A stretch of 64,000 nucleotides of DNA, from assembly GCF_018977255.1 (NCBI RefSeq), contig NW_024704742.1, positions 71,178,001-71,242,000 of the forward strand, written 5' to 3'. Position numbers and translations under genes: made by a program. The notes beneath the pieces were generated by a model. That model searched no databases. It was not told the origin of the DNA and worked only from the letters and a program-made list of their open reading frames with translations. The DNA comes from Callorhinchus milii (lineage: Eukaryota). How positions within the stretch are numbered: the first letter of the stretch is position 1; each line of letters starts with the position of its first letter. This document shows positions 1-64,000 of the stretch, piece by piece.

Positions 1-419
1 TTGCTCTTATCAAGCCAGTGATTCAAGCCCATTTATTCTCACTAATGTAAGTTTTACAGACAGTCAAGAACTAACACTGGGTTTAAGCCAAGTACCTCCC
101 CATCCCCTTCCTCTCCATCTCTCCCTTTAGAGTATCTTCTCTTCAGTTTATAAACCCCCTTTATTTTCCAGTTAGTTTTTGCGAAGGGGGTGGGGGAGAG
201 ATGTGCTTTAAGGTTAAAGATCCACCATGTTATTGTTAAAATGAGAATGGAGTTTCTCCCGGTGTCCTGACCAACACTCCTCCTTCCTTCCCCTTCCCCA
301 CCTCTGCCCACCCCTCCCAGACTAATTGCTCATTCACTTTGCAGCCAAATTATGACTCAGTCAACAGGTTGTGGGTTCAAAGCCCACGTTAGGCCTTTGA
401 GCTCACAGTCCTGGCTGAT

Positions 420-1150
420 TACATTCTCAACCTCCCCGGCCTATCCCTCAGACTTACCGAACCAGTGTGCAACCTTAGCATCAGGGTCAACCCACAGCTG
501 TCCTTCCTTCCCCACATCCGGTCACTGACCAGGAACACCTTCCTCTACCTCCGCCACATTGCCCAACCTTCAACCATACCTTACCCCAGATGCAGCCGAA
601 ATATGCTTTTGTTACCTCCTGACTCGACTTTTCAAATGCCCTCTTTGCCGGTCTCCCCATCTCCACCATGCACAGGATCCAACTGATCCAAAACTCCACC
701 GCCCACCCATACTAAACTCTGTACCCCCATAACACCAGTTCTAGCCAGCCTCCACTGGCTCCCTGTTGCCGAATGGATCAATTTCAAGATCCTCACACTT
801 AAATGCCTTCATGCTTTGCCATCTCCCGACCTCTCCAACCTGCTCAGCACCCAACCCACAACCTGTTGCCTCTACTTGACTGGTTCCAGCCTTCTGCGTG
901 TCCCTCATGCCCTCCTTTCCACCACTGGTGACCGAGCTTTTAAGCACTATGCCCCGAAATCTGGGAACACTCTTCCTCTATCCCTCTGCCTTGACCTTTC
1001 TTTCCCCATCTTCAGATCATGCCTAAAGACCTTCTTATTCGACCATGCCTACGGTCATCCCCTCCTCCCTTCGGCTTGGCGTCGTGCTCCGTCATTGTCA
1101 AGTGCTCTGAGACACTACCCTCCATGAGGGGCGCTATATAAGTTTTGTTG
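420..1150 (+). mobile_element. L2 LINE 3' fragment
   Basis: Decayed ORF2 end (PQLSFLPHIRS, GDRAF, LKTFLFD) plus a ggcgctatata/(ttg)n tail. Confidence 0.85.
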
Positions 1151-1546
1151 TTGTTCATGCTCCAGTGCAGTGCTGGGGGGAGAGTATGCTGCATTGTCAG
1201 AGGTGCAAGCCTTCGGATGAAACGTTAAACCGAGGTCCTATCTGCTGTGGCACTTTTCAAAAAGCGAAGGTGGTTTCTCTTTGTTACAATCCCCCAGATA
1301 AAATTCATGGCTGTTTGTGAGACATTGTTGTACGCCAAATGGTTGTCGTGCTTGCCTACAAAATACACAGTCATTTTGCAATGAAATACTGTGAAGCACT
1401 TTGAGACATCTCGACGATAAGGCATGATAGCAAATACAAGGATTATGCTGCCTAGTTTTGCCCCACAAAATAAACAGTCAATTCACTTTACAGTATATTC
1501 TGTGAAGCGCTTTGAGATGTCTCGAAGACGTGATAAAGCGCTATAT

Positions 1547-2000
1547 CAGATGCTGGAGCCTACTGAGTGGAGGAAGTAGACAGGTTGATAAGGGGTTAGC
1601 AGATCAGAGAGGGAGGAAGGAGTAAGGCTGTGGAGGGCCTTGAAAGTGAGAACGATAATTTTGAACTCAATCCTTTGAGGGATGTGGAGCCAATGGAGCC
1701 TGGTGAGGGTGGGGATGATGGGGTCATGGAGCCTAGTGCAGGAGAAGACACAAGCTGCAGAGTTCTGGATGATCTGCAGTTTGTGGAGGGAAGAGTTGGG
1801 AAGGCCGACAAGCAGAGGGTTGGCATAGTCGAGCCTTGGTTGTAATGAAGGCATGTTTGAGGGTTTCGGCGGGCTAAGGGTTGAGGCAGTGGCAGAGTCG
1901 GGCGATTTTGCAGAGGTAGGGGATGGTAGAGTGGGTCATGGCATGTATATGTGGGAGAAAGGACAGTTGAGGGTCAAACAAGACACCTAAGTTCTTTGCC
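1547..2000 (-). mobile_element. L2 LINE fragment
   Basis: RLDYANPLLVGLP...LHWLHIPQRIEFKI. Confidence 0.88.
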
Positions 2001-3522
2001 TCACAAGTGAGAGGATCCGAGTTTGATTCCCAGGCGAAGCAAAACCTTAGGCAAGTTTTCTGGGGGTAATAATCCCTCCCCCCAAAAAATTTGGTCATTC
2101 AATTCATGACTGTTTGGGACCCACTGCTGTGCACAATTGGCTACCACGTTTTGTCCACAGTCAATACAGTCAATTCACTTTTTGTGAAATGCTTTGAGAT
2201 GTCTCGAAGATCTGATAAGGTGCTACATCAAATGCAAGGAATATTATTATTATTAGTCACTACAGGAACACGCTGCGAAGCATTACAAGACGTCTCGATC
2301 GGATCAGGTGCTGTATCGAATCCTTATTATTCTCTTTCGAGAAACCACCAGCCTCCCTCCCGTCCCCTCACCCCCTGCTATTTCTTCCTGTGTAACAGCA
2401 ATATTAGATTTCCTTGAATTAGACAGGACTCAGTCTCATGTGACCATGGCTGAGAGGAGAGGATTTGCAAGCAGTCACACGCCTGGGGGGGGGGGGGGGC
2501 ACGGAATTTGATTTACGTTCCCATGGAGACAGCCGGCTCCATCAATCAGCTGTGAGGACGAACACTGAGCGGTGGAGACTCCGAGGTGGGACATGGTGGT
2601 GGGGGGGGGGGGGAGTAATCGAAGTGGGGGTTCACCATCAGCCTAGCTCAGGCTTCGTGCTCTCGACTCTGGGTCAGAAGGTCACAGATTCAAACTCCCC
2701 CTCACAAAGTCAGGAGAGTTGCAGTTGTAGGCTGGTGGTCCAGCGCAGGGCTGGTGTGGGTGGAGGGGGGGGGAAGAGCGGAGGGGAAGAGTCGGAGACA
2801 CTGCATTGTGGGGGGTGTATTTTCAGAGGCGCCGTCTTTCAGATGAGAACGAGGTCCCATTTTTGCCTGTTTAATGATCATGCGGTGCTATTGGAAAAGA
2901 GGAAGGAGTTTCTCTAGCCAACAATCCCCCTCAAGCCCCCCCAGATAAAAATTAGTTACTCACTCCATAGCTGCCCCTGGAGATCTTTCATTGCTGCGTT
3001 TGCCTGCAAAACACACAGTCACTACATTTGACAGCAATTCTCAGTGAAGCTGGGTGAAGCGCTCTCGGATGCTACCCTGTGGGAGGGGCACTATATAAAT
3101 GCAAGTTGTTGTTGAAGCACTTTGAGTCCTTATAGGCGCTGGAGCAATATTATTAATGTGTGTGTCTCAGAAGTGCCCATGTTCCCCTCCCTGCCCCATC
3201 CCCCCAATCGGGCTGGGCTCAGACCAAGTTGTAATGAAAGCCCCCACGGCTTTCCTCGTGCTCCGACACTCAAGAGTGACTTTCCTGTTTAAGTTCTGAC
3301 ACTGCAGCTGTTGAGTAAGTGAGAAACAGCTTGACTGAAGATCTTTACTGATGGAGCGATTGGGTTACTGATCAGCCTGGCTAACTCACCCGCTCGCTCG
3401 CGCTCTTGCCTCGAGTCAAGTCGTAGCTCATGCTCCAGCTCAGTGCTGAGGGAGCACCGCATTGTCAGAGGTGCAGTCCTTCGCATGAGATGGAGTTCAG
3501 GAGGGTCAATTATAAGATTGTA

Positions 3523-3818
3523 GAATCCTGTAGCGTAGTGGTGAGCGCAATCGCCTCGTAAGCGAGAGGACCCAGGTTCGAATCCTGGGTGGGGTGAAAT
3601 CTTAGGCAAATTTCCTTACACCACATGCCTCTGTTTACCTAGCAGTAAGTAGGAACTGGTTGTTAGTCGATTGATGGGACACTGCTGTGCGCAATTGGCT
3701 GCTGCGTTTTACCCACAAAATATACAATCATCCACTTTACAATATATTGTGTGAAGTGCTTTGAGACGTCTCAACAATCTGATAAGGCTTTATATCAAAT
3801 GCAAGGATTATTATTATT
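3523..3818 (+). mobile_element. tRNA-derived SINE, family A
   Basis: A box (tagcgtagtgg), B box (ggttcgaatcc), body ending gctgtgcgcaattggctgc, L2-like tail, (tta)n. Confidence 0.88.
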
Positions 3819-6800
3819 AAATAACGTCTCTTCCGAAGGACGGCACCTCTGACAATTCAGTGCTCCCCCGCCCCCCAGTACTGCACAGAAGAGTCAGCCC
3901 TAGACTGTGAGCTCAAAGTCCTTGATGTGGGGCTTGAACCCACAACCTTCTGACTCAGAGATGAGAGAGAGCTACTGACTGAGCAAGGCTGTGCGGCTAA
4001 ACATTTGCTCAAGACTAATTACCTGATCTCTTCGTACCTGGTATCCCTCCCACTCCTTCAATCCCTCATTCCCTCCATCCACCTCCCTCTCAGATGCTAT
4101 TTCTGTCAGCTAGCCAGCCAGCACTGGGAGAGAGATATCAGAGCTCTGTCATTCACTCACTGAGTTCCTTTACATTTATAATGAAGAGATGAAGATCTTA
4201 AATCCCCGAGGATTGCGATTCAAGCGCAGTGACTTTCATCTTTTACTGGGGCTGTTGGTCTGTGAGGGCAGGGCCACTGGGTTTGACAGACTGCAGTGCA
4301 CATACCCCTTTGACAGAGGGGTATAAAACACACCATTAAAGCTATCAGTGAAGCTGAGGTATCGTTGCCCCATTGTTTTCATTGGAATGAGGTGGAAAGT
4401 GTCTGTTTGGGTGTTGAAAGAGGAGGTTGATGTCTGACTGTTTTTACTGACGTTCCGCAGCGCAAGTTAAAGGAACGTTATTCAGAGCTGATCTTATTTC
4501 TCGTTACAAGATACGATGTTCAAGGTCAGCCACAGGACAGTTAGAGACAGAGTAAAGCGCCCTCTACATGTCCGTCCACACTTCCTGGTCGGTAACAGCA
4601 CGGGTCAGAGACAGAGTATAGGTCCCTCTATAGTTCCATTCCCAGTTTGGATGCCAAGCCAACCATTTGAGACATTCTCCTGATCCGAGTGTTGCTGTAT
4701 AAATATATATTGTCTCTTGTGTGTGAGGAGGGGATAGCGCTTGCAATCCGAGGCTTGGCTGGCCACACGATGGAGACTAATGGGTGATTAACGGAGCAGA
4801 CTGCACTGAACTGAGGATGTCTCACTCAAAGGCTCGGAGTGAGCGTGATGCCGCAAAACACCACAGATACAGAGAATAATAATAATAATAATCCTTGCAT
4901 TTGATATAGCGCCTTATCATGTCTTCTAGCAGGCTCAAAGCGCTTCACAGAATATACTGTAAAGTGAATTGACTGTATATTTTATGGGTGAAATGTCTCA
5001 TCTGAATGACGGCGCCTCCGACAATGCAACATCCCCCAGCATTCCATTGAGCGTTAGCTTAGACTATGTGATTCCAAGTACCGACGTGGGGCTTGAACCC
5101 ACAACCTTCTGAATCAGAGGCGAGAGAGAGTTACCACTGAGACAGGCTGATACACTTTCTGAATCAAAGGCAAAAGTGCTAGCGACAGAGCCAGTTGCGA
5201 ATCTCAGCATTAGTGCTACAGGTCATAAACCTGAAGAGGCACCAATCATAGATTGGTTTAACGTCTCATCTGAAAGACACCATCTCTGAAAATGCAGCGC
5301 TCTCTCCAGCACTGACTGAGCCAAGGTGACACATCTTCTGAATCAGAGGCAAGAGTGCCAGCAACAGAGCCAGGCTGACCCCATTATACAGAGAGTCTCA
5401 CTATCAGTGTCCAGTCCGTGCATTAAATTGACCTTCCAGTACAGGGGAGAAAAAAATGCATTATTAGAGATGCCAGCCTTCAGCTGAGATGTTAAAGTGA
5501 GGCCCCTCTGTGTTTGTTTAGGCGACATGAAAGATATTGTGGCATTACTCAAAAAGTGAAGAGAATCTCTCCCAGTGTCCTGGTCAGATAAAATCAGTCA
5601 CTCACTGCATGGCTGTTTGTGGGACATTGCTGTGTGTAAATTGCCTGCCGCGAACACCGGCAAGTGACACAGTCATTATCATTATTATCTAACAGTGTAT
5701 CTATAATAATCCTTGCAATTGATATCACGCTTTATCATGTTGTCTGAATCTCTCAAATCTCACAGTTATTTGCTGTCAAAGTGTAGTGATGACCATTTGC
5801 CGACAAACACAACACAGAAATGGCCTGTAAACAGCTGTGAGGTGAATGAACAAGTTTACTTGGGGGATTGTTGGTCGAGACACCAGGAGAGAGAAACTCC
5901 CTTGTCTTTTCCAATAATGCTGTGAGATCAAGAACGTTCACAGGGACCTTGGTTCTACAGTCTCAACTCATTTGAAGGTGGGCAACAGCGCAGTGCTATC
6001 CCTCTTCCCCACAAATAATAATCCTTGCACTTGATACAGTGGTTTTCATATAGGGAGGATGCCTCAAAGCGGATTACAGATTTTACTGTAAAGTGTAGTG
6101 AATCTGGCACCCAAATTACACATAGCAATGTAACACAAACAGGCATAAAGTGACTAACCAAATTTATCTAGGGGATTCTCAATCAGGACACCTGGAGAGA
6201 GTAACTCCCTTCTTTTTTCCAATAGTGCTGCAGGATCTTTAACATCCCCTGAACAGGCATTGTTTTAAGGTATGAACTAAGGAACAGCACCTCCGATAAT
6301 GTAGCACTCCCACCAGCATTGTGCTGGAGTCAGTTTAGACTGCATGAGCTTGTGGTGGCCTGAACCCACAAATTTCTGACTGAAGGAGCGTGAGCGCTGC
6401 CAATTGAGCAAGGCTAACTTTAGGGGAGATATGGGGAGGAGAGAAAATGAGAGAAAGAGAAGATTGAAGAGAAGAAATGAAGAAAAACAGCATCTTGAAT
6501 CCACGAATAAAGGGGAAATCCTTGCCTTCAATCCCCATCTGTTGACATGCTAGAAAGGAGTTAAATCTTTCAGTGGACACAATGATGGATGTGCTCAGGC
6601 CCTTTTGATCAACCCCTTTGATGCCCTAATGAAGACAATAAGACAGACAGCACTTAAGATAAAGAGAGAGACCAGATACATTGGACTTTAATTTGACACC
6701 ATCTGACCTCAGATAAGTGGCTTGGGTTTTCCAATAAAAAAAGATCCTTATAAACAGGCAATTAGAATCCAATGAATTGTCAGTAAACGGACAGAGATAT

Positions 6801-7994
6801 CAAATGAGGGGATTATGGAGGATAAGTGAACTGTTTGCCCAGAACAGACTGGCTTTCAATTCTACTGAACATTTACAATCTAAAAGGTTATAAAAGGGAA
6901 AGAACAAGGAATTTGGGATTACAGTGGGATGTGAGCACCAGCATGCACAAGATGGAGAAAGAGCAGGAAACTGGATGAGTAGAGGGTTCCAGTGGGGGAG
7001 CGAGCATCAGCACAGACACGATAAGGAGAGAGCAGGTGAATGAGATTAGAGTGGAAAGCTCATAGGGGGAATGAGCATCAGCACAGACATGATTGAGGAA
7101 TGAGATTAGAGCAATAAATAACGATTATAATCCCCGGATTTGTTAGAGGGCCTTTCACATCAGGAAGATGTCGCAAAGCGCTTCACAGGATATACTGTAA
7201 AGTGTAGTGACTGTGTATTTATGTTTGAACATAACAGCAAATTTGTGCACAACAACGTTCCACAAACAGCCAAGTGACCAGTTTTATTTGGCTGATTGTT
7301 GGCCAGGACACCGGGAGAGAAACTACTTTTTTTTCGAATAGGCCATGGGATCTTTAACATGCACCTGAACAGGCAGAAGGGACTTTGATTTAATGTCTCA
7401 TCTGGAGGATGGCACCTCTGACAACAGCACACAACCCCAGCACTGCTCCTGACGTGGCGTTTAAAGCCACAACCTTTTGACTCAGAGGCGAATAGATAGG
7501 GAGAGCAAAATGATGACCATTTCTGATAGTTAAAAAAAGTCCCAATTTTTGCCCTATTTTCTGGAAGTCTAAGGTGTCTCCTAGCGTTTGAGCTTTCACA
7601 GTGGTCCTCTAGCAGCTCCATTCAACAACAACAGAATTACATTTATAGAGCGCCTTTTATGTTGGAAGATAATCCCAAGACACTGGACAGTTAACAGTTT
7701 GCACCTGAGCTGGGGGTTGGAATCAAGAGGCATGGAGGGTAGAAGCGTGAGGGTGGCCGAAAGCATAATTAAACAGTGAAGTCTTGAGATGGTCTTGAAG
7801 GAGGCAAGCGAAGCAGGCATTCCCTTCGTTAATCACCCAGCGCTGGTACACTGACACTTTTACGCTGCTCAGTTGGTGTGGATTTGATTCATGTTCCGCA
7901 TCAAATTAGTGCTAAAAGTCTGGTGTGAATGTGAATGGCATTAATCTGCAGAACACCTCCAGAACCCACCCACAAGAGAGTAGCTTGGAGCAGA

Positions 7995-8960
7995 CTGGGA
8001 GTCCCAGCTGGGGGAGGAGAAGATTTGGGTGTTATCCGCCTGCATGTGGAAGTTGACCCCATGTCTGCGGATGACATCGCAGAGAGGGAGCATGTAGATA
8101 AGGAAAAAAGGGGGGCCAAAGATGGAGCCTGGGGTACCCCACAGGTGACCAGGTGGGGACAGGAGGAATAACCATTTGCCGAGATGTATTGTTGATCATT
8201 TGTTAAGTAGGACTTGAACCATGCGAGTGTGGTCCCACTGAGGTGGATGAGGGAGAAGAGGCGGTAGAGGAGAATGGCATGATCGACAGTGTCAACGCAG
8301 TGGAGACGTCCAGGAGAATGGGGTGGCAGAGGGAACCCTGGTTGCAGAAAGAGAGAAGACGTCATTTGTTACTTTGACGAATGCTGTCTCTGTGCTGTGG
8401 GCAGGGCAGCCAAGGTATATTATTTATCTTAGCGACAAAGAAATCCAGGACCTATTCGTACTTGGCATCTGAAGGGAGGATCGAGAGTGCTTGAGAGGGG
8501 ATTTGAAAGAAGTCGTGGGTAGTAGAGAACATGATTCTGGGGTTGTTTTTGGCCTCGAAAATAATCTGTGAGTAGAAGGCAGTTTGGGTTTGAGAGAGGG
8601 AGTGGCAATAGGTGTGAAGATGCTCGAGCCACAGTTGGCAATGAACCGTGAGGCCAGTTTTGTGCCATCTGCGCTCGAGCAACCGGGTTTGGGATTTGAA
8701 GGTGGGGAGATGACTGTTATACCTGGGGGAGCGGGTAGGCTTGGAGATGCACCTGGTTTCAGGGGGACCACGAAATTGAAAGTTGAGGCGAGGTGTTCCT
8801 TTTGTAGATTGACGTCTGTCTGGATCACTCTGGGTTGAAGGCCAGAGGGAGAGAAGGCCTGAGGATGAGAGGCCATTTGTGAGGAATTTAGGTGGGGGCG
8901 CAGGGGGAAAGTTTTTTCCATGGGTGGAAAAAGATGGTGGAGGACTTGGAGGAGGGGAGG
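7995..8960 (-). mobile_element. L2 LINE ORF2 fragments (RT region)
   Basis: [16 protein letters not shown] and GVPQ motifs; upstream AKNNPR-type region. Confidence 0.85.
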
Positions 8961-9519
8961 GTGATATGAGAGGAGAGGGAGATAAGGAAGTGGTCTGAGA
9001 CTGAACAATCCCAGTCTCTCTAGTGTCTACACATAATTGAAGTCCAATAACTTAATAACAACAACAAATTACATTTGGAGAGCCCCTTTCATGTCAGGAG
9101 AACATCCCAAAGTGTTGAACAATCAGGATTTGCACCTGAGCTGGGGTATATTAAATTATAACAATAATCTCTGCATTTGATCCACATTCACACAATCCAT
9201 TCCCTGGCACCTCCTTATCTCTTCAATCTCTTCCAACCCCACTCCTCCGCTCGGCTAACTCAGCGCTTACGATGTGTCCCCTCCCCTGACTGCATCACCA
9301 TCAGTGACTGAGCATTCAGCCACTAAACCCCTCACCTCTGGAACTCCCTCATTCTATCCTCCATCTTACCCCCCTCCACTTAACTTTAAATCCCACGTTA
9401 AAACCTACCTCAACTGCACCTATAGTCACCTCCCACTCATCTCCTCTCCCTATCCGCACCCCTGAAAATGCTCTGAGGTATTGCCCTGCAATATTATTGA
9501 TATAGCGCCATTAATATCA

Positions 9520-9810
9520 CCACTGGTTGAGGAGTCAGTAACTAGGGGACCCAAATATAAGATAGCGACTAGGGGATCTGAAAGAGAATTTAGGAGGAAC
9601 TACTTCATGCTGAGGGTGGTGAGATTGTGGAACTCATTGTCTGAAGCGGTGGTTGATTCAAATAATGTAGATACATTCAAGCTTGACCTTCACATGAAGG
9701 AGAAGGAAATAGAGAGTATGGGAGAGAGTAAGTAAGTGTAAGGGAGTATAAACCCCAGCACAGACTGGTTGGGCAGAGTGGCCTATTTCTGTGCTATACA
9801 TTATGTGTAA
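9520..9810 (+). mobile_element. CR1 LINE 3' end
   Basis: TRGPKYK...RRNYFMLRVVRLWNSL...FKL.LD plus CR1-type 3' UTR. Confidence 0.85.
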
Positions 9811-10649
9811 ATCTAGGGAAAAACTGAGTACGTACAGAAAAGGGAAACATTGAACACGAGCTGTTACATGTTCACTGTAAAAAAAATCTTCAGTAAAGCA
9901 CCCTTCCCTCTTCCGTCCCCTGTAAATCTTCACCTGTTCATCTCCTCTTCCCCTCTGCTTCGCCCCACTCTGCCTCTTCCTTCCTCTCCCTATATGTGGA
10001 AAATTCTTAAAATCCAGGCCGAATTAGGAACATGGTTTCTGGCTCCCAAATTAACAAAGGATATTAACAATCGTCCACAATTCGGCAACAGTATGGTAGT
10101 GGTGGTGGTGGGGTTAATGAGATATTAACCTGAGATCCCGTCTGTGCCTGTTAAAAGATTAAAGATCCTGCAGCGCTATTGGAAAAGACAAGGAAGTGTC
10201 TCTCTCCCGGTGTCCTGGCCAACAATACCCCAGATAAGATCATTTGACTCACTTCATGACTGTTTGTGGGACGCTACTGTTCGCAAATTGGCTGCTGTGT
10301 TCGCCTATGAAATACAGTCACAGCAAATGCTGTGAAGCGCTTTGAGACATTTCAACAGCCTGATATTTCAAAATGCAAGGATTAATCATTGTTATCTTAC
10401 ATTTGAGGTCAAAATGGACTCACAGGCTGAGATAAGCTGGAATTTCAGGCCTCTGGTGTCACAATGTTGGGCCTCACTGTACAGAGCCATCCTGAGGGTT
10501 AATTACAGGCAAACGTAATTCATTCTAATGCTGTCATTAGCTTCAACTCTGCAGCCTTGGCTGAACCTGGTACAAGTGGGATCCCGACTGGGCCATTCAT
10601 CAGACCTGTTACTTTAAACACACAACAGCTGTTGCTTGCATTTCCCACT

Positions 10650-11420
10650 GCTACCTCCCTCTGTGTCTCTCTCTCTGACTCTGTGCGTCTCTCTGACTTT
10701 GTGTGTGTGTATGTGCATCTCTCTTTGTTACTCTACTCTGCGTGTGTTTGTGTCTCTTTGACTCTGTGTGTGTGTCTCCCTCTCTGACTCTGTGTGTGCA
10801 TGTGTGTGTGTCTCTCTCAGTGTATCTGTGTATTTGTGCGTCTCTCTGAATCTGACTGTATATGTGTGTATCTCTGTGTCTGTGTGTATCTCTCACTATT
10901 TCTGTATCTGTCTCTCTCTGACTGTGTGTGTGTGTGTCTCTCTGACTCACTGTGTGTTTCTCTATCTTTCTTGCTCTCTTTCGCTCTCACATACTATTTA
11001 TCTCATTTTCTTTCTCATTTCAGTCTGTCTCTCTTTTTCTCACTCAATCTCTGCCTCTATCTCAGTCTCTATGTATCTTTCCCTGTCTATGTGTTTCTGT
11101 CTTTAAGTGTGTGTATGTGTGTCTCGCTCTCTTTCTGTATCTTGGTCAGTCTATCGACTGTCTTCTCTTCACACAGATTCACACATTGTGTGATTCACAT
11201 ACACATATATGTATATCTCTATCTTTCTTTTTCTCTCTCTCTGTCTTTCACTTTTGATCAGCCCTTCTCGTCCTTCTTTCCTTTTAGTCTCTGTTTTTCA
11301 GTCTGTTTCTCTCTGTCTCTCTTTACTCAACTCCCTGTGGTTTTAAATCTCCTGCTTCTCTCTTACACACATTTTCTTTCTCTCTCTGCTTCTTTTTGAC
11401 TGTTTTTCTCATTTTTTCTC
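10650..11420. repeat. TG/TC low-complexity tract
   Basis: Degenerate dinucleotide repeats. Confidence 0.9.
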
Positions 11421-13308
11421 ACTCAGGTGGACGTTAAAGATCCCACGTTGCTGTTGCAAAAGAGAAGCGAGTTTCTCTGGACTCAACTTCCTCCGTTTCC
11501 CTCTCCGTCTTGTCCCCTCTCTTTCTGTCTTTAAGGCTTGTCTCAAATCCTACCCCTTGAAATGCGTCTATGGCCTATACCCCCATTGCCCCTTCTCCCC
11601 CCTCTCAATTACTCAGACCCAACACCATCCCTGTGAAGCGCTCAGAGATGCTACCTTATGTGAATGGCGCTGTATAAATGCAAGCTGCTGCTGTTGTTGT
11701 TGAGTTTCTCCCGGTGTCCTGGCCAAGTACTTCACCTTTTCGTTCACTTCACGGCTGATTGCAGGACCTTGCTGTGAGAAAAATGGCCGCCTTGTTCCTG
11801 AACGAAACACAGTCACTTCACTGAACAGCAATTCCCTGCGAAACTCTGTGAAACATTTTAACACTGTGTCAAATACAAAAAATATTTAATATATATGAGG
11901 CACCCGGCTCCCTAATTCTCTGCCTTCCTCTCCAGCCCCCATTCCTTCCCCCTCTTCCCCCATTGCTGGGGTGGCCATTTTGGTCCAAACTCCTGGGCTG
12001 TCCCTTTATGCACCTGGATGCACGGCCCTCCATAACCTTTTTTTGGGGGGAGGGTAGAAGGGAAAACAAAACAAAACTTGTTTTTCAAACTGCTTCATCA
12101 AACTAGATGACGTTTATTGAAGGGAAAGCATTCCTGACGTCCCCAGAGTTGACAAAGCCTCCCACAGGCCTCACTTATGGCACGCAGCTCCCTCATGTCT
12201 CGTGTTTCCGGATGTACATCTAATTGATTTGCAGAGAGTCTCCGAGCTTTGCTCTTAATATGTTTTAAACGTCATCGTGCAGTGGAGTGAGCGGGGGGGA
12301 AAGACTCTGATTTTAGTGCTTGGAGTTTCTCCCGCTCACTCAACAGAACCCACACCCAAGGGGCAGTCTCACAGTTATACGTGTGGAGGCAAGTGGAAAG
12401 GCTCTGGGATGTCACAGGCACGCCAGGCTCCAAATTCCACCTAGTCTCAGCCTGTGAGATTGTTTTGTCTTGAAGTTTAAGATAAAAGAGAATGATGGTC
12501 TTTGTATCTCACACGCAAACTTTCACCACGGCAGGACGTTTCAAAGCTCTTCACAGAACTCTGTGTTGACTGCATGTAAGGAATTATTCCGGAAAGCGAT
12601 CTGGGTTCTTACTTACTGCTAGCTAAACAGAGGATATGGAGTAAGGAAACTTTCCTAAGGTGTCGCCCCACCTGGGAATCGAACCCAGGTCCTCTCACTT
12701 GTGGGACTTCAATAGGGAGAAGAGGAGGGGCCATGGTAGGAAGCGACTGGGAGTAGTGTGGGGAGGGGGTAAGGTAACTGGGGGAAGGAGGTGGGGATTG
12801 CAGCCAGGAGGGAGGAGAGAGAAATTGGGGGTGGGGTAAGTGTTGGAAAGTTTTAGTGAGAGGACCTGGGTTCGATTCCCAGACGGGGCAAAATCTTAGG
12901 CAAGTTTCCTTACTCCACATGCCTGTTTACTAACAGTAAGTAGGAACCTGGTTGTTAGTCCAGAGTAAAGAGATGCAAGGCAAGCGAGAGAATCCTACTT
13001 AGAGCAGAATTTGTTGCGCAGCGTTGAAGAGTGATGATGTGGAGACTGCTACAGCCCATCCAGGGAGCTCAGCCTTTCCTAACACATGTTAATGCTTGCA
13101 GTGAGTTTGCTTGTATAAATTACACATGGTTAATGTCTGTGGCTGGAAGACAGCCAAATTAAATGCTTCATTCTTCAACGTGAATTTTAAATTAAAACCA
13201 GGTCCGCATCCCTCCCATTCCCATTCCCAATCCGAGGGCAAAGAAAACAACGGGGTTTGGATCGAGGCAAGAAACAATCTCTCCTTGCAGTGATGGAATC
13301 TGGAGGTC

Positions 13309-13440
13309 AGAGTGCCAGAGTCTCACTCTACACTGTCCATTCACACTCCCAGTTCAGCGACAGCATAGATTAGAGACAGAGTAAAGCTCCCTCTACACTG
13401 TTCGCCCACATTCCCAGGTCAGTGACAGCACGGGTTAGAG
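13309..13440 (+). repeat. ~65-bp chondrichthyan-type tandem repeat (second locus 4523-4640)
   Basis: Unit acagcacgggttagagacagagtaaagctccctctacactgt, about two copies at each locus. Confidence 0.7.
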
Positions 13441-14084
13441 CTGGGAGGAGGGAGGAGGTGACCATAAGCATGGCGAAGAGGAAGGTCTTCAGTCATGATT
13501 TGAAAGAGCGAAAGGAGGGGGCAAGATGGAGGGATTGGGTGAGAGAGTTCCAAAGCTAATAGAGTAATTGTAAATTAATAGAGTAATAATAACCTGATAG
13601 CTAATAATATTGCGATAGACATATAAAAGTGAAAGGGCAGAAGAGTGGGATTGAGCTGAGAGCTCTCATAAAGAGGCCACACAGCCATAATAGGCTTATT
13701 CTGTCCTGTAACATTTACACCAAGTTTAATAACTTGTGTGTCAGCCTGGCGCAGTGATAGTACTATCACCTCTGAGTCGGAAAGGTTCTGGGTTCAAGCC
13801 CCACATCGGGACTTGGAATCACATAGTCTAAGGTGACACTCCAATGCAGCACTGGACGGGATAGTGTTGAATAGTCGGAGGTGATGTCCTTCAGATGAAA
13901 CGTTAATCCAAGGTTCTGTCTGCCTGTTCAGGTGGATGTTAAAGATGCCATAGTACTGTTTCAAAAGAGAGGGGAGTTTCGTTCCCCCAGTTTCCTGGCA
14001 AACAAAATTCCAATTGACTCAGCATCCATAGCCTTTTGGGGCAGAGAGTTCCACATCTCCATAAGCCTTTGTGGAAAAATATGG

Positions 14085-14445
14085 AGTCCTGTTGAGTAGT
14101 GGTTAGAGCTCTCGCCTCACAAGCGAGAAGACTGGGGATTGATTCGCAGGCGAGGTGAAACCTTAGGCAAGTTTCCTTACTCCACATGCCTCTGTTTACC
14201 TAGCAGTAAGTAGAAACCCGGACGTTAGTCAATTGACGGATCGCTTTCTAGGGGTAAAAATGTCTTAAAATAAAAATGTGGTCACTCAATCCACAACTGT
14301 TTGTGGGACACTGCTGAGTGCAAATGGCTGCTGTTTTTCACCCATAAAATACAGTCAATTCACTTCACAGTATCCTGTGAAGCTCTTTGGGATGTCTCAA
14401 TGAGATGACAAGACGCTATATCAAATACAAGGATTATTATTATAA
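14085..14445 (+). mobile_element. tRNA-derived SINE, family A
   Basis: Full-length copy from ggagtcctgt to caaggattattat. Confidence 0.88.
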
Positions 14446-15267
14446 TCTTTGCCTTTGATACAGACCCTTTAACATGAAAACTCCTCAAATCGCTTTGCAA
14501 GAAATTGCTGTTTCGGTGTAGTGACTATGTATCTTCTGGGGAATGCGGCAGCCAAATTTGCACACAGCAAAGTCGAACAAACAGCCATGAAGCGAATGAT
14601 CAAAGCTGGGGATTGTTGGGCAGGACACCGGGTGAGAGAAAGTCCCTTCTCTTTTTGCCAATAGGTGTGGGATCGTTAACGTCCCCCTTAACGGGCATTG
14701 ACGGGACGCAGGGTTTAATGTCTCCGTTGAAGGACGGCACCTCTGACAGTAAGTGTTCTGACAGCCTGCACTGTGGAGCTCAAAGTCCTTAGTGTGGTGT
14801 TGGGATTCTGTTTGTTTCTCTCCTTGAAGCGGTGGCTGGTAGCAGTAACTGAGGCTGCCTGTGACTGAAGGTCATTAACAAGTGATTAATGCCACAGTCT
14901 GGTGGAGGGGGGTGGTGGGGGGAAAGGGCAAGAGGTCATTAAGAATCACTCGGGTGCACTGCCAATGAGCCAAGAGCAAAACCAAACAATCAATGTACAA
15001 ATCACTCAACTCCTTCTAGACAAGACATTAACATCAGCAAAAGACTCCCCCCCCCCCCCACACCCCACCACCACACACACACATACACACACGTGCGTGC
15101 ACACACACAGAGCACAGGCTGTAACTCCACATTGTCAGCCTGACTCAGTCACCAGCACTCTTGACTCTGAGTCAGTAGATTGTGGGTTCAAGCCTCACAT
15201 CGGACGCTTTGAGATCACAGTCCAGGCTGACGCTGTAGCGCAATGCTGGGGGGAGCACCGCCTTGTA

Positions 15268-15628
15268 GGGTCCCCGTAGAGTAGTGGTTAGCATACTCGC
15301 CTCATAAATGAGAGGACCTGGATATGATTCCCAGAGCGAAATCCTAGACAAGTTTCCTTACTCCATGCGCCTCTTTTTACCGAGCAGTAAGTAGGGACCC
15401 GATTGTTAGTCGATTGGCGGATCACTTTCCGGGGATCATTATCCCTCAAAAAAAATTGATCACTCAATCCACGACTCTTTGTGTGACACTGCTGTGTGCA
15501 ATTGGTTGCCGTGTTTTGCCTACAAAATACACAGTCACTCCACTTTACAATATATTCTGTGAAGTGCTTTGCGACATCTGAAAGACATAATAAGGAGTTA
15601 TATCAATTGCAAGGATTATTATTATTAA
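15268..15628 (+). mobile_element. tRNA-derived SINE, family A
   Basis: Same head, body and tail as the other family A copies. Confidence 0.88.
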
Positions 15629-15814
15629 TGTGTGTTGTTGGGTATCAGCTTCCCGTCTGGTCTGGTCCCAGCTTCTGGCTCAGATATCAGCTTGGCTCAG
15701 TCTCTCGCACTCTCTCATCTCTGTATCTGGGTTCGAGCTCCCCTCAGGGACTTTAATGTCACAGTCCAGGCTGACATTCCAACACGGTGTGACTGTGAGG
15801 ATCTTAAAGTCGAT

Positions 15815-16140
15815 CATTTCTGTGGAAGAGCCAGTGGAGGCTGGCAAGGGCTGGGGTGATGTGGGGTGAGTTTTGTGCGGGTGATTACGTGAGCAGCAGA
15901 GGGTTTGAAATACTTGGGTTTTATGAATGGTGGAGCTAGGAGACCGGCAAGGAGAGCATTGGAATAATCAAGGTGGGAGGTAACAAAGGCACAGACAAGG
16001 GCTTTGGTTGCATTGGGTGTGAGGTACGATCGGAGACGGCAAGGTGACGGAGGTGGAGAAAAGCGGACCTGGTCAGGGACTGAATGTGGGGCAGGAAGGA
16101 CAGCTGGGAGTCAAACCAATGCCAAAGTTACACATGGTCC
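15815..16140 (-). mobile_element. L2 LINE fragment (decayed)
   Basis: Similar to the other L2 copies (cagctgtccttcctgccccacatt on the minus strand). Confidence 0.65.
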
Positions 16141-17564
16141 TGTCAGAATAATGAAGGAAATACACAAATGTTAATCAGTGAATTGTTAAATGGAGCCTCA
16201 GAGCGTGCGTGTGTCAGAACGTGAGTGTGTCAGTTCAAATAATGCCGCAGGATCTTTAACATCCTCATAAACAGAGCGACACTGGGAAGGGAAAATGACT
16301 GGAAACGTTAGTGGAGATTTAGCTGGTTAGAATCCAGCGTTTACCCCCACGCACACTCTGTGGACCTTGGCTTTTGCCAACCTGCGCCTAATACTCTCCA
16401 GGATTAGGTAAACAGGGTGTGTCCCTCCAGGGAGAGTGTGCACATTCCATTCCAACAATCTGTATCTGGGATTTCCGTGTGTATGGGATGGATTGAATTC
16501 TCAGCTTGGTTTGGAGACTCTTAAGCATGGTGATGGGTTTCCACATGTGTCAGACACCCGGCTGACCAAAAATAATTCAGTTGTGAGGAGAGACGTGAGA
16601 AGTTGAGGCGTGCTCTCACTGGCATTGAGCAGGTTAAGGGGCAACCCGATCGAGGTGGCCAGAGTGACGAAGGGTCATCAGGGGTAAAATAAACTGATCA
16701 GCCCGGAAACATGTATATCCCACATGAACCTCCAGACCTGTCTCCTTCAACTCGCTGTTCCCTTTTTCCTCATATAACTCACTCACGGGATCTGATATTC
16801 TATATACACCCCCCACTCCAAACCCCCAAACCCCTGGATTAGGCTTAGCCTGTAACTCAGCCTGGACCCTGTGTTCTGCAGTTTCTGGTGAGAGATTTGC
16901 GGGGCAGTGGAAGGCAAGACAGGCAGTTGTAACAATGTGGTGACACATGACAGAGGCTGACATCAGACACACATATCATGGGTCTGTTTAGAGGCCGGCT
17001 CCTTTACACGGTGTGGCCTTGTGTCTCGGATCCCCCCACCTCCTCGTAATGACACAAGCCCCAACTCCCTCCCTCCACTCCTTTGAGTGAGGTAACAGCT
17101 GGAGTGAAAGCAGATCCCTCTGTGAACTGACCCTCAGTCTCCGGGTCTTGTGTAAGTAGGAAAAAGTCACGTCTGAGAATGAAACCCGAGCCCCTGCCCA
17201 TAGGGAGGCTGCCCCCCCACCCGGCTTGTTCAGAGGACAAGGGTCCGCAGGTCGGGGGCAGGTGTCAGGGGTCATTGCCACTCTGGGTTCATGGTTAAGT
17301 GACGGGACTGTGGCATGCCAACAACAACAACAAATTACATTTGTATTGCACCTTTCACATCGGGAGGACATCCCAAGGCACTGGACAATCAGGGATTTGG
17401 ACCTGAGTTGGGGATTGGGATTAGGAGGGGTGAAGGGTGGGTGTAGGCTGGAGCTCAGGCTGAGCTAGTGCCTGGGACTCCACCCGTCCGGATTCATGTG
17501 GGACACACAGGGTGGAAGGGAAGGACGGGGAGGATGGGGGTGGGGTTGGGGAAGCTGGTCAAGT

Positions 17565-17975
17565 GGAGTGTTATAGTTTAGTGATTAGAGCATTCACTTC
17601 GCAAGCAAGAGAACCTGGGTTTGATTCCTGGATGGGGCGAAACTTTAGACAGGTTTCCTTACTCTGCACACCTCTGTTTACCCAGCAGTAAGTAGGAACC
17701 CAGTTGTTAGTCCAGAGTAAGCTGATTGGCAGATCACTTTTCTGGTGGTAATAATCCTGTCAAAATGTTTTTAAAACAATAATAAAAATTTGGTCACTCA
17801 ATCCAAGACTGTTTGTGGGACGCTGCTGTGCGTAATTGGCTGCCCTGTTTTGCCCACAAAATATATAGTCAATTCACTTTACAGTATATTCTGTGAAGCG
17901 CTTTGAGATGTCTCAAAGATGTGATAAGGCACTATATCAAATGCAAGGATTATTATTATTTATTATTATTATTAT
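17565..17975 (+). mobile_element. tRNA-derived SINE, family A
   Basis: Same head, body and tail as the other family A copies. Confidence 0.88.
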
Positions 17976-18079
17976 TCAGCGAAGAGCTCGATAATCACAA
18001 TGGTTGGGATTGGTCCACACTGTGGATATGAAAAAAGTGCGGTCATCAGGGCATTATGTGCGTGCATGTATGTGTGTCT

Positions 18080-18410
18080 CTGTCTCCTTCCCTCCCCGAT
18101 TCCCCTCTCCCTCCCCCTCTCCCTCGCTCTCCTTCTCTCTCTCACCCTCCCTTTCTCAACCCCTCCCTCCCTCTCCCCTCTCTCATCATCCTCCCTTTCT
18201 CCACCCCTCCCTCCCTCTCCCCTCTCTCACTCCCCACTCTCCTCCTTTTCCCTCATCCTCCCTGTCTTTTCCCTCCCTCCCTCTCTAACCCTCTCCCTCT
18301 TCCTCATTCTCCCTCCCTCTCTCAGCCATCCTTTTTTCTCTCTTCCTCCCTTCCTCACCCCTCCCTCCCCACTCCCTCCTTCTCTAACACCTCCCTCCCT
18401 CTCGCACTCG
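18080..18410. repeat. Polypyrimidine (CCT/CT) tract
   Basis: Almost purine-free for ~330 bp. Confidence 0.92.
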
Positions 18411-19723
18411 GTGCAGTTGCTCAGGAATTTCCAGCAGTAATTGGAACGAGATTTTATATCGAGAGGATCAGAGAGACCATCAAACACCTGTTGCCTCCAC
18501 CAGTGACAGAGCCATGAGGCCAACAGGTTCAGGAACAGGAGAGATTGTTATCCCGTCACTCACCAAACGTCTGTGTGTGAGGGGGAAGGAATAGGCTAGA
18601 ATTCAACACCCCCCCTCCCATAGGCCATTTTAGCCCTTCACGTATTTTCCCCATCGTGTCTGTGCTGGTGCTCGCTCCCCCCACTGGAGCTTTCTAGACT
18701 CATCCCATTCCCTGTTCTTTCCCCATCATGTCTGTGCTGGTGCTCACTACTCCTCTGGAGCTCTCTACTCTAATCCCCTTCCCTGCTCCTGGAAAAGAGA
18801 AGGGAGTTTCTCTCTCCTGGTGTCCAGATAAACGTGGTCATTCACTACATGGCTGTTTGCGGAATGTGGCTGTGTGCAAATTGGCTATGGCATTTGCCTA
18901 CAAAATACACAGTCACTACACTTGATAGCAACTCTCTTTGAGATGTTTTGAGGTTAATGCGATGCTGTATCAAACTGTTTTTAGTGTCAGAGTACCTCAC
19001 AACAACAACTTACATTGTGCATCATGTAGGACAATGTCTTGGAGTTTTGCACAGTGAAGGGGTTGGACACCAAGCAAGGGAGGAGGGAGAGGTGAACAAA
19101 GGCACATTTGAAGAGATAGAATTTAAGGCATTAAGGATTGAAAGACAAATAGAGAGGGTATGAGTTGATAGGGTAGAGGCAGGGATTTTCCAAAACTGAT
19201 TGTATAGTTAGTTAATAAGATGGGGCCAGACAGTAACCTGAGGTTAGTGACTGGAGTCCGTGTCTAACTCCAACTCCGTGACAATGTCAAAGTGAAGCAG
19301 GATTGAAGTTCAGGTTTCTGTGACCTTCACAGGAACCTGATAGGCAGGCAGATTTGCTGGTGTTTTACTTACTCCTGGAGCAGATTTACAAACACAATAA
19401 GAGAGGTCACTGTCCCGGGAACTAATTAAAACTCACTCAGTCACAAGCACAGAGCTTGACCTAAACTTATCCCCAAAGCGGAGTGCGTTTCACCTCCTCA
19501 AACATCCCCGCACCACGCCCTCCCCCACCCGCTCCCTCGCCCCACCACTCCCTCGTTTGCTCGGTGGGTTGGGGGGGAGATTAACTTTTAGTTTTAAAAA
19601 ATAGATTTTAAATAGTGTAGATGCCTTGAAGAGGAAGCTAGACCTTCACATAATGGAGAGGGGTATAGAAAGGTATGGGAGGAAGTAACAACAACAACAA
19701 CTTGAAATTATATAACGCTTTTG

Positions 19724-20030
19724 TGGAGTCCTGTAGCTCAGTGGTTAGAGCACTTGTCTTGCAAGTGAGATACCTGGGATCAATTCCAAACAGGGTGAAA
19801 CCTTGGGCAAGCTTCCTTACTCCACACGCCTAATAATAATCCCTCCAAAAAACAAAACAACAATAAATTGGTCATTTTCAATCCACGACTGTTTGTGGGA
19901 CATTGCTGTGCGCAATTGGCTGCCGCGTTCGCCCACAATTAACAGTTAATTCACTTTACAGTCTATTCTGTGAAGCGCTTTGAGACATCTAGAAGATGTG
20001 AAAAGCGCTATATCAAATGCAAGGATTATA
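19724..20030 (+). mobile_element. tRNA-derived SINE, family A, internally shortened variant
   Basis: Lacks the tctgtttacctagcagtaagtagg block; the same variant occurs at 33460-33772 (-). Confidence 0.88.
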
Positions 20031-20489
20031 TATAATGCACCTCATGCAGGGTAGTGTCCCAGAGCGTAAGTGAGAGGGCCCGGGTTTGATTCCCGGCCAG
20101 GGCGAAATCTTAGGCAAGTTTCCTTACTCCACACATTTCTGTTTACCAAGCAGTAAGTAGGAACCTGGTTGTTAGTCCAGAGTAAGTCGGTGAAAACCTG
20201 TGTGGAGTATAAACACCAGCACAGACTGGTTGTGCAGAGTGGCTGTACATTCTTTGTAAATCTTTAAGGGGGGATTTTGAAAGACAGCACATGGTGGGGG
20301 GCACGGACATGCACTCCCCATATGGGAGCATTCCACGGGTGATGACCGTCGTGAGAGGTCTCTGACTGAACATTGCTACCGAAACTCCTTTCATTATTGT
20401 GCTGTGAATCCTCAGTTCCCTGTCTCACTGATCAATTAAATACACGACTTCTGTTCACCATCACCAAACAACACGTGGGGAAGTGTTTC

Positions 20490-20732
20490 TCCCTGGCTCA
20501 GTGGTAGCACTCTCGCCTCTGAGTTAGAAAGTTGTGGGTTCAAGCCACCACTTTGGGACTTGGAATCATATAGTCTAAGCTGACACTCCAGTGTAGTGTT
20601 GGGGGTGTTGCATTGTCGGAGGTGCCGGCCTTCAGATGAGATGCTAAAAGGAAGTCTTGTCTGTTTCTGTTCAGGTGGACGTTAAACATCCTGTGGCACT
20701 GTTCGAAAAAAGAAGGGAGTTTCTCTCTCCGG
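20490..20732 (+). mobile_element. tRNA-derived Deu-domain SINE, family B (SacSINE1-like); continues at 22222-22427
   Basis: Head ctggctcagtggtagcactctcgcctctgag..gggttcaagcc; Deu-type core caggtggacgttaaa.atcc..tggcact.ttcgaa. Other copies at ~3820-3990(-), 7140-7490(-), 13738-13995(+), 14450-14790(-), 28310-28730(-), 31710-32170(+). Confidence 0.82.
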
Positions 20733-20734
20733 TA

Positions 20735-22221
20735 TCAAGCTACCGGCCCATCTCCAACCTCCCCTTCCTGTCTAAGGTCCTGGAACAAGTTGTCGCCTCC
20801 CAGCTGCGCTCTTTCCTCTCCACCCATTCATTATTCAAACCCCTTCAGTCGGGTTTCCGTGCCGCCCATAGCACAGAAACTGCCCTGGTCAAGGTCACCA
20901 ATGACATCCTGACCATCTGTGACCAGGGATCCCTCTGCCTCCTCGTCCTCCTCGACCTATCGGCAGCATTCGATACGGTCGACCATGCTATCCTCCTCCA
21001 CTGCTTGTCCTCCCACCTAAACCTTCAAGGCTCTGTCCTTGAGTGGTTTAGGTCGTACCTCTCCCACCGTCTTCACTTTGTTTCCACGAATGGTTTTTCC
21101 TCAGACCCCCGCACTGTCTCGTGCGGTGACCCTCAGGGCTCTGTCCTCGGTCCCCTCCTCTTCACCCTCTATGTGCTCCCCCTGTGGTGACATCATCCGC
21201 AGACATGGGGTTAACTTCCACATGTATACAGATGACACCCAACTCTACCTTTCCTCCTCTACTCTCAACTCCATGACCCCCGATGTCCTGACAGACTGCC
21301 TGTCCGACATCGAGTCCTGGACGAGACAACTTTCTTCAGCTCAACGTGCGCAAAACTGAGGCCCTCCTGATTGGCTCACGTCAGCGCCTCCGCACCTCAG
21401 GCGCCGACACCATCAGCATCCAAGGCTGCACTCTCCACCTCTCAAAGCCATCAGGAACCTCGGGGTTCTGTTCGACCCTGAGTTGTCCTTTCTCCCTCAT
21501 ATCCGCACCACAGCTGGCACCGCCTTCCATCACCTCCGGAACATCGCCAGACTACGGCACTACCTCACCCCTCACGCGGCTGAAACTCTGGTCCACGCCT
21601 TTATCACCTCAAGGCTGGACTATGGGAACTCTCTCCTCGCCGGCCATCCCAGCACCTCCCTCCACACTGCAGGTCATTCAGACCTCTGCAGCTCATGTAC
21701 TGTCCCGCACCAGACACCGTGACCACATCACTCCCACCCTCGCTCGCCTCCACTGGCTCCCCATCCCCCAGAGGATCGAATTCAAGATCCTCATCCTCAC
21801 CTACAAGGCCATTCACGGCCTTGCTCCCTCCTACCTCTCTGACCTACTATCCCCCTACCTACCTGCCCGTACCCTCCGTTCCTCTGGCTCCGGTCTGCTC
21901 CACATCCCCCGCCCCAACCGCCCTACCATCGGTGGCCGGGCCTTCAGCCTCTCAGCCCCGAGGCTCTGGAACTCTATCCCCCAGTGCCTTCGCCACCTTC
22001 TCCCTTTCCTCCTTCAAGGCCGGTCTCAAGACCTTTCTCTTTGACCGAGCCTTCAGCTCTCCTCTCGACTCTCTACCCCCTCCTCACTCCCTCCCTTCCC
22101 TCCCCTCACCCTGACCATTTCCCCCCTCCTCGGGTCCTGACCCAACTGTCCAGTGCCTTGGGACGTCCTCCCGACGTGAAAGGCGCTCTATAAATGCAAT
22201 CTTGTTGTTGTTGTTGTTGTT
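20735..22221 (+). mobile_element. Young 5'-truncated L2 LINE inserted within a SINE
   Basis: [61 protein letters not shown]; (ttg)n tail; SINE sequence resumes at 22222. Confidence 0.95.
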
Positions 22222-22649
22222 GACCGACAATCCCCAAAATAAAATCCCCCAAATAAAATTGGTCACTTACTCCATGGCTGTTTGTGGGACACTGTTGTGC
22301 GCAATTGGCTGCTGCATTTCATCCACAAAATACACTGTCAGTCCACTTTATAGTACATCCTGTGAAGCGCTTTGCGACGTCTCGATGACATGACAAGGCA
22401 CAATATCAAATGCAAGGATTATTATTAAACCATTCATGATTCAGAAAACCTCCGCTCCAACCAAACACCCTCAAGACACTACCCCGTGTGGAGGGCACTA
22501 TATTATTGTTGAACTTTTCAAGTGTCTGCAAAAATAACCATTCATCCCTGGTATCATCTGGAATATAATAATACTCGTGTTTCATATAGTAGCCCCTGGG
22601 TGTATTATCGAGAATAGCAGCCGCTGCAGGTGTATTATAATAATAATAT

Positions 22650-23030
22650 AATAATACCCCTTTCATTTGATATAGGGTCTTTTCACATCTTCGAGATGTC
22701 TCAAACTGTTTCACAGAATATACTGTAAAATGAATTGACTGTATATTTTGTGGGCGAAATGCAGCCGCCAATTGCACACAGCAATGTCCCGAAAGTCATG
22801 GATTCAGTGATCAAATTATTATTACTGTATTTTCTTTTACAATTATTTTTGAAGGGATTATTACCCTCAGAAAAATCATCCACCAATCGACTAACAACCG
22901 GGTTCCCACTCACTGCTAGGTAAACAGAGGTGTGTGGAGTAAGGAAACTTCTCCAACATTTCCCACTGCCCAGGATTCAAACCCAGGTTCTCTCGCTTGT
23001 GAGGCGAGTGCTCTAACAGCCGCAGGACTC
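22650..23030 (-). mobile_element. tRNA-derived SINE, family A
   Basis: Reverse-complement full copy. Confidence 0.85.
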
Positions 23031-25909
23031 CAGAGATTATAGAGTAGCAGCCCCCGTGGGTGTATTGTAGAATAGCAGCCTCTGTGTGTGTATTATACAG
23101 ATTTACAGTGACAATAGTTAAAGTGTAGTGACTGTTTATTTTGCAGACAAATCTGGGGGTCCATTTGCACACAGCAATGTCCCACAAATAGCCATGAAAT
23201 GAGTGACAAATTTCATTTGGTGATCAGGACACTGGAAGAGAGAAACTCCCTTCTGTTTTCGAATAGCACCGCAGGATCTTTAACGTCCACCTGAGCAGGC
23301 ACAGACGGGAGCTCGGTTTAAGGCCTCCGACAATCCAGTGCTCTCAAGTGCGAGGCAAGATCTCTAAGCTCTGCGCTACGGAACTCCACAAGCGCTCGAA
23401 GATGCTGCCCCGCATGAAGGGCGCTGTGTAAATGCAAGTTGTTGTTGGATATTTCAAGAATTTCAACCTAAGTTTATCATTTTCTAAGGCAACACACAAT
23501 GTTTTGCAGGCTGAGATTGGCTGGAATTTCAGACCTGTGATTCGCTGCCAGCTTTTGGGTTGTTCTCTTAAACGTTGTTGCGTACACCTTCGGGGAGTCT
23601 AAACTTTGACCTTTGTTGGGTGGATGATACTAGAAGCAGTCTCAGACCCTCTCCTCCCACCCCTCTCTGCTTAAAGAGAGGTCAGAGATCAGGCACTGCG
23701 GAAGGGTTTTGATGTCTGATTTCTTTGCCTATTTTATTGGTTGAGGACCTGAAGGTGTACTGGTCGTATCTTAACCCTTAGAATGCAGAACGGGAGGTGG
23801 TGGTGGGGAGCAGGAGAGAGGCGATTCCGACGAGGACTACCCTCCCCATTGGGGCTTTGGCTTGCAGGGTTAACAGGAGCTGAGTGGGATGACTCCCTGC
23901 CCCCAGTGAAGAGTCTGTGCTTCCAGGTCCTGCCGATGAGCTGGGCTGTGCTGTCATCAGCAGTGCCCTGGAATACTGCGGACCTGCCTGACTCAGGAAC
24001 CGGACTGGAGACCGTCACAGAGGGCGGGCTCGATTCCCACATTCTGTTGTCAAACATGTCACTTTAGAGCCAGTTCAGCTCTGAGGTGACCCCGTTCCCA
24101 TCCTGCACCGTTATAGCCAACACTGTGATGTAGTGCTGATCAGCCTAGAGTGTGAGTTGCCTGTTATATTCATTCACTGCACTTATCACAGAGAAACCTT
24201 AGGCAAGTTTCCTTACTTCACATGCCTCTGTTTACCCAGCAGTAAGTAGGAACCTGATTGTTAGTCAATTGGCGGATCGCTTTTCCAGGGGTAATAATCT
24301 CTTCCAAAATAATAATAATAATTTGGTCATCTAATCCATGTCTGTTTGTGAGGCACTGCTGTGGGAATTAGTTTCTGCATTTTGCCCATAAAATATAGTC
24401 AATTCACTTTACAATATACCCTGTGAAGCCTTTTGAGACATCTCAAAGATGTGATAAGGCACTATATCAAATGCAAGGATTATTATTATTATGATTATTT
24501 TTATTACTATCTCCATCTGGAGGTGGGAAAGATATTGAGCCTAGACTGGGGGAATCTCCCCAGGTTGATGTCTCTGCTCCCTACACCCCCCACCCCCCAA
24601 CCCCCCACTTTATGTATTCTTCTCTTTATGACTTTTGCTTGCCTTTGACCCATCATCAGGGTCTCTCTCAGTCAAAGCAAACCCTTGTTACTCAGAGCCC
24701 TCCACGCTGACCTGTTTACACAGCCAGCAGGCTCCCCGCAGAGCTCAGCTCAGCACATAGCACTTAACACCAACATGGGAAGGGTCATAAACAGAGGGCT
24801 GAGCTAAACGGGTGATAGGGCAAGAGAGAAGAGACCAGGGTCACTGGTTGCCCTTTGACTCTCATCACCGCCCTTCCCCCTGTCACCCCCCCCCCTCCAC
24901 ACTTGCCATCGCTTCCCCAGCGAAGGCTGTGTGCAATAAATCGCTGGAATATTGCAGACATCAGTCACCTGTGAGACTCAGGCTTCCACACACGCTTCCA
25001 CTCACACACACATACATATGCGAACACACACACATGCACGTACGCCACACACACATGGACCACACACCACATACAAAATACACACACAAGCACACTCACA
25101 CGCATGCCCATTCACACATAATAATCCGTGCATTTGGATACAGCGCCGTGTCACATCATCTAGATGTCTACAGGCGCTTCACATGATTTTATTGTGAAGT
25201 GTAGGGATTGTGTCTCCATTAGCAAACTCCGCAGCTAACATGCGCACAACACGAGCTGTGACATGGGGCCGGAACCCGAGACCTTCAAACCCCGAGGTAA
25301 GAGCCTGAACTACTAACACCATTGCCCGTGCATCAGACACTCACACTCTTGCCTTAGTCAGAGGGTTCAATCCCCAAGTCATTGAACTCACAGTCCAGGC
25401 TGATGCTCCAATACAGTGCTGGAGGGAGCGCTGCATAGTTGACAGGCACCATCCTTCAGATGATACATTAAACCAAGCTGTCCGTGCCCTGTACAGGTGC
25501 CCTGTTAAAGATTCCGCAGTGCTATTGGAAAAGAGAAGGGAGTTTCTATCTCCCAGTGTCCTGGCCAACAATCCCCAGATAAAATAGTACACTCACTTCA
25601 TGATTGTTTTCGGGAAGTCGCTGTGCGCAAATTGGCTGCCACATTCGCCTACAAAATACACAGTTGTTACACTTAAAAGTAATTTCTGTGAAGTGCTTTG
25701 AGACGTCCTTCCAATATGAAAGGCGCTGTGTAAATGTAATGTTTATGATTATTATTCGTCTGACACTCTTCAGGGCCTTGAACGGTCTGCGTGGGGTCAG
25801 CTAACCACCATACTTTGATTTCATTAATTGGTCTCTCTCTTGCTCTCCTCTGCCTGGGCGATGGCCTGAGCTGAGTTGTGGTGTGTGGGTTTTGCGATTG
25901 GCCTGCATT

Positions 25910-26165
25910 TAAATTCAAAACAAATCTGCGGAAAACACTACTTCAGTGAGCGAGTAATAAATGCATGGAACAGGCTGCCTAGGGAGACAGTGGAAGCAGA
26001 AAGTGCTGATTCTGTCAAGAACAAATTAGATAGATTTCTGTTAGGAAATAATATCTCGAGATATAGTATATAGTTTGGGACACGACACATACATACGACT
26101 GCCAGGATGGTGGAAGGAGAACTGGATAGACCGTGGTTTTCTTTCGTCTAGCAATTCTTATGTTC
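25910..26165 (+). mobile_element. CR1 LINE 3' end
   Basis: KHYFSERVINAWNRLP..VEAES...KNKLDRFL. Confidence 0.85.
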
Positions 26166-26504
26166 TTTGAGGAAAGGCTTGAGGGGAAACGAAGGGGAGT
26201 GTTTGCCGTTTAATAATCGCTGCACGCAGGCCGGCAGAGGGAGTCCCGGGGACGCGTGGAGTCTGTGGCAGGGAAAGCCGTCCTCGGTTTACCCACCTGA
26301 CTGTCTGGGCGAGGGGTGAAATTGGTGTGATGAATGTGGGGACAGCCGTGCTCACTGAGGGAAAGCACAATCTGCCTGTGAGCCATCAATCATCCGCACT
26401 CTGTCACTGCAAATGGTGGAACAATCGAGCCGCTACCTCAAATTGACTACCAATTATACAAGTGTGAATAAAAGAGGGCCGGGGCATGACGGATCAGAAA
26501 CAAC

Positions 26505-27250
26505 CTCACTCTCGCTCTATTGCTCTCGATCTCACAATCTCTCTCACACTTTCTCTCTCATACTTTCTCTCTCGCACTCTCTCTCACACTCTCTCTTACA
26601 TTCTTACTCACATTCTCACTCTCTCATACTCTCACTCTCACTCTCTCCGACTCTCTCACATGCACTCCCTCTCACACTCTTTCTCGATCACACTCCCTTA
26701 CTCTCTCACATTCTTTCTCTTGTGCACTTTCTCATATTCACTCTTATATTCTCTGTCTCTCTCATTCTCTCTCTTTCTTACATTTTCCCTCTTGCACTCT
26801 CTCTCACACACTCTTGTTCTTTCTCTCACACTGTTGCTCTTGCACTCTCTCCATATTCTCATTCTCTATTTGTTCCTTGCTCTATCTCTCACATTTTCTC
26901 TCTTGCTGTCTATTTTTGCGTTGTTTTGCTCTTGTTTTCTCTCTATCGCTTTCACACTCTCTCTCATTCTCTGTCTCTTTTGCTCTCACTTTCGCTATAT
27001 CTGTTTTGCTCATCTCTTTCTCTCGATTGCTTTTTCTCATTCTATCTCTCTCACACTATCACATACTCTCTTTTCCCCACTCACATTCTCTCTCTCACAC
27101 ACTTTCTCTATCTCTTTCTCACTTTCCCTAAATCTGTCACTGTTGCTCTCATTCTCTCTCTCTCTCTCTCTCTCTCGCTTTCTATCTCTCCTTCATTCAT
27201 TCTCTGTCATTCGCTCTCTCACTAGCTCTCTTTCTTTCTTACTTTCTTCA
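26505..27250. repeat. CT/CA low-complexity tract
   Basis: Degenerate ctctca repeats. Confidence 0.9.
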
Positions 27251-29239
27251 GGTATTGAAATCACACAACCTAAGCTGACACTTCAATGTAGTGTTGGGGA
27301 TGTGTTGCATTGTCGGAAGTGTCGTTCTTCAGATGAGACGTTAATCCAAAGTCCCGTCTGTCTGTTCAGGTGAATGTTAAAGATTGCACGGTACTATTGG
27401 AAACGAGAAGGGAGTTTTTATTCCCCCCGTGTCCTCGCCAATAATCCCCCAAAATAAAAATCATTCTTGACATGTGAAAGGTGCTAAATCAAATTCAACC
27501 ATTATTATTATTATTATTATTGAGTGCTGGAAATTTCTCTGTAATTCTCAGAATTACCCTGAGACAAGCATCCCCTGGGTAGTGAAGTGGGAGAGGGGGC
27601 TGGGGGCCAGTTAATGCAATGAAGATATCAGAGAAAATTTGATTATCTTTTTAATGTGAAACGGACCCGCTGAGCAGATCTCCAATCTGTGGCCTCTCCC
27701 AATAATTGGTCGAATGAAGATGTAAAGCCTTTATTGGAGGGTGTGGCTACTGCCCCAAGCCAGGGCCCCCACGACCTCTCAGCCGCATGTTTGTTCACAC
27801 TCCCTGTCCCTCAAATTAGTCCCCATTTGTTTTGACAATAAGTCGGCCATCTGGTCGCCTGTCACCTCACAGTGGGAATAATCGGCACTCTAACAATGTC
27901 AGCATAACAACTCTCTCCATCCCTTTCTGCCTGCTCCCCGCTCCCTCCATTCCCAATCCATCCCTCCATTCCCCAACAACAACAACGTTATAGTTTATAT
28001 AGTGCCTTTCACGTCAGAAGGACTCTGGACAGTTAAGGTACAAATAATAATTATTATATGTTATAATAATATAATATTGCAAGAAGTGTTGTAAATAATT
28101 ATTATGTAATAATTATTTACAACACATCTTGCAATCAATTTTTTTTAAATTTCTTTCTTCTCGTCTTTTATCCTGTGTGTGTGAAAGCATATACAACAAC
28201 AACAACTTGCATTTATATCGCAACTTCCACACAGGATAGCTTCCCGGCGCACTATACATATTATAATTATTATTAATAAGGATATCTGCTTTGGATACAG
28301 AGGCCTTTCACTTCAGGAGGAAGTCTCAAAGCACTTACAATATTTACAGTATTTACATTTCGAACACAGCAACTAATTTGCACATAGCAACGTCCCACAA
28401 ACAACCATGAATTGAGAGAGCAATTTGATTTGGGAGATTGTTGGCCAAAACACCTGGAGAGAGAAACTCTTTTCCGGAATCTTTAATGTCCACAAGCATA
28501 GACAGAGGCTCAGTTTAATAATAATAATCCTTTCATTTGATATAACACCTCATCACGCAATTGAGACGTCTCGAACCGTTTGAATGACGCCGCCTCCGAC
28601 AATGCAGCACTCCCCCAGCGCTACATTGGAACATTAGCCGAGACTGTGAACCCAAAGTCTGGAGGTGGGGCTCGAACCCACAACCTTCTGACTCAGAGCT
28701 GAGAATGCTACCAACTGAGCCAGGCTGACACCTACACACAGGTGGTTCAATCCAGGATTGTGGGGTTTGTGTAGGAAACAGCTCAATATTGTGATGGAAG
28801 GATGGTCTTGGGGGGATTCTGGGAGTAAGAGATCATGAGGGTGAGGAAGGGTCATGTTCACCTTCATCCCCTCCAGAGATTCAATGACTTGCTTGGAATT
28901 TATTGGCCAACATTGTCCTCTGCAGGCCACATGCAGTCATTACAAGCCAATGTTTTGATCCATTCACAGGCCGTGGGGTTGGAGAATAACTTCTCTCCAG
29001 AGCCTGACAAGTGAAAACAAATGAAAATAAAAGGACTTTACGAAATATAAATGGTAAAAAATGATGTTAACGTCATAAATGGGGCAGATAATCTTCCCGT
29101 AATGAGATAAGCAAACAATTCTTTTGAATCGAACAAACAGTTCAGTTCTTGGGCAGGGGAAAACCTTTGGCAACAACAAGAAACATGCACTTATATAGCG
29201 CCCTCCTCGCAGGGTAGCGTAGGGACTTGAAAAAGGGGA

Positions 29240-29767
29240 GACAGGGGGCAAGGTGTTGGGATTAAGGCAATCCTGGTCAGGGACCGGATGTGGGGTGAGG
29301 AAAGACAGGTGGGGGTCGAACCGGATGCCTAGATTGCGCACTGGTTCGGTGAGTCTGAGGGAGAGCCCAGGGAGGTTGAGGAGTTCAGATCCACAGGAGT
29401 GAAGACATTGACGGGAGCCAAGGCGTATGGCTTCCGCCTTGTCCACATTCAGCTGCAGGAAGTTTGCCCTCATCCAGTCTTGATGTCTGCCAGACAAGCT
29501 AATAGAACATCGGTGGACGTGGAGTTGGTACTGGAGGAGGCAAAGTAGATTTGTGTGTCATCCACATACATGTGGAAGTTTACCCCATGTCTGTGGATAA
29601 TATCACCCAGAGGGAGCATGTCAATAAGGAAAAGAAGAGGGCAAAGGATGGAGCCCTGGGGTACCCCGCAGGTGACCGGGCGGGGGCGGGAAGAGAAACC
29701 ATTTGCTGAGATGAAGTGGAGGCTATTGGTTAAGTAGGACTCGAACCATGCGAGTGTGGTCCCACTA
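29240..29767 (-). mobile_element. L2 LINE RT fragment
   Basis: GVPQGSILCPLLF, YVDDTQIY, NFLQLNVDKAE. Confidence 0.9.
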
Positions 29768-29769
29768 GA

Positions 29770-30065
29770 AGATTGAGAGGTGATATGATTGCTGTCTTTA
29801 AGATTCTGAAGGGGCAAAACAATATAGATCATGACAGGCTGTTTTCAACTTGTCTAGAATAGTAAAGCAAGAGGACTGCGATTGAAGGGGGAAAATTCAG
29901 AACAAATCTACGCAAACACTATTTCAGTGAGCAAATAGTGAACCTGTTGAACAGGCTCCCTAGGGAGATGGTTGAAGCAGGAAGTGTTGATTCTTTCAAA
30001 CACAGATTAGATACTTTTCTTTTAGGAAATAACATTATGGGATATAGTACTTGGTAGTTTGGGAC
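29770..30065 (+). mobile_element. CR1 LINE 3' fragment
   Basis: Decayed RGDMI..FKILKG...HYFSEQIVNLLNRLP. Confidence 0.8.
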
Positions 30066-30105
30066 ATAAGTGCATGCAACCACCAGAAAGGTGGAAGGTG
30101 ACATT

Positions 30106-30816
30106 ACCTTTCACACCAGAGCAGCTGAAATGTCTTCCCTTTTCCTCAACCCAGGATTCCCATCTATTGTGGTGGACAGGGCCCTTGACTGTGTCGGCCC
30201 TATTTCCTGCAACTCTGCCCTCACCCCTTCCCCCTCTTTCCAGAACCGTGATAGGATCCCCCTAGTCTCACTTTCCACCCCACCAGCTTCAACATCCAAA
30301 AAATAATTCTCCACCATTTCCGGCACCTCCAGGTGATCCAACCACTAAACATATCTTTCTCTACCCTCTCAGCTTTCCAAAGGGACTGTTCCCTCCATGG
30401 CTCCCTGGTTCACTCCTCCATCACCACCAACAGTTACTGCTGGTAAATGTTGATGGTGATGGAGGAGCACCTTCCCATGACAGCGCAGGAAATAAAATAC
30501 CTGCCCTTTCACCTCCTCCCATACCACTGTCCAGAGCCCCAAACGATGTGGTCTCCTCTACATTGGGGAGACGAAACGCAGATTGGGCGATCGATTTGCC
30601 AAACACCACCGTTCTGTCCGCAAGCACAAGCCTGAGCTTCCGGTTTCTTGCCACTTCAACTCTCCCTCCCACTCGCACTCTGACCTCTCCATCCACAGTC
30701 TCCTACGCTGTTCTAATGAGCCACAGCGCAAGCTCGAGGATCAGCACCTCATTTATCTGCTAGAGACCTTACGGCCCTCTGGCCTCAATATTGATTTCAA
30801 CAATTTCAGACCATAA
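30106..30816 (+). mobile_element. Penelope-like retroelement fragment (GIY-YIG endonuclease end)
   Basis: Translates as RCGLLYIGETKRRLGDRFAKH...PVSCHFNSPSH...RKLEDQHLIYLLETLRPSGLN; upstream part frameshifted and deleted. Confidence 0.85.
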
Positions 30817-32465
30817 CAGCTCACCTTCCCCCTCCCCCTCTTCTGTGACCATTCCCATATCATCTGGGTCCTAGACATTCCTTTTCAGATTTCCAGCATC
30901 TGCAGTATTTTGCATTTTGTTCTTTCTTGTCTAGCATTTCTTATGTTCTTATGTTCACAAAGGTAGATGAGGGAGGAGAGCCGATGGAGGAGGACGGCGT
31001 GGTCAACTGTGTCAAACGCCAGGAGGACAAGGAGGCAGAGGGAGCCAGGACTTTGGCAAGGAAGGGTAGGTTGGAGATGGGATGATAGTGTGAGAGATTG
31101 GAGGAATCGAGGCTGGGTTTTTTGAGGAGGGGTGTGATAACAGCGGTTTACAAGAGGAGTGGAACAGAGCCCGAAGAAAGAGACTGGTTGACCGTGTTGG
31201 CCAGCAGCTGGGTGGGGAGGGGTTTGAGGCAGCAGGTGGTGAACTTCATGCGGGTGATTGAGAGGGAGGAGGGAGAAATGGGGGCAAAGGAGTGTAAGAC
31301 AAGTTTCCTTACTCTGTTTACCTAGCAGTAAGTAGGAACCCGGTTGTTAATTGATTGGCGGATCACTTTCAGGGGGTAATCATTCCTCCAAATAAAAAAA
31401 GTGGTTACTCAATCCATGACTGTTTGTGGGACACTGCTGTGTGCAATTGGCTGCCACTTTTCATCCACAAAATATACAGTCAATTCACTTTACAGTATAT
31501 TCTGTGAAGCAATTTGAGACGTCTTCAAGACATGATAAGGCACTATATTAAATGTAAGGATTATTATTATTATTAATTCATTCAGATTGGGGGTAAATTT
31601 GAAACAAAGTAGTGGGGTGCAAAGGGGGAGGAATATAAACTAGGAGAAACTAGTCCATTTACATCCACCTGAATCACAAGGCAGACAGGATTTTAACATT
31701 GATAATAAGCTGTGTCAACCTGGCTCAGTCGGTATTTCAACAAATACGCTGAGTCAGAAGACTGTGAGTTCTCGTCCCACATCAGGATTTCAGCCCACAC
31801 AGTCTAGCCTGACGCTCCAATACAGTGCTGGGGGGTGGGGGGAACACACATTGACGCTGCATTGTCTGAGGTGCTGTCCTTCGGATGAGATGTTAAACAG
31901 AGGCCCATTCTCTATGTGTTCTGGTGGACGTTAAATATCCCGTGGATATTACTATTTGTAAAAAAGAGTTTCTCTCTCCTGGTGTCCTAGCCCATAATCC
32001 CTCAAATAAAATTGGTCATTCACTTGGCTGCTTGTGGAACATTTCTATGTGCAAATTGGAAGCTGCATTCTCCCACAAAACACAGTCGATACACTTTACA
32101 GTAAATCCTGTGAAGAGTGCTGAAACATTCTTGACTTAATAAGGCGCTGTATCAAATGCAAGGATTATTATTTTGTTATGAAACAAGTGTTGCATTTACA
32201 GATGTGGCAACAGGATGGGGCAGTGTCCATACTTATAACGTGACAATTAACACAGAGACAACAACAACAATAAATTACATTTATATTGCCCCTTTCACGT
32301 AAGGAGGATGTCCCAAAGCACTGGACAGTGAAAAGTTTGCACCCAAGCTGGGGTTTGGAGTCAAGAGGTTTAGAGGGCAAGTGGGTGGGAGTGGGAGGTG
32401 AGTAAAGTCACCCCACAAGCACCCATTGATTTGGAATGTGCAGTCTCTCCCTGCTTACTTACCTC

Positions 32466-33772
32466 GGAGTCCTGTAGTTTAGTGTTGAGCACTCACCTTG
32501 CACGTGAGAGGACCTGGATTTGATTCCAGGCCAGGGTGAAACCTCAGGCAAGTTTCCTCACTCCACACGCCTCTTTACCTAGCTGGAAGTAGAAACCCAG
32601 TTATTAGTCGATTGGTGGATCGCTTTTCCGGGGAGGTAATAATCCCTTAAAAAAATAAAAATTTGGTCAGTGCAATTGGCATCCATGGTTCGCCCACAAA
32701 ATACAGTCAATTCACTTTACAGTATATTTTGTGAAGCACTTTGAGACGTTTCGAAGACCTGATAAGGCGCTATATCATATGCAATGATTATTATTAATTC
32801 CAGGGAGTATTAGGCACAGGTTGGTGAGAGCTAATGCTTTGGGACTCCAGAGTCCTCGTTGAGGTAAATACTGTTGTTTTACAAGATAAAACAGCTTGCC
32901 ATTGAGAGAACTGTCCAACTGTCCAACAGAGCTTCCCAACCTCTCTGATGAGCATCAGTTTTGCACGGCTACTTTTTCTCTGGCCGCTTGGTTTGTTGAC
33001 TTGGACACAGGGATTATGAGTTCACAATATTGGTCTCGAGGAAGAAGACTCTTCCACCAGTCTGATCTCATCTGTCACTTACTTCTGAATCATTTTATTG
33101 TTTGTGGAGTCCTGTAATATAGAGGTTAGAACACTTGCCTTGCAAGCGAGAGGACCTGGGTTCAATTCCCTGGCGAAACATTTGTCGGGTTTCCTTACTC
33201 CACACACCTCTGTTTACCAAGCAGTAAGTAGGAACCCGGTTGTTTGTCGATTGGGGGATCACTTTAATAATAATAGTAATCTCTTCAAATATAATAATTT
33301 GGCCATTCAATCTCATGACTGTTTGTGGGACATTGCTGTGCGAAATCGGCTGCATTTTGCCCAAAAAATATAGTCAATTCACTTTACAGTATATTCTGTG
33401 AAATGCTTCGAGACGTCTTGAAGACGCTATATCAAATGCAAGGATTATTATGGTTGTAATAATAATAATCCTTGCATTTGATATCGGGCTTTTCACGTCT
33501 TCTAGACGTCCCAAAGTGCTTCACAGAATATACTGTAAAGTGAATTGACTGTATATTTGTGGGCGAACGCGGTAGCCAATTGCGCACAGCAATATCCCAC
33601 AAACAGTCGTAGATTGAAAATGACCAATTTATTATTGTTTTTGGTTTTGGAGGGATTATTATTAGGCTCTGTGTGGAGTAAGGAAACTTGCCCAAGGTTT
33701 CGCACTGCCTGGAATTGAACCCAGGTGTCTCGCTTGCAAAGCGAGTGCTCTAACCACTGAGCTACAGGATTC
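32466..33772. mobile_element. Cluster of three family A SINEs (32466-32797 +, 33106-33450 +, 33460-33772 -)
   Basis: Three recognisable copies; the last two are tail-to-tail. Confidence 0.87.
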
Positions 33773-33951
33773 CAGTAAGTAGCTCTGTGTGTGTATGTGT
33801 CTGTGTGTGGGGGGCAGGGGGTGGGTGTGGGGGGAAGAGGGGGGAGCAAAGCTACGTACAGATAGAAAAGGATGTGTCAAGAAAACTTGCCCAACGTTTC
33901 ACCCTGTCCGGGAATCGAACCCATCCATCCCCGATTCATTTGTGCTCTTAC

Positions 33952-34200
33952 CTGGTTTAAATATGCCTGTTAATCCGGACAAAATGCCACACTGGTTGTC
34001 GCTGAATCTCCTCACTCTGCGTCTCGAGCAGCTCCATTCATCCGGGAGCGGCTCTGGGATGGAGATGGGCGGAGTCAAATTGCGATTGATTGACAGCTGG
34101 AGTCACTTGTGAGTAAGTGGAGTGGTTCCAGGCTGTTGATCACCCGGGAGCCAATGCTAATTGGTTCCCTCCGCATCCAATGGGAATGGCAATGGGAGGG
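33952..34200 (-). promoter_or_regulatory. CpG-enriched promoter-like region with a candidate minus-strand first exon
   Basis: GC box GGGCGGAG 34067-34074; CCAAT at 34151 and 34177, ATTGG at 34160; minus-strand donor CAG|GTAAGA at 33952/33951. Confidence 0.4.
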
Positions 34201-34774
34201 AGGAGGTGCTGCCGCTCCTCTACTGGACGAGAAGAGAAGTTCAGTTTACCTCGGACGCCATCTAAACCAGACAAAACACCCAAAAGAAGTCCTGATGGGT
34301 CCGGCTTAAGCGGTTTCCGCTTTACTTGAAAAGAAAAAAGTTGCAAGGCAATGGGGGGAAGAGCGGGGAGTGGTACTGATTGGATAGTCCCACTCCCCTG
34401 CTCTTTCCCCATAACCTTGCAACTAATTCAAAGTTAGGCCGAATGGCCTCCTTTTGTGCTGTAGGATTCTATGATGTCCCTCCCCATGTCTTGCATGTGC
34501 GATCGTAGCTGCTCCACCCACAGTAGCAGCATCGAACAAACAACCCAAGAGGCCTGGGGCCCAGCACACTGTGTACAGCGGAGGGTGTGTTTGTAGCGCG
34601 TTTATAGCGGAGGAGGGTGTTTGTAGAGGACTCCACAATAAAATAAACACCACATATGAGCCAAGCTGGCTGGTCTGTCATCACCAGTGCCCTGAAACAT
34701 AGCAGACACACTTGGCTCAGTTCTAGAGACCGTCACAGAGTGCTGGAGATTCCAACATTCATCTGGCATGTCAG

Positions 34775-37740
34775 AGCTGTGTGTGTTGGGTAAGGGTGTG
34801 GGGTGTGTGTGTTGGGGTAAGGGTGTGGGGTGTGTGTGTTGGGGTAAGGGTGTGGGGTGTGTGTGTTGGGGTAAGGGTGTGGGGTGTGTGTGTTGGGGTA
34901 AGGGTGTGGTGTGTGTGTGTTGGGGTAAGGGTGTGAGCTGTGTGTTGGGGTAAGGGTGTGAGGTGTGTGTTGGGGTAAGGGTGTGGGCTGTGTGTGTTGG
35001 GGTAAGGGTGTGGGCTGTGTGTGTTGGGGTAAGGGTGTGGGGTGTGTGTGTTGGGGTAAGGGTGTGAGCTGTGTGTTGGGGTAAGGGTGTGAGGTGTGTG
35101 TGTGTTGGGGTAAGGGTGTGGGGTGTGTGTGTTGGGGTAAGGGTGTGAGCTGTGTGTTGGGATAAGGGTGTGAGCTGTGTGTTGGGGTAAGGGTGTGGGG
35201 TGTGTGTGTTGGGGTAAGGGTGTGGGGTGTGTGTGTTGGGGTAAGGGTGTGGGGTGTGTGTGTTGGGGTAAGGGTGTGGGGTGTGTGTGTTGGGGTAAGG
35301 GTGTGGGGTGTGTGTGTTGGGGTAAGGGTGTGGGGTGTGTGTGTTGGGGTAAGGGTGTGGGGTGTGTGTGTTGGGGTAAGGGTGTGGGGTGTGTGTGTTG
35401 GGGTAAGGGTGTGGGGTGTGTGTGTTGGGGTAAGGGTGTGGGGTGTGTGTGTTGGGGTAAGGGTGTGGGGTGTGTGTGTTGGGGTAAGGGTGTGAGCTGT
35501 GTGTTGGGGTAAGGGTGTGGGGTGTGTGTGTTGGGGTAAGGGTGTGAGCTGTGTGTTGGGGTAAGGGTGTGAGCTGTGTGTTGGGGTAAGGGTGTGGGGT
35601 GTGTGTGTTGGGGTAAGGGTGTGGTGTGTGTGTGTTGGGGTAAGGGTGTGAGCTGTGTGTTGGGGTAAGGGTGTGAGGTGTGTGTTGGGGTAAGGGTGTG
35701 GGCTGTGTGTGTTGGGGTAAGGGTGTGGGCTGTGTGTGTTGGGGTAAGGGTGTGGGGTGTGTGTGTTGGGGTAAGGGTGTGAGCTGTGTGTTGGGGTAAG
35801 GGTGTGAGGTGTGTGTGTGTTGGGGTAAGGGTGTGGGGTGTGTGTGTTGGGGTAAGGGTGTGAGCTGTGTGTTGGGATAAGGGTGTGAGCTGTGTGTTGG
35901 GGTAAGGGTGTGGGGTGTGTGTGTTGGGGTAAGGGTGTGGGGTGTGTGTGTTGGGGTAAGGGTGTGGGGTGTGTGTGTTGGGGTAAGGGTGTGGGGTGTG
36001 TGTGTTGGGGTAAGGGTGTGGGGTGTGTGTGTTGGGGTAAGGGTGTGGGGTGTGTGTGTTGGGTAAGGGTGTGGGGTGTGTGTGTTGGGGTAAGGGTGTG
36101 GGGTGTGTGTGTTGGGGTAAGGGTGTGGGGTGTGTGTGTTGGGGTAAGGGTGTGGGGTGTGTGTGTTGGGGTAAGGGTGTGAGCTGTGTGTTGGTGTAAG
36201 GGTGTGGGGTGTGTGTGTTGGGGTAAGGGTGTGGGGTGTGTGTGTTGGGGTAAGGGTGTGGGGTGTGTGTGTTGGGGTAAGGGTGTGGGGTGTGTGTGTT
36301 GGGGTAAGGGTGTGGGGTGTGTGTGTTGGGGTAAGGGTGTGAGCTGTGTGTTGGGGTAAGGGTGTGGGGTGTGTGTGTTGGGGTAAGGGTGTGGGGTGTG
36401 TGTGTTGGGGTAAGGGTGTGGGCTGTGTGTGTTGGGGTAAGGGTGTGAGCTGTGTGTTGGGATAAGGGTGTGAGCTGTGTGTTGGGGTAAGGGTGTGGGG
36501 TGTGTGTGTTGGGGTAAGGGTGTGGGGTGTGTGTGTTGGGGTAAGGGTGTGGGGTGTGTGTGTTGGGGTAAGGGTGTGGGGTGTGTGTGTTGGGGTAAGG
36601 GTGTGGGGTGTGTGTGTTGGGGTAAGGGTGTGGGGTGTGTGTGTTGGGGTAAGGGTGTGGGGTGTGTGTGTTGGGGTAAGGGTGTGGGGTGTGTGTGTTG
36701 GGGTAAGGGTGTGGGGTGTGTGTGTTGGGGTAAGGGTGTGGGGTGTGTGTGTTGGTGTAAGGGTGTGGGGTGTGTGTGTTGGGGTAAGGGTGTGGGGTGT
36801 GTGTGTTGGGGTAAGGGTGTGGGGTGTGTGTGTTGGGGTAAGGGTGTGGGGTGTGTGTGTTGGGGTAAGGGTGTGAGCTGTGTGTTGGGGTAAGGGTGTG
36901 AGGTGTGTGTGTTGGGGTAAGGGTGTGGGGTGTGTGTGTTGGGGTAAGGGTGTGAGCTGTGTGTTGGGGTAAGGGTGTGGGCTGTGTGTGTTGGGGTAAG
37001 GGTGTGAGCTGTGTGTTGGGGTAAGGGTGTGAGGTGTGTGTGTTGGGGTAAGGGTGTGGGCTGTGTGTGTTGGGGTAAGGGTGTGGGGTGTGTGTGTTGG
37101 GGTAAGGGTGTGAGCTGTGTGTTGGGGTAAGGGTGTGGGGTGTGTGTGTTGGGGTAAGGGTGTGGGGTGTGTGTTGGGGTAAGGGTGTGGGGTGTGTGTG
37201 TTGGGGTAAGGGTGTGGGGTGTGTGTGTTGGGGTAAGGGTGTGTGTGTTGGGGTAAGGGTGTGGGGTGTGTGTGTTGGGGTAAGGGTGTGGGGTGTGTGT
37301 GTTGGGGTAAGGGTGTGGGGTGTGTGTTGGGGTAAGGGTGTGAGGTGTGTGTGTTGGGGTAAGGGTGTGGGGTGTGTGTGTTGGGGTAAGGGTGTGGGGT
37401 GTGTGTGTTGGGGTAAGGGTGTGAGCTGTGTGTTGGGGTAAGGGTGTGAGGTGTGTGTGTTGGGGTAAGGGTGTGGGGTATGTGTGTTGGGGTAAGGGTG
37501 TGGGGTGTGTGTGTTGGGGTAAGGGTGTGGGCTGTGTGTTGGGGTAAGGGTGTGGGGTGTGTGTGTTGGGGTAAGGGTGTGGGGTGTGTGTGTTGGGGTA
37601 AGGGTGTGGGGTGTGTGTGTTGGGGTAAGGGTGTGAGCTGTGTGTTGGGGTAAGGGTGTGGGGTGTGTGTGTTGGGGTAAGGGTGTGGGCTGTGTGTTGG
37701 GGTAAGGGTGTGGGCTGTGTTATGGTGAGGGTGTGGGCAG
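34775..37740 (+). repeat. G-rich minisatellite, 27-bp unit GGGGTAAGGGTGTGGGGTGTGTGTGTT with 25-bp variants
   Basis: Directly visible tandem array of about 3 kb and roughly 110 units. Confidence 0.98.
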
Positions 37741-38045
37741 TTAGGGTGAAGGTTTGTTCTTTGTTGGGGTTGAAGTAGTGGCAGAGGTGGATGATGTTGT
37801 GGAGATGGAGGAAGGTGTACTTTGTCACAGTCCAAGTGAAAGGTTGGAAGGAGAGGTGAGGGTCAAACATAATGAGCGATGGGGGAGATAGATATGGTCA
37901 GGACTTGAGGTGCTGGGATCTCGGGTGTCCGACACCTACAGGTAGCGGCCGCTGAGCTGCTAGCCTCATTGATATTGAGTGCTCGTGGGTCATTGGCTCC
38001 CAACAGTGTCCATCCCATGGAGTCAGCCAGTCCCACTGAGCTGAA

Positions 38046-38188
38046 TTTAAGCAGGAGATGTCAGGAAAGTTACCACAGGGATAACCGGCTTGTGGCGGCC
38101 ACGTGTTCATAACGACATCACTTTTTGATCCTTTCATGTCGCCTCTTCCTATCGCTACGAAGCAGAATTCACCAAGTGTTGGATTGTT
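38046..38188 (+). pseudogene. Decayed 28S rRNA fragment (domain V, peptidyl-transferase region)
   Basis: Matches the conserved eukaryotic LSU stretch GCAGGAGGTGTCAGAAAAGTTACCACAGGGATAAC...TTTTTGATCCTT...CTCTTCCTATC...GAAGCAGAATTCACCAAG.GTTGGATTGTT with many substitutions; isolated from any other rDNA. Confidence 0.9.
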
Positions 38189-39297
38189 AGATAGCCAGAA
38201 TCCTATTGATGTCTGAAAAGGAAAAAGACATTTGTGTCAATCTTGCCTGCATGTCGATAACCAAGGTGCTCCGGCAAAGCATATCAATGATCGACAGGTG
38301 GAAATGTCACTGTCATCTTAATTAAATTAACGCTCTACCTCTTTTATTAAGGTTATTAATGTAGATATTCTACATATATTGAGATTTTGTGCAGAGCAAG
38401 AAGCTTTCGCTTCAAAGACATTTACGGTCTAGCCACCGAAATATAAATTTAAAGCGGAAAGGACAGCCTTGGCCACACAAAGTCTGTGACCTGGGTGAGT
38501 TACTGAAACAAAAACACTGGAAAGGATCACGTGGGTCCTGGAGAGGGAACCCACTGATACATTGAAAGGGCAGGAGATTGAATATAGAGGGAAAAAGTAT
38601 CAATGTGATACATTGAAAGGGGAGAAGTTAGGACAATATAAAAGGAGGGGGTTTGTTGAACTCGGGGTGAGCCATATTCCATTACCTGCTATAGCATTTC
38701 TCAATTTCTTTTCAGTGACTGGAACATCACATGACAGCAATTATGTATGCAGCTAAGCATCGAGCTTCTTTTTAAACGCACTATTACGTCCTGTTTCAAC
38801 AAAAAGCTTCTTGTAGTGAATTCCACATTCTCACTGCTTGCTGTGGAAAGAATATTAATAATTAATACATTATTATCTATGTTTTTATTATAAACTTTAT
38901 ATTAATCTCTATTGTCAAAAAATGACTATAGATTTGGCGGCTGAGGAAGAGTGGGGGTGAAAGCGAGAAGCCAAGCATAGTTTATATCACCTGTTTCCAG
39001 TGCAAACTAAAAAGGTATGAATGTTACGTAAAGCTCCTGCAAAATGCTCAAAACAAAACCTTATCTTAAATTGACATCAATAATGCACATGCACTGCACA
39101 TCATCAAAACTTCCAAAATAAATCATAATGCTTTGTTGGAGGTACTATTCTTTGGATGAGACGTTGAACTTAGGTCGCTGCTGTGCTGTTTAGTTGGATG
39201 GTAAAGTTCCCATGGCAGTATTCGAAGAAAGTTTCTCCTGGTATTCTGGGTTTTCTGGCCAACATTCCTCCATGCAACACTGGTCATTCATTCCATG

Positions 39298-39690
39298 GTT
39301 CGAATTCAAGATCCTCATCCTCACCTACAAGGCCATTTATGGCCTTGCTCCCTCCTACCTCTCCGACCTACTGTCCCCCTACTTACCTGCCCGTACCCTC
39401 CGTTCCTCTGGCTCCAATCTGCTCCACATCCCCCGCCCTAACCGCCCTACCATCGGTGGTCGGGCCTTCAGCCTCTCAGCCCCGAGGCTCTGGAACTCCA
39501 TCCCCAGTGCCTTCGCCGCCTCCTCCCTTTCCTCCTTCAAGGCCGGTCTCAAGACCTTTCTCTTTGACCGAGCCTTCAGCTCCCCTCTCGACTCTCAACC
39601 CCCTCCTCACTCCTGACCCAACTGTCCAGCGCCTTGGGACGTCCTCCCGACGTGAAAGGCGCTCTATAAATGGAATCTTGTTGTTATTGT
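39298..39690 (+). mobile_element. Young L2 3' end nested in a SINE
   Basis: Near-identical to 21776-22210. Confidence 0.9.
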
Positions 39691-40149
39691 TGTGGGACAA
39701 TGCTATGTGTGAAAAGGTGGCTGCATTCACCTACAAAGTATACAGTACGTACACTTTAAAGCATATTGTATGTAGCACTTAAATGTAAGAATTATTATTT
39801 AATGTGTTGTTGCCACTCAACTTCTCTTCCATCTTTCCCGCCCCTCCTTCTGCAAACCTTTCCAATCAGGTTTCCGTGCTGCTCACAGCATTGTCAGCAC
39901 CTGAATGCTCCTTTCACCTTTCTTTCAAGATATGTCTCAAGATCCTCTTTGATCCCGCCTTCAGCCACCCTCTTACGCCTACCCTCCCTGCTCTCCACCC
40001 CTCCTGATCCCAACTCCCTGCTCAAGTCCAAATTCCTAATAGTCCAGCAACTTGGTACATCCTTGCGACATGATAGGTGTTTTATGTCAGGAGGACGTCC
40101 TAAATATAATTTATTGTCGTTCTTTCCCACTATTCCCTGCTCAAGCCCC

Positions 40150-40515
40150 TCATGTCTGGCTTGAGAACATCGGCAGATATGGAGCTGCAGCTGGAGGAGG
40201 AGAAGTCAATTAGTGTGGCATCCGCATATATGTGCAAGTTTAACCCGTGTCTGCGGATGACATCGCCAAGAGAGCATGTAGATGAGGAAGAGTAAGGGGC
40301 CAAGGATGGAGCCCTCGGGTCCACCACAGTTGACCGGGCGGGGGTGGGTGGAGAAAACATTTGAGGAGATAAAGTGAAGGTGGTTTGTTAAGTAGGACTT
40401 GAACCAGGATAATGCGGTCCCACTGAGGCAGATGATGGAGGGGAGGCGATGGATGAGGATGCAGTGGTCGACTGTGCCCAATGAGGCGGTGATGTCCACA
40501 AGGATGAGGAGGCAG
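40150..40515 (-). mobile_element. L2 RT fragment
   Basis: TVDHCILI, WFKSYLT, GSILGPLLF, YAD. Confidence 0.85.
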
Positions 40516-40575
40516 GGGAATTGAACCCAGGTTCTCACGCTTGCGAGGCGTGTGCTCTAACCATTAAACTACAGG

Positions 40576-41300
40576 CTCACCTCCGGAATGTCACCAGACT
40601 ACGGCACTACCTCACCCATCACGCTGAAACTCTGGTCCACGCCTTTATCACCTCAAGACTGGACTATGGGAACTCTCTCCTCGCCGGCCTTCCCGGCACC
40701 TCCCTCCACACTGCAGGTCATTCAGAGCTCTGCAGCTCGTGTACTGTCCTGCACCAGGCTTCGCGACCACATCACTCCCACCCTCGCTCGCCTCCACTGG
40801 CTCCCCATCCCCCAGAGGATTGATTTCAAGATCCTCATCCTCACCTACGAGGCCATTCACGGCCTTGCTCCCCCCTACCTCTCCGACCTACTATCCCGCT
40901 ACCTACCTGCCCGTACCCTCCGTTCCTCTGTCTCCGGTCTGCTCCACATCCCCCGCCCCAACCGCCCTACCATCGGTGGCCGGGCCTTCAGCCTCTCAGC
41001 CCCGAGGCTCTGGAACTCTATCCCCCAGTGCCTTCGCCGCATCCTCCCTTTCCTCCTTCAAGGCCGGTCTCAAGACCTTTCTCTTTGACCGAGCCTTCAG
41101 CTCCCCTCTCGACTCTCTACCCCCTCCTCTCTCCCTCCCTTCCCTCCCCTCACCCTGACCATTTCCCCCCTCCTCGCTCCCTCCCTCCCCTCACCCTGAC
41201 CATTTCCCCCCTGCTCGGGTCCTGACCCAACTGTACAGCACCTTGGGACGTCCTCCTGACGTGAAAGGCGCTGTATAAATGGAATCTTGTTGTTGTTGTT
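40576..41300 (+). mobile_element. Young L2 3' portion
   Basis: Near-identical to 21529-22215; its tail abuts the GAS/ISRE cassette. Confidence 0.93.
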
Positions 41301-41302
41301 CC

Positions 41303-41488
41303 TTCTGGTAAAGCAAATCTTTTACCAGAAATCACCTGACCAGGTTATCGTTGTAAGTGAACCATATATAGTCATCAGCTCAAAGTGAAAGTGAAAACAA
41401 CATGTTTTTTACATTTATAAAGCTCACTTGCATCCTGCACCATTTGCCAGCCAGTAACAGAGACGACAAGTCATCAACCCAGGTATGT
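41303..41488 (+). promoter_or_regulatory. Putative IFN-responsive promoter and non-coding first exon, copy 1
   Basis: GAS-like TTCTGGTAA (41303-41311) and its exact reverse complement TTACCAGAA (41322-41330); ISRE/IRF-E AAAGTGAAAGTGAAA (41382-41396); TATAAA (41416-41421); splice donor CAG|GTATGT at 41482/41483. Confidence 0.7.
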
Positions 41489-41985
41489 GGATCTTGTATC
41501 ACAACAACTTGCTTTTATCCAAGTGCTCTTCATGTAGGATAGTGTTTTGAAGCACTTTAAAGTGATGGGGTCAAATGCTAAGCAAGGCAGGAGGGGAGAG
41601 GGAGGTGATCACAGGCACAGTCAAAGAGGTAGTGTAAATGTTTGAGTTCTTCATAATGTAAAACAAAGAGACTGACCAGCTGGATCTCAAAATAATGTCA
41701 GTACTTTAGCAACATGCTCTGTTGCCAAAATAACATCCATAAGTTGTTATACTATATATAAAACCATGACACATAGTTTGGATACAATTTTAGAGTCCTG
41801 TAATGTAATGGTTAGAGAACTAGCATCACAAGTGAGAGAGCTGGGTTCGATTCCTGGTGGGGCGAAACCTTAGGCAAGTTATCTTACTCCACACACCTCT
41901 GTTTACCCAGCAGTAAGTAGAAACCCAGTTAATCGAATGATGGATCGCTTTTCCTGGGATAATAATTCCTTAAAAAAATATGGTT

Positions 41986-42209
41986 GGTAAGAGACGCACT
42001 TGCCTTCCTGACAGACTGCAGTAAAGACTCCGCTCGCTGCATCCTCCCAACCACCGGCTCCTGTCACTGCCCTGGGAGGATGTCCATCAGGGAGGGAGGG
42101 AGAGAGGGAGCGGGTTGGAATGTTGGAAATGATCTCGGGCTGGATGCAGCCCACGGACTTTCTCAAATAGGGAATCCGGCCCCCGAAGCGAAACGTTTGG
42201 GCCACCCTG
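41986..42209 (-). mobile_element. Probable hAT-type non-autonomous DNA transposon end (duplicated at 44195-44418)
   Basis: Minus strand begins CAGGGTGGCCCAAAC...GGGGGCCGGAT, typical of vertebrate hAT MITE termini; it interrupts a SINE. Confidence 0.5.
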
Positions 42210-43511
42210 GCTTAGAGTATATCAATCATGGGTCGACAGATGGTCTTTCTCCTTCAGTGGCAGTATTGTGTTCTCCTACCGATGTGTTCACCACTTTTAT
42301 ACCTTATTTTCATGGCAACCGCTGACCAGGTCTTGCTTTTCCACAGAATCTGTTCTTGGCCAGTTCATGCCCTCTGTTTTATCTTTTCATACTAAAGATT
42401 AACCCTTTTACATTCCTTCAGACCTCATCAAAAATCAATGCTTTTACACCCCTTTATCAAAGTCCTTTGCTCATCCTGCTTTTAAGAGACAGATGTGCCT
42501 GGTACAATAACATTCTCCCCTCTCAAAGCTGAAACACTTGCAGGTTAGAGAACATCTCCTGCAAAGTCAAGTTTCCTTACTCCACATGGCTCTATTTATC
42601 TAGCAGTAAGTAGGAATGTGGTTGTTAGTCGAATGGCGGATTGCTTTTCTGGGGGTAATAAACCCTTAAAATAATAATAATAATTTGGTCACTCAATCCA
42701 CGACTGGTTGTGGGACACTGATGTCTGCAATTGGCTGCCGCATTTTGCCCACCCAATATACAGTCAATTCACTTTACCATTTATTCTGTGAAGCGCATTA
42801 GACATCTCAAAGATATAATAAGGGACAGTATCAAATACAAGGATTATTATTATTATTCTTCACTTGAATAGGCAGAGGATTTCAGTTTAACCCCTAGTTT
42901 AACAAAGGATTGCACCTCCGAAAATGCAGCACCACATTACGAAAAATACAAAGAATGTACAGCACAGAAACAGGGCATTCATCCCAACAAGTAATTATAC
43001 TCCATTAGTCTTCAGCCATTCCTTACTCCATCCCATACCCTGTTAATCCCCTCTCCTCCCACATGTGAAGGTCTAGCTTCCTTTGAATGCTTCTGCACTA
43101 TCTGATTCAGTCACCCCTTTGGGCTGTGAGTTCCAGAATCTCACTACCCTCCTCATGAAGTGGTTCTTAAATTCTCTTTTAGATCAAATCCAATTTCAAT
43201 CCAATTCAATCTCAATCCACAACTGGTATCTTCCTCCTAAACCTATGTTGTACTCTTTTTATCACTGCTATATCCTTCCTATAGTGTGGAGACCACAATT
43301 GGACACAATACTCCAAATGTGGTCTAACAAAGGTTCTCTTTGACCGTGCCTTCAGCTCCCCTCTCAACTCTCTACCCCCTCCTCGCTCCCTCCCTCCCCT
43401 CACCCTGACCATTTCCCCCCTGCTTGGGTCTTGACCCAACTGTACAGCGCCTTGGGACGTCCTCCCGACGTGAAAGGCGCTGTATAAATGGAATCTTGTT
43501 GTTGTTGTTCC

Positions 43512-43697
43512 TTCTGGTAAAGCAAATCTTTTACCAGAAATCACCTGACCAGGTTATCGTTGTAAGTGAACCATATATAGTCATCAGCTCAAAGTGAAAG
43601 TGAAAACCACATTTTTTTTACTTTTATAAAGTTCACTTGCATCCTGCACCATTTGCCAGCCAGTAACAGAGACGACAAGTCATCAACCCAGGTATGT
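43512..43697 (+). promoter_or_regulatory. Putative IFN-responsive promoter and non-coding first exon, copy 2
   Basis: Same cassette shifted by 2209 bp: GAS 43512-43520 and 43531-43539, ISRE 43591-43605, TATAAA 43625-43630, donor at 43691/43692. Confidence 0.7.
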
Positions 43698-45154
43698 GGA
43701 TCTTGTATCACAACAACTTGCTTTTATCCAAGTGCTCTTCATGTAGGATAGTGTTTTGAAGCACTTTAAAGTGATGGGGTCAAATGCTAAGCAAGGCAGG
43801 AGGGGAGAGGGAGGTGATCACAGGCACAGTCAAAGAGGTAGTGTAAATGTTTGAGTTCTTCATAATGTAAAACAAAGAGACTGACCAGCTGGATCTCAAA
43901 ATAATGTCAGTACTTTAGCAACATGCTCTGTTGCCAAAATAACATCCATAAGTTGTTATACTATATATAAAACCATGACACATAGTTTGGATACAATTTT
44001 AGAGTCCTGTAATGTAATGGTTAGAGAACTAGCATCACAAGTGAGAGAGCTGGGTTCGATTCCTGGTGGGGCGAAACCTTAGGCAAGTTTCCTTACTCCA
44101 CACACCTCTGTTTACCCAGCAGTAAGTAGAAACCCAGTTAATCGAATGATGGATCGCTTTTCCTGGGATAATAATTCCTTAAAAAAATATGGTTGGTAAG
44201 AGACGCACTTGCCTTCCTGACAGACTGCAGTAAAGACTCCGCTCGCTGCATCCTCCCAACCACCGGCTCCTGTCACTGCCCTGGGAGGATGTCCATCAGG
44301 GAGGGAGGGAGAGAGGGAGCGGGTTGGAATGTTGGAAATGATCTCGGGCTGGATGCAGCCCACGGACTTTCTCAAATAGGGAATCCGGCCCCCGAAGCGA
44401 AACGTTTGGGCCACCCTGGCTTAGAGTATATCAATCATGGGTCGACAGATGGTCTTTCTCCTTCAGTGGCAGTATTGTGTTCTCCTACCGATGTGTTCAC
44501 CACTTTTATACCTTATTTTCATGGCAACCGCTGACCAGGTCTTGCTTTTCCACAGAATCTGTACTTGGCCAGTTCACGCCCTCTGTTTTATCTTTTCATA
44601 CTAAAGATTAACCCTTTTACATTCCTTCAGACCTCATCAAAAATCAATGCTTTTACACCTCTTTATCAAAGTCCTTTGCTCATCCTGCTTTTAAGAGACA
44701 GATGTGCCTGGTACAATAACATTCTCCTCTCTCAAAGCTGAAACACTTGCAGGTTAGAGAACATCTCCTGCAAAGTCAAGTTTCCTTACTCCACATGGCT
44801 CTATTTATCTAGCAGTAAGTAGGAATGTGGTTGTTAGTCGAATGGCGGATTGCTTTTCTGGGGGTCATAAACCCTTAAAATAATAATAATAATTTGGTCA
44901 CTCAATCCACGACTGGTTGTGGGATACTGATGTCTGCAATTGGCTGCCGCATTTTGCCCACCCAATATACAGTCAATTCACTTTACCATTTATTCTGTGA
45001 AGCGCATTAGACATCTCAAAGATATAATAAGGGACAGTATCAAATACAAGGATTATTATTATTATTCTTCACTTGAATAGGCAGAGGATTTCAGTTTAAC
45101 CCCTAGTTTAACAAAGGATTGCACCTCCGAAAATGCAGCACCACATTACGAAAA

Positions 45155-45690
45155 ATACAAAGAATGTACAGCACAGAAACAGGGCATTCATCCCAACAAG
45201 TAATTATACTCCATTAGTCTTCAGCCATTCCTTACTCCCTCCCATACCCTGTTAATCCCCTCTCCTCCCACATGTGAAGGTCTAGCTTCCTTTGAATGCT
45301 TCTGCACTATCTGATTCAGTCACCACTTTGGGCTGTGAGTTCCAGAATCTCACTACCCTCCTCATGAAGTGGTTCTTAAATTCTCTTTTAGATCAAATCC
45401 AATTTCAATCCAATTCAATCTCAATCCACAACTGGTATCTTCCTCCTAAACCTATGTTGTACTCTTTTTATCACTGCTATATCCTTCCTATAGTGTGGAG
45501 ACCACAATTGGACACAATACTCCAAATGTGGTCTAACAAAGGTTTTGTATAAATTAAACATTACCTCCTAATACTTATATTCTATCCCTCTGGAAATAAA
45601 ACCCCAAAACTCATTGACCTTTTTTGTTACACCCCTTTATACACCCCTTACTTACGTGTGTAGCTACTTTTAGAGATTTGTGGATTTCAA
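45155..45690 (-). mobile_element. CR1 fragments (partly duplicated at ~42945-43335)
   Basis: [21 protein letters not shown] on the minus strand. Confidence 0.85.
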
Positions 45691-46064
45691 TTAGTTGCAT
45701 ATCTATAAATACTCAGCTTAAGTGCTCTGCGCCTCTATCCTGCATGAAGGGTGCTATATAAATGCAAGTTGTTGTTGTTATCCCTTTCTCTCATCTTGAA
45801 GAAAGACAAGATATTAGATTGTACTTATTCACAGACTCCTATAATTTGTAGCTTATTGTTTTGCAGGTTATTAGTTGGAAACTTGACCAAACATTCATTA
45901 CTGGCAACCTACTCTCTTCAATGAAAAACAATAAACCAATCCAGGGGAAGACTGTAATGATATAGAAAAAACAAATAAAACACGTATTGTTGCACCACAC
46001 AGCAAGCCAGCTCCTCTGGACACTGGCCAAGGGATCTGAGGAAGGCTCCAACCTGGCACAGGAA

Positions 46065-49000
46065 ATGGATGAAACTTTGCAACACAAGAAAGAATGGTCA
46101 CCATCTGAACTCCTAGGAAAGGCCTCAGGGGGTCTGGCACTCAAAGGAATCTTGGTCAGTGAGAATCTGAGTGACCTGCTACAGGAACGGTGCCCATTGC
46201 TGGAAGTGCCTGAGAAATGCAGCTTGTTGGGGCCGTCCATGATAGCTGTGGAGCAGACTGCTAGCTATGAGTCTTATACTCATGCAGCAAATTCCAAAAA
46301 GTCTCTGGAAAAGCTGGGAGAAGGATTCTCCAGCCAGCTTGAAGCAGGATTCTGGGGTATTAAAGTTGATGTGAAGGCAGAGTACAACTCCTCTTCCTCC
46401 ACCTCTGCATCATCCTCCACAGTCAATAAGAGCACCTACTCATCTTGGTGCAAGAAGGTCCTTTTACCCACAGCATGTGTTCAGTTGAAACCCACAGATC
46501 TGAAATTGTCAGAAATGGCTCTGAACTCACTGAGGGAGGTTGAAGACAATCTGCTATACAGGACAACAGATACGAAAGACACATTTTGTGATAAGTTTCT
46601 CGAACAGTTTGGGTCACACGTGAACAGCAGCAACATCCACTTTGGGGCCATTTACTTAAGGCAAGCAGAGAGTTCTGCATTGAACCATAAGGAGAAGCAA
46701 CTGTCAGAAGAAGTCATGACACAGCTGATCAACATGAACTTGGACACAAACAAATTTGGAGCTGGTAGTGCCTCAGTTACAGCCTCAGCCTCTAAATTTC
46801 AATCTGTCCTTGATAGGAAATACAAGAGCACTCTGCTGGATAAAATCTATGTTTCTATTCATAAAATTGGAGGACCTATTGATGCACCATCTCTGGCAGC
46901 CTGGACAGAAGGAACACACCTCAACAGCAGAACCTGGAGAGTGATTGACCGCGGATGCCCCAATGATCTGGTTCCTGTCTGGAGAATAATTCTGGAGAAA
47001 CACAGAAGAGATTTCAAGAATGTGCAGTTGCTGACCGAAGCCCTGCAGAGATGTTGGGAAACAAAGACTGGGCTAAAGGATGAAACTAGAGGCACTGTGG
47101 AGATGATCATTGTCCGCACAAGTATTCAGGATCTGGCCCAGGAAGTGGAGAAGTGGAACCAAGCCTCAGAATCAGATTTTGTTAGGAATTGTGCCAATTA
47201 CATTTCTAAATGTGCAAATATCAAATCCTCCCTGGGAAAACATCAGGCAATAGACACAGACAGATTGTGGTATGATGAGTTCATCTGTCGTAGCTCTGTT
47301 CAGAAGTTCCTCAGTAAAGTTTTAAAGTGCGCGAGCAGCGAGGATGAAGTTTACCTGAAAATTCGTGTTCTCGATCTCCTGAAACCTCAGGAAATGATAA
47401 GCGTTAAGGATTTTCCAAACATTTCAGAGATCCTACAGCAACTAACCAACCATCCCTACAGAGAGCGAGAGCTGTCATTCTCCAGCGCTGAGGAGGCAAA
47501 GCAATACATCTTGAAGCTGGAGATGAAATTCCGAGTTGCTGATACTGGGATTGAGTTAGAAGCTAGTGCCCGCAATCAACTGGGAAAAGCATTGTTTGAG
47601 CTGCAACTGTTTTACAAACGAAACAACTCTCTATATGCCTCTCTTCTTCTCCCAGCAATACTGCATCCAATCTCCTATAACGCCGATGGAACAATGAACC
47701 GGTGTCTCGAAGACAGTGACTGGAAATATCTCATCTCTCAGTTGGATAGAATTGAGAGTTTCAGAGAAGAATTGCAGAACAAGGGGAGTGAAGAGCAGCA
47801 AGCCTTTCTGTTGTACACAGCTCTGTCTGCCAGGGAGGAATGTAAGCATGTGCAGTCAGATGATGCCAATATTACAGCTGTGTTGCAGATGTTGTGTAAA
47901 CAATTGAACCAAGAGATGCTTCCACGGGTTCGTGAAGCTATAATGACAAACAATAGAACCATTATAACAGATGCGAAACTTATGAAAGAAACATTACAAA
48001 GTTTGTCAAGCAAAGCAATCCCGGGACCTCAATTGAGTGAATCACTGTCAGAATTTGGTGATAGCTTTCCTTGCCAGAACACAGCATCTCCCAGTGATCT
48101 CAATGACATCCAGACTGGCCCATCCAATTCATCGAATAGTGGACCTCCCCCAAAGATGCTAACTGACCTGGGATTGCTTGATTACTATCCGAGGAAACTT
48201 TCCCTGAGGCAGATGCGAGGGATCAGCGCTGATAAATTAAAGGACATTAAACCCACTGGACCTGAAGGAATCCCCTGGCACTTTCTCCAGAGAGTCCTGA
48301 TGGCTAATTCAACAGCGAGGAATCCTGACTGGCCGCTCATCCAACAGCTGGAAAATCGCTTGGATGTTGATGAGGATTTTGCTGATTTCTTTGAGGACAA
48401 AAAAAGACAAGTAACCGGAATTAATCCACTGGATGTCACAGTTGCTACTTTTCTCTGTGCAGATCACTTCCTGAGGCAGGAGCTGATGCTCAAAATGTCC
48501 CTGTGCCAGTTTGCATTGCCTTTTCTGCTGCCAGACGGGGACACTGCCATCTTCCTCCTCTGGGCCATGCGCTCCATTGTTAAACAGTGGCGCCCGCAGT
48601 CTCTAGTGGGCAATTGTGGGTTTGTAGAGGATAACATTGTGACCTCAGCCTTGCCAACCTTCTCCTTTATCAGACTGGGACGGTGCACTGTCTCCAAATC
48701 GAAAATCCTGAATCTCACCTTGAGCCGCTCCGAGCAGCAGCAGAATTTCTTCCTGCACTCCCAGATGGAATACAGTGACCAGCCCCGGGAAATGTCTGAT
48801 GGACTGGTTGAGATCTGCTGGTATCTGCCTTGTGGGAAGGTGAACCTGGATATCTTGCCGGAGGCCTGCGCATTTATTAACCTCCGTGGTGAGGGTAAAG
48901 CTCACCAGAAACAGGCTCGGTTCCTCGCCAAAGTCTCCAATGCTCTCTTTGTTTTCATTGACGTTGTTGGTGAAGAGGAAAGAGAGTTTCTGACTTCTCT

Positions 49001-52000
49001 CACACCATCACCTACACAATTTTTCCTTATAACAAACTCCAGCGGCAATGAGCAGAAAGTCACCCCGCAGCAGATGAGGGAACTGTTCAAATCCCTGAAT
49101 TTGCAGAGTCACCAGCTGCTGGTACGGAAGGACAAGAACGATGCCCAGTTCGTGGAAATCCTTCGCTCCAAAATCAAGAGCCTCCTCACACTCGGGGAAG
49201 TGGGGCAGCGAGGGCTGGAAGAAATGGCTATAGTAGCGAGGGAAAGCGGGATTTGCATTGATGAAGATGAGCCTGAAATCAACCGAGGGAAACAACTGGC
49301 CAACAATATACTGATAGACATTCACTCCAGAGACATTGCAGAGTATAAACAAACGGCGCTACCCTTTCAGGGAAAGCTCTGGCAAGAATGGTCCAAAGCT
49401 GAGAAAGAGAAGTGCCGAATGAAACACTGCCAGAATAAGCCCATGGAGCTGTACGGACATGAATTGAATCAAAAGCAAAATCAGATCCGCAAAATCCAGA
49501 GTGAGAAGAATGTGAGTGAGGAGATGAAACAGTTCATTGCTGCCCTGAAGAAAACCTCTGAGGCCGAGCAGGGCTTTTTTATGCAATGGCTGAAGTTGGG
49601 CCTGGACAGAAAATCGCGACAAATTATATCGAAGCTTCGGGTTCAATCTAAAACACTACATAAAAATTCCAAGGAATCAAGTACAGAGTTGAATGAGTTG
49701 GATCAGAAAATAGCTGACAGCTCCCTGGGGCTAGAGCACTTCATGCGAGAACTCAGTCAGATTTACGAGATTTGCGCTACTCTGGGTAAAGAGAGGATTT
49801 CAGAAAATACATTGAGTATGTTACCTGGTGTAGCTGCTGATCTGATGCTGGGTGGGTTCCCTCTGGAGCTCATTGATGGAGATGTCTCCAATATTCCTAT
49901 GCAGTGGGTGACTGCGGTGTTGAAGGGAGTTACTAGGAGGGTGGGAAATGATTGCCGTATATTTGTGTTGACGGTGCTTGGTGTGCAGAGCACAGGGAAG
50001 TCCACACTCCTGAACACAATGTTCGGATTGCAGTTTGCTGTAAGCAGTGGTCGGTGCACACGTGGTGCTTACATGCAACTCATTAAACTCACAGGCGGCC
50101 TGGAGACTGAACTGGGCAGTGATTTCATCCTGGTGATCGACACCGAGGGGTTGAAAGCCCCAGAGCTGGCAAGTCTCGGGGACAGCTATGAGCATGACAA
50201 TGAGCTGGCCACGTTGGTGATTGGACTCAGTGATGTGACCTTAGTGAATATGTCCATGGAAAACTCCACAGAAATGAAGGATATTCTGCAAATTGTGGTC
50301 CATTCGTTCATTCGCATGAGGGCAACGGGGAAAAAGCCAATTTGCCAATTTGTTCACCAGAATGTGGCTGGCGTGTCAGCTCATGATCAGACCCTGAGAG
50401 ATCGACAGAAACTCCTGAAACAGCTGGATGAGATGACAGAGGCTGCTGCTCGGATGGAGAAATTGCAGCGAGTCACGTTCTGCGATGTGCTGGACTATGA
50501 CACTGATAGGAACAATTGGTATATCCCTGGGTTGTGGCACGGAGTCCCTCCAATGGCAGCAGTGAACACTGGCTACAGTGAACATGTCTTTGAGCTGAAG
50601 AAATCTCTTTTCACTTGCTTTTCAAACTGCAACAAAAAGCAAAAGGCTTTAACAATCCCCAACTTCATCAAATGGATGTCTGGCCTCTGGGACCAGATCA
50701 AACATGAAAATTTCATTTTCAGCTTCCAGAACAGCTTGGTCGCTGAGGCTTACAGTCAGCTCTCCAGGAACTACTCAGCCTGGGATTTGGAGATCCGGAC
50801 ATTTGCCCATACCTGGACAATTGAGACTGAAAACAGAATAAAGAACACAAACACTGAGGAATTCCCTCATCAGTCCCTCACCCTGGAGATCACCACAAAA
50901 ATGGAGGAAAAGAAGAATGAGATCCTCAACAAACTTGAGGAGTACTATGAAAGCAGAGATCATAACGTCCACCTCATGGAATCTTACAGGGAGCAATTTC
51001 GAATAAGTATCCAGTCTTTGTGCAGCCAACTTCAGAATGAATCAACACAGAAATGTGAAGAGGTTATCCGAAGACGTGAGGCATTGGATAAAGTGGATAA
51101 GATTTGGGATGAATATAATAAGCAAATCGAGGATGAAGTGATGATACTTTTGCAATACTGCAAAAAAGATGGGAAGGAGATGGATGATTGTAAACTTGAG
51201 GAGGAGTTCAAAAGGATGTGGCAGAGAACTCTCGAGAAGCTGAGCTACCGACCCTCTAAAGAAACAAATATTGAGGCTGATGTTGAAAATCTCCTGAGAA
51301 AGAACATGCCAACACAGGGGAAAGTGATCAGTGAGGCTCTGAGGGGGAAAGTCCTTTCAAAACTGGGGCTTCACATGTTTGATGTGAAGAAGAAACATAT
51401 TGATCAGAAAATAGGGATCAACATGCTTGTGGGATTCATAGTAGAAACTTCAGAAGTTAAAAAGGCAAGATTGCTGTCAAAGTGCCTGGAGGAAGAATGT
51501 AAAGAAGACATAGATAGTATCACAAAAAAGGACGTGGATTACGACAGTAAATATTGTGTTGACATTTTGTGGAACTTGGACAAAAATATAGAAAACAATT
51601 CAGAACCGGAGTTTAAGATGAGTGAAATTTATAAGGCGGAATTCAAGCTCCACATGTGTGGCTACGCTGCTCAAAAATTCAAAGTCATGCACAACGTGTT
51701 TGTCAACAAGCACAACCCATGGAAGAGGATGGAAAATATGGAGAATCAATACTTTGAGCTTTTCAAGCAGATTTACACAAAGCAGGACATGACTGAAAAA
51801 GGAGCAGAAAGATTTGCCAAGAATTGTTTCATTCCGGCCGTCAGGGAAGCCATTCTCAACTGTCTCGGGCACAGAATTGTGCTTGACATGAAAAAAAATG
51901 ATTCCAGCGGGGAGTACAGCAATCGCAATAGCTTCACTGTGGCTCTGCTCGTCCACCTAAAACAGCAGGACAAATTTGACCAATATCTTAATTACATCAA

Positions 52001-52859
52001 CCACTTTAAGAGTTTTGCAAACAATTGGCTTCGTGGTCAGGTTATCAATTACTGCAACACGAAAACAAATGGAGATACCAAATTTATACATTTAGCAAAA
52101 GTTCACCTCAAGGAGATCACTAATGAAGCTAAAGAGATTGTCAGGGAAGCGATCGCTCAGAATGTATCAGGTGAAGCCAGAAGCTTCCTTGACTTGTTTG
52201 TCGATAAGTTGAAGGCAAAACTCGCAATGCCCAAAGACAGCCTGAAGCTTGTTGTTTTCCAGCCTGCCAGCAAGGCCGGGAATTTTGCAAAAATGGTCCT
52301 GCCACATATCCAGGAGGCGGAAACCTCTCTCCTCCAGGAGCTCACAACATGGAATGTCAATGCAATGATTGAGCAGCTTCCTGTGAAACCCCATGAGGAA
52401 ATATTGAAAAAACTTATTAGTTGCAACAAAAAATGCCCTTTCTGTCAAGTCTGTTGTGAAATAGAAACGCTTGGCAATCATCAGCATTTCAGTAACCAGC
52501 ACAGACCTACGGGACTCAATAGACATCGCTGGTCGAATAATAAGCATCTTGTGATGGACATTTGCACTGCTTCAGTAGCAAGCAATTGTAAATTCAGAAA
52601 CTCAGACACAAACGAACAGTGGGTGAAATACGAGGACTATTGTACAGTAAATGATTATTACAAATCCTGGATTATCCAAAAATCTCCCAGTGCGGAGGCA
52701 GCATCTTACTGGAAAAAAGTTTTCCACATCTTTAATCAGGATTTTGCTAAACACTATAATGCGGAACCTGCCGACATCACTGATGCCTGGAACATACCAT
52801 GGGACAGGGTGAAGGACGATCTTAACAAAACCTACTATGTGTCCTTGAAATTTCTGTAG
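46065..52859 (+). CDS. GVIN1: Interferon-induced very large GTPase (GVIN1/VLIG, URG4-related), ~2264 aa from the first ATG, encoded in one exon
   Basis: Open frame 45987-52859. First ATG after the in-frame TAG (45963) is at 46065 in strong Kozak context (gaaATGg). G1 GVQSTGKS at 49980-50003, G2 region FAVSSGRCTRG, G3 DTEG at 50139-50150, then ELATLVIGLSD and FVHQN. URG4-type block NPLDV..FLCADHFLRQELMLKMSLCQFALPFLLPD. N-terminal ASGGLALKGI motif and C-terminal CPFC...H..H...HRP, all typical of the VLIG family. One-to-one orthology is not established. Confidence 0.93.
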   Translation: MDETLQHKKEWSPSELLGKASGGLALKGILVSENLSDLLQERCPLLEVPEKCSLLGPSMIAVEQTASYESYTHAANSKKSLEKLGEGFSSQLEAGFWGIKVDVKAEYNSSSSTSASSSTVNKSTYSSWCKKVLLPTACVQLKPTDLKLSEMALNSLREVEDNLLYRTTDTKDTFCDKFLEQFGSHVNSSNIHFGAIYLRQAESSALNHKEKQLSEEVMTQLINMNLDTNKFGAGSASVTASASKFQSVLDRKYKSTLLDKIYVSIHKIGGPIDAPSLAAWTEGTHLNSRTWRVIDRGCPNDLVPVWRIILEKHRRDFKNVQLLTEALQRCWETKTGLKDETRGTVEMIIVRTSIQDLAQEVEKWNQASESDFVRNCANYISKCANIKSSLGKHQAIDTDRLWYDEFICRSSVQKFLSKVLKCASSEDEVYLKIRVLDLLKPQEMISVKDFPNISEILQQLTNHPYRERELSFSSAEEAKQYILKLEMKFRVADTGIELEASARNQLGKALFELQLFYKRNNSLYASLLLPAILHPISYNADGTMNRCLEDSDWKYLISQLDRIESFREELQNKGSEEQQAFLLYTALSAREECKHVQSDDANITAVLQMLCKQLNQEMLPRVREAIMTNNRTIITDAKLMKETLQSLSSKAIPGPQLSESLSEFGDSFPCQNTASPSDLNDIQTGPSNSSNSGPPPKMLTDLGLLDYYPRKLSLRQMRGISADKLKDIKPTGPEGIPWHFLQRVLMANSTARNPDWPLIQQLENRLDVDEDFADFFEDKKRQVTGINPLDVTVATFLCADHFLRQELMLKMSLCQFALPFLLPDGDTAIFLLWAMRSIVKQWRPQSLVGNCGFVEDNIVTSALPTFSFIRLGRCTVSKSKILNLTLSRSEQQQNFFLHSQMEYSDQPREMSDGLVEICWYLPCGKVNLDILPEACAFINLRGEGKAHQKQARFLAKVSNALFVFIDVVGEEEREFLTSLTPSPTQFFLITNSSGNEQKVTPQQMRELFKSLNLQSHQLLVRKDKNDAQFVEILRSKIKSLLTLGEVGQRGLEEMAIVARESGICIDEDEPEINRGKQLANNILIDIHSRDIAEYKQTALPFQGKLWQEWSKAEKEKCRMKHCQNKPMELYGHELNQKQNQIRKIQSEKNVSEEMKQFIAALKKTSEAEQGFFMQWLKLGLDRKSRQIISKLRVQSKTLHKNSKESSTELNELDQKIADSSLGLEHFMRELSQIYEICATLGKERISENTLSMLPGVAADLMLGGFPLELIDGDVSNIPMQWVTAVLKGVTRRVGNDCRIFVLTVLGVQSTGKSTLLNTMFGLQFAVSSGRCTRGAYMQLIKLTGGLETELGSDFILVIDTEGLKAPELASLGDSYEHDNELATLVIGLSDVTLVNMSMENSTEMKDILQIVVHSFIRMRATGKKPICQFVHQNVAGVSAHDQTLRDRQKLLKQLDEMTEAAARMEKLQRVTFCDVLDYDTDRNNWYIPGLWHGVPPMAAVNTGYSEHVFELKKSLFTCFSNCNKKQKALTIPNFIKWMSGLWDQIKHENFIFSFQNSLVAEAYSQLSRNYSAWDLEIRTFAHTWTIETENRIKNTNTEEFPHQSLTLEITTKMEEKKNEILNKLEEYYESRDHNVHLMESYREQFRISIQSLCSQLQNESTQKCEEVIRRREALDKVDKIWDEYNKQIEDEVMILLQYCKKDGKEMDDCKLEEEFKRMWQRTLEKLSYRPSKETNIEADVENLLRKNMPTQGKVISEALRGKVLSKLGLHMFDVKKKHIDQKIGINMLVGFIVETSEVKKARLLSKCLEEECKEDIDSITKKDVDYDSKYCVDILWNLDKNIENNSEPEFKMSEIYKAEFKLHMCGYAAQKFKVMHNVFVNKHNPWKRMENMENQYFELFKQIYTKQDMTEKGAERFAKNCFIPAVREAILNCLGHRIVLDMKKNDSSGEYSNRNSFTVALLVHLKQQDKFDQYLNYINHFKSFANNWLRGQVINYCNTKTNGDTKFIHLAKVHLKEITNEAKEIVREAIAQNVSGEARSFLDLFVDKLKAKLAMPKDSLKLVVFQPASKAGNFAKMVLPHIQEAETSLLQELTTWNVNAMIEQLPVKPHEEILKKLISCNKKCPFCQVCCEIETLGNHQHFSNQHRPTGLNRHRWSNNKHLVMDICTASVASNCKFRNSDTNEQWVKYEDYCTVNDYYKSWIIQKSPSAEAASYWKKVFHIFNQDFAKHYNAEPADITDAWNIPWDRVKDDLNKTYYVSLKFL

Positions 52860-52869
52860 GGAAAGTCTA

Positions 52870-53200
52870 CAGGAGAGGACCTGGGTTCAATTCCTGGGCA
52901 AAGTGATTCGTTGGGCAAGTTTCCTTACTCCACACGCCTCTGTTTACCTAGCAGTAAGTAGGAAGCCGATTATTAGTTGATTGCAGATTGCTTTTCCGGG
53001 GATAATAATCCCTTAAAAAATAATAATAATTTGGTCACTCAATCCACAACTGTTTGTGGGACACCGCTGTGCACAACTGGCTGCTGTGTTTCGCTCACAA
53101 AATATACAGTTATTTCACTTGACAGGATATTCTGTGAAGTGCCTTGAGACGTCTTGAAGGGATGATAAGGCACTATATCAAATGCAAGGATTATTATTAA
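52870..53200 (+). mobile_element. Family A SINE directly after the GTPase stop codon
   Basis: B box, body and (tta)n tail begin ~10 bp after the TAG. Confidence 0.87.
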
Positions 53201-54594
53201 TATAACCCTCAGAAATGACAGTTTAGAATGAGACATTCGATATATCCAGTCGACAAGACAAAAATCGATGTGACTTAGCTTCACACTCTCCCCAACTCTC
53301 AGCTGGCGCAGGCTTCCTGAGCATCCCTCAACCCCCATCGCATTACTACTAATAGTGGCTCTGCATCACTAACTAATACACCACTAAGAACTCCCTGATG
53401 TTATATAAATGCAAGTTGTTGTTATTGATTAATGTTAAGATTTGATGTCGCTAATACCTTATTAGTGTAATCCTGAAAGTGAGTTGATTGTTTTCTGTTT
53501 GTTGATATTTGTGGATGTATCACTCAATGCGTGTGCATTTCACTCAAGTCAATTCACTTTATAGTATATACTGTGAAGCGCATTTCACCCACAAAATATA
53601 CAGTCAATCTACTTTACAGTATATTCTATGAAGCGCTTTGAGACGTCTCGAAGACGTGATACGGCGCTGTATCAAATGCAAGGATTATTATTATTAAGTC
53701 TCTCCCCCAACCCTTCCATGTTGTCCAACACTGACCCATGTCTTAGCTGCCTTTCCTCTCTAAGGTGTTGGAACATGTTGCTGCCTCCCAGTTTCTCACT
53801 TTCCTCTCCTAGCACTTCCTGTTTGAATCCCTCCAGTTTGGCTTTCGCCATGTCCTTTGCACCGAGACCTCCCTGGTCAAAGACACTAATGACATTCTAT
53901 CTTTGACTAGGGCTCTCTGTATCTCCGAGTTCACCTCGATCTCTGTACCTTTTATACTATTGCCCTAACCCTAACCCATCATTCTCCACCACCTCTCCTC
54001 TCCGTTATACTACAGCAGTTCTGTCCTATCCTGGTTTCATTCCTACCTCATCATTTCCACTTTATCTCTTCTTACAGGTTCTCTTCCAGCCCCCGAAGAG
54101 TCAATTGTAGTATTCCTCAGGGCTCCCTCCTTGGCCCTATTCTTTTCAAGATGCAGCAGGGAACAAAAGCGCTGGACAGCCACCAAGGCCTCCCTGTACC
54201 ACAATGAGGTTCCCAGGCCCCCGTGGGTAATGTTATATAATAATAATAATCCTTGCATTTGATATAGCGCTTTTCACGTCTTCTAGACGTCTCACAGCGC
54301 TTCACAGAATATACTGTAAAGTGAATTGACTGTATATTTCTGGGTGAAATGCAGCAGCCAATTGCGCACAGCAGTGTCCCACAAACAGTTGTGGATTGAG
54401 TGACCAAATTATTATTTTTTTCTTAAGGGATTATTATCAGGCGTGTGGAGTAAGGAAACTTGTCCTAGGTTTTGCCCTGGGGTGAATTGGCCTGGCAGGA
54501 ATGTTGCACCCCTTTGTACGGATATTTGGGGAAGGCCAACAGTAACAGCACAATTTTGAGGCCTTTATGCATATTATTGGTAGGCTCTGGTCCC

Positions 54595-55155
54595 TGGTAC
54601 TGTCCCGCACCAGGCTTCGGGACCACATCACTCCCACTCTCGCTCGCCTCCACTGGCTCCCCATCCCCCAGAGGATTGATTTCAAGATCCTCATCCTCAC
54701 CTACAAGGCCATTCACGGCCTTGCTCCCTCCTACCTCTCCAACCTACTATCCCCCTACCTACCTACCTGCCCGTACCCTCCGTTCCTCCGGCTCCGGTCT
54801 GCTCCACGTCCCCCGCCCCAATCGCCCTACCATCGGTGGTCGGGCCTTCAGCCTCTCAGCCCCCAGGCTCTGGAACTCCATCCCCCAGTGCCTTCACCGC
54901 CTCCTCCCTTTCCTCCTTCAAGGCCGGTCTCAAAACCTTTCTCTTTGACCGAGCCTTCAGCTCCCCTCTCGACTCTCTACCCCCTCCTCGCTCCCTTCCT
55001 TCCCTCCCCTCACCCTGACCATTTCCCCCCTCCTCGCTCCCTCCCTTCCCTCCCCTGACCATTTCCCCCCTGCTCGGGTCATGACCCAACTGTGCAGCGC
55101 CTTGGGACGTCCTCCTGACGTGAAAGGCGCTTTATAAATGGAATCTTGTTGTTGG
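54595..55155 (+). mobile_element. Young L2 3' portion
   Basis: Same family as the copies at 21k and 40k. Confidence 0.92.
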
Positions 55156-55229
55156 TGTCTCCCTACATATTCTCCAAGAAGAGCAATCCGAACAGTGACA
55201 TCTTTCTTCAGGTAAAATTGTAAATATGA

Positions 55230-55800
55230 GGGGTTTCGAAATGTCTGATGCAAACGGTTACCTATCCATACCTCTAAAGCCTCAAAAGCATAATCTCTAA
55301 CTAGCTGAACCCCACAATGGCTCATTTAAATAGGGGGCAGCCTGCTGAAAGTAACAACAAGGTAAGCCATATTAGCAAAGCTGACAGCAAAAGGAGAGAT
55401 ATGGATATGCCCATTTAATGACACAAAAATCCTGCAAATTTTCAATTTTTGCTGCGAGAGATAACACACAATGCGTTCTCCAGGTGGGGTGTGCTTTCAA
55501 AAATAGAGCCAGACTGAGATTCCCACTTCACTGGTTCACTGATGTGACACACATTGCAAATTTGGGAATAAAACAGCAATTCCACACTTCACTGACCTGA
55601 GTGGGCAGGGATAGTTGAAAGAATGAACAGGTCAACAGAAACAATAATGAAGAAGTCATGTCAGAAAATTGTAAAACCTGGGATGCCCTCCTGCAAATGA
55701 TTCTGACGTGTATCAGGGAAATGCCTTTTAAGACAACAGGTTTTCCCTCACCAGAGGGTGACTGGGCGGTCATTAAGAATGTCTGAGCAATTAAGGATGG
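55230..55800 (+). mobile_element. Heavily decayed LTR-retrotransposon/ERV integrase remnant
   Basis: Across frameshifts: AFSRWGV (55473), DSHFTGS, LGIKQQFH, AGIVERMNRS (~55605-55634), KTWDALLQMILTCIREMPFKTTGF. This is the motif order of the rve integrase core. Confidence 0.7.
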
Positions 55801-57904
55801 ATGGAATGTCCATACCAGAACTGCAAGGTGTTACCCTTGAAAATTGTGTAAATAAGTTAGTGTAGGACTTAGCCCACATGTATACGTTAGTTGCAATGAA
55901 AACCTGGAAAATTAAGCAAGTGAACAAAAGTCTATCAGACATATGTCCCATTTGCAAAGAAATTTGAATGGCTATATAGAATTAGTGGCAGACAAAGCGA
56001 GCCCCACAGAATATCAAATTCATATCTAGTATGATAATTACAAACACAGAAGCGTGTTACCATTTGAATCATCTGAAATTGTTCAAAAGGCTTGATACGT
56101 AATGTTGCGCTCTCAGTCTTTTGTCAGCAGAGCATCACATGGAGACTTGTAATTCTATGCCCAGGATTGGCCATCCTGAGAATGGGTGATGATCCACTCT
56201 GGACAATGGACTTATAATGGTGGAAATACCAATGAAATCTCAATGATAATATCATACTTGATCACATGTTGGTAACAGTGGATTTCAGCAGCTGAACACT
56301 TAAAGATCTCCCAAGGTGTAACCAGACGGAGGCATACACATATTTGTTAAGGGACTGGGCTGAAATGTTCTGCTGTTTCATGAGGAACAAGCAAAGAATT
56401 TCTAATCAATTGTGCATATGCAACCAGCACCCTTAGGACAGGAATACAAAAACAGATTCGGACATTGTGCTGGGTTTAATTTGGTGTCTTATGATGGTGT
56501 CTTAAAGGGGCAAATGATAAAATTGCTAGTGATTTGCATATGATGAGGTTTACAGGAATTTTAAATCAAAGTTTGTAGCTTGGAATATAATCTACTGTAG
56601 TTTTGATAGAACATAACAGTAATATAGTTTTAATATAGTAATAGTTTTGATATCGTTTGACATATATTTAACCATTATTACATAGAGTAAGATATATAGT
56701 TTGATAACTATAATGCAAAAGTGATCAGCCTCCTTGACTTGCAGAAGGCAACTAGATTAGTAAAAGGTAATGGGAATGATTGGCATGTGATATCAATCAG
56801 CTGTGATAAAATGTAACTTAATGCGCTTAATAGATTAGACTGTTCCACTTCACACCGCAGAGCAGAATAAGCACACAAGGCTATTCACTCCAATCTGTGG
56901 CAATGTCCTGGGATAAAGCTGGTGTTTAGACCTGTCTGAGACTGTGCAGATTATAGGACACTTAACTCTGAATATTGCCATCCAGTGCCAAAGGGCAACT
57001 GTAAGGAAAGAGATAAAATATTAACTGCTGCAGAATTGCAGATAAACACTGTAGCCTTGACTTTGTTCACCAGGAATGTGTCTTCTGATAAGGAGAAGTT
57101 GAGAGAACACTTGGAATAAAATATTTTGGTTGGGATCCATCACATGGGTAGTATGAACACTGCTGGTAAACATGCCCTGCAGCATGGGGTCTATGAACTT
57201 GAACCACAGATGGTGTTTGCACTATTTGGTTGGTCTGGGCTTTACGCAGTACCCAATCAGGTATAAAATAGAAAGTTCAGTCAGGAACAATAAGATGCAG
57301 ATCTGACTGACTCCCAGATGCTCTCCCAAGAAATATGGCAACTGATCAATACTTATTTCTCGACAACCATTATCGTGTCTTGCTCTTCGCTCTTTATATA
57401 ATCATTGACTGTGGAAGTATAATAAAGGAAACAATTGATTAACACCAAAATTTGTGCACATTATTTCATCATTAATTAATAATGAAAGTAATTTCCTTAC
57501 ACTCCCAACACATACAGCCCCAAACCTTCACCCCAACACACGCAGCCCAGACCCTTACCCAAACACCACAGCCCCAAACCCTCACTGTCAACACATGCAG
57601 CCCCAAACCCTCAACAAAAACAACAACTTGCATTTGTATAGTATCCCTCATGCAGGGTAGCGTACCAGAGCGCTTGACAGTGGGGGAGCATGATGCCAAG
57701 CCATGCATTGGGGAGCGGGTGGGGGGAGAGAGTTGTGAATGGGCTACGGAGTTTAGTGCGGGTAAGTATGCGGGCAGCGGAGTTTGGGATTAACCTGATT
57801 TATGGATAATAGAGCTGGGTAGACTGATAAGCAGACCCTCATCCCCAACACACACAACCGAGACACTCAACCCAAACACAGCCCAGATATTCACCCCAAC
57901 AATA

Positions 57905-58635
57905 CAACAATATTGCATTTGTCCAGCGCCTTTCAAGTCAGGAGGATGTCCGAAGGCGCTGGACAATCAGTGTTTCAGACCCGAGCTGGGGGTCAGGATC
58001 GGAGAGTTTGGAGAGCGGGGGGGAAGGAGGGTGACCGAAGGCACAGTCGAAGAGGAGGGTCTTGAAGCAGGTCTTGATGGAGGCAAGGGAGGGGCAAGGC
58101 AGAAGGAGTTCCAGAGTGTGGGGCCAGAATGGCTTCAGGCTTGCCCAGCAATGGGTGAGGCGGGGGACATGAAGCAGGCCAGAGCCCACTGAGCGGAGGC
58201 ACCGTGCAGGGGGATAGAAGGTTGCAAAGGTAGGGGGAAGGATGGCCATGGAGAGCATTGAAGGTGAGGACCAGGATCTTGAACTGTATCCTCTGTGTAG
58301 TGGGAAGCCAGTGGAGTCGGGTGAGGATGGGGTGATAGGGTCATGGAGCCTGGTGCGGGAGAGGACATGGCCTGCAGAGTTCTGGATGATCTGCAGCCTA
58401 TGGAGGGATGAGTGGGGGAGACCGAAAAGCAGGGAATTTGCGTAGTCGAGCCTGGATGTTATGAATTTGTGTATGAGGTCTCAACTGCCTGCGGTGTGAG
58501 ACAGTGGCGGAGCCAGGCAACGTTGCGGAGGTGAGGGAAGGCAGTGCGGGTCATGGCATGGATGTGAGGTAGAAAGAATAGTTGAGAGTCAAACAAGATA
58601 CCAAGGTTCCGGACAGGCTTAGTGAGGTGGAATTT
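57905..58635 (-). mobile_element. L2 3' fragment
   Basis: PVRNLGILFDSQL, FKTLLFD, L2-type tail. Confidence 0.87.
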
Positions 58636-59414
58636 ACACAGCACAGCACACACAGCCCAGGCCCTCATCCCCAACACACACAGCCAGACCCTCATCCCCA
58701 ACACACACCCCAATCGTCTAACCACCGGGTTCCTACTTACTACTAGGTAAAGAGGCTTGTGGAGTAAGGAAACTTGCCCAACGTTTCGCCCTACCCGGGA
58801 ATCAAACCCAGATCTCTCGCTTGCGAGGCGAGTGCTCTAACCATTGTGCTACAGGACTCCGCAACCTAGAGGGTTTGGGTTGAATTGTTTGATTTGTAAC
58901 TTGTGATCTGAGAATAAAATAGTTTTCTACAGATTGACTGTTGAGAACGTAACAGGAACTTCTTAATGCAGAGGATGGGAGAATGCCCATCAGTGGAACT
59001 CACTGCCATAAGTGTTGGTTGAAGCAGATAATATAGATGGATTTAAGTGTAAGCGAGATACAAACATGAGGGAGAGGGGAATCGGGTATGTGAGGAAGTA
59101 AGCAGTGGGTGGAGACTGTTGTGAGCCACCTTACCATGTATGAAGGCTGAAGTAGATAAACAAAAAGTAGAGCAAGCAGCAAACTCATGGTTAGACATGC
59201 CAGTGACACATAATGTAAAATAAAAAGATGAGATAATGTAGTATAAGACATAAATTGCAAACATAAGCTTAAGAACAGAAGACTAGGTTATGTTTAAGCA
59301 AATAACCCTTAGTAAACCCATGAATATGATACAGAATATCCCTTGCTAAGCTGAGACTGTAAAAAGTCTAAACAAGGGATAAAGACAGGAGCCTTTGGGA
59401 TTTAGGTTTCTCAA

Positions 59415-61350
59415 CAAATCCTACCCTCCGCCCTCGCCTCCGCTAAATCGTTTTTCTACTCCAAGACAATCCTGGAAGCTAAGGACAACCCCAGGCTCCT
59501 CTTCTCTATCACAAACCGATTCCTCCACTCACCCTCTCACACCTCACCCATCACCTCAAATGCCAACTGTGTGGCGATGCTGGACTTCCTCGAATCCAAA
59601 GTCGAGGGAATCCGCTCAGCTGACTCTGCCACTGCAACCTCCTCCCCATCTCCACCTCCCACCCCAGCCCCATATCCACCCCTCCCTCCACACCCTTCAA
59701 CCAGTTTCCCCCTCCTCTCTAATCACCACCATAACCCGTATGAAACCCACCACCTGCTTCCTCGACCCCATCCCTACCGCTCTTCTTACCTCCCAGCTCC
59801 ACCTTCTTGTCCCTGTACTCACTGACATTGTTAACCTCTCGCTGTCCTCTGGTACTGTTCCCACCCCTTTAAAAAAACAGTCATCACTCCTATCCTTCAA
59901 AAACCCTCCCTGGACCCTTCTCTACACCCTAACTACCGCCCCATCTCCAACCTCCCCTTCCTCTCCAAGGTCCTGGAATGAGTTGTTGCTTCTCAGCTCC
60001 GCTCTCTCCCACTACTCCCTTCACGAACCCCTTCAATGGGACTTCCATGCCACCCACAGCACAGAAACCGTCCTGGTCAAAGTGACAAATGACATTCTGT
60101 CCATCTGCGACCAGGGCTCCCTCTGCCTCCTCGTCCTCCTTGACATCTCTGATGCTTTTGACACCATCGACCATCGTCATCGCCACCTCTTCTCTCACCT
60201 CAACCTCCACGGCGCTGTCCTTGATTGGTTCAGCTTCGTACCTCTCACACCCCCTGCACTTCATCTCCTCAAATGGCTTCTCCTCTAGCCCACCGACCAT
60301 CTCGTGCAGCGTTCCTTGGGGCTCTGTCCTTGGTCCCCTCCTCTTCAATATCTATCTGCTCCCTCTTGGTGACATCATGAGGTCAACTACCATATGTATG
60401 CGGATGACACCCAACTCTACCTCTCTGACTCCACCCTTGACTCCAGGACCACTGCTGCCTGACAGAATGCCTGTCAGACATCAAGTCCTGGATGAGAGCT
60501 AACTTTCTTCAGTTGAATGTCCACAAGACCGAGGCCCTCCTGATTGGCTCCTGTCAGCGCCTCCACACCTCAGGCGCGGACAGCATCACCATCCATGGTT
60601 GCACACTCCACCTCACTAAGCCAATCCGGAACCTGGGGGTCTTGTTTGACTCACCACCGTCTCACACCGCAGGCCGCTGAAACCCTTATACACGCCTTCA
60701 TTACATCGAGACTCGACTATGCTAACTCACTGCTTGTCGGCATCCCCAACTCTTCCCTCCACAGGTTGCAGATCATCCAGAACTCTGCAGCCCGTGTCCT
60801 CTTCCGCACCAGGCTCCGTGACCCTATCACCCCCATCCTTGCCCAACTCCACTGGCTTCCTATTACACAGAGGATACAGTTCAAGATCCTGGTCCTCACC
60901 TTCAAAGCCCTTCACGGTCTTGCTCCCCTCTTCCTCTCCGACCTCCTAAACCTCTACCACCCTGTTCGCTCCTTCCGCTCAGCGGGCTCCAGCTGCTTTA
61001 TGTTTGTCGCCTTGCTCGCCCCACTATTGGGTGGCAGGCCTTCCGCCACTCTGCATCCACTCTCTGGAACTCCATGGAGGGATCAAGGAATATGGGGATA
61101 AGTTGGAGATGGAGTTAGGTTTGAAGATCAGCCATGATCTTATTGAATGGTGGGGCAGGCTCGAGGAGCCGAATGGCTTACTCCTGCTCATAATTCCTAT
61201 GTTCCTATTTCCTATGCCGCAGTCCCTCCGTCTCACCCCACCCCATCTCGTGTGGCACTTTCAAGACCCACCTCAAGACCCTTCTCTTCGACCATGCTTT
61301 TGATCTTCCTGCTTCACCCTCTGCCCTCACCCTCGACCCTCAGCTCAGGT
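59415..61350 (+). mobile_element. Long decayed L2 ORF2 with a nested CR1 3' end (~61075-61210)
   Basis: [43 protein letters not shown]; insert gatcagccatgatcttattgaatggtggggcaggctcgaggagccgaatggc is a shark CR1-type tail. Confidence 0.9.
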
Positions 61351-62595
61351 CCATAACTAAAGTAAATATATGGATAAAAGCAAGTTGTTGGGACACAAGG
61401 ATCCATGCACCTGGGTTGATGCCTGATTGGCTCTAGACTTTGTAAACTCTTGACGTTGCCACATTTGGCTAAATTATCAAGGAACAAGTGGTTTCTGGTA
61501 AAAGACTTGATTTACAATTAAGTGAGAAAGGAAACTGGCAATATCGACATCAACAGGTGCACTGGCCTGCACACTGGCTTTCACTCAATGGGACTGGCTG
61601 ACACTTTAGGGTGGTGGCCACTATTGGAAGCAAGGGAGCAGCGAACATCCAAACGGCCAAAGGGCTTGTGGCCAAGCATCCTCTACCAGCTGGGCATGAT
61701 CCCTTCACCCCTCACATTATTCCTGAAGGATGTCACCTCTCCAGAAATGATTAATACAAATACTTTTAAACTCAGATCTTGTCCTCAAGGGCTGAGGACG
61801 TGACTGTGGAAGACAGGAAATACAAAAAGGCAGGAAGACTGTGGGAAACACAAATTGGTGATGAGTCGGCTCTTCACCCCAATATGTACACCCACAATAT
61901 GACTCCCTACCACTTGCAGAGTGTTGTGGGTGGCCTCTGTGTTCAATCCTCACTAATGAATGCAAGTCCCTATAACTAGATGTGATTAGTCTACTGAGTT
62001 CTTCTACGATGACAGGTATTACCAATTACTATGTAAATTAAAGCAAATTGGGAAGCTTCAGTCAATCAGAGGTTTATTTTTGAACCTCTCTGTAACCTAG
62101 GCTGAACCTATTTGTGTATTCCCACCTTCTTTGATTTGTACAGAAAGCTCGAGAAAGCACACTTAAGCAAACTGGTCCAATCAGATCCTCCTCTCAGTTG
62201 CTCAATAGGGGACAAGTACACTTCCAGTCCTTAATTTGCATATTATAATGTAAGTTACCTGCCAAATTGTTGCATTTGGAGATGTGATGGCAACCTAAGT
62301 ATCAAATACAATGTACATAAAAGATGTACTTAAAGGGCTACTCAATAAGTTTATAATGCGCACGCGCCAGTTCTACAGAACTTTGGCATTTTCCGAGTTT
62401 CCCCAAGCGCAATCAGTAAATGTATAGTAATCCATAGTAATCAGTATTAACCACACTTACACTGGCTAATGCTTTTAGTGAAGAAAGACTTTACAGAAAA
62501 TATTTTAGACAACAAATAGGCAGAGAAAACAATGGGATGACCATAACATAGGTGATGGCCAAGTACGACTGGAATAAGGAGACGCGATCTCATGT

Positions 62596-63290
62596 ACAAC
62601 AACAACAACAAGATTGCATTTATAGAGCACCTTTCACATCAGGAGGACATCCCAAGGCGCTGGACAGTTGGGTCAGGACCCGAGCAGGGGGGAAATGGTC
62701 AGGGTGAGGGGAGGGAACGGAGGGAGGGAGCAAGGAGGGGGGAAATGGTCAGGGTGAGGGAAGGGAGGGAGCGAGGAGGGGGGAAAGGGTCAGGGTGAGG
62801 GGAGGGAAGGGAGGGAGCGAGGAGGGGGTAGAGAGTCGAGAGGGGAGGTGAAGGCACGGTTGAAGAGAAAGGTCTTGAGACCGGTCTTGAAGGAGGAAAG
62901 GGAGGAAACAAGGCAAAGGCACTGGGGATGGAGTTCCAGAGCCTCGGGGCTGAGAGGCTGAAGGCCCGGCCACCAATGGTAGGGCGGTTGGGGCGGGGGA
63001 CGTGGAGCAGACCGGAGCCAGAGGAATGGAGGGTACGGGCAGGTAGGTAGGAGGATAGTAGATCGGAGAGGTAGGAGGGAGCGAGGCCGTGAATGGCCTT
63101 GTAGGTGAGGATGAGGATCTTGAATTCGATCCTCTGGGGGTTGGGGAGCCAGTGGAGGCGAGCGAGGGTGGGAGTGATGTGGTCCCGAAGCCTGGTGCGG
63201 GACAGTACACGAGCTGCAGAGTTCTGAATGACCTGCAGCTTGTGGAGGGAGGTGCCGGGAAGGCCGGCGAGGAGAGAGTTCCCATCGTCA
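62596..63290 (-). mobile_element. Young L2 3' portion
   Basis: Reverse complement of the 21k/40k family, with (aac)n tail and an expanded 3' UTR repeat. Confidence 0.92.
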
Positions 63291-63334
63291 CATGTAGGTG
63301 GATGAGAGGGGAGAGATGATCAAGGAGTAGCTGA

Positions 63335-64000
63335 AACAACAACAAATTACATTTGCATAGTGCCTTTCACATCAGGAGGTCGTCCCAAGGTGCTGGATAG
63401 TGCAGGGTTGGGATCAGGAAGGGTGGAGGGCAGGGAGGGTAGGGCTAGGAGGGTAACCAAAGGCAGGTGTTGAAGAGGAGGGTTTTGAGGTAGGTTTTGA
63501 AGAAGGCAGAGAGGGAGCAAGGTGGTGAAGACATTGGTCGATGTGGTAGCAGGTTACAGAAATAGGGAGGAGCAAGGCCATGGAGGACTTCGAAGGTCAG
63601 GATGCAGAATTTGAATGCTATACCAAGTCCGGGGCATGGGTAGCCAGTGGACCAGGGCGAGGATGGGGGTGATGGAGTCTAGTGCCGGAGAGGACACAAG
63701 CTGCAGAGTTCTGAATGATCTGCAGCTTGTGGAGGGAAGAGTTGGGAAGGCTGACAAACAGGGAGTTAGCATAGTTGACTGTAGAAAGTTAGCTCACATC
63801 CAGGACTTGATGTCTGACAGGCAATCTGTCAGGACAGCAGTGGTACTGTGGTCGAGGGTGGAGGCAGAGAGGTACAGTTGGCTGTAATACATGTGGAAGT
63901 TGACCCCACGTCTGCAGATCATGTCACCAAAAGAGAACATGTACAGGTTGAAAAGGAGAGGACCCAGGACAGAGCCCTGAGGAACACCACAAAAGACGGT
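63335..64000 (-). mobile_element. Older L2 fragment, runs off the window end
   Basis: [15 protein letters not shown] and LHWLP-type motifs on the minus strand. Confidence 0.85.

What the first reader, a model, noticed from the sequence alone, without database searches (positions are those of the whole stretch)
41303..43697. Doubled interferon promoter cassette (paired GAS + ISRE + TATA + first exon) upstream of the GTPase
Seen: within ~185 bp, two mutually inverted STAT-type sites 19 bp apart, the IRF repeat AAAGTGAAAGTGAAA, TATAAA ~20 bp later, and a CAG|GTATGT donor ~60 bp after that. The whole cassette occurs twice. Several of the few differences between copies cluster between the ISRE and just after the TATA box (acaacatg/accacatt, acattt/actttt, agctc/agttc), while GAS, ISRE and TATA cores are intact. 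Established: tandem GAS sites support cooperative STAT1 binding, and GAS+ISRE pairs drive GBP-type genes. Inference: the gene has two alternative IFN-inducible start sites splicing to one coding exon, i.e. promoter dosage amplification in a cartilaginous fish.
Basis: partly seen in the sequence, partly recalled or inferred. Interest (0 to 1): 0.72.

Follow-up and report, generated by a model that had tools for sequence, protein, structure and literature searches.

The report
Copy-number-variable interferon promoter, shark-relative GTPase
In a cartilaginous fish, the interferon-type promoter and first untranslated exon of a giant immune GTPase gene sit in a 2.2-kb tandem repeat whose copy number appears to differ between individuals, and the upstream copy appears to be transcribed, although interferon induction and any effect on gene output are untested.

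Summary
The motifs are all there, but they are part of a whole 2.2-kb tandem duplication (41081-43335 / 43336-45544, 99% identical, 2-nt microhomology). It holds the promoter, noncoding exon 1 and 1.85 kb of intron of a MACPF-bearing GVIN/VLIG GTPase (ATG 46065, 2264 aa). In two DNA runs the unit has about 2x and about 4x the contig depth of the ORF: real, and probably copy-number variable. Two RNA-like runs from two studies start their long contig at acceptor 45867, with no break at 46003. In one, a 90-nt contig is reproduced exactly by an exon1-to-exon1 splice into the AG of the downstream TATAAAG. That would mean an upstream copy fires and the downstream copy doubles as an internal exon. 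Inducibility and dosage are untested. Closest known: mouse Irga6 exons 1A/1B and hybrid first/internal exons. Variant of known kinds; interest 0.5.

The parts
41081..43335 (+). Tandem unit, copy 1 (2255 nt): L2-type LINE tail, promoter, exon 1, 1.85 kb of intron
   Evidence: 20 substitutions plus one 46-nt indel versus copy 2 (count follows the gap placement)
43336..45544 (+). Tandem unit, copy 2 (2209 nt)
   Evidence: contig depth about 2x (X1) and about 4x (X2) of the ORF
43334..43337 (+). Duplication junction with 2-nt TT microhomology, joining a CR1-like piece to the inside of an L2-type tail (repeat names recalled)
   Evidence: not seen directly among the 15 of 985 joints shown
40561..41300 (+). 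3' part of a LINE-like repeat ending in a (GTT)n tail 2 nt before the first GAS; its last part is inside the duplicated unit
   Evidence: further copies at 22.0, 39.6, 55.0 and 62.7 kb, 87-95% identical; label L2 recalled
41303..41330 (.). Inverted GAS-type pair, 19 nt centre to centre (copy 2: 43512-43539)
   Evidence: spacing lies in the 18-21 bp range enriched among induced STAT1 tandems (PMC2897888)
41382..41396 (+). ISRE/IRF triple repeat (copy 2: 43591-43605)
41416..41422 (+). TATAAAG (copy 2: 43625-43631); its final AG is the inferred splice acceptor of downstream copies
41423..41482 (+). Exon-1 segment, ATG-free. As a first exon it probably starts near 41442-41449 (inferred from TATA spacing); as an internal exon it is 60 nt (copy 2: 43632-43691)
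   Evidence: table 8 record 30 ends exactly at 43691; models
45867..52859 (+). Single large coding exon: acceptor 45867, 14-codon uORF 45921-45965, ORF 46065-52859 (2264 aa; MACPF + URGCP + URGCP/VLIG GTPase)
61371..61535 (-). Older, diverged, inverted homologue of the cassette: one GAS, an ISRE-like word, TACAAAG and the donor; no coding exon found behind it in the window

Best explanation
A real, young head-to-tail duplication of a 2.2-kb unit (promoter + noncoding exon 1 + part of intron 1) of a GVIN/VLIG immune GTPase gene. It arose by a break-repair event with 2-nt microhomology (shown in the sequence) and has since changed copy number, probably by unequal exchange (about 2 vs about 4 copies per ORF; depth-based). 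Each unit carries an IRF/STAT-type TATA promoter (motifs shown; inducibility inferred from the family). Transcripts splice exon 1 to the single coding exon at 45867 (inferred from RNA contig ends in two studies). When an upstream unit fires, the AG of a downstream unit's TATA box can serve as acceptor, so that unit's exon is included as a 60-nt, ATG-free internal exon (inferred from one run). The protein is unchanged; only promoter number and 5'UTR length vary. That extra units raise induced output is plausible but unshown (about 0.45 given the rest).
For: Clean junction, no Ns. Depth ratios 1.96 (range 1.4-2.5) in X1 and 3.97 (3.0-4.9) in X2. ORF depth X2/X1 is 0.76 and high-copy repeat bins give 0.75, so the ORF is an internal control. 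Copy-1 letters appear in DNA contigs laid on copy 2 at 43613, 43632, 44563 and 44577 (both runs) and 45325 (X2). The long contigs of X5 and X6 both align from 45864 with a 27-nt overhang (27+CAG = 30 = k-1), while DNA contigs run on to 45756. X6 record 30 (90 nt, letters 32-90 on 43633-43691) together with record 31 was reproduced only by the exon1-to-exon1 model with the copy-1 letter at +1, among 7 models x 2 start sites x 3 scorings. Of 4 further models only the three-exon chain gave a 90-nt unitig. The length-derived acceptor falls exactly after an AG. The 5' edge of the units is 3.4% diverged against 0.52% in the body (Fisher p 9e-5), which fits exchange within an array. Precedents: Irga6 (PMC2848866), hybrid-exon model B (PMC11797052).
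Against: No junction letters were seen: none of the three expected joints is among the 15 of 985 shown. The exon1-to-exon1 piece is listed in 1 of 2 RNA-like runs (8 pieces shown per run). X5 and X6 are only guessed to be RNA. The tool warns that contig depth is a poor copy-number measure; only 2 DNA runs, from one study, were laid, and extra copies could lie elsewhere in the genome. My unitig models ignore assembler tip clipping. The used +1 letter is not the T of the assembly's copy 2, so the model needs a downstream copy unlike the assembled one. No start-site, induction or dosage data.
Confidence: 0.7

Rival explanations
1. The duplication is real, but only the last unit matters as a promoter. 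Upstream units are silent or their output is cancelled by interference, and the 90-nt contig has another origin (an unknown upstream exon, rare read-through with back-splicing, a dispersed copy). The copy-number variation is neutral.
For: Junction letters unseen. No sign of selection on the cores. The unit starts inside a LINE tail, which may be methylated (3 of the 4 tail differences in 41166-41300 are at CpG).
Against: Any use of the acceptor at 43632 needs RNA from upstream of that TATA box. An unknown upstream exon predicts split unitigs of 58+62+148 nt, not 90. In Irga6, 800-fold induction of the upstream promoter did not lower the downstream one (PMC2848866 section 7).
Confidence: 0.14
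2. The 60-nt segment is an ordinary internal 5'UTR exon. TATAAAG is only its acceptor, the true start lies farther upstream, and this is an internal-exon duplication.
For: A T-rich tract and AG precede the segment (pyrimidine fraction 0.64 in copy 1, 0.77 in copy 2). A short upstream exon could be lost as a clipped tip. No start site was mapped.
Against: The ISRE-TATA-donor geometry is that of a promoter and is rare by chance. Upstream-start models split the 90-nt unitig (models H and I).
Confidence: 0.12
3. Assembly artefact: two haplotypes placed in tandem.
For: Copies are 99% identical, similar to allelic divergence; the tandem junction was not seen directly in reads.
Against: 2x and 4x depth in DNA runs whose ORF contigs differ from the window by 14 and 9 letters, so they are not simply the assembled haplotype. 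Microhomology junction without a gap. The exon1-to-exon1 pattern.
Confidence: 0.04

Closest known systems
Mouse Irga6 (IIGP1) exons 1A/1B (PMC2848866; read: abstract, introduction, first results part, part 1 of 2 of section 7, passages)
   Same: IFN-inducible GTPase. Two promoters with related untranslated 5' exons splice to one long coding exon and give an identical protein. GAS and ISRE sites upstream. A 1A-1B tandem cDNA was reported once.
   Different: Irga6 exons are 6.5 kb apart, diverged and differently regulated (IFN vs liver). Here the units are 99% identical, share all elements, appear variable in number, and the tandem form was abundant enough to assemble (depth 14.6 vs 42.3; not a quantification).
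Hybrid first/internal exons, FE-to-HFE transition model B (HES3, KRT18) (PMC11797052; read: passages and section 20)
   Same: A new upstream first exon activates a latent 3' splice site near an existing first exon.
   Different: Here the new upstream exon is a tandem copy of the same exon, and the inferred acceptor is the AG of the TATA box. The word 'duplication' does not occur in that paper's main text.
GVIN1/VLIG-1 giant GTPases (10.1101/2025.03.24.645074; seen: listing, start of abstract, passages. Single-exon ORF and IRF-1 dependence of mouse VLIG-1: recalled, not read)
   Same: URGCP and URGCP/VLIG GTPase domains, ORF in one giant exon, ISG-type promoter motifs.
   Different: N-terminal MACPF domain (0 occurrences of MACPF in the preprint); multiplied promoter; inducibility untested here.
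Tandem GAS sites bound by STAT1 (PMC2897888; passages)
   Same: 19 bp centre-to-centre spacing falls in the 18-21 bp range moderately enriched among induced tandems.
   Different: Human ChIP data. That paper stresses that many predicted sites are unoccupied. The pair here is in unique sequence next to, not inside, a repeat.

Membership tests
GVIN/VLIG giant GTPase gene | URGCP and URGCP/VLIG GTPase domains with a P-loop | tested here: met
   PF25683 E 9e-185, PF25496 E 8e-99; GVQSTGKS at residue 1306, DTEG at 1359; best named hits 53-57% identical, cartilaginous-fish GVIN1/URGCP-like
GVIN/VLIG giant GTPase gene | ORF in a single very large exon (feature recalled) | tested here: met
   6795-nt ORF; one unbroken contig in each of X5 and X6
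GVIN/VLIG giant GTPase gene | Interferon inducibility | not testable with these tools
   no treated/untreated data; run libraries not on record
GAS+ISRE interferon-responsive promoter | ISRE/IRF repeat and GAS sites close upstream of a core promoter | tested here: met
   (full order 0 of 200; GAS pair alone 120 of 200)
GAS+ISRE interferon-responsive promoter | Transcription starts downstream of the TATA box | tested here: inconclusive
   consistent with the unsplit 90-nt unitig; contigs cannot show starts
GAS+ISRE interferon-responsive promoter | STAT/IRF binding and element-dependent induction | not testable with these tools
   needs ChIP or reporter assays
Irga6-type alternative 5' untranslated exons | Two promoters/first exons both used and spliced to one coding exon | tested here: inconclusive
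   splice to 45867 inferred in 2 of 2 RNA-like runs; upstream use inferred in 1 of 2; the copies cannot be told apart in exon 1
Irga6-type alternative 5' untranslated exons | Diverged, differently regulated promoters | tested here: not met
   GAS, ISRE and TATA identical; 4 differences in 41303-41482
Hybrid first/internal exon | Same exon used both as first and as internal exon through a 3' splice site near the start | tested here: inconclusive
   internal use inferred from contig geometry; junction letters and start sites not seen
Multi-allelic tandem copy-number variant | Unit depth differs between individuals against a single-copy control | tested here: met
   1.96 vs 3.97; control ratios 0.76 and 0.75; only 2 of the 4 large holder runs laid
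Multi-allelic tandem copy-number variant | Head-to-tail junction seen in reads | tested here: inconclusive
   not among 15 of 985 joints shown

The most novel reading that the evidence does not exclude
The unit is a multi-allelic promoter array that works as a heritable dial on the interferon response of a MACPF-GTPase defence gene. Each added 2.2-kb unit adds one complete STAT/IRF promoter and, through the AG of its own TATA box, one optional ATG-free 60-nt leader exon, so output scales without touching the protein. Copy number would be kept variable by pathogen pressure, in line with the many amino-acid variants in the ORF (15 of 26 shown).
Probability: 0.2. Interest if true: 0.72.

Novelty: new variant of a known kind. 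Interest (0 to 1): 0.5.

Why it matters
If confirmed, this is a natural experiment on promoter dosage: individuals with about 2 and about 4 identical interferon promoters in front of one coding exon allow a direct test of whether tandem promoters add up or interfere. It would catch the starting state of an Irga6-like two-promoter gene before divergence, and show a first exon turning hybrid simply by self-duplication. It also gives a well-formed GAS/ISRE/TATA promoter for testing interferon signalling in a cartilaginous fish. If copy number does not affect output, it is an ordinary neutral structural variant.

Tried and rejected
No whole genome was available, so genome-wide copies of the unit and of the 61.4-kb homologue could not be counted. 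No run is on record as RNA (no RNA holder listed; 13 of 24 rows hold part of the stretch, 7 hold half or more); X5 and X6 are treated as RNA only because of their contig ends. The joint tables showed 15 of 985 joints, all repeat-derived, and the cross-run count was not given. Summed bin depths were not used for copy number because repeats swamp them; they served only as a run-to-run scale. Rows dropped before the depth ratio: X1 record 3 (91 nt, 22.1) and record 6 (209 nt, 4.3), both under 300 nt; only 8 pieces per run were shown (32 of 129,609). Acceptor 46003 rejected: it predicts a break in the long contig (model C) and none is seen. The unspliced-intron branch predicts a 25-nt overhang; 27 was observed. 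Selection on the cores rejected (P(0)=0.71). The idea that copy 2's three purine-to-pyrimidine differences were selected to strengthen the acceptor is post hoc and not backed: the RNA piece has a non-T at +1, and DNA contigs show a mosaic (no change listed at 43608, copy-1 letters at 43613 and 43632). In one search the random-stretch control (maximum 182) probably included stretches overlapping a copy, because my exclusion range was too narrow; only the tiling control (maximum 28 vs 42, 519 stretches) is used. tblastn of 9 GVIN proteins found no second GTPase remnant in the window. PDB sequence search of the first 400 residues gave 1 weak hit, E 0.61. Literature: 9 searches listed no paper on this locus or on a duplicated GVIN promoter; one search returned 0 papers. 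Subscription journals are mostly not covered and no supplements were opened. Scan notes: none near, none by words.

Full report
OBSERVATION. All recur 2209 nt downstream. The triple IRF repeat is found only at these two places (shuffle mean 0.04). The whole ordered pattern arose in 0 of 200 simulated sequences, ISRE+TATA in 11 of 200, and a loose GAS pair alone in 120 of 200. The 19-bp spacing is inside the 18-21 bp range moderately enriched among IFN-gamma-induced STAT1 tandems (PMC2897888, passages).

WHAT IS DOUBLED. A whole unit: 41081-43335 and 43336-45544, with 20 substitutions and one 46-nt indel, joined head to tail over a 2-nt TT microhomology. It begins inside the tail of a LINE-like repeat that ends 2 nt before the first GAS, and ends in another repeat piece (names L2 and CR1 recalled). 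The four promoter differences are clustered (P about 0.005-0.012), but they belong to a wider effect: the first 297 aligned nt are 3.4% diverged, the other 1912 nt 0.52% (Fisher p 9e-5; promoter part alone p 0.0075). Intact cores are expected by chance (P=0.71).

THE GENE. The ORF from 46065 to 52859 (2264 aa) has URGCP and URGCP/VLIG GTPase domains and an N-terminal MACPF match above Pfam's cut-off (33.2 vs 21.5 bits). Its start aligns with the starts of two shark proteins. The best named relatives are skate, ray and shark GVIN1/URGCP-like proteins at 53-57%. Earlier scan notes call this genome elephant shark; I did not test the species.

IS IT REAL? I laid 4 of the 24 listed runs on copy 2 plus the ORF. 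Contigs of 300 nt or more inside the unit had depths 17.5, 15 and 21.5 in X1 against 8.6, 10.4 and 8.49 in the ORF. In X2 they had 28.1, 31.4 and 26 against 6.4-8.7. Length-weighted ratios are 1.96 and 3.97. ORF depth X2/X1 (0.76) matches the ratio in six high-copy repeat bins (0.75), so the ORF has the same copy number in both runs and the unit does not. Copy-1 letters appear in these contigs, mixed with copy-2 and new letters. I read this as a real array with about 2 and about 4 units per ORF. Caveats: two runs of one study, contig depth rather than reads (the tool calls it a poor copy measure), the junction not among the 15 of 985 joints shown, and extra copies could be dispersed.

IS IT USED? 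X5 and X6 (two studies, RNA by guess) each give one contig over the whole ORF, aligned from 45864 with exactly 27 unaligned letters, while the DNA contigs continue to 45756. 27 + CAG = 30 = k-1, the mark of a branch right after an upstream exon ending in CAG and spliced to 45867. There is no break at 46003. X6 also has a 90-nt contig whose letters 32-90 lie on 43633-43691, ending exactly at the donor. I built de Bruijn unitigs for 7 transcript models at 2 start sites under 3 scorings. Only 'exon 1 to 45867 plus exon 1 to a downstream copy entered at 43632 with the copy-1 letter' gave both pieces exactly. A genomic extension aligned from letter 1, the assembly's copy-2 letter from letter 29, and retained intron gave a 25-nt overhang. 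Of 4 more models (lengths only), an upstream exon or an upstream start with the repeated exon split the piece into 58+62 nt, an upstream exon without the repeat gave one long unitig, and a three-exon chain gave 90. Position 43632 follows the AG of TATAAAG. So an upstream unit is most likely transcribed, and a downstream unit's exon can be included as an ATG-free 60-nt internal exon. This is inference: the overhang letters were not shown, the piece is listed for 1 of 2 runs, and tip clipping was not modelled.

MECHANISM. Shown: anatomy, junction, motifs, ORF. Depth-based: copy-number variation. Inferred: start 25-35 nt after TATA; splice to 45867; upstream firing; hybrid use of the downstream exon; unequal exchange as the source of copy change, edge divergence and mosaic haplotypes. 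From family knowledge only: induction through IRF/STAT. Untested: dosage. The protein is the same from every unit. The leader carries a 14-codon uORF (45921-45965) whichever unit fires.

COMPARISON. Mouse Irga6 has two related untranslated first exons, with GAS/ISRE sites, spliced to one coding exon; a 1A-1B tandem cDNA was reported once, and 800-fold induction of 1A did not depress 1B (PMC2848866: abstract, introduction, first results part, section 7 part 1, passages). This locus works like Irga6 but fails the 'diverged regulation' feature. A new upstream first exon that activates a latent acceptor at an old first exon is model B of hybrid-exon origin (PMC11797052: passages and section 20). 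Human GVIN1 is an IFN-gamma-inducible antibacterial coat protein (10.1101/2025.03.24.645074: listing and passages). The zebrafish ISG preprint 10.1101/693333 (passages) does not mention GVIN. Nine searches listed nothing on this locus; coverage is limited to open papers and no supplements were read.

AN OLDER COPY. A diverged, inverted homologue lies at 61371-61535: one GAS, an ISRE-like word, TACAAAG and the donor with its intron flank (87% over 54 and over 31 nt; core score 42 vs a maximum of 28 in 519 control stretches). No GTPase coding remnant lies behind it in the window. The module has therefore been copied before; whether as a paralogue or as part of a repeat is open.

VERDICT. Observation confirmed; interpretation partly supported. 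A real, probably multi-allelic promoter/exon-1 array of an immune GTPase, with indirect evidence that upstream units fire. Each ingredient is known; the combination (identical units, variable number, TATA-box AG as acceptor) was not found in my searches. New variant of a known kind; interest 0.5; the dial reading has probability 0.2 and would merit 0.72.

Noticed in passing
window 46065-47889: The GTPase has an N-terminal MACPF domain (residues 108-287, above Pfam cut-off). The database's own protein for this locus starts at 47889 and lacks it, whereas two shark proteins align from the first residue.
   Followed up: partly
window 61371-61535 (-): Diverged inverted homologue of the promoter/exon-1 cassette with no coding exon behind it; it points toward the 3' end of the GTPase gene.
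   Followed up: partly
window 50045: The X5 contig lacks 16 nt inside the GTPase domain (near residue 1327; 19 gap letters in all), which would break the frame: a null allele or an assembly artefact.
   Followed up: no
window 46065-52859: 15 of the 26 ORF variants shown change a residue, with clusters at residues 1785-1787 and 2157-2158; 5 further variants of the stretch were not shown.
   Followed up: partly
window 45921-45965: 14-codon uORF in frame with, and ending 99 nt before, the main ATG; present in every transcript that uses acceptor 45867.
   Followed up: no
window 38050-38190: Looks like a decayed 28S rRNA fragment (recalled); no Rfam match at the gathering threshold.
   Followed up: partly
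window 34600-37900: Strand-skewed 25/27-nt GT-rich satellite of about 3 kb.
   Followed up: no
window 3531, 19727, 33705, 40508, 58787: Five weak tRNA matches (39-46 bits), probably heads of tRNA-derived SINEs.
   Followed up: no
window 45489-45646: An X5 contig of 424 nt matches here only with its last 158 letters (4 differences): another locus of the same repeat or a structurally different haplotype near the end of the unit.
   Followed up: no
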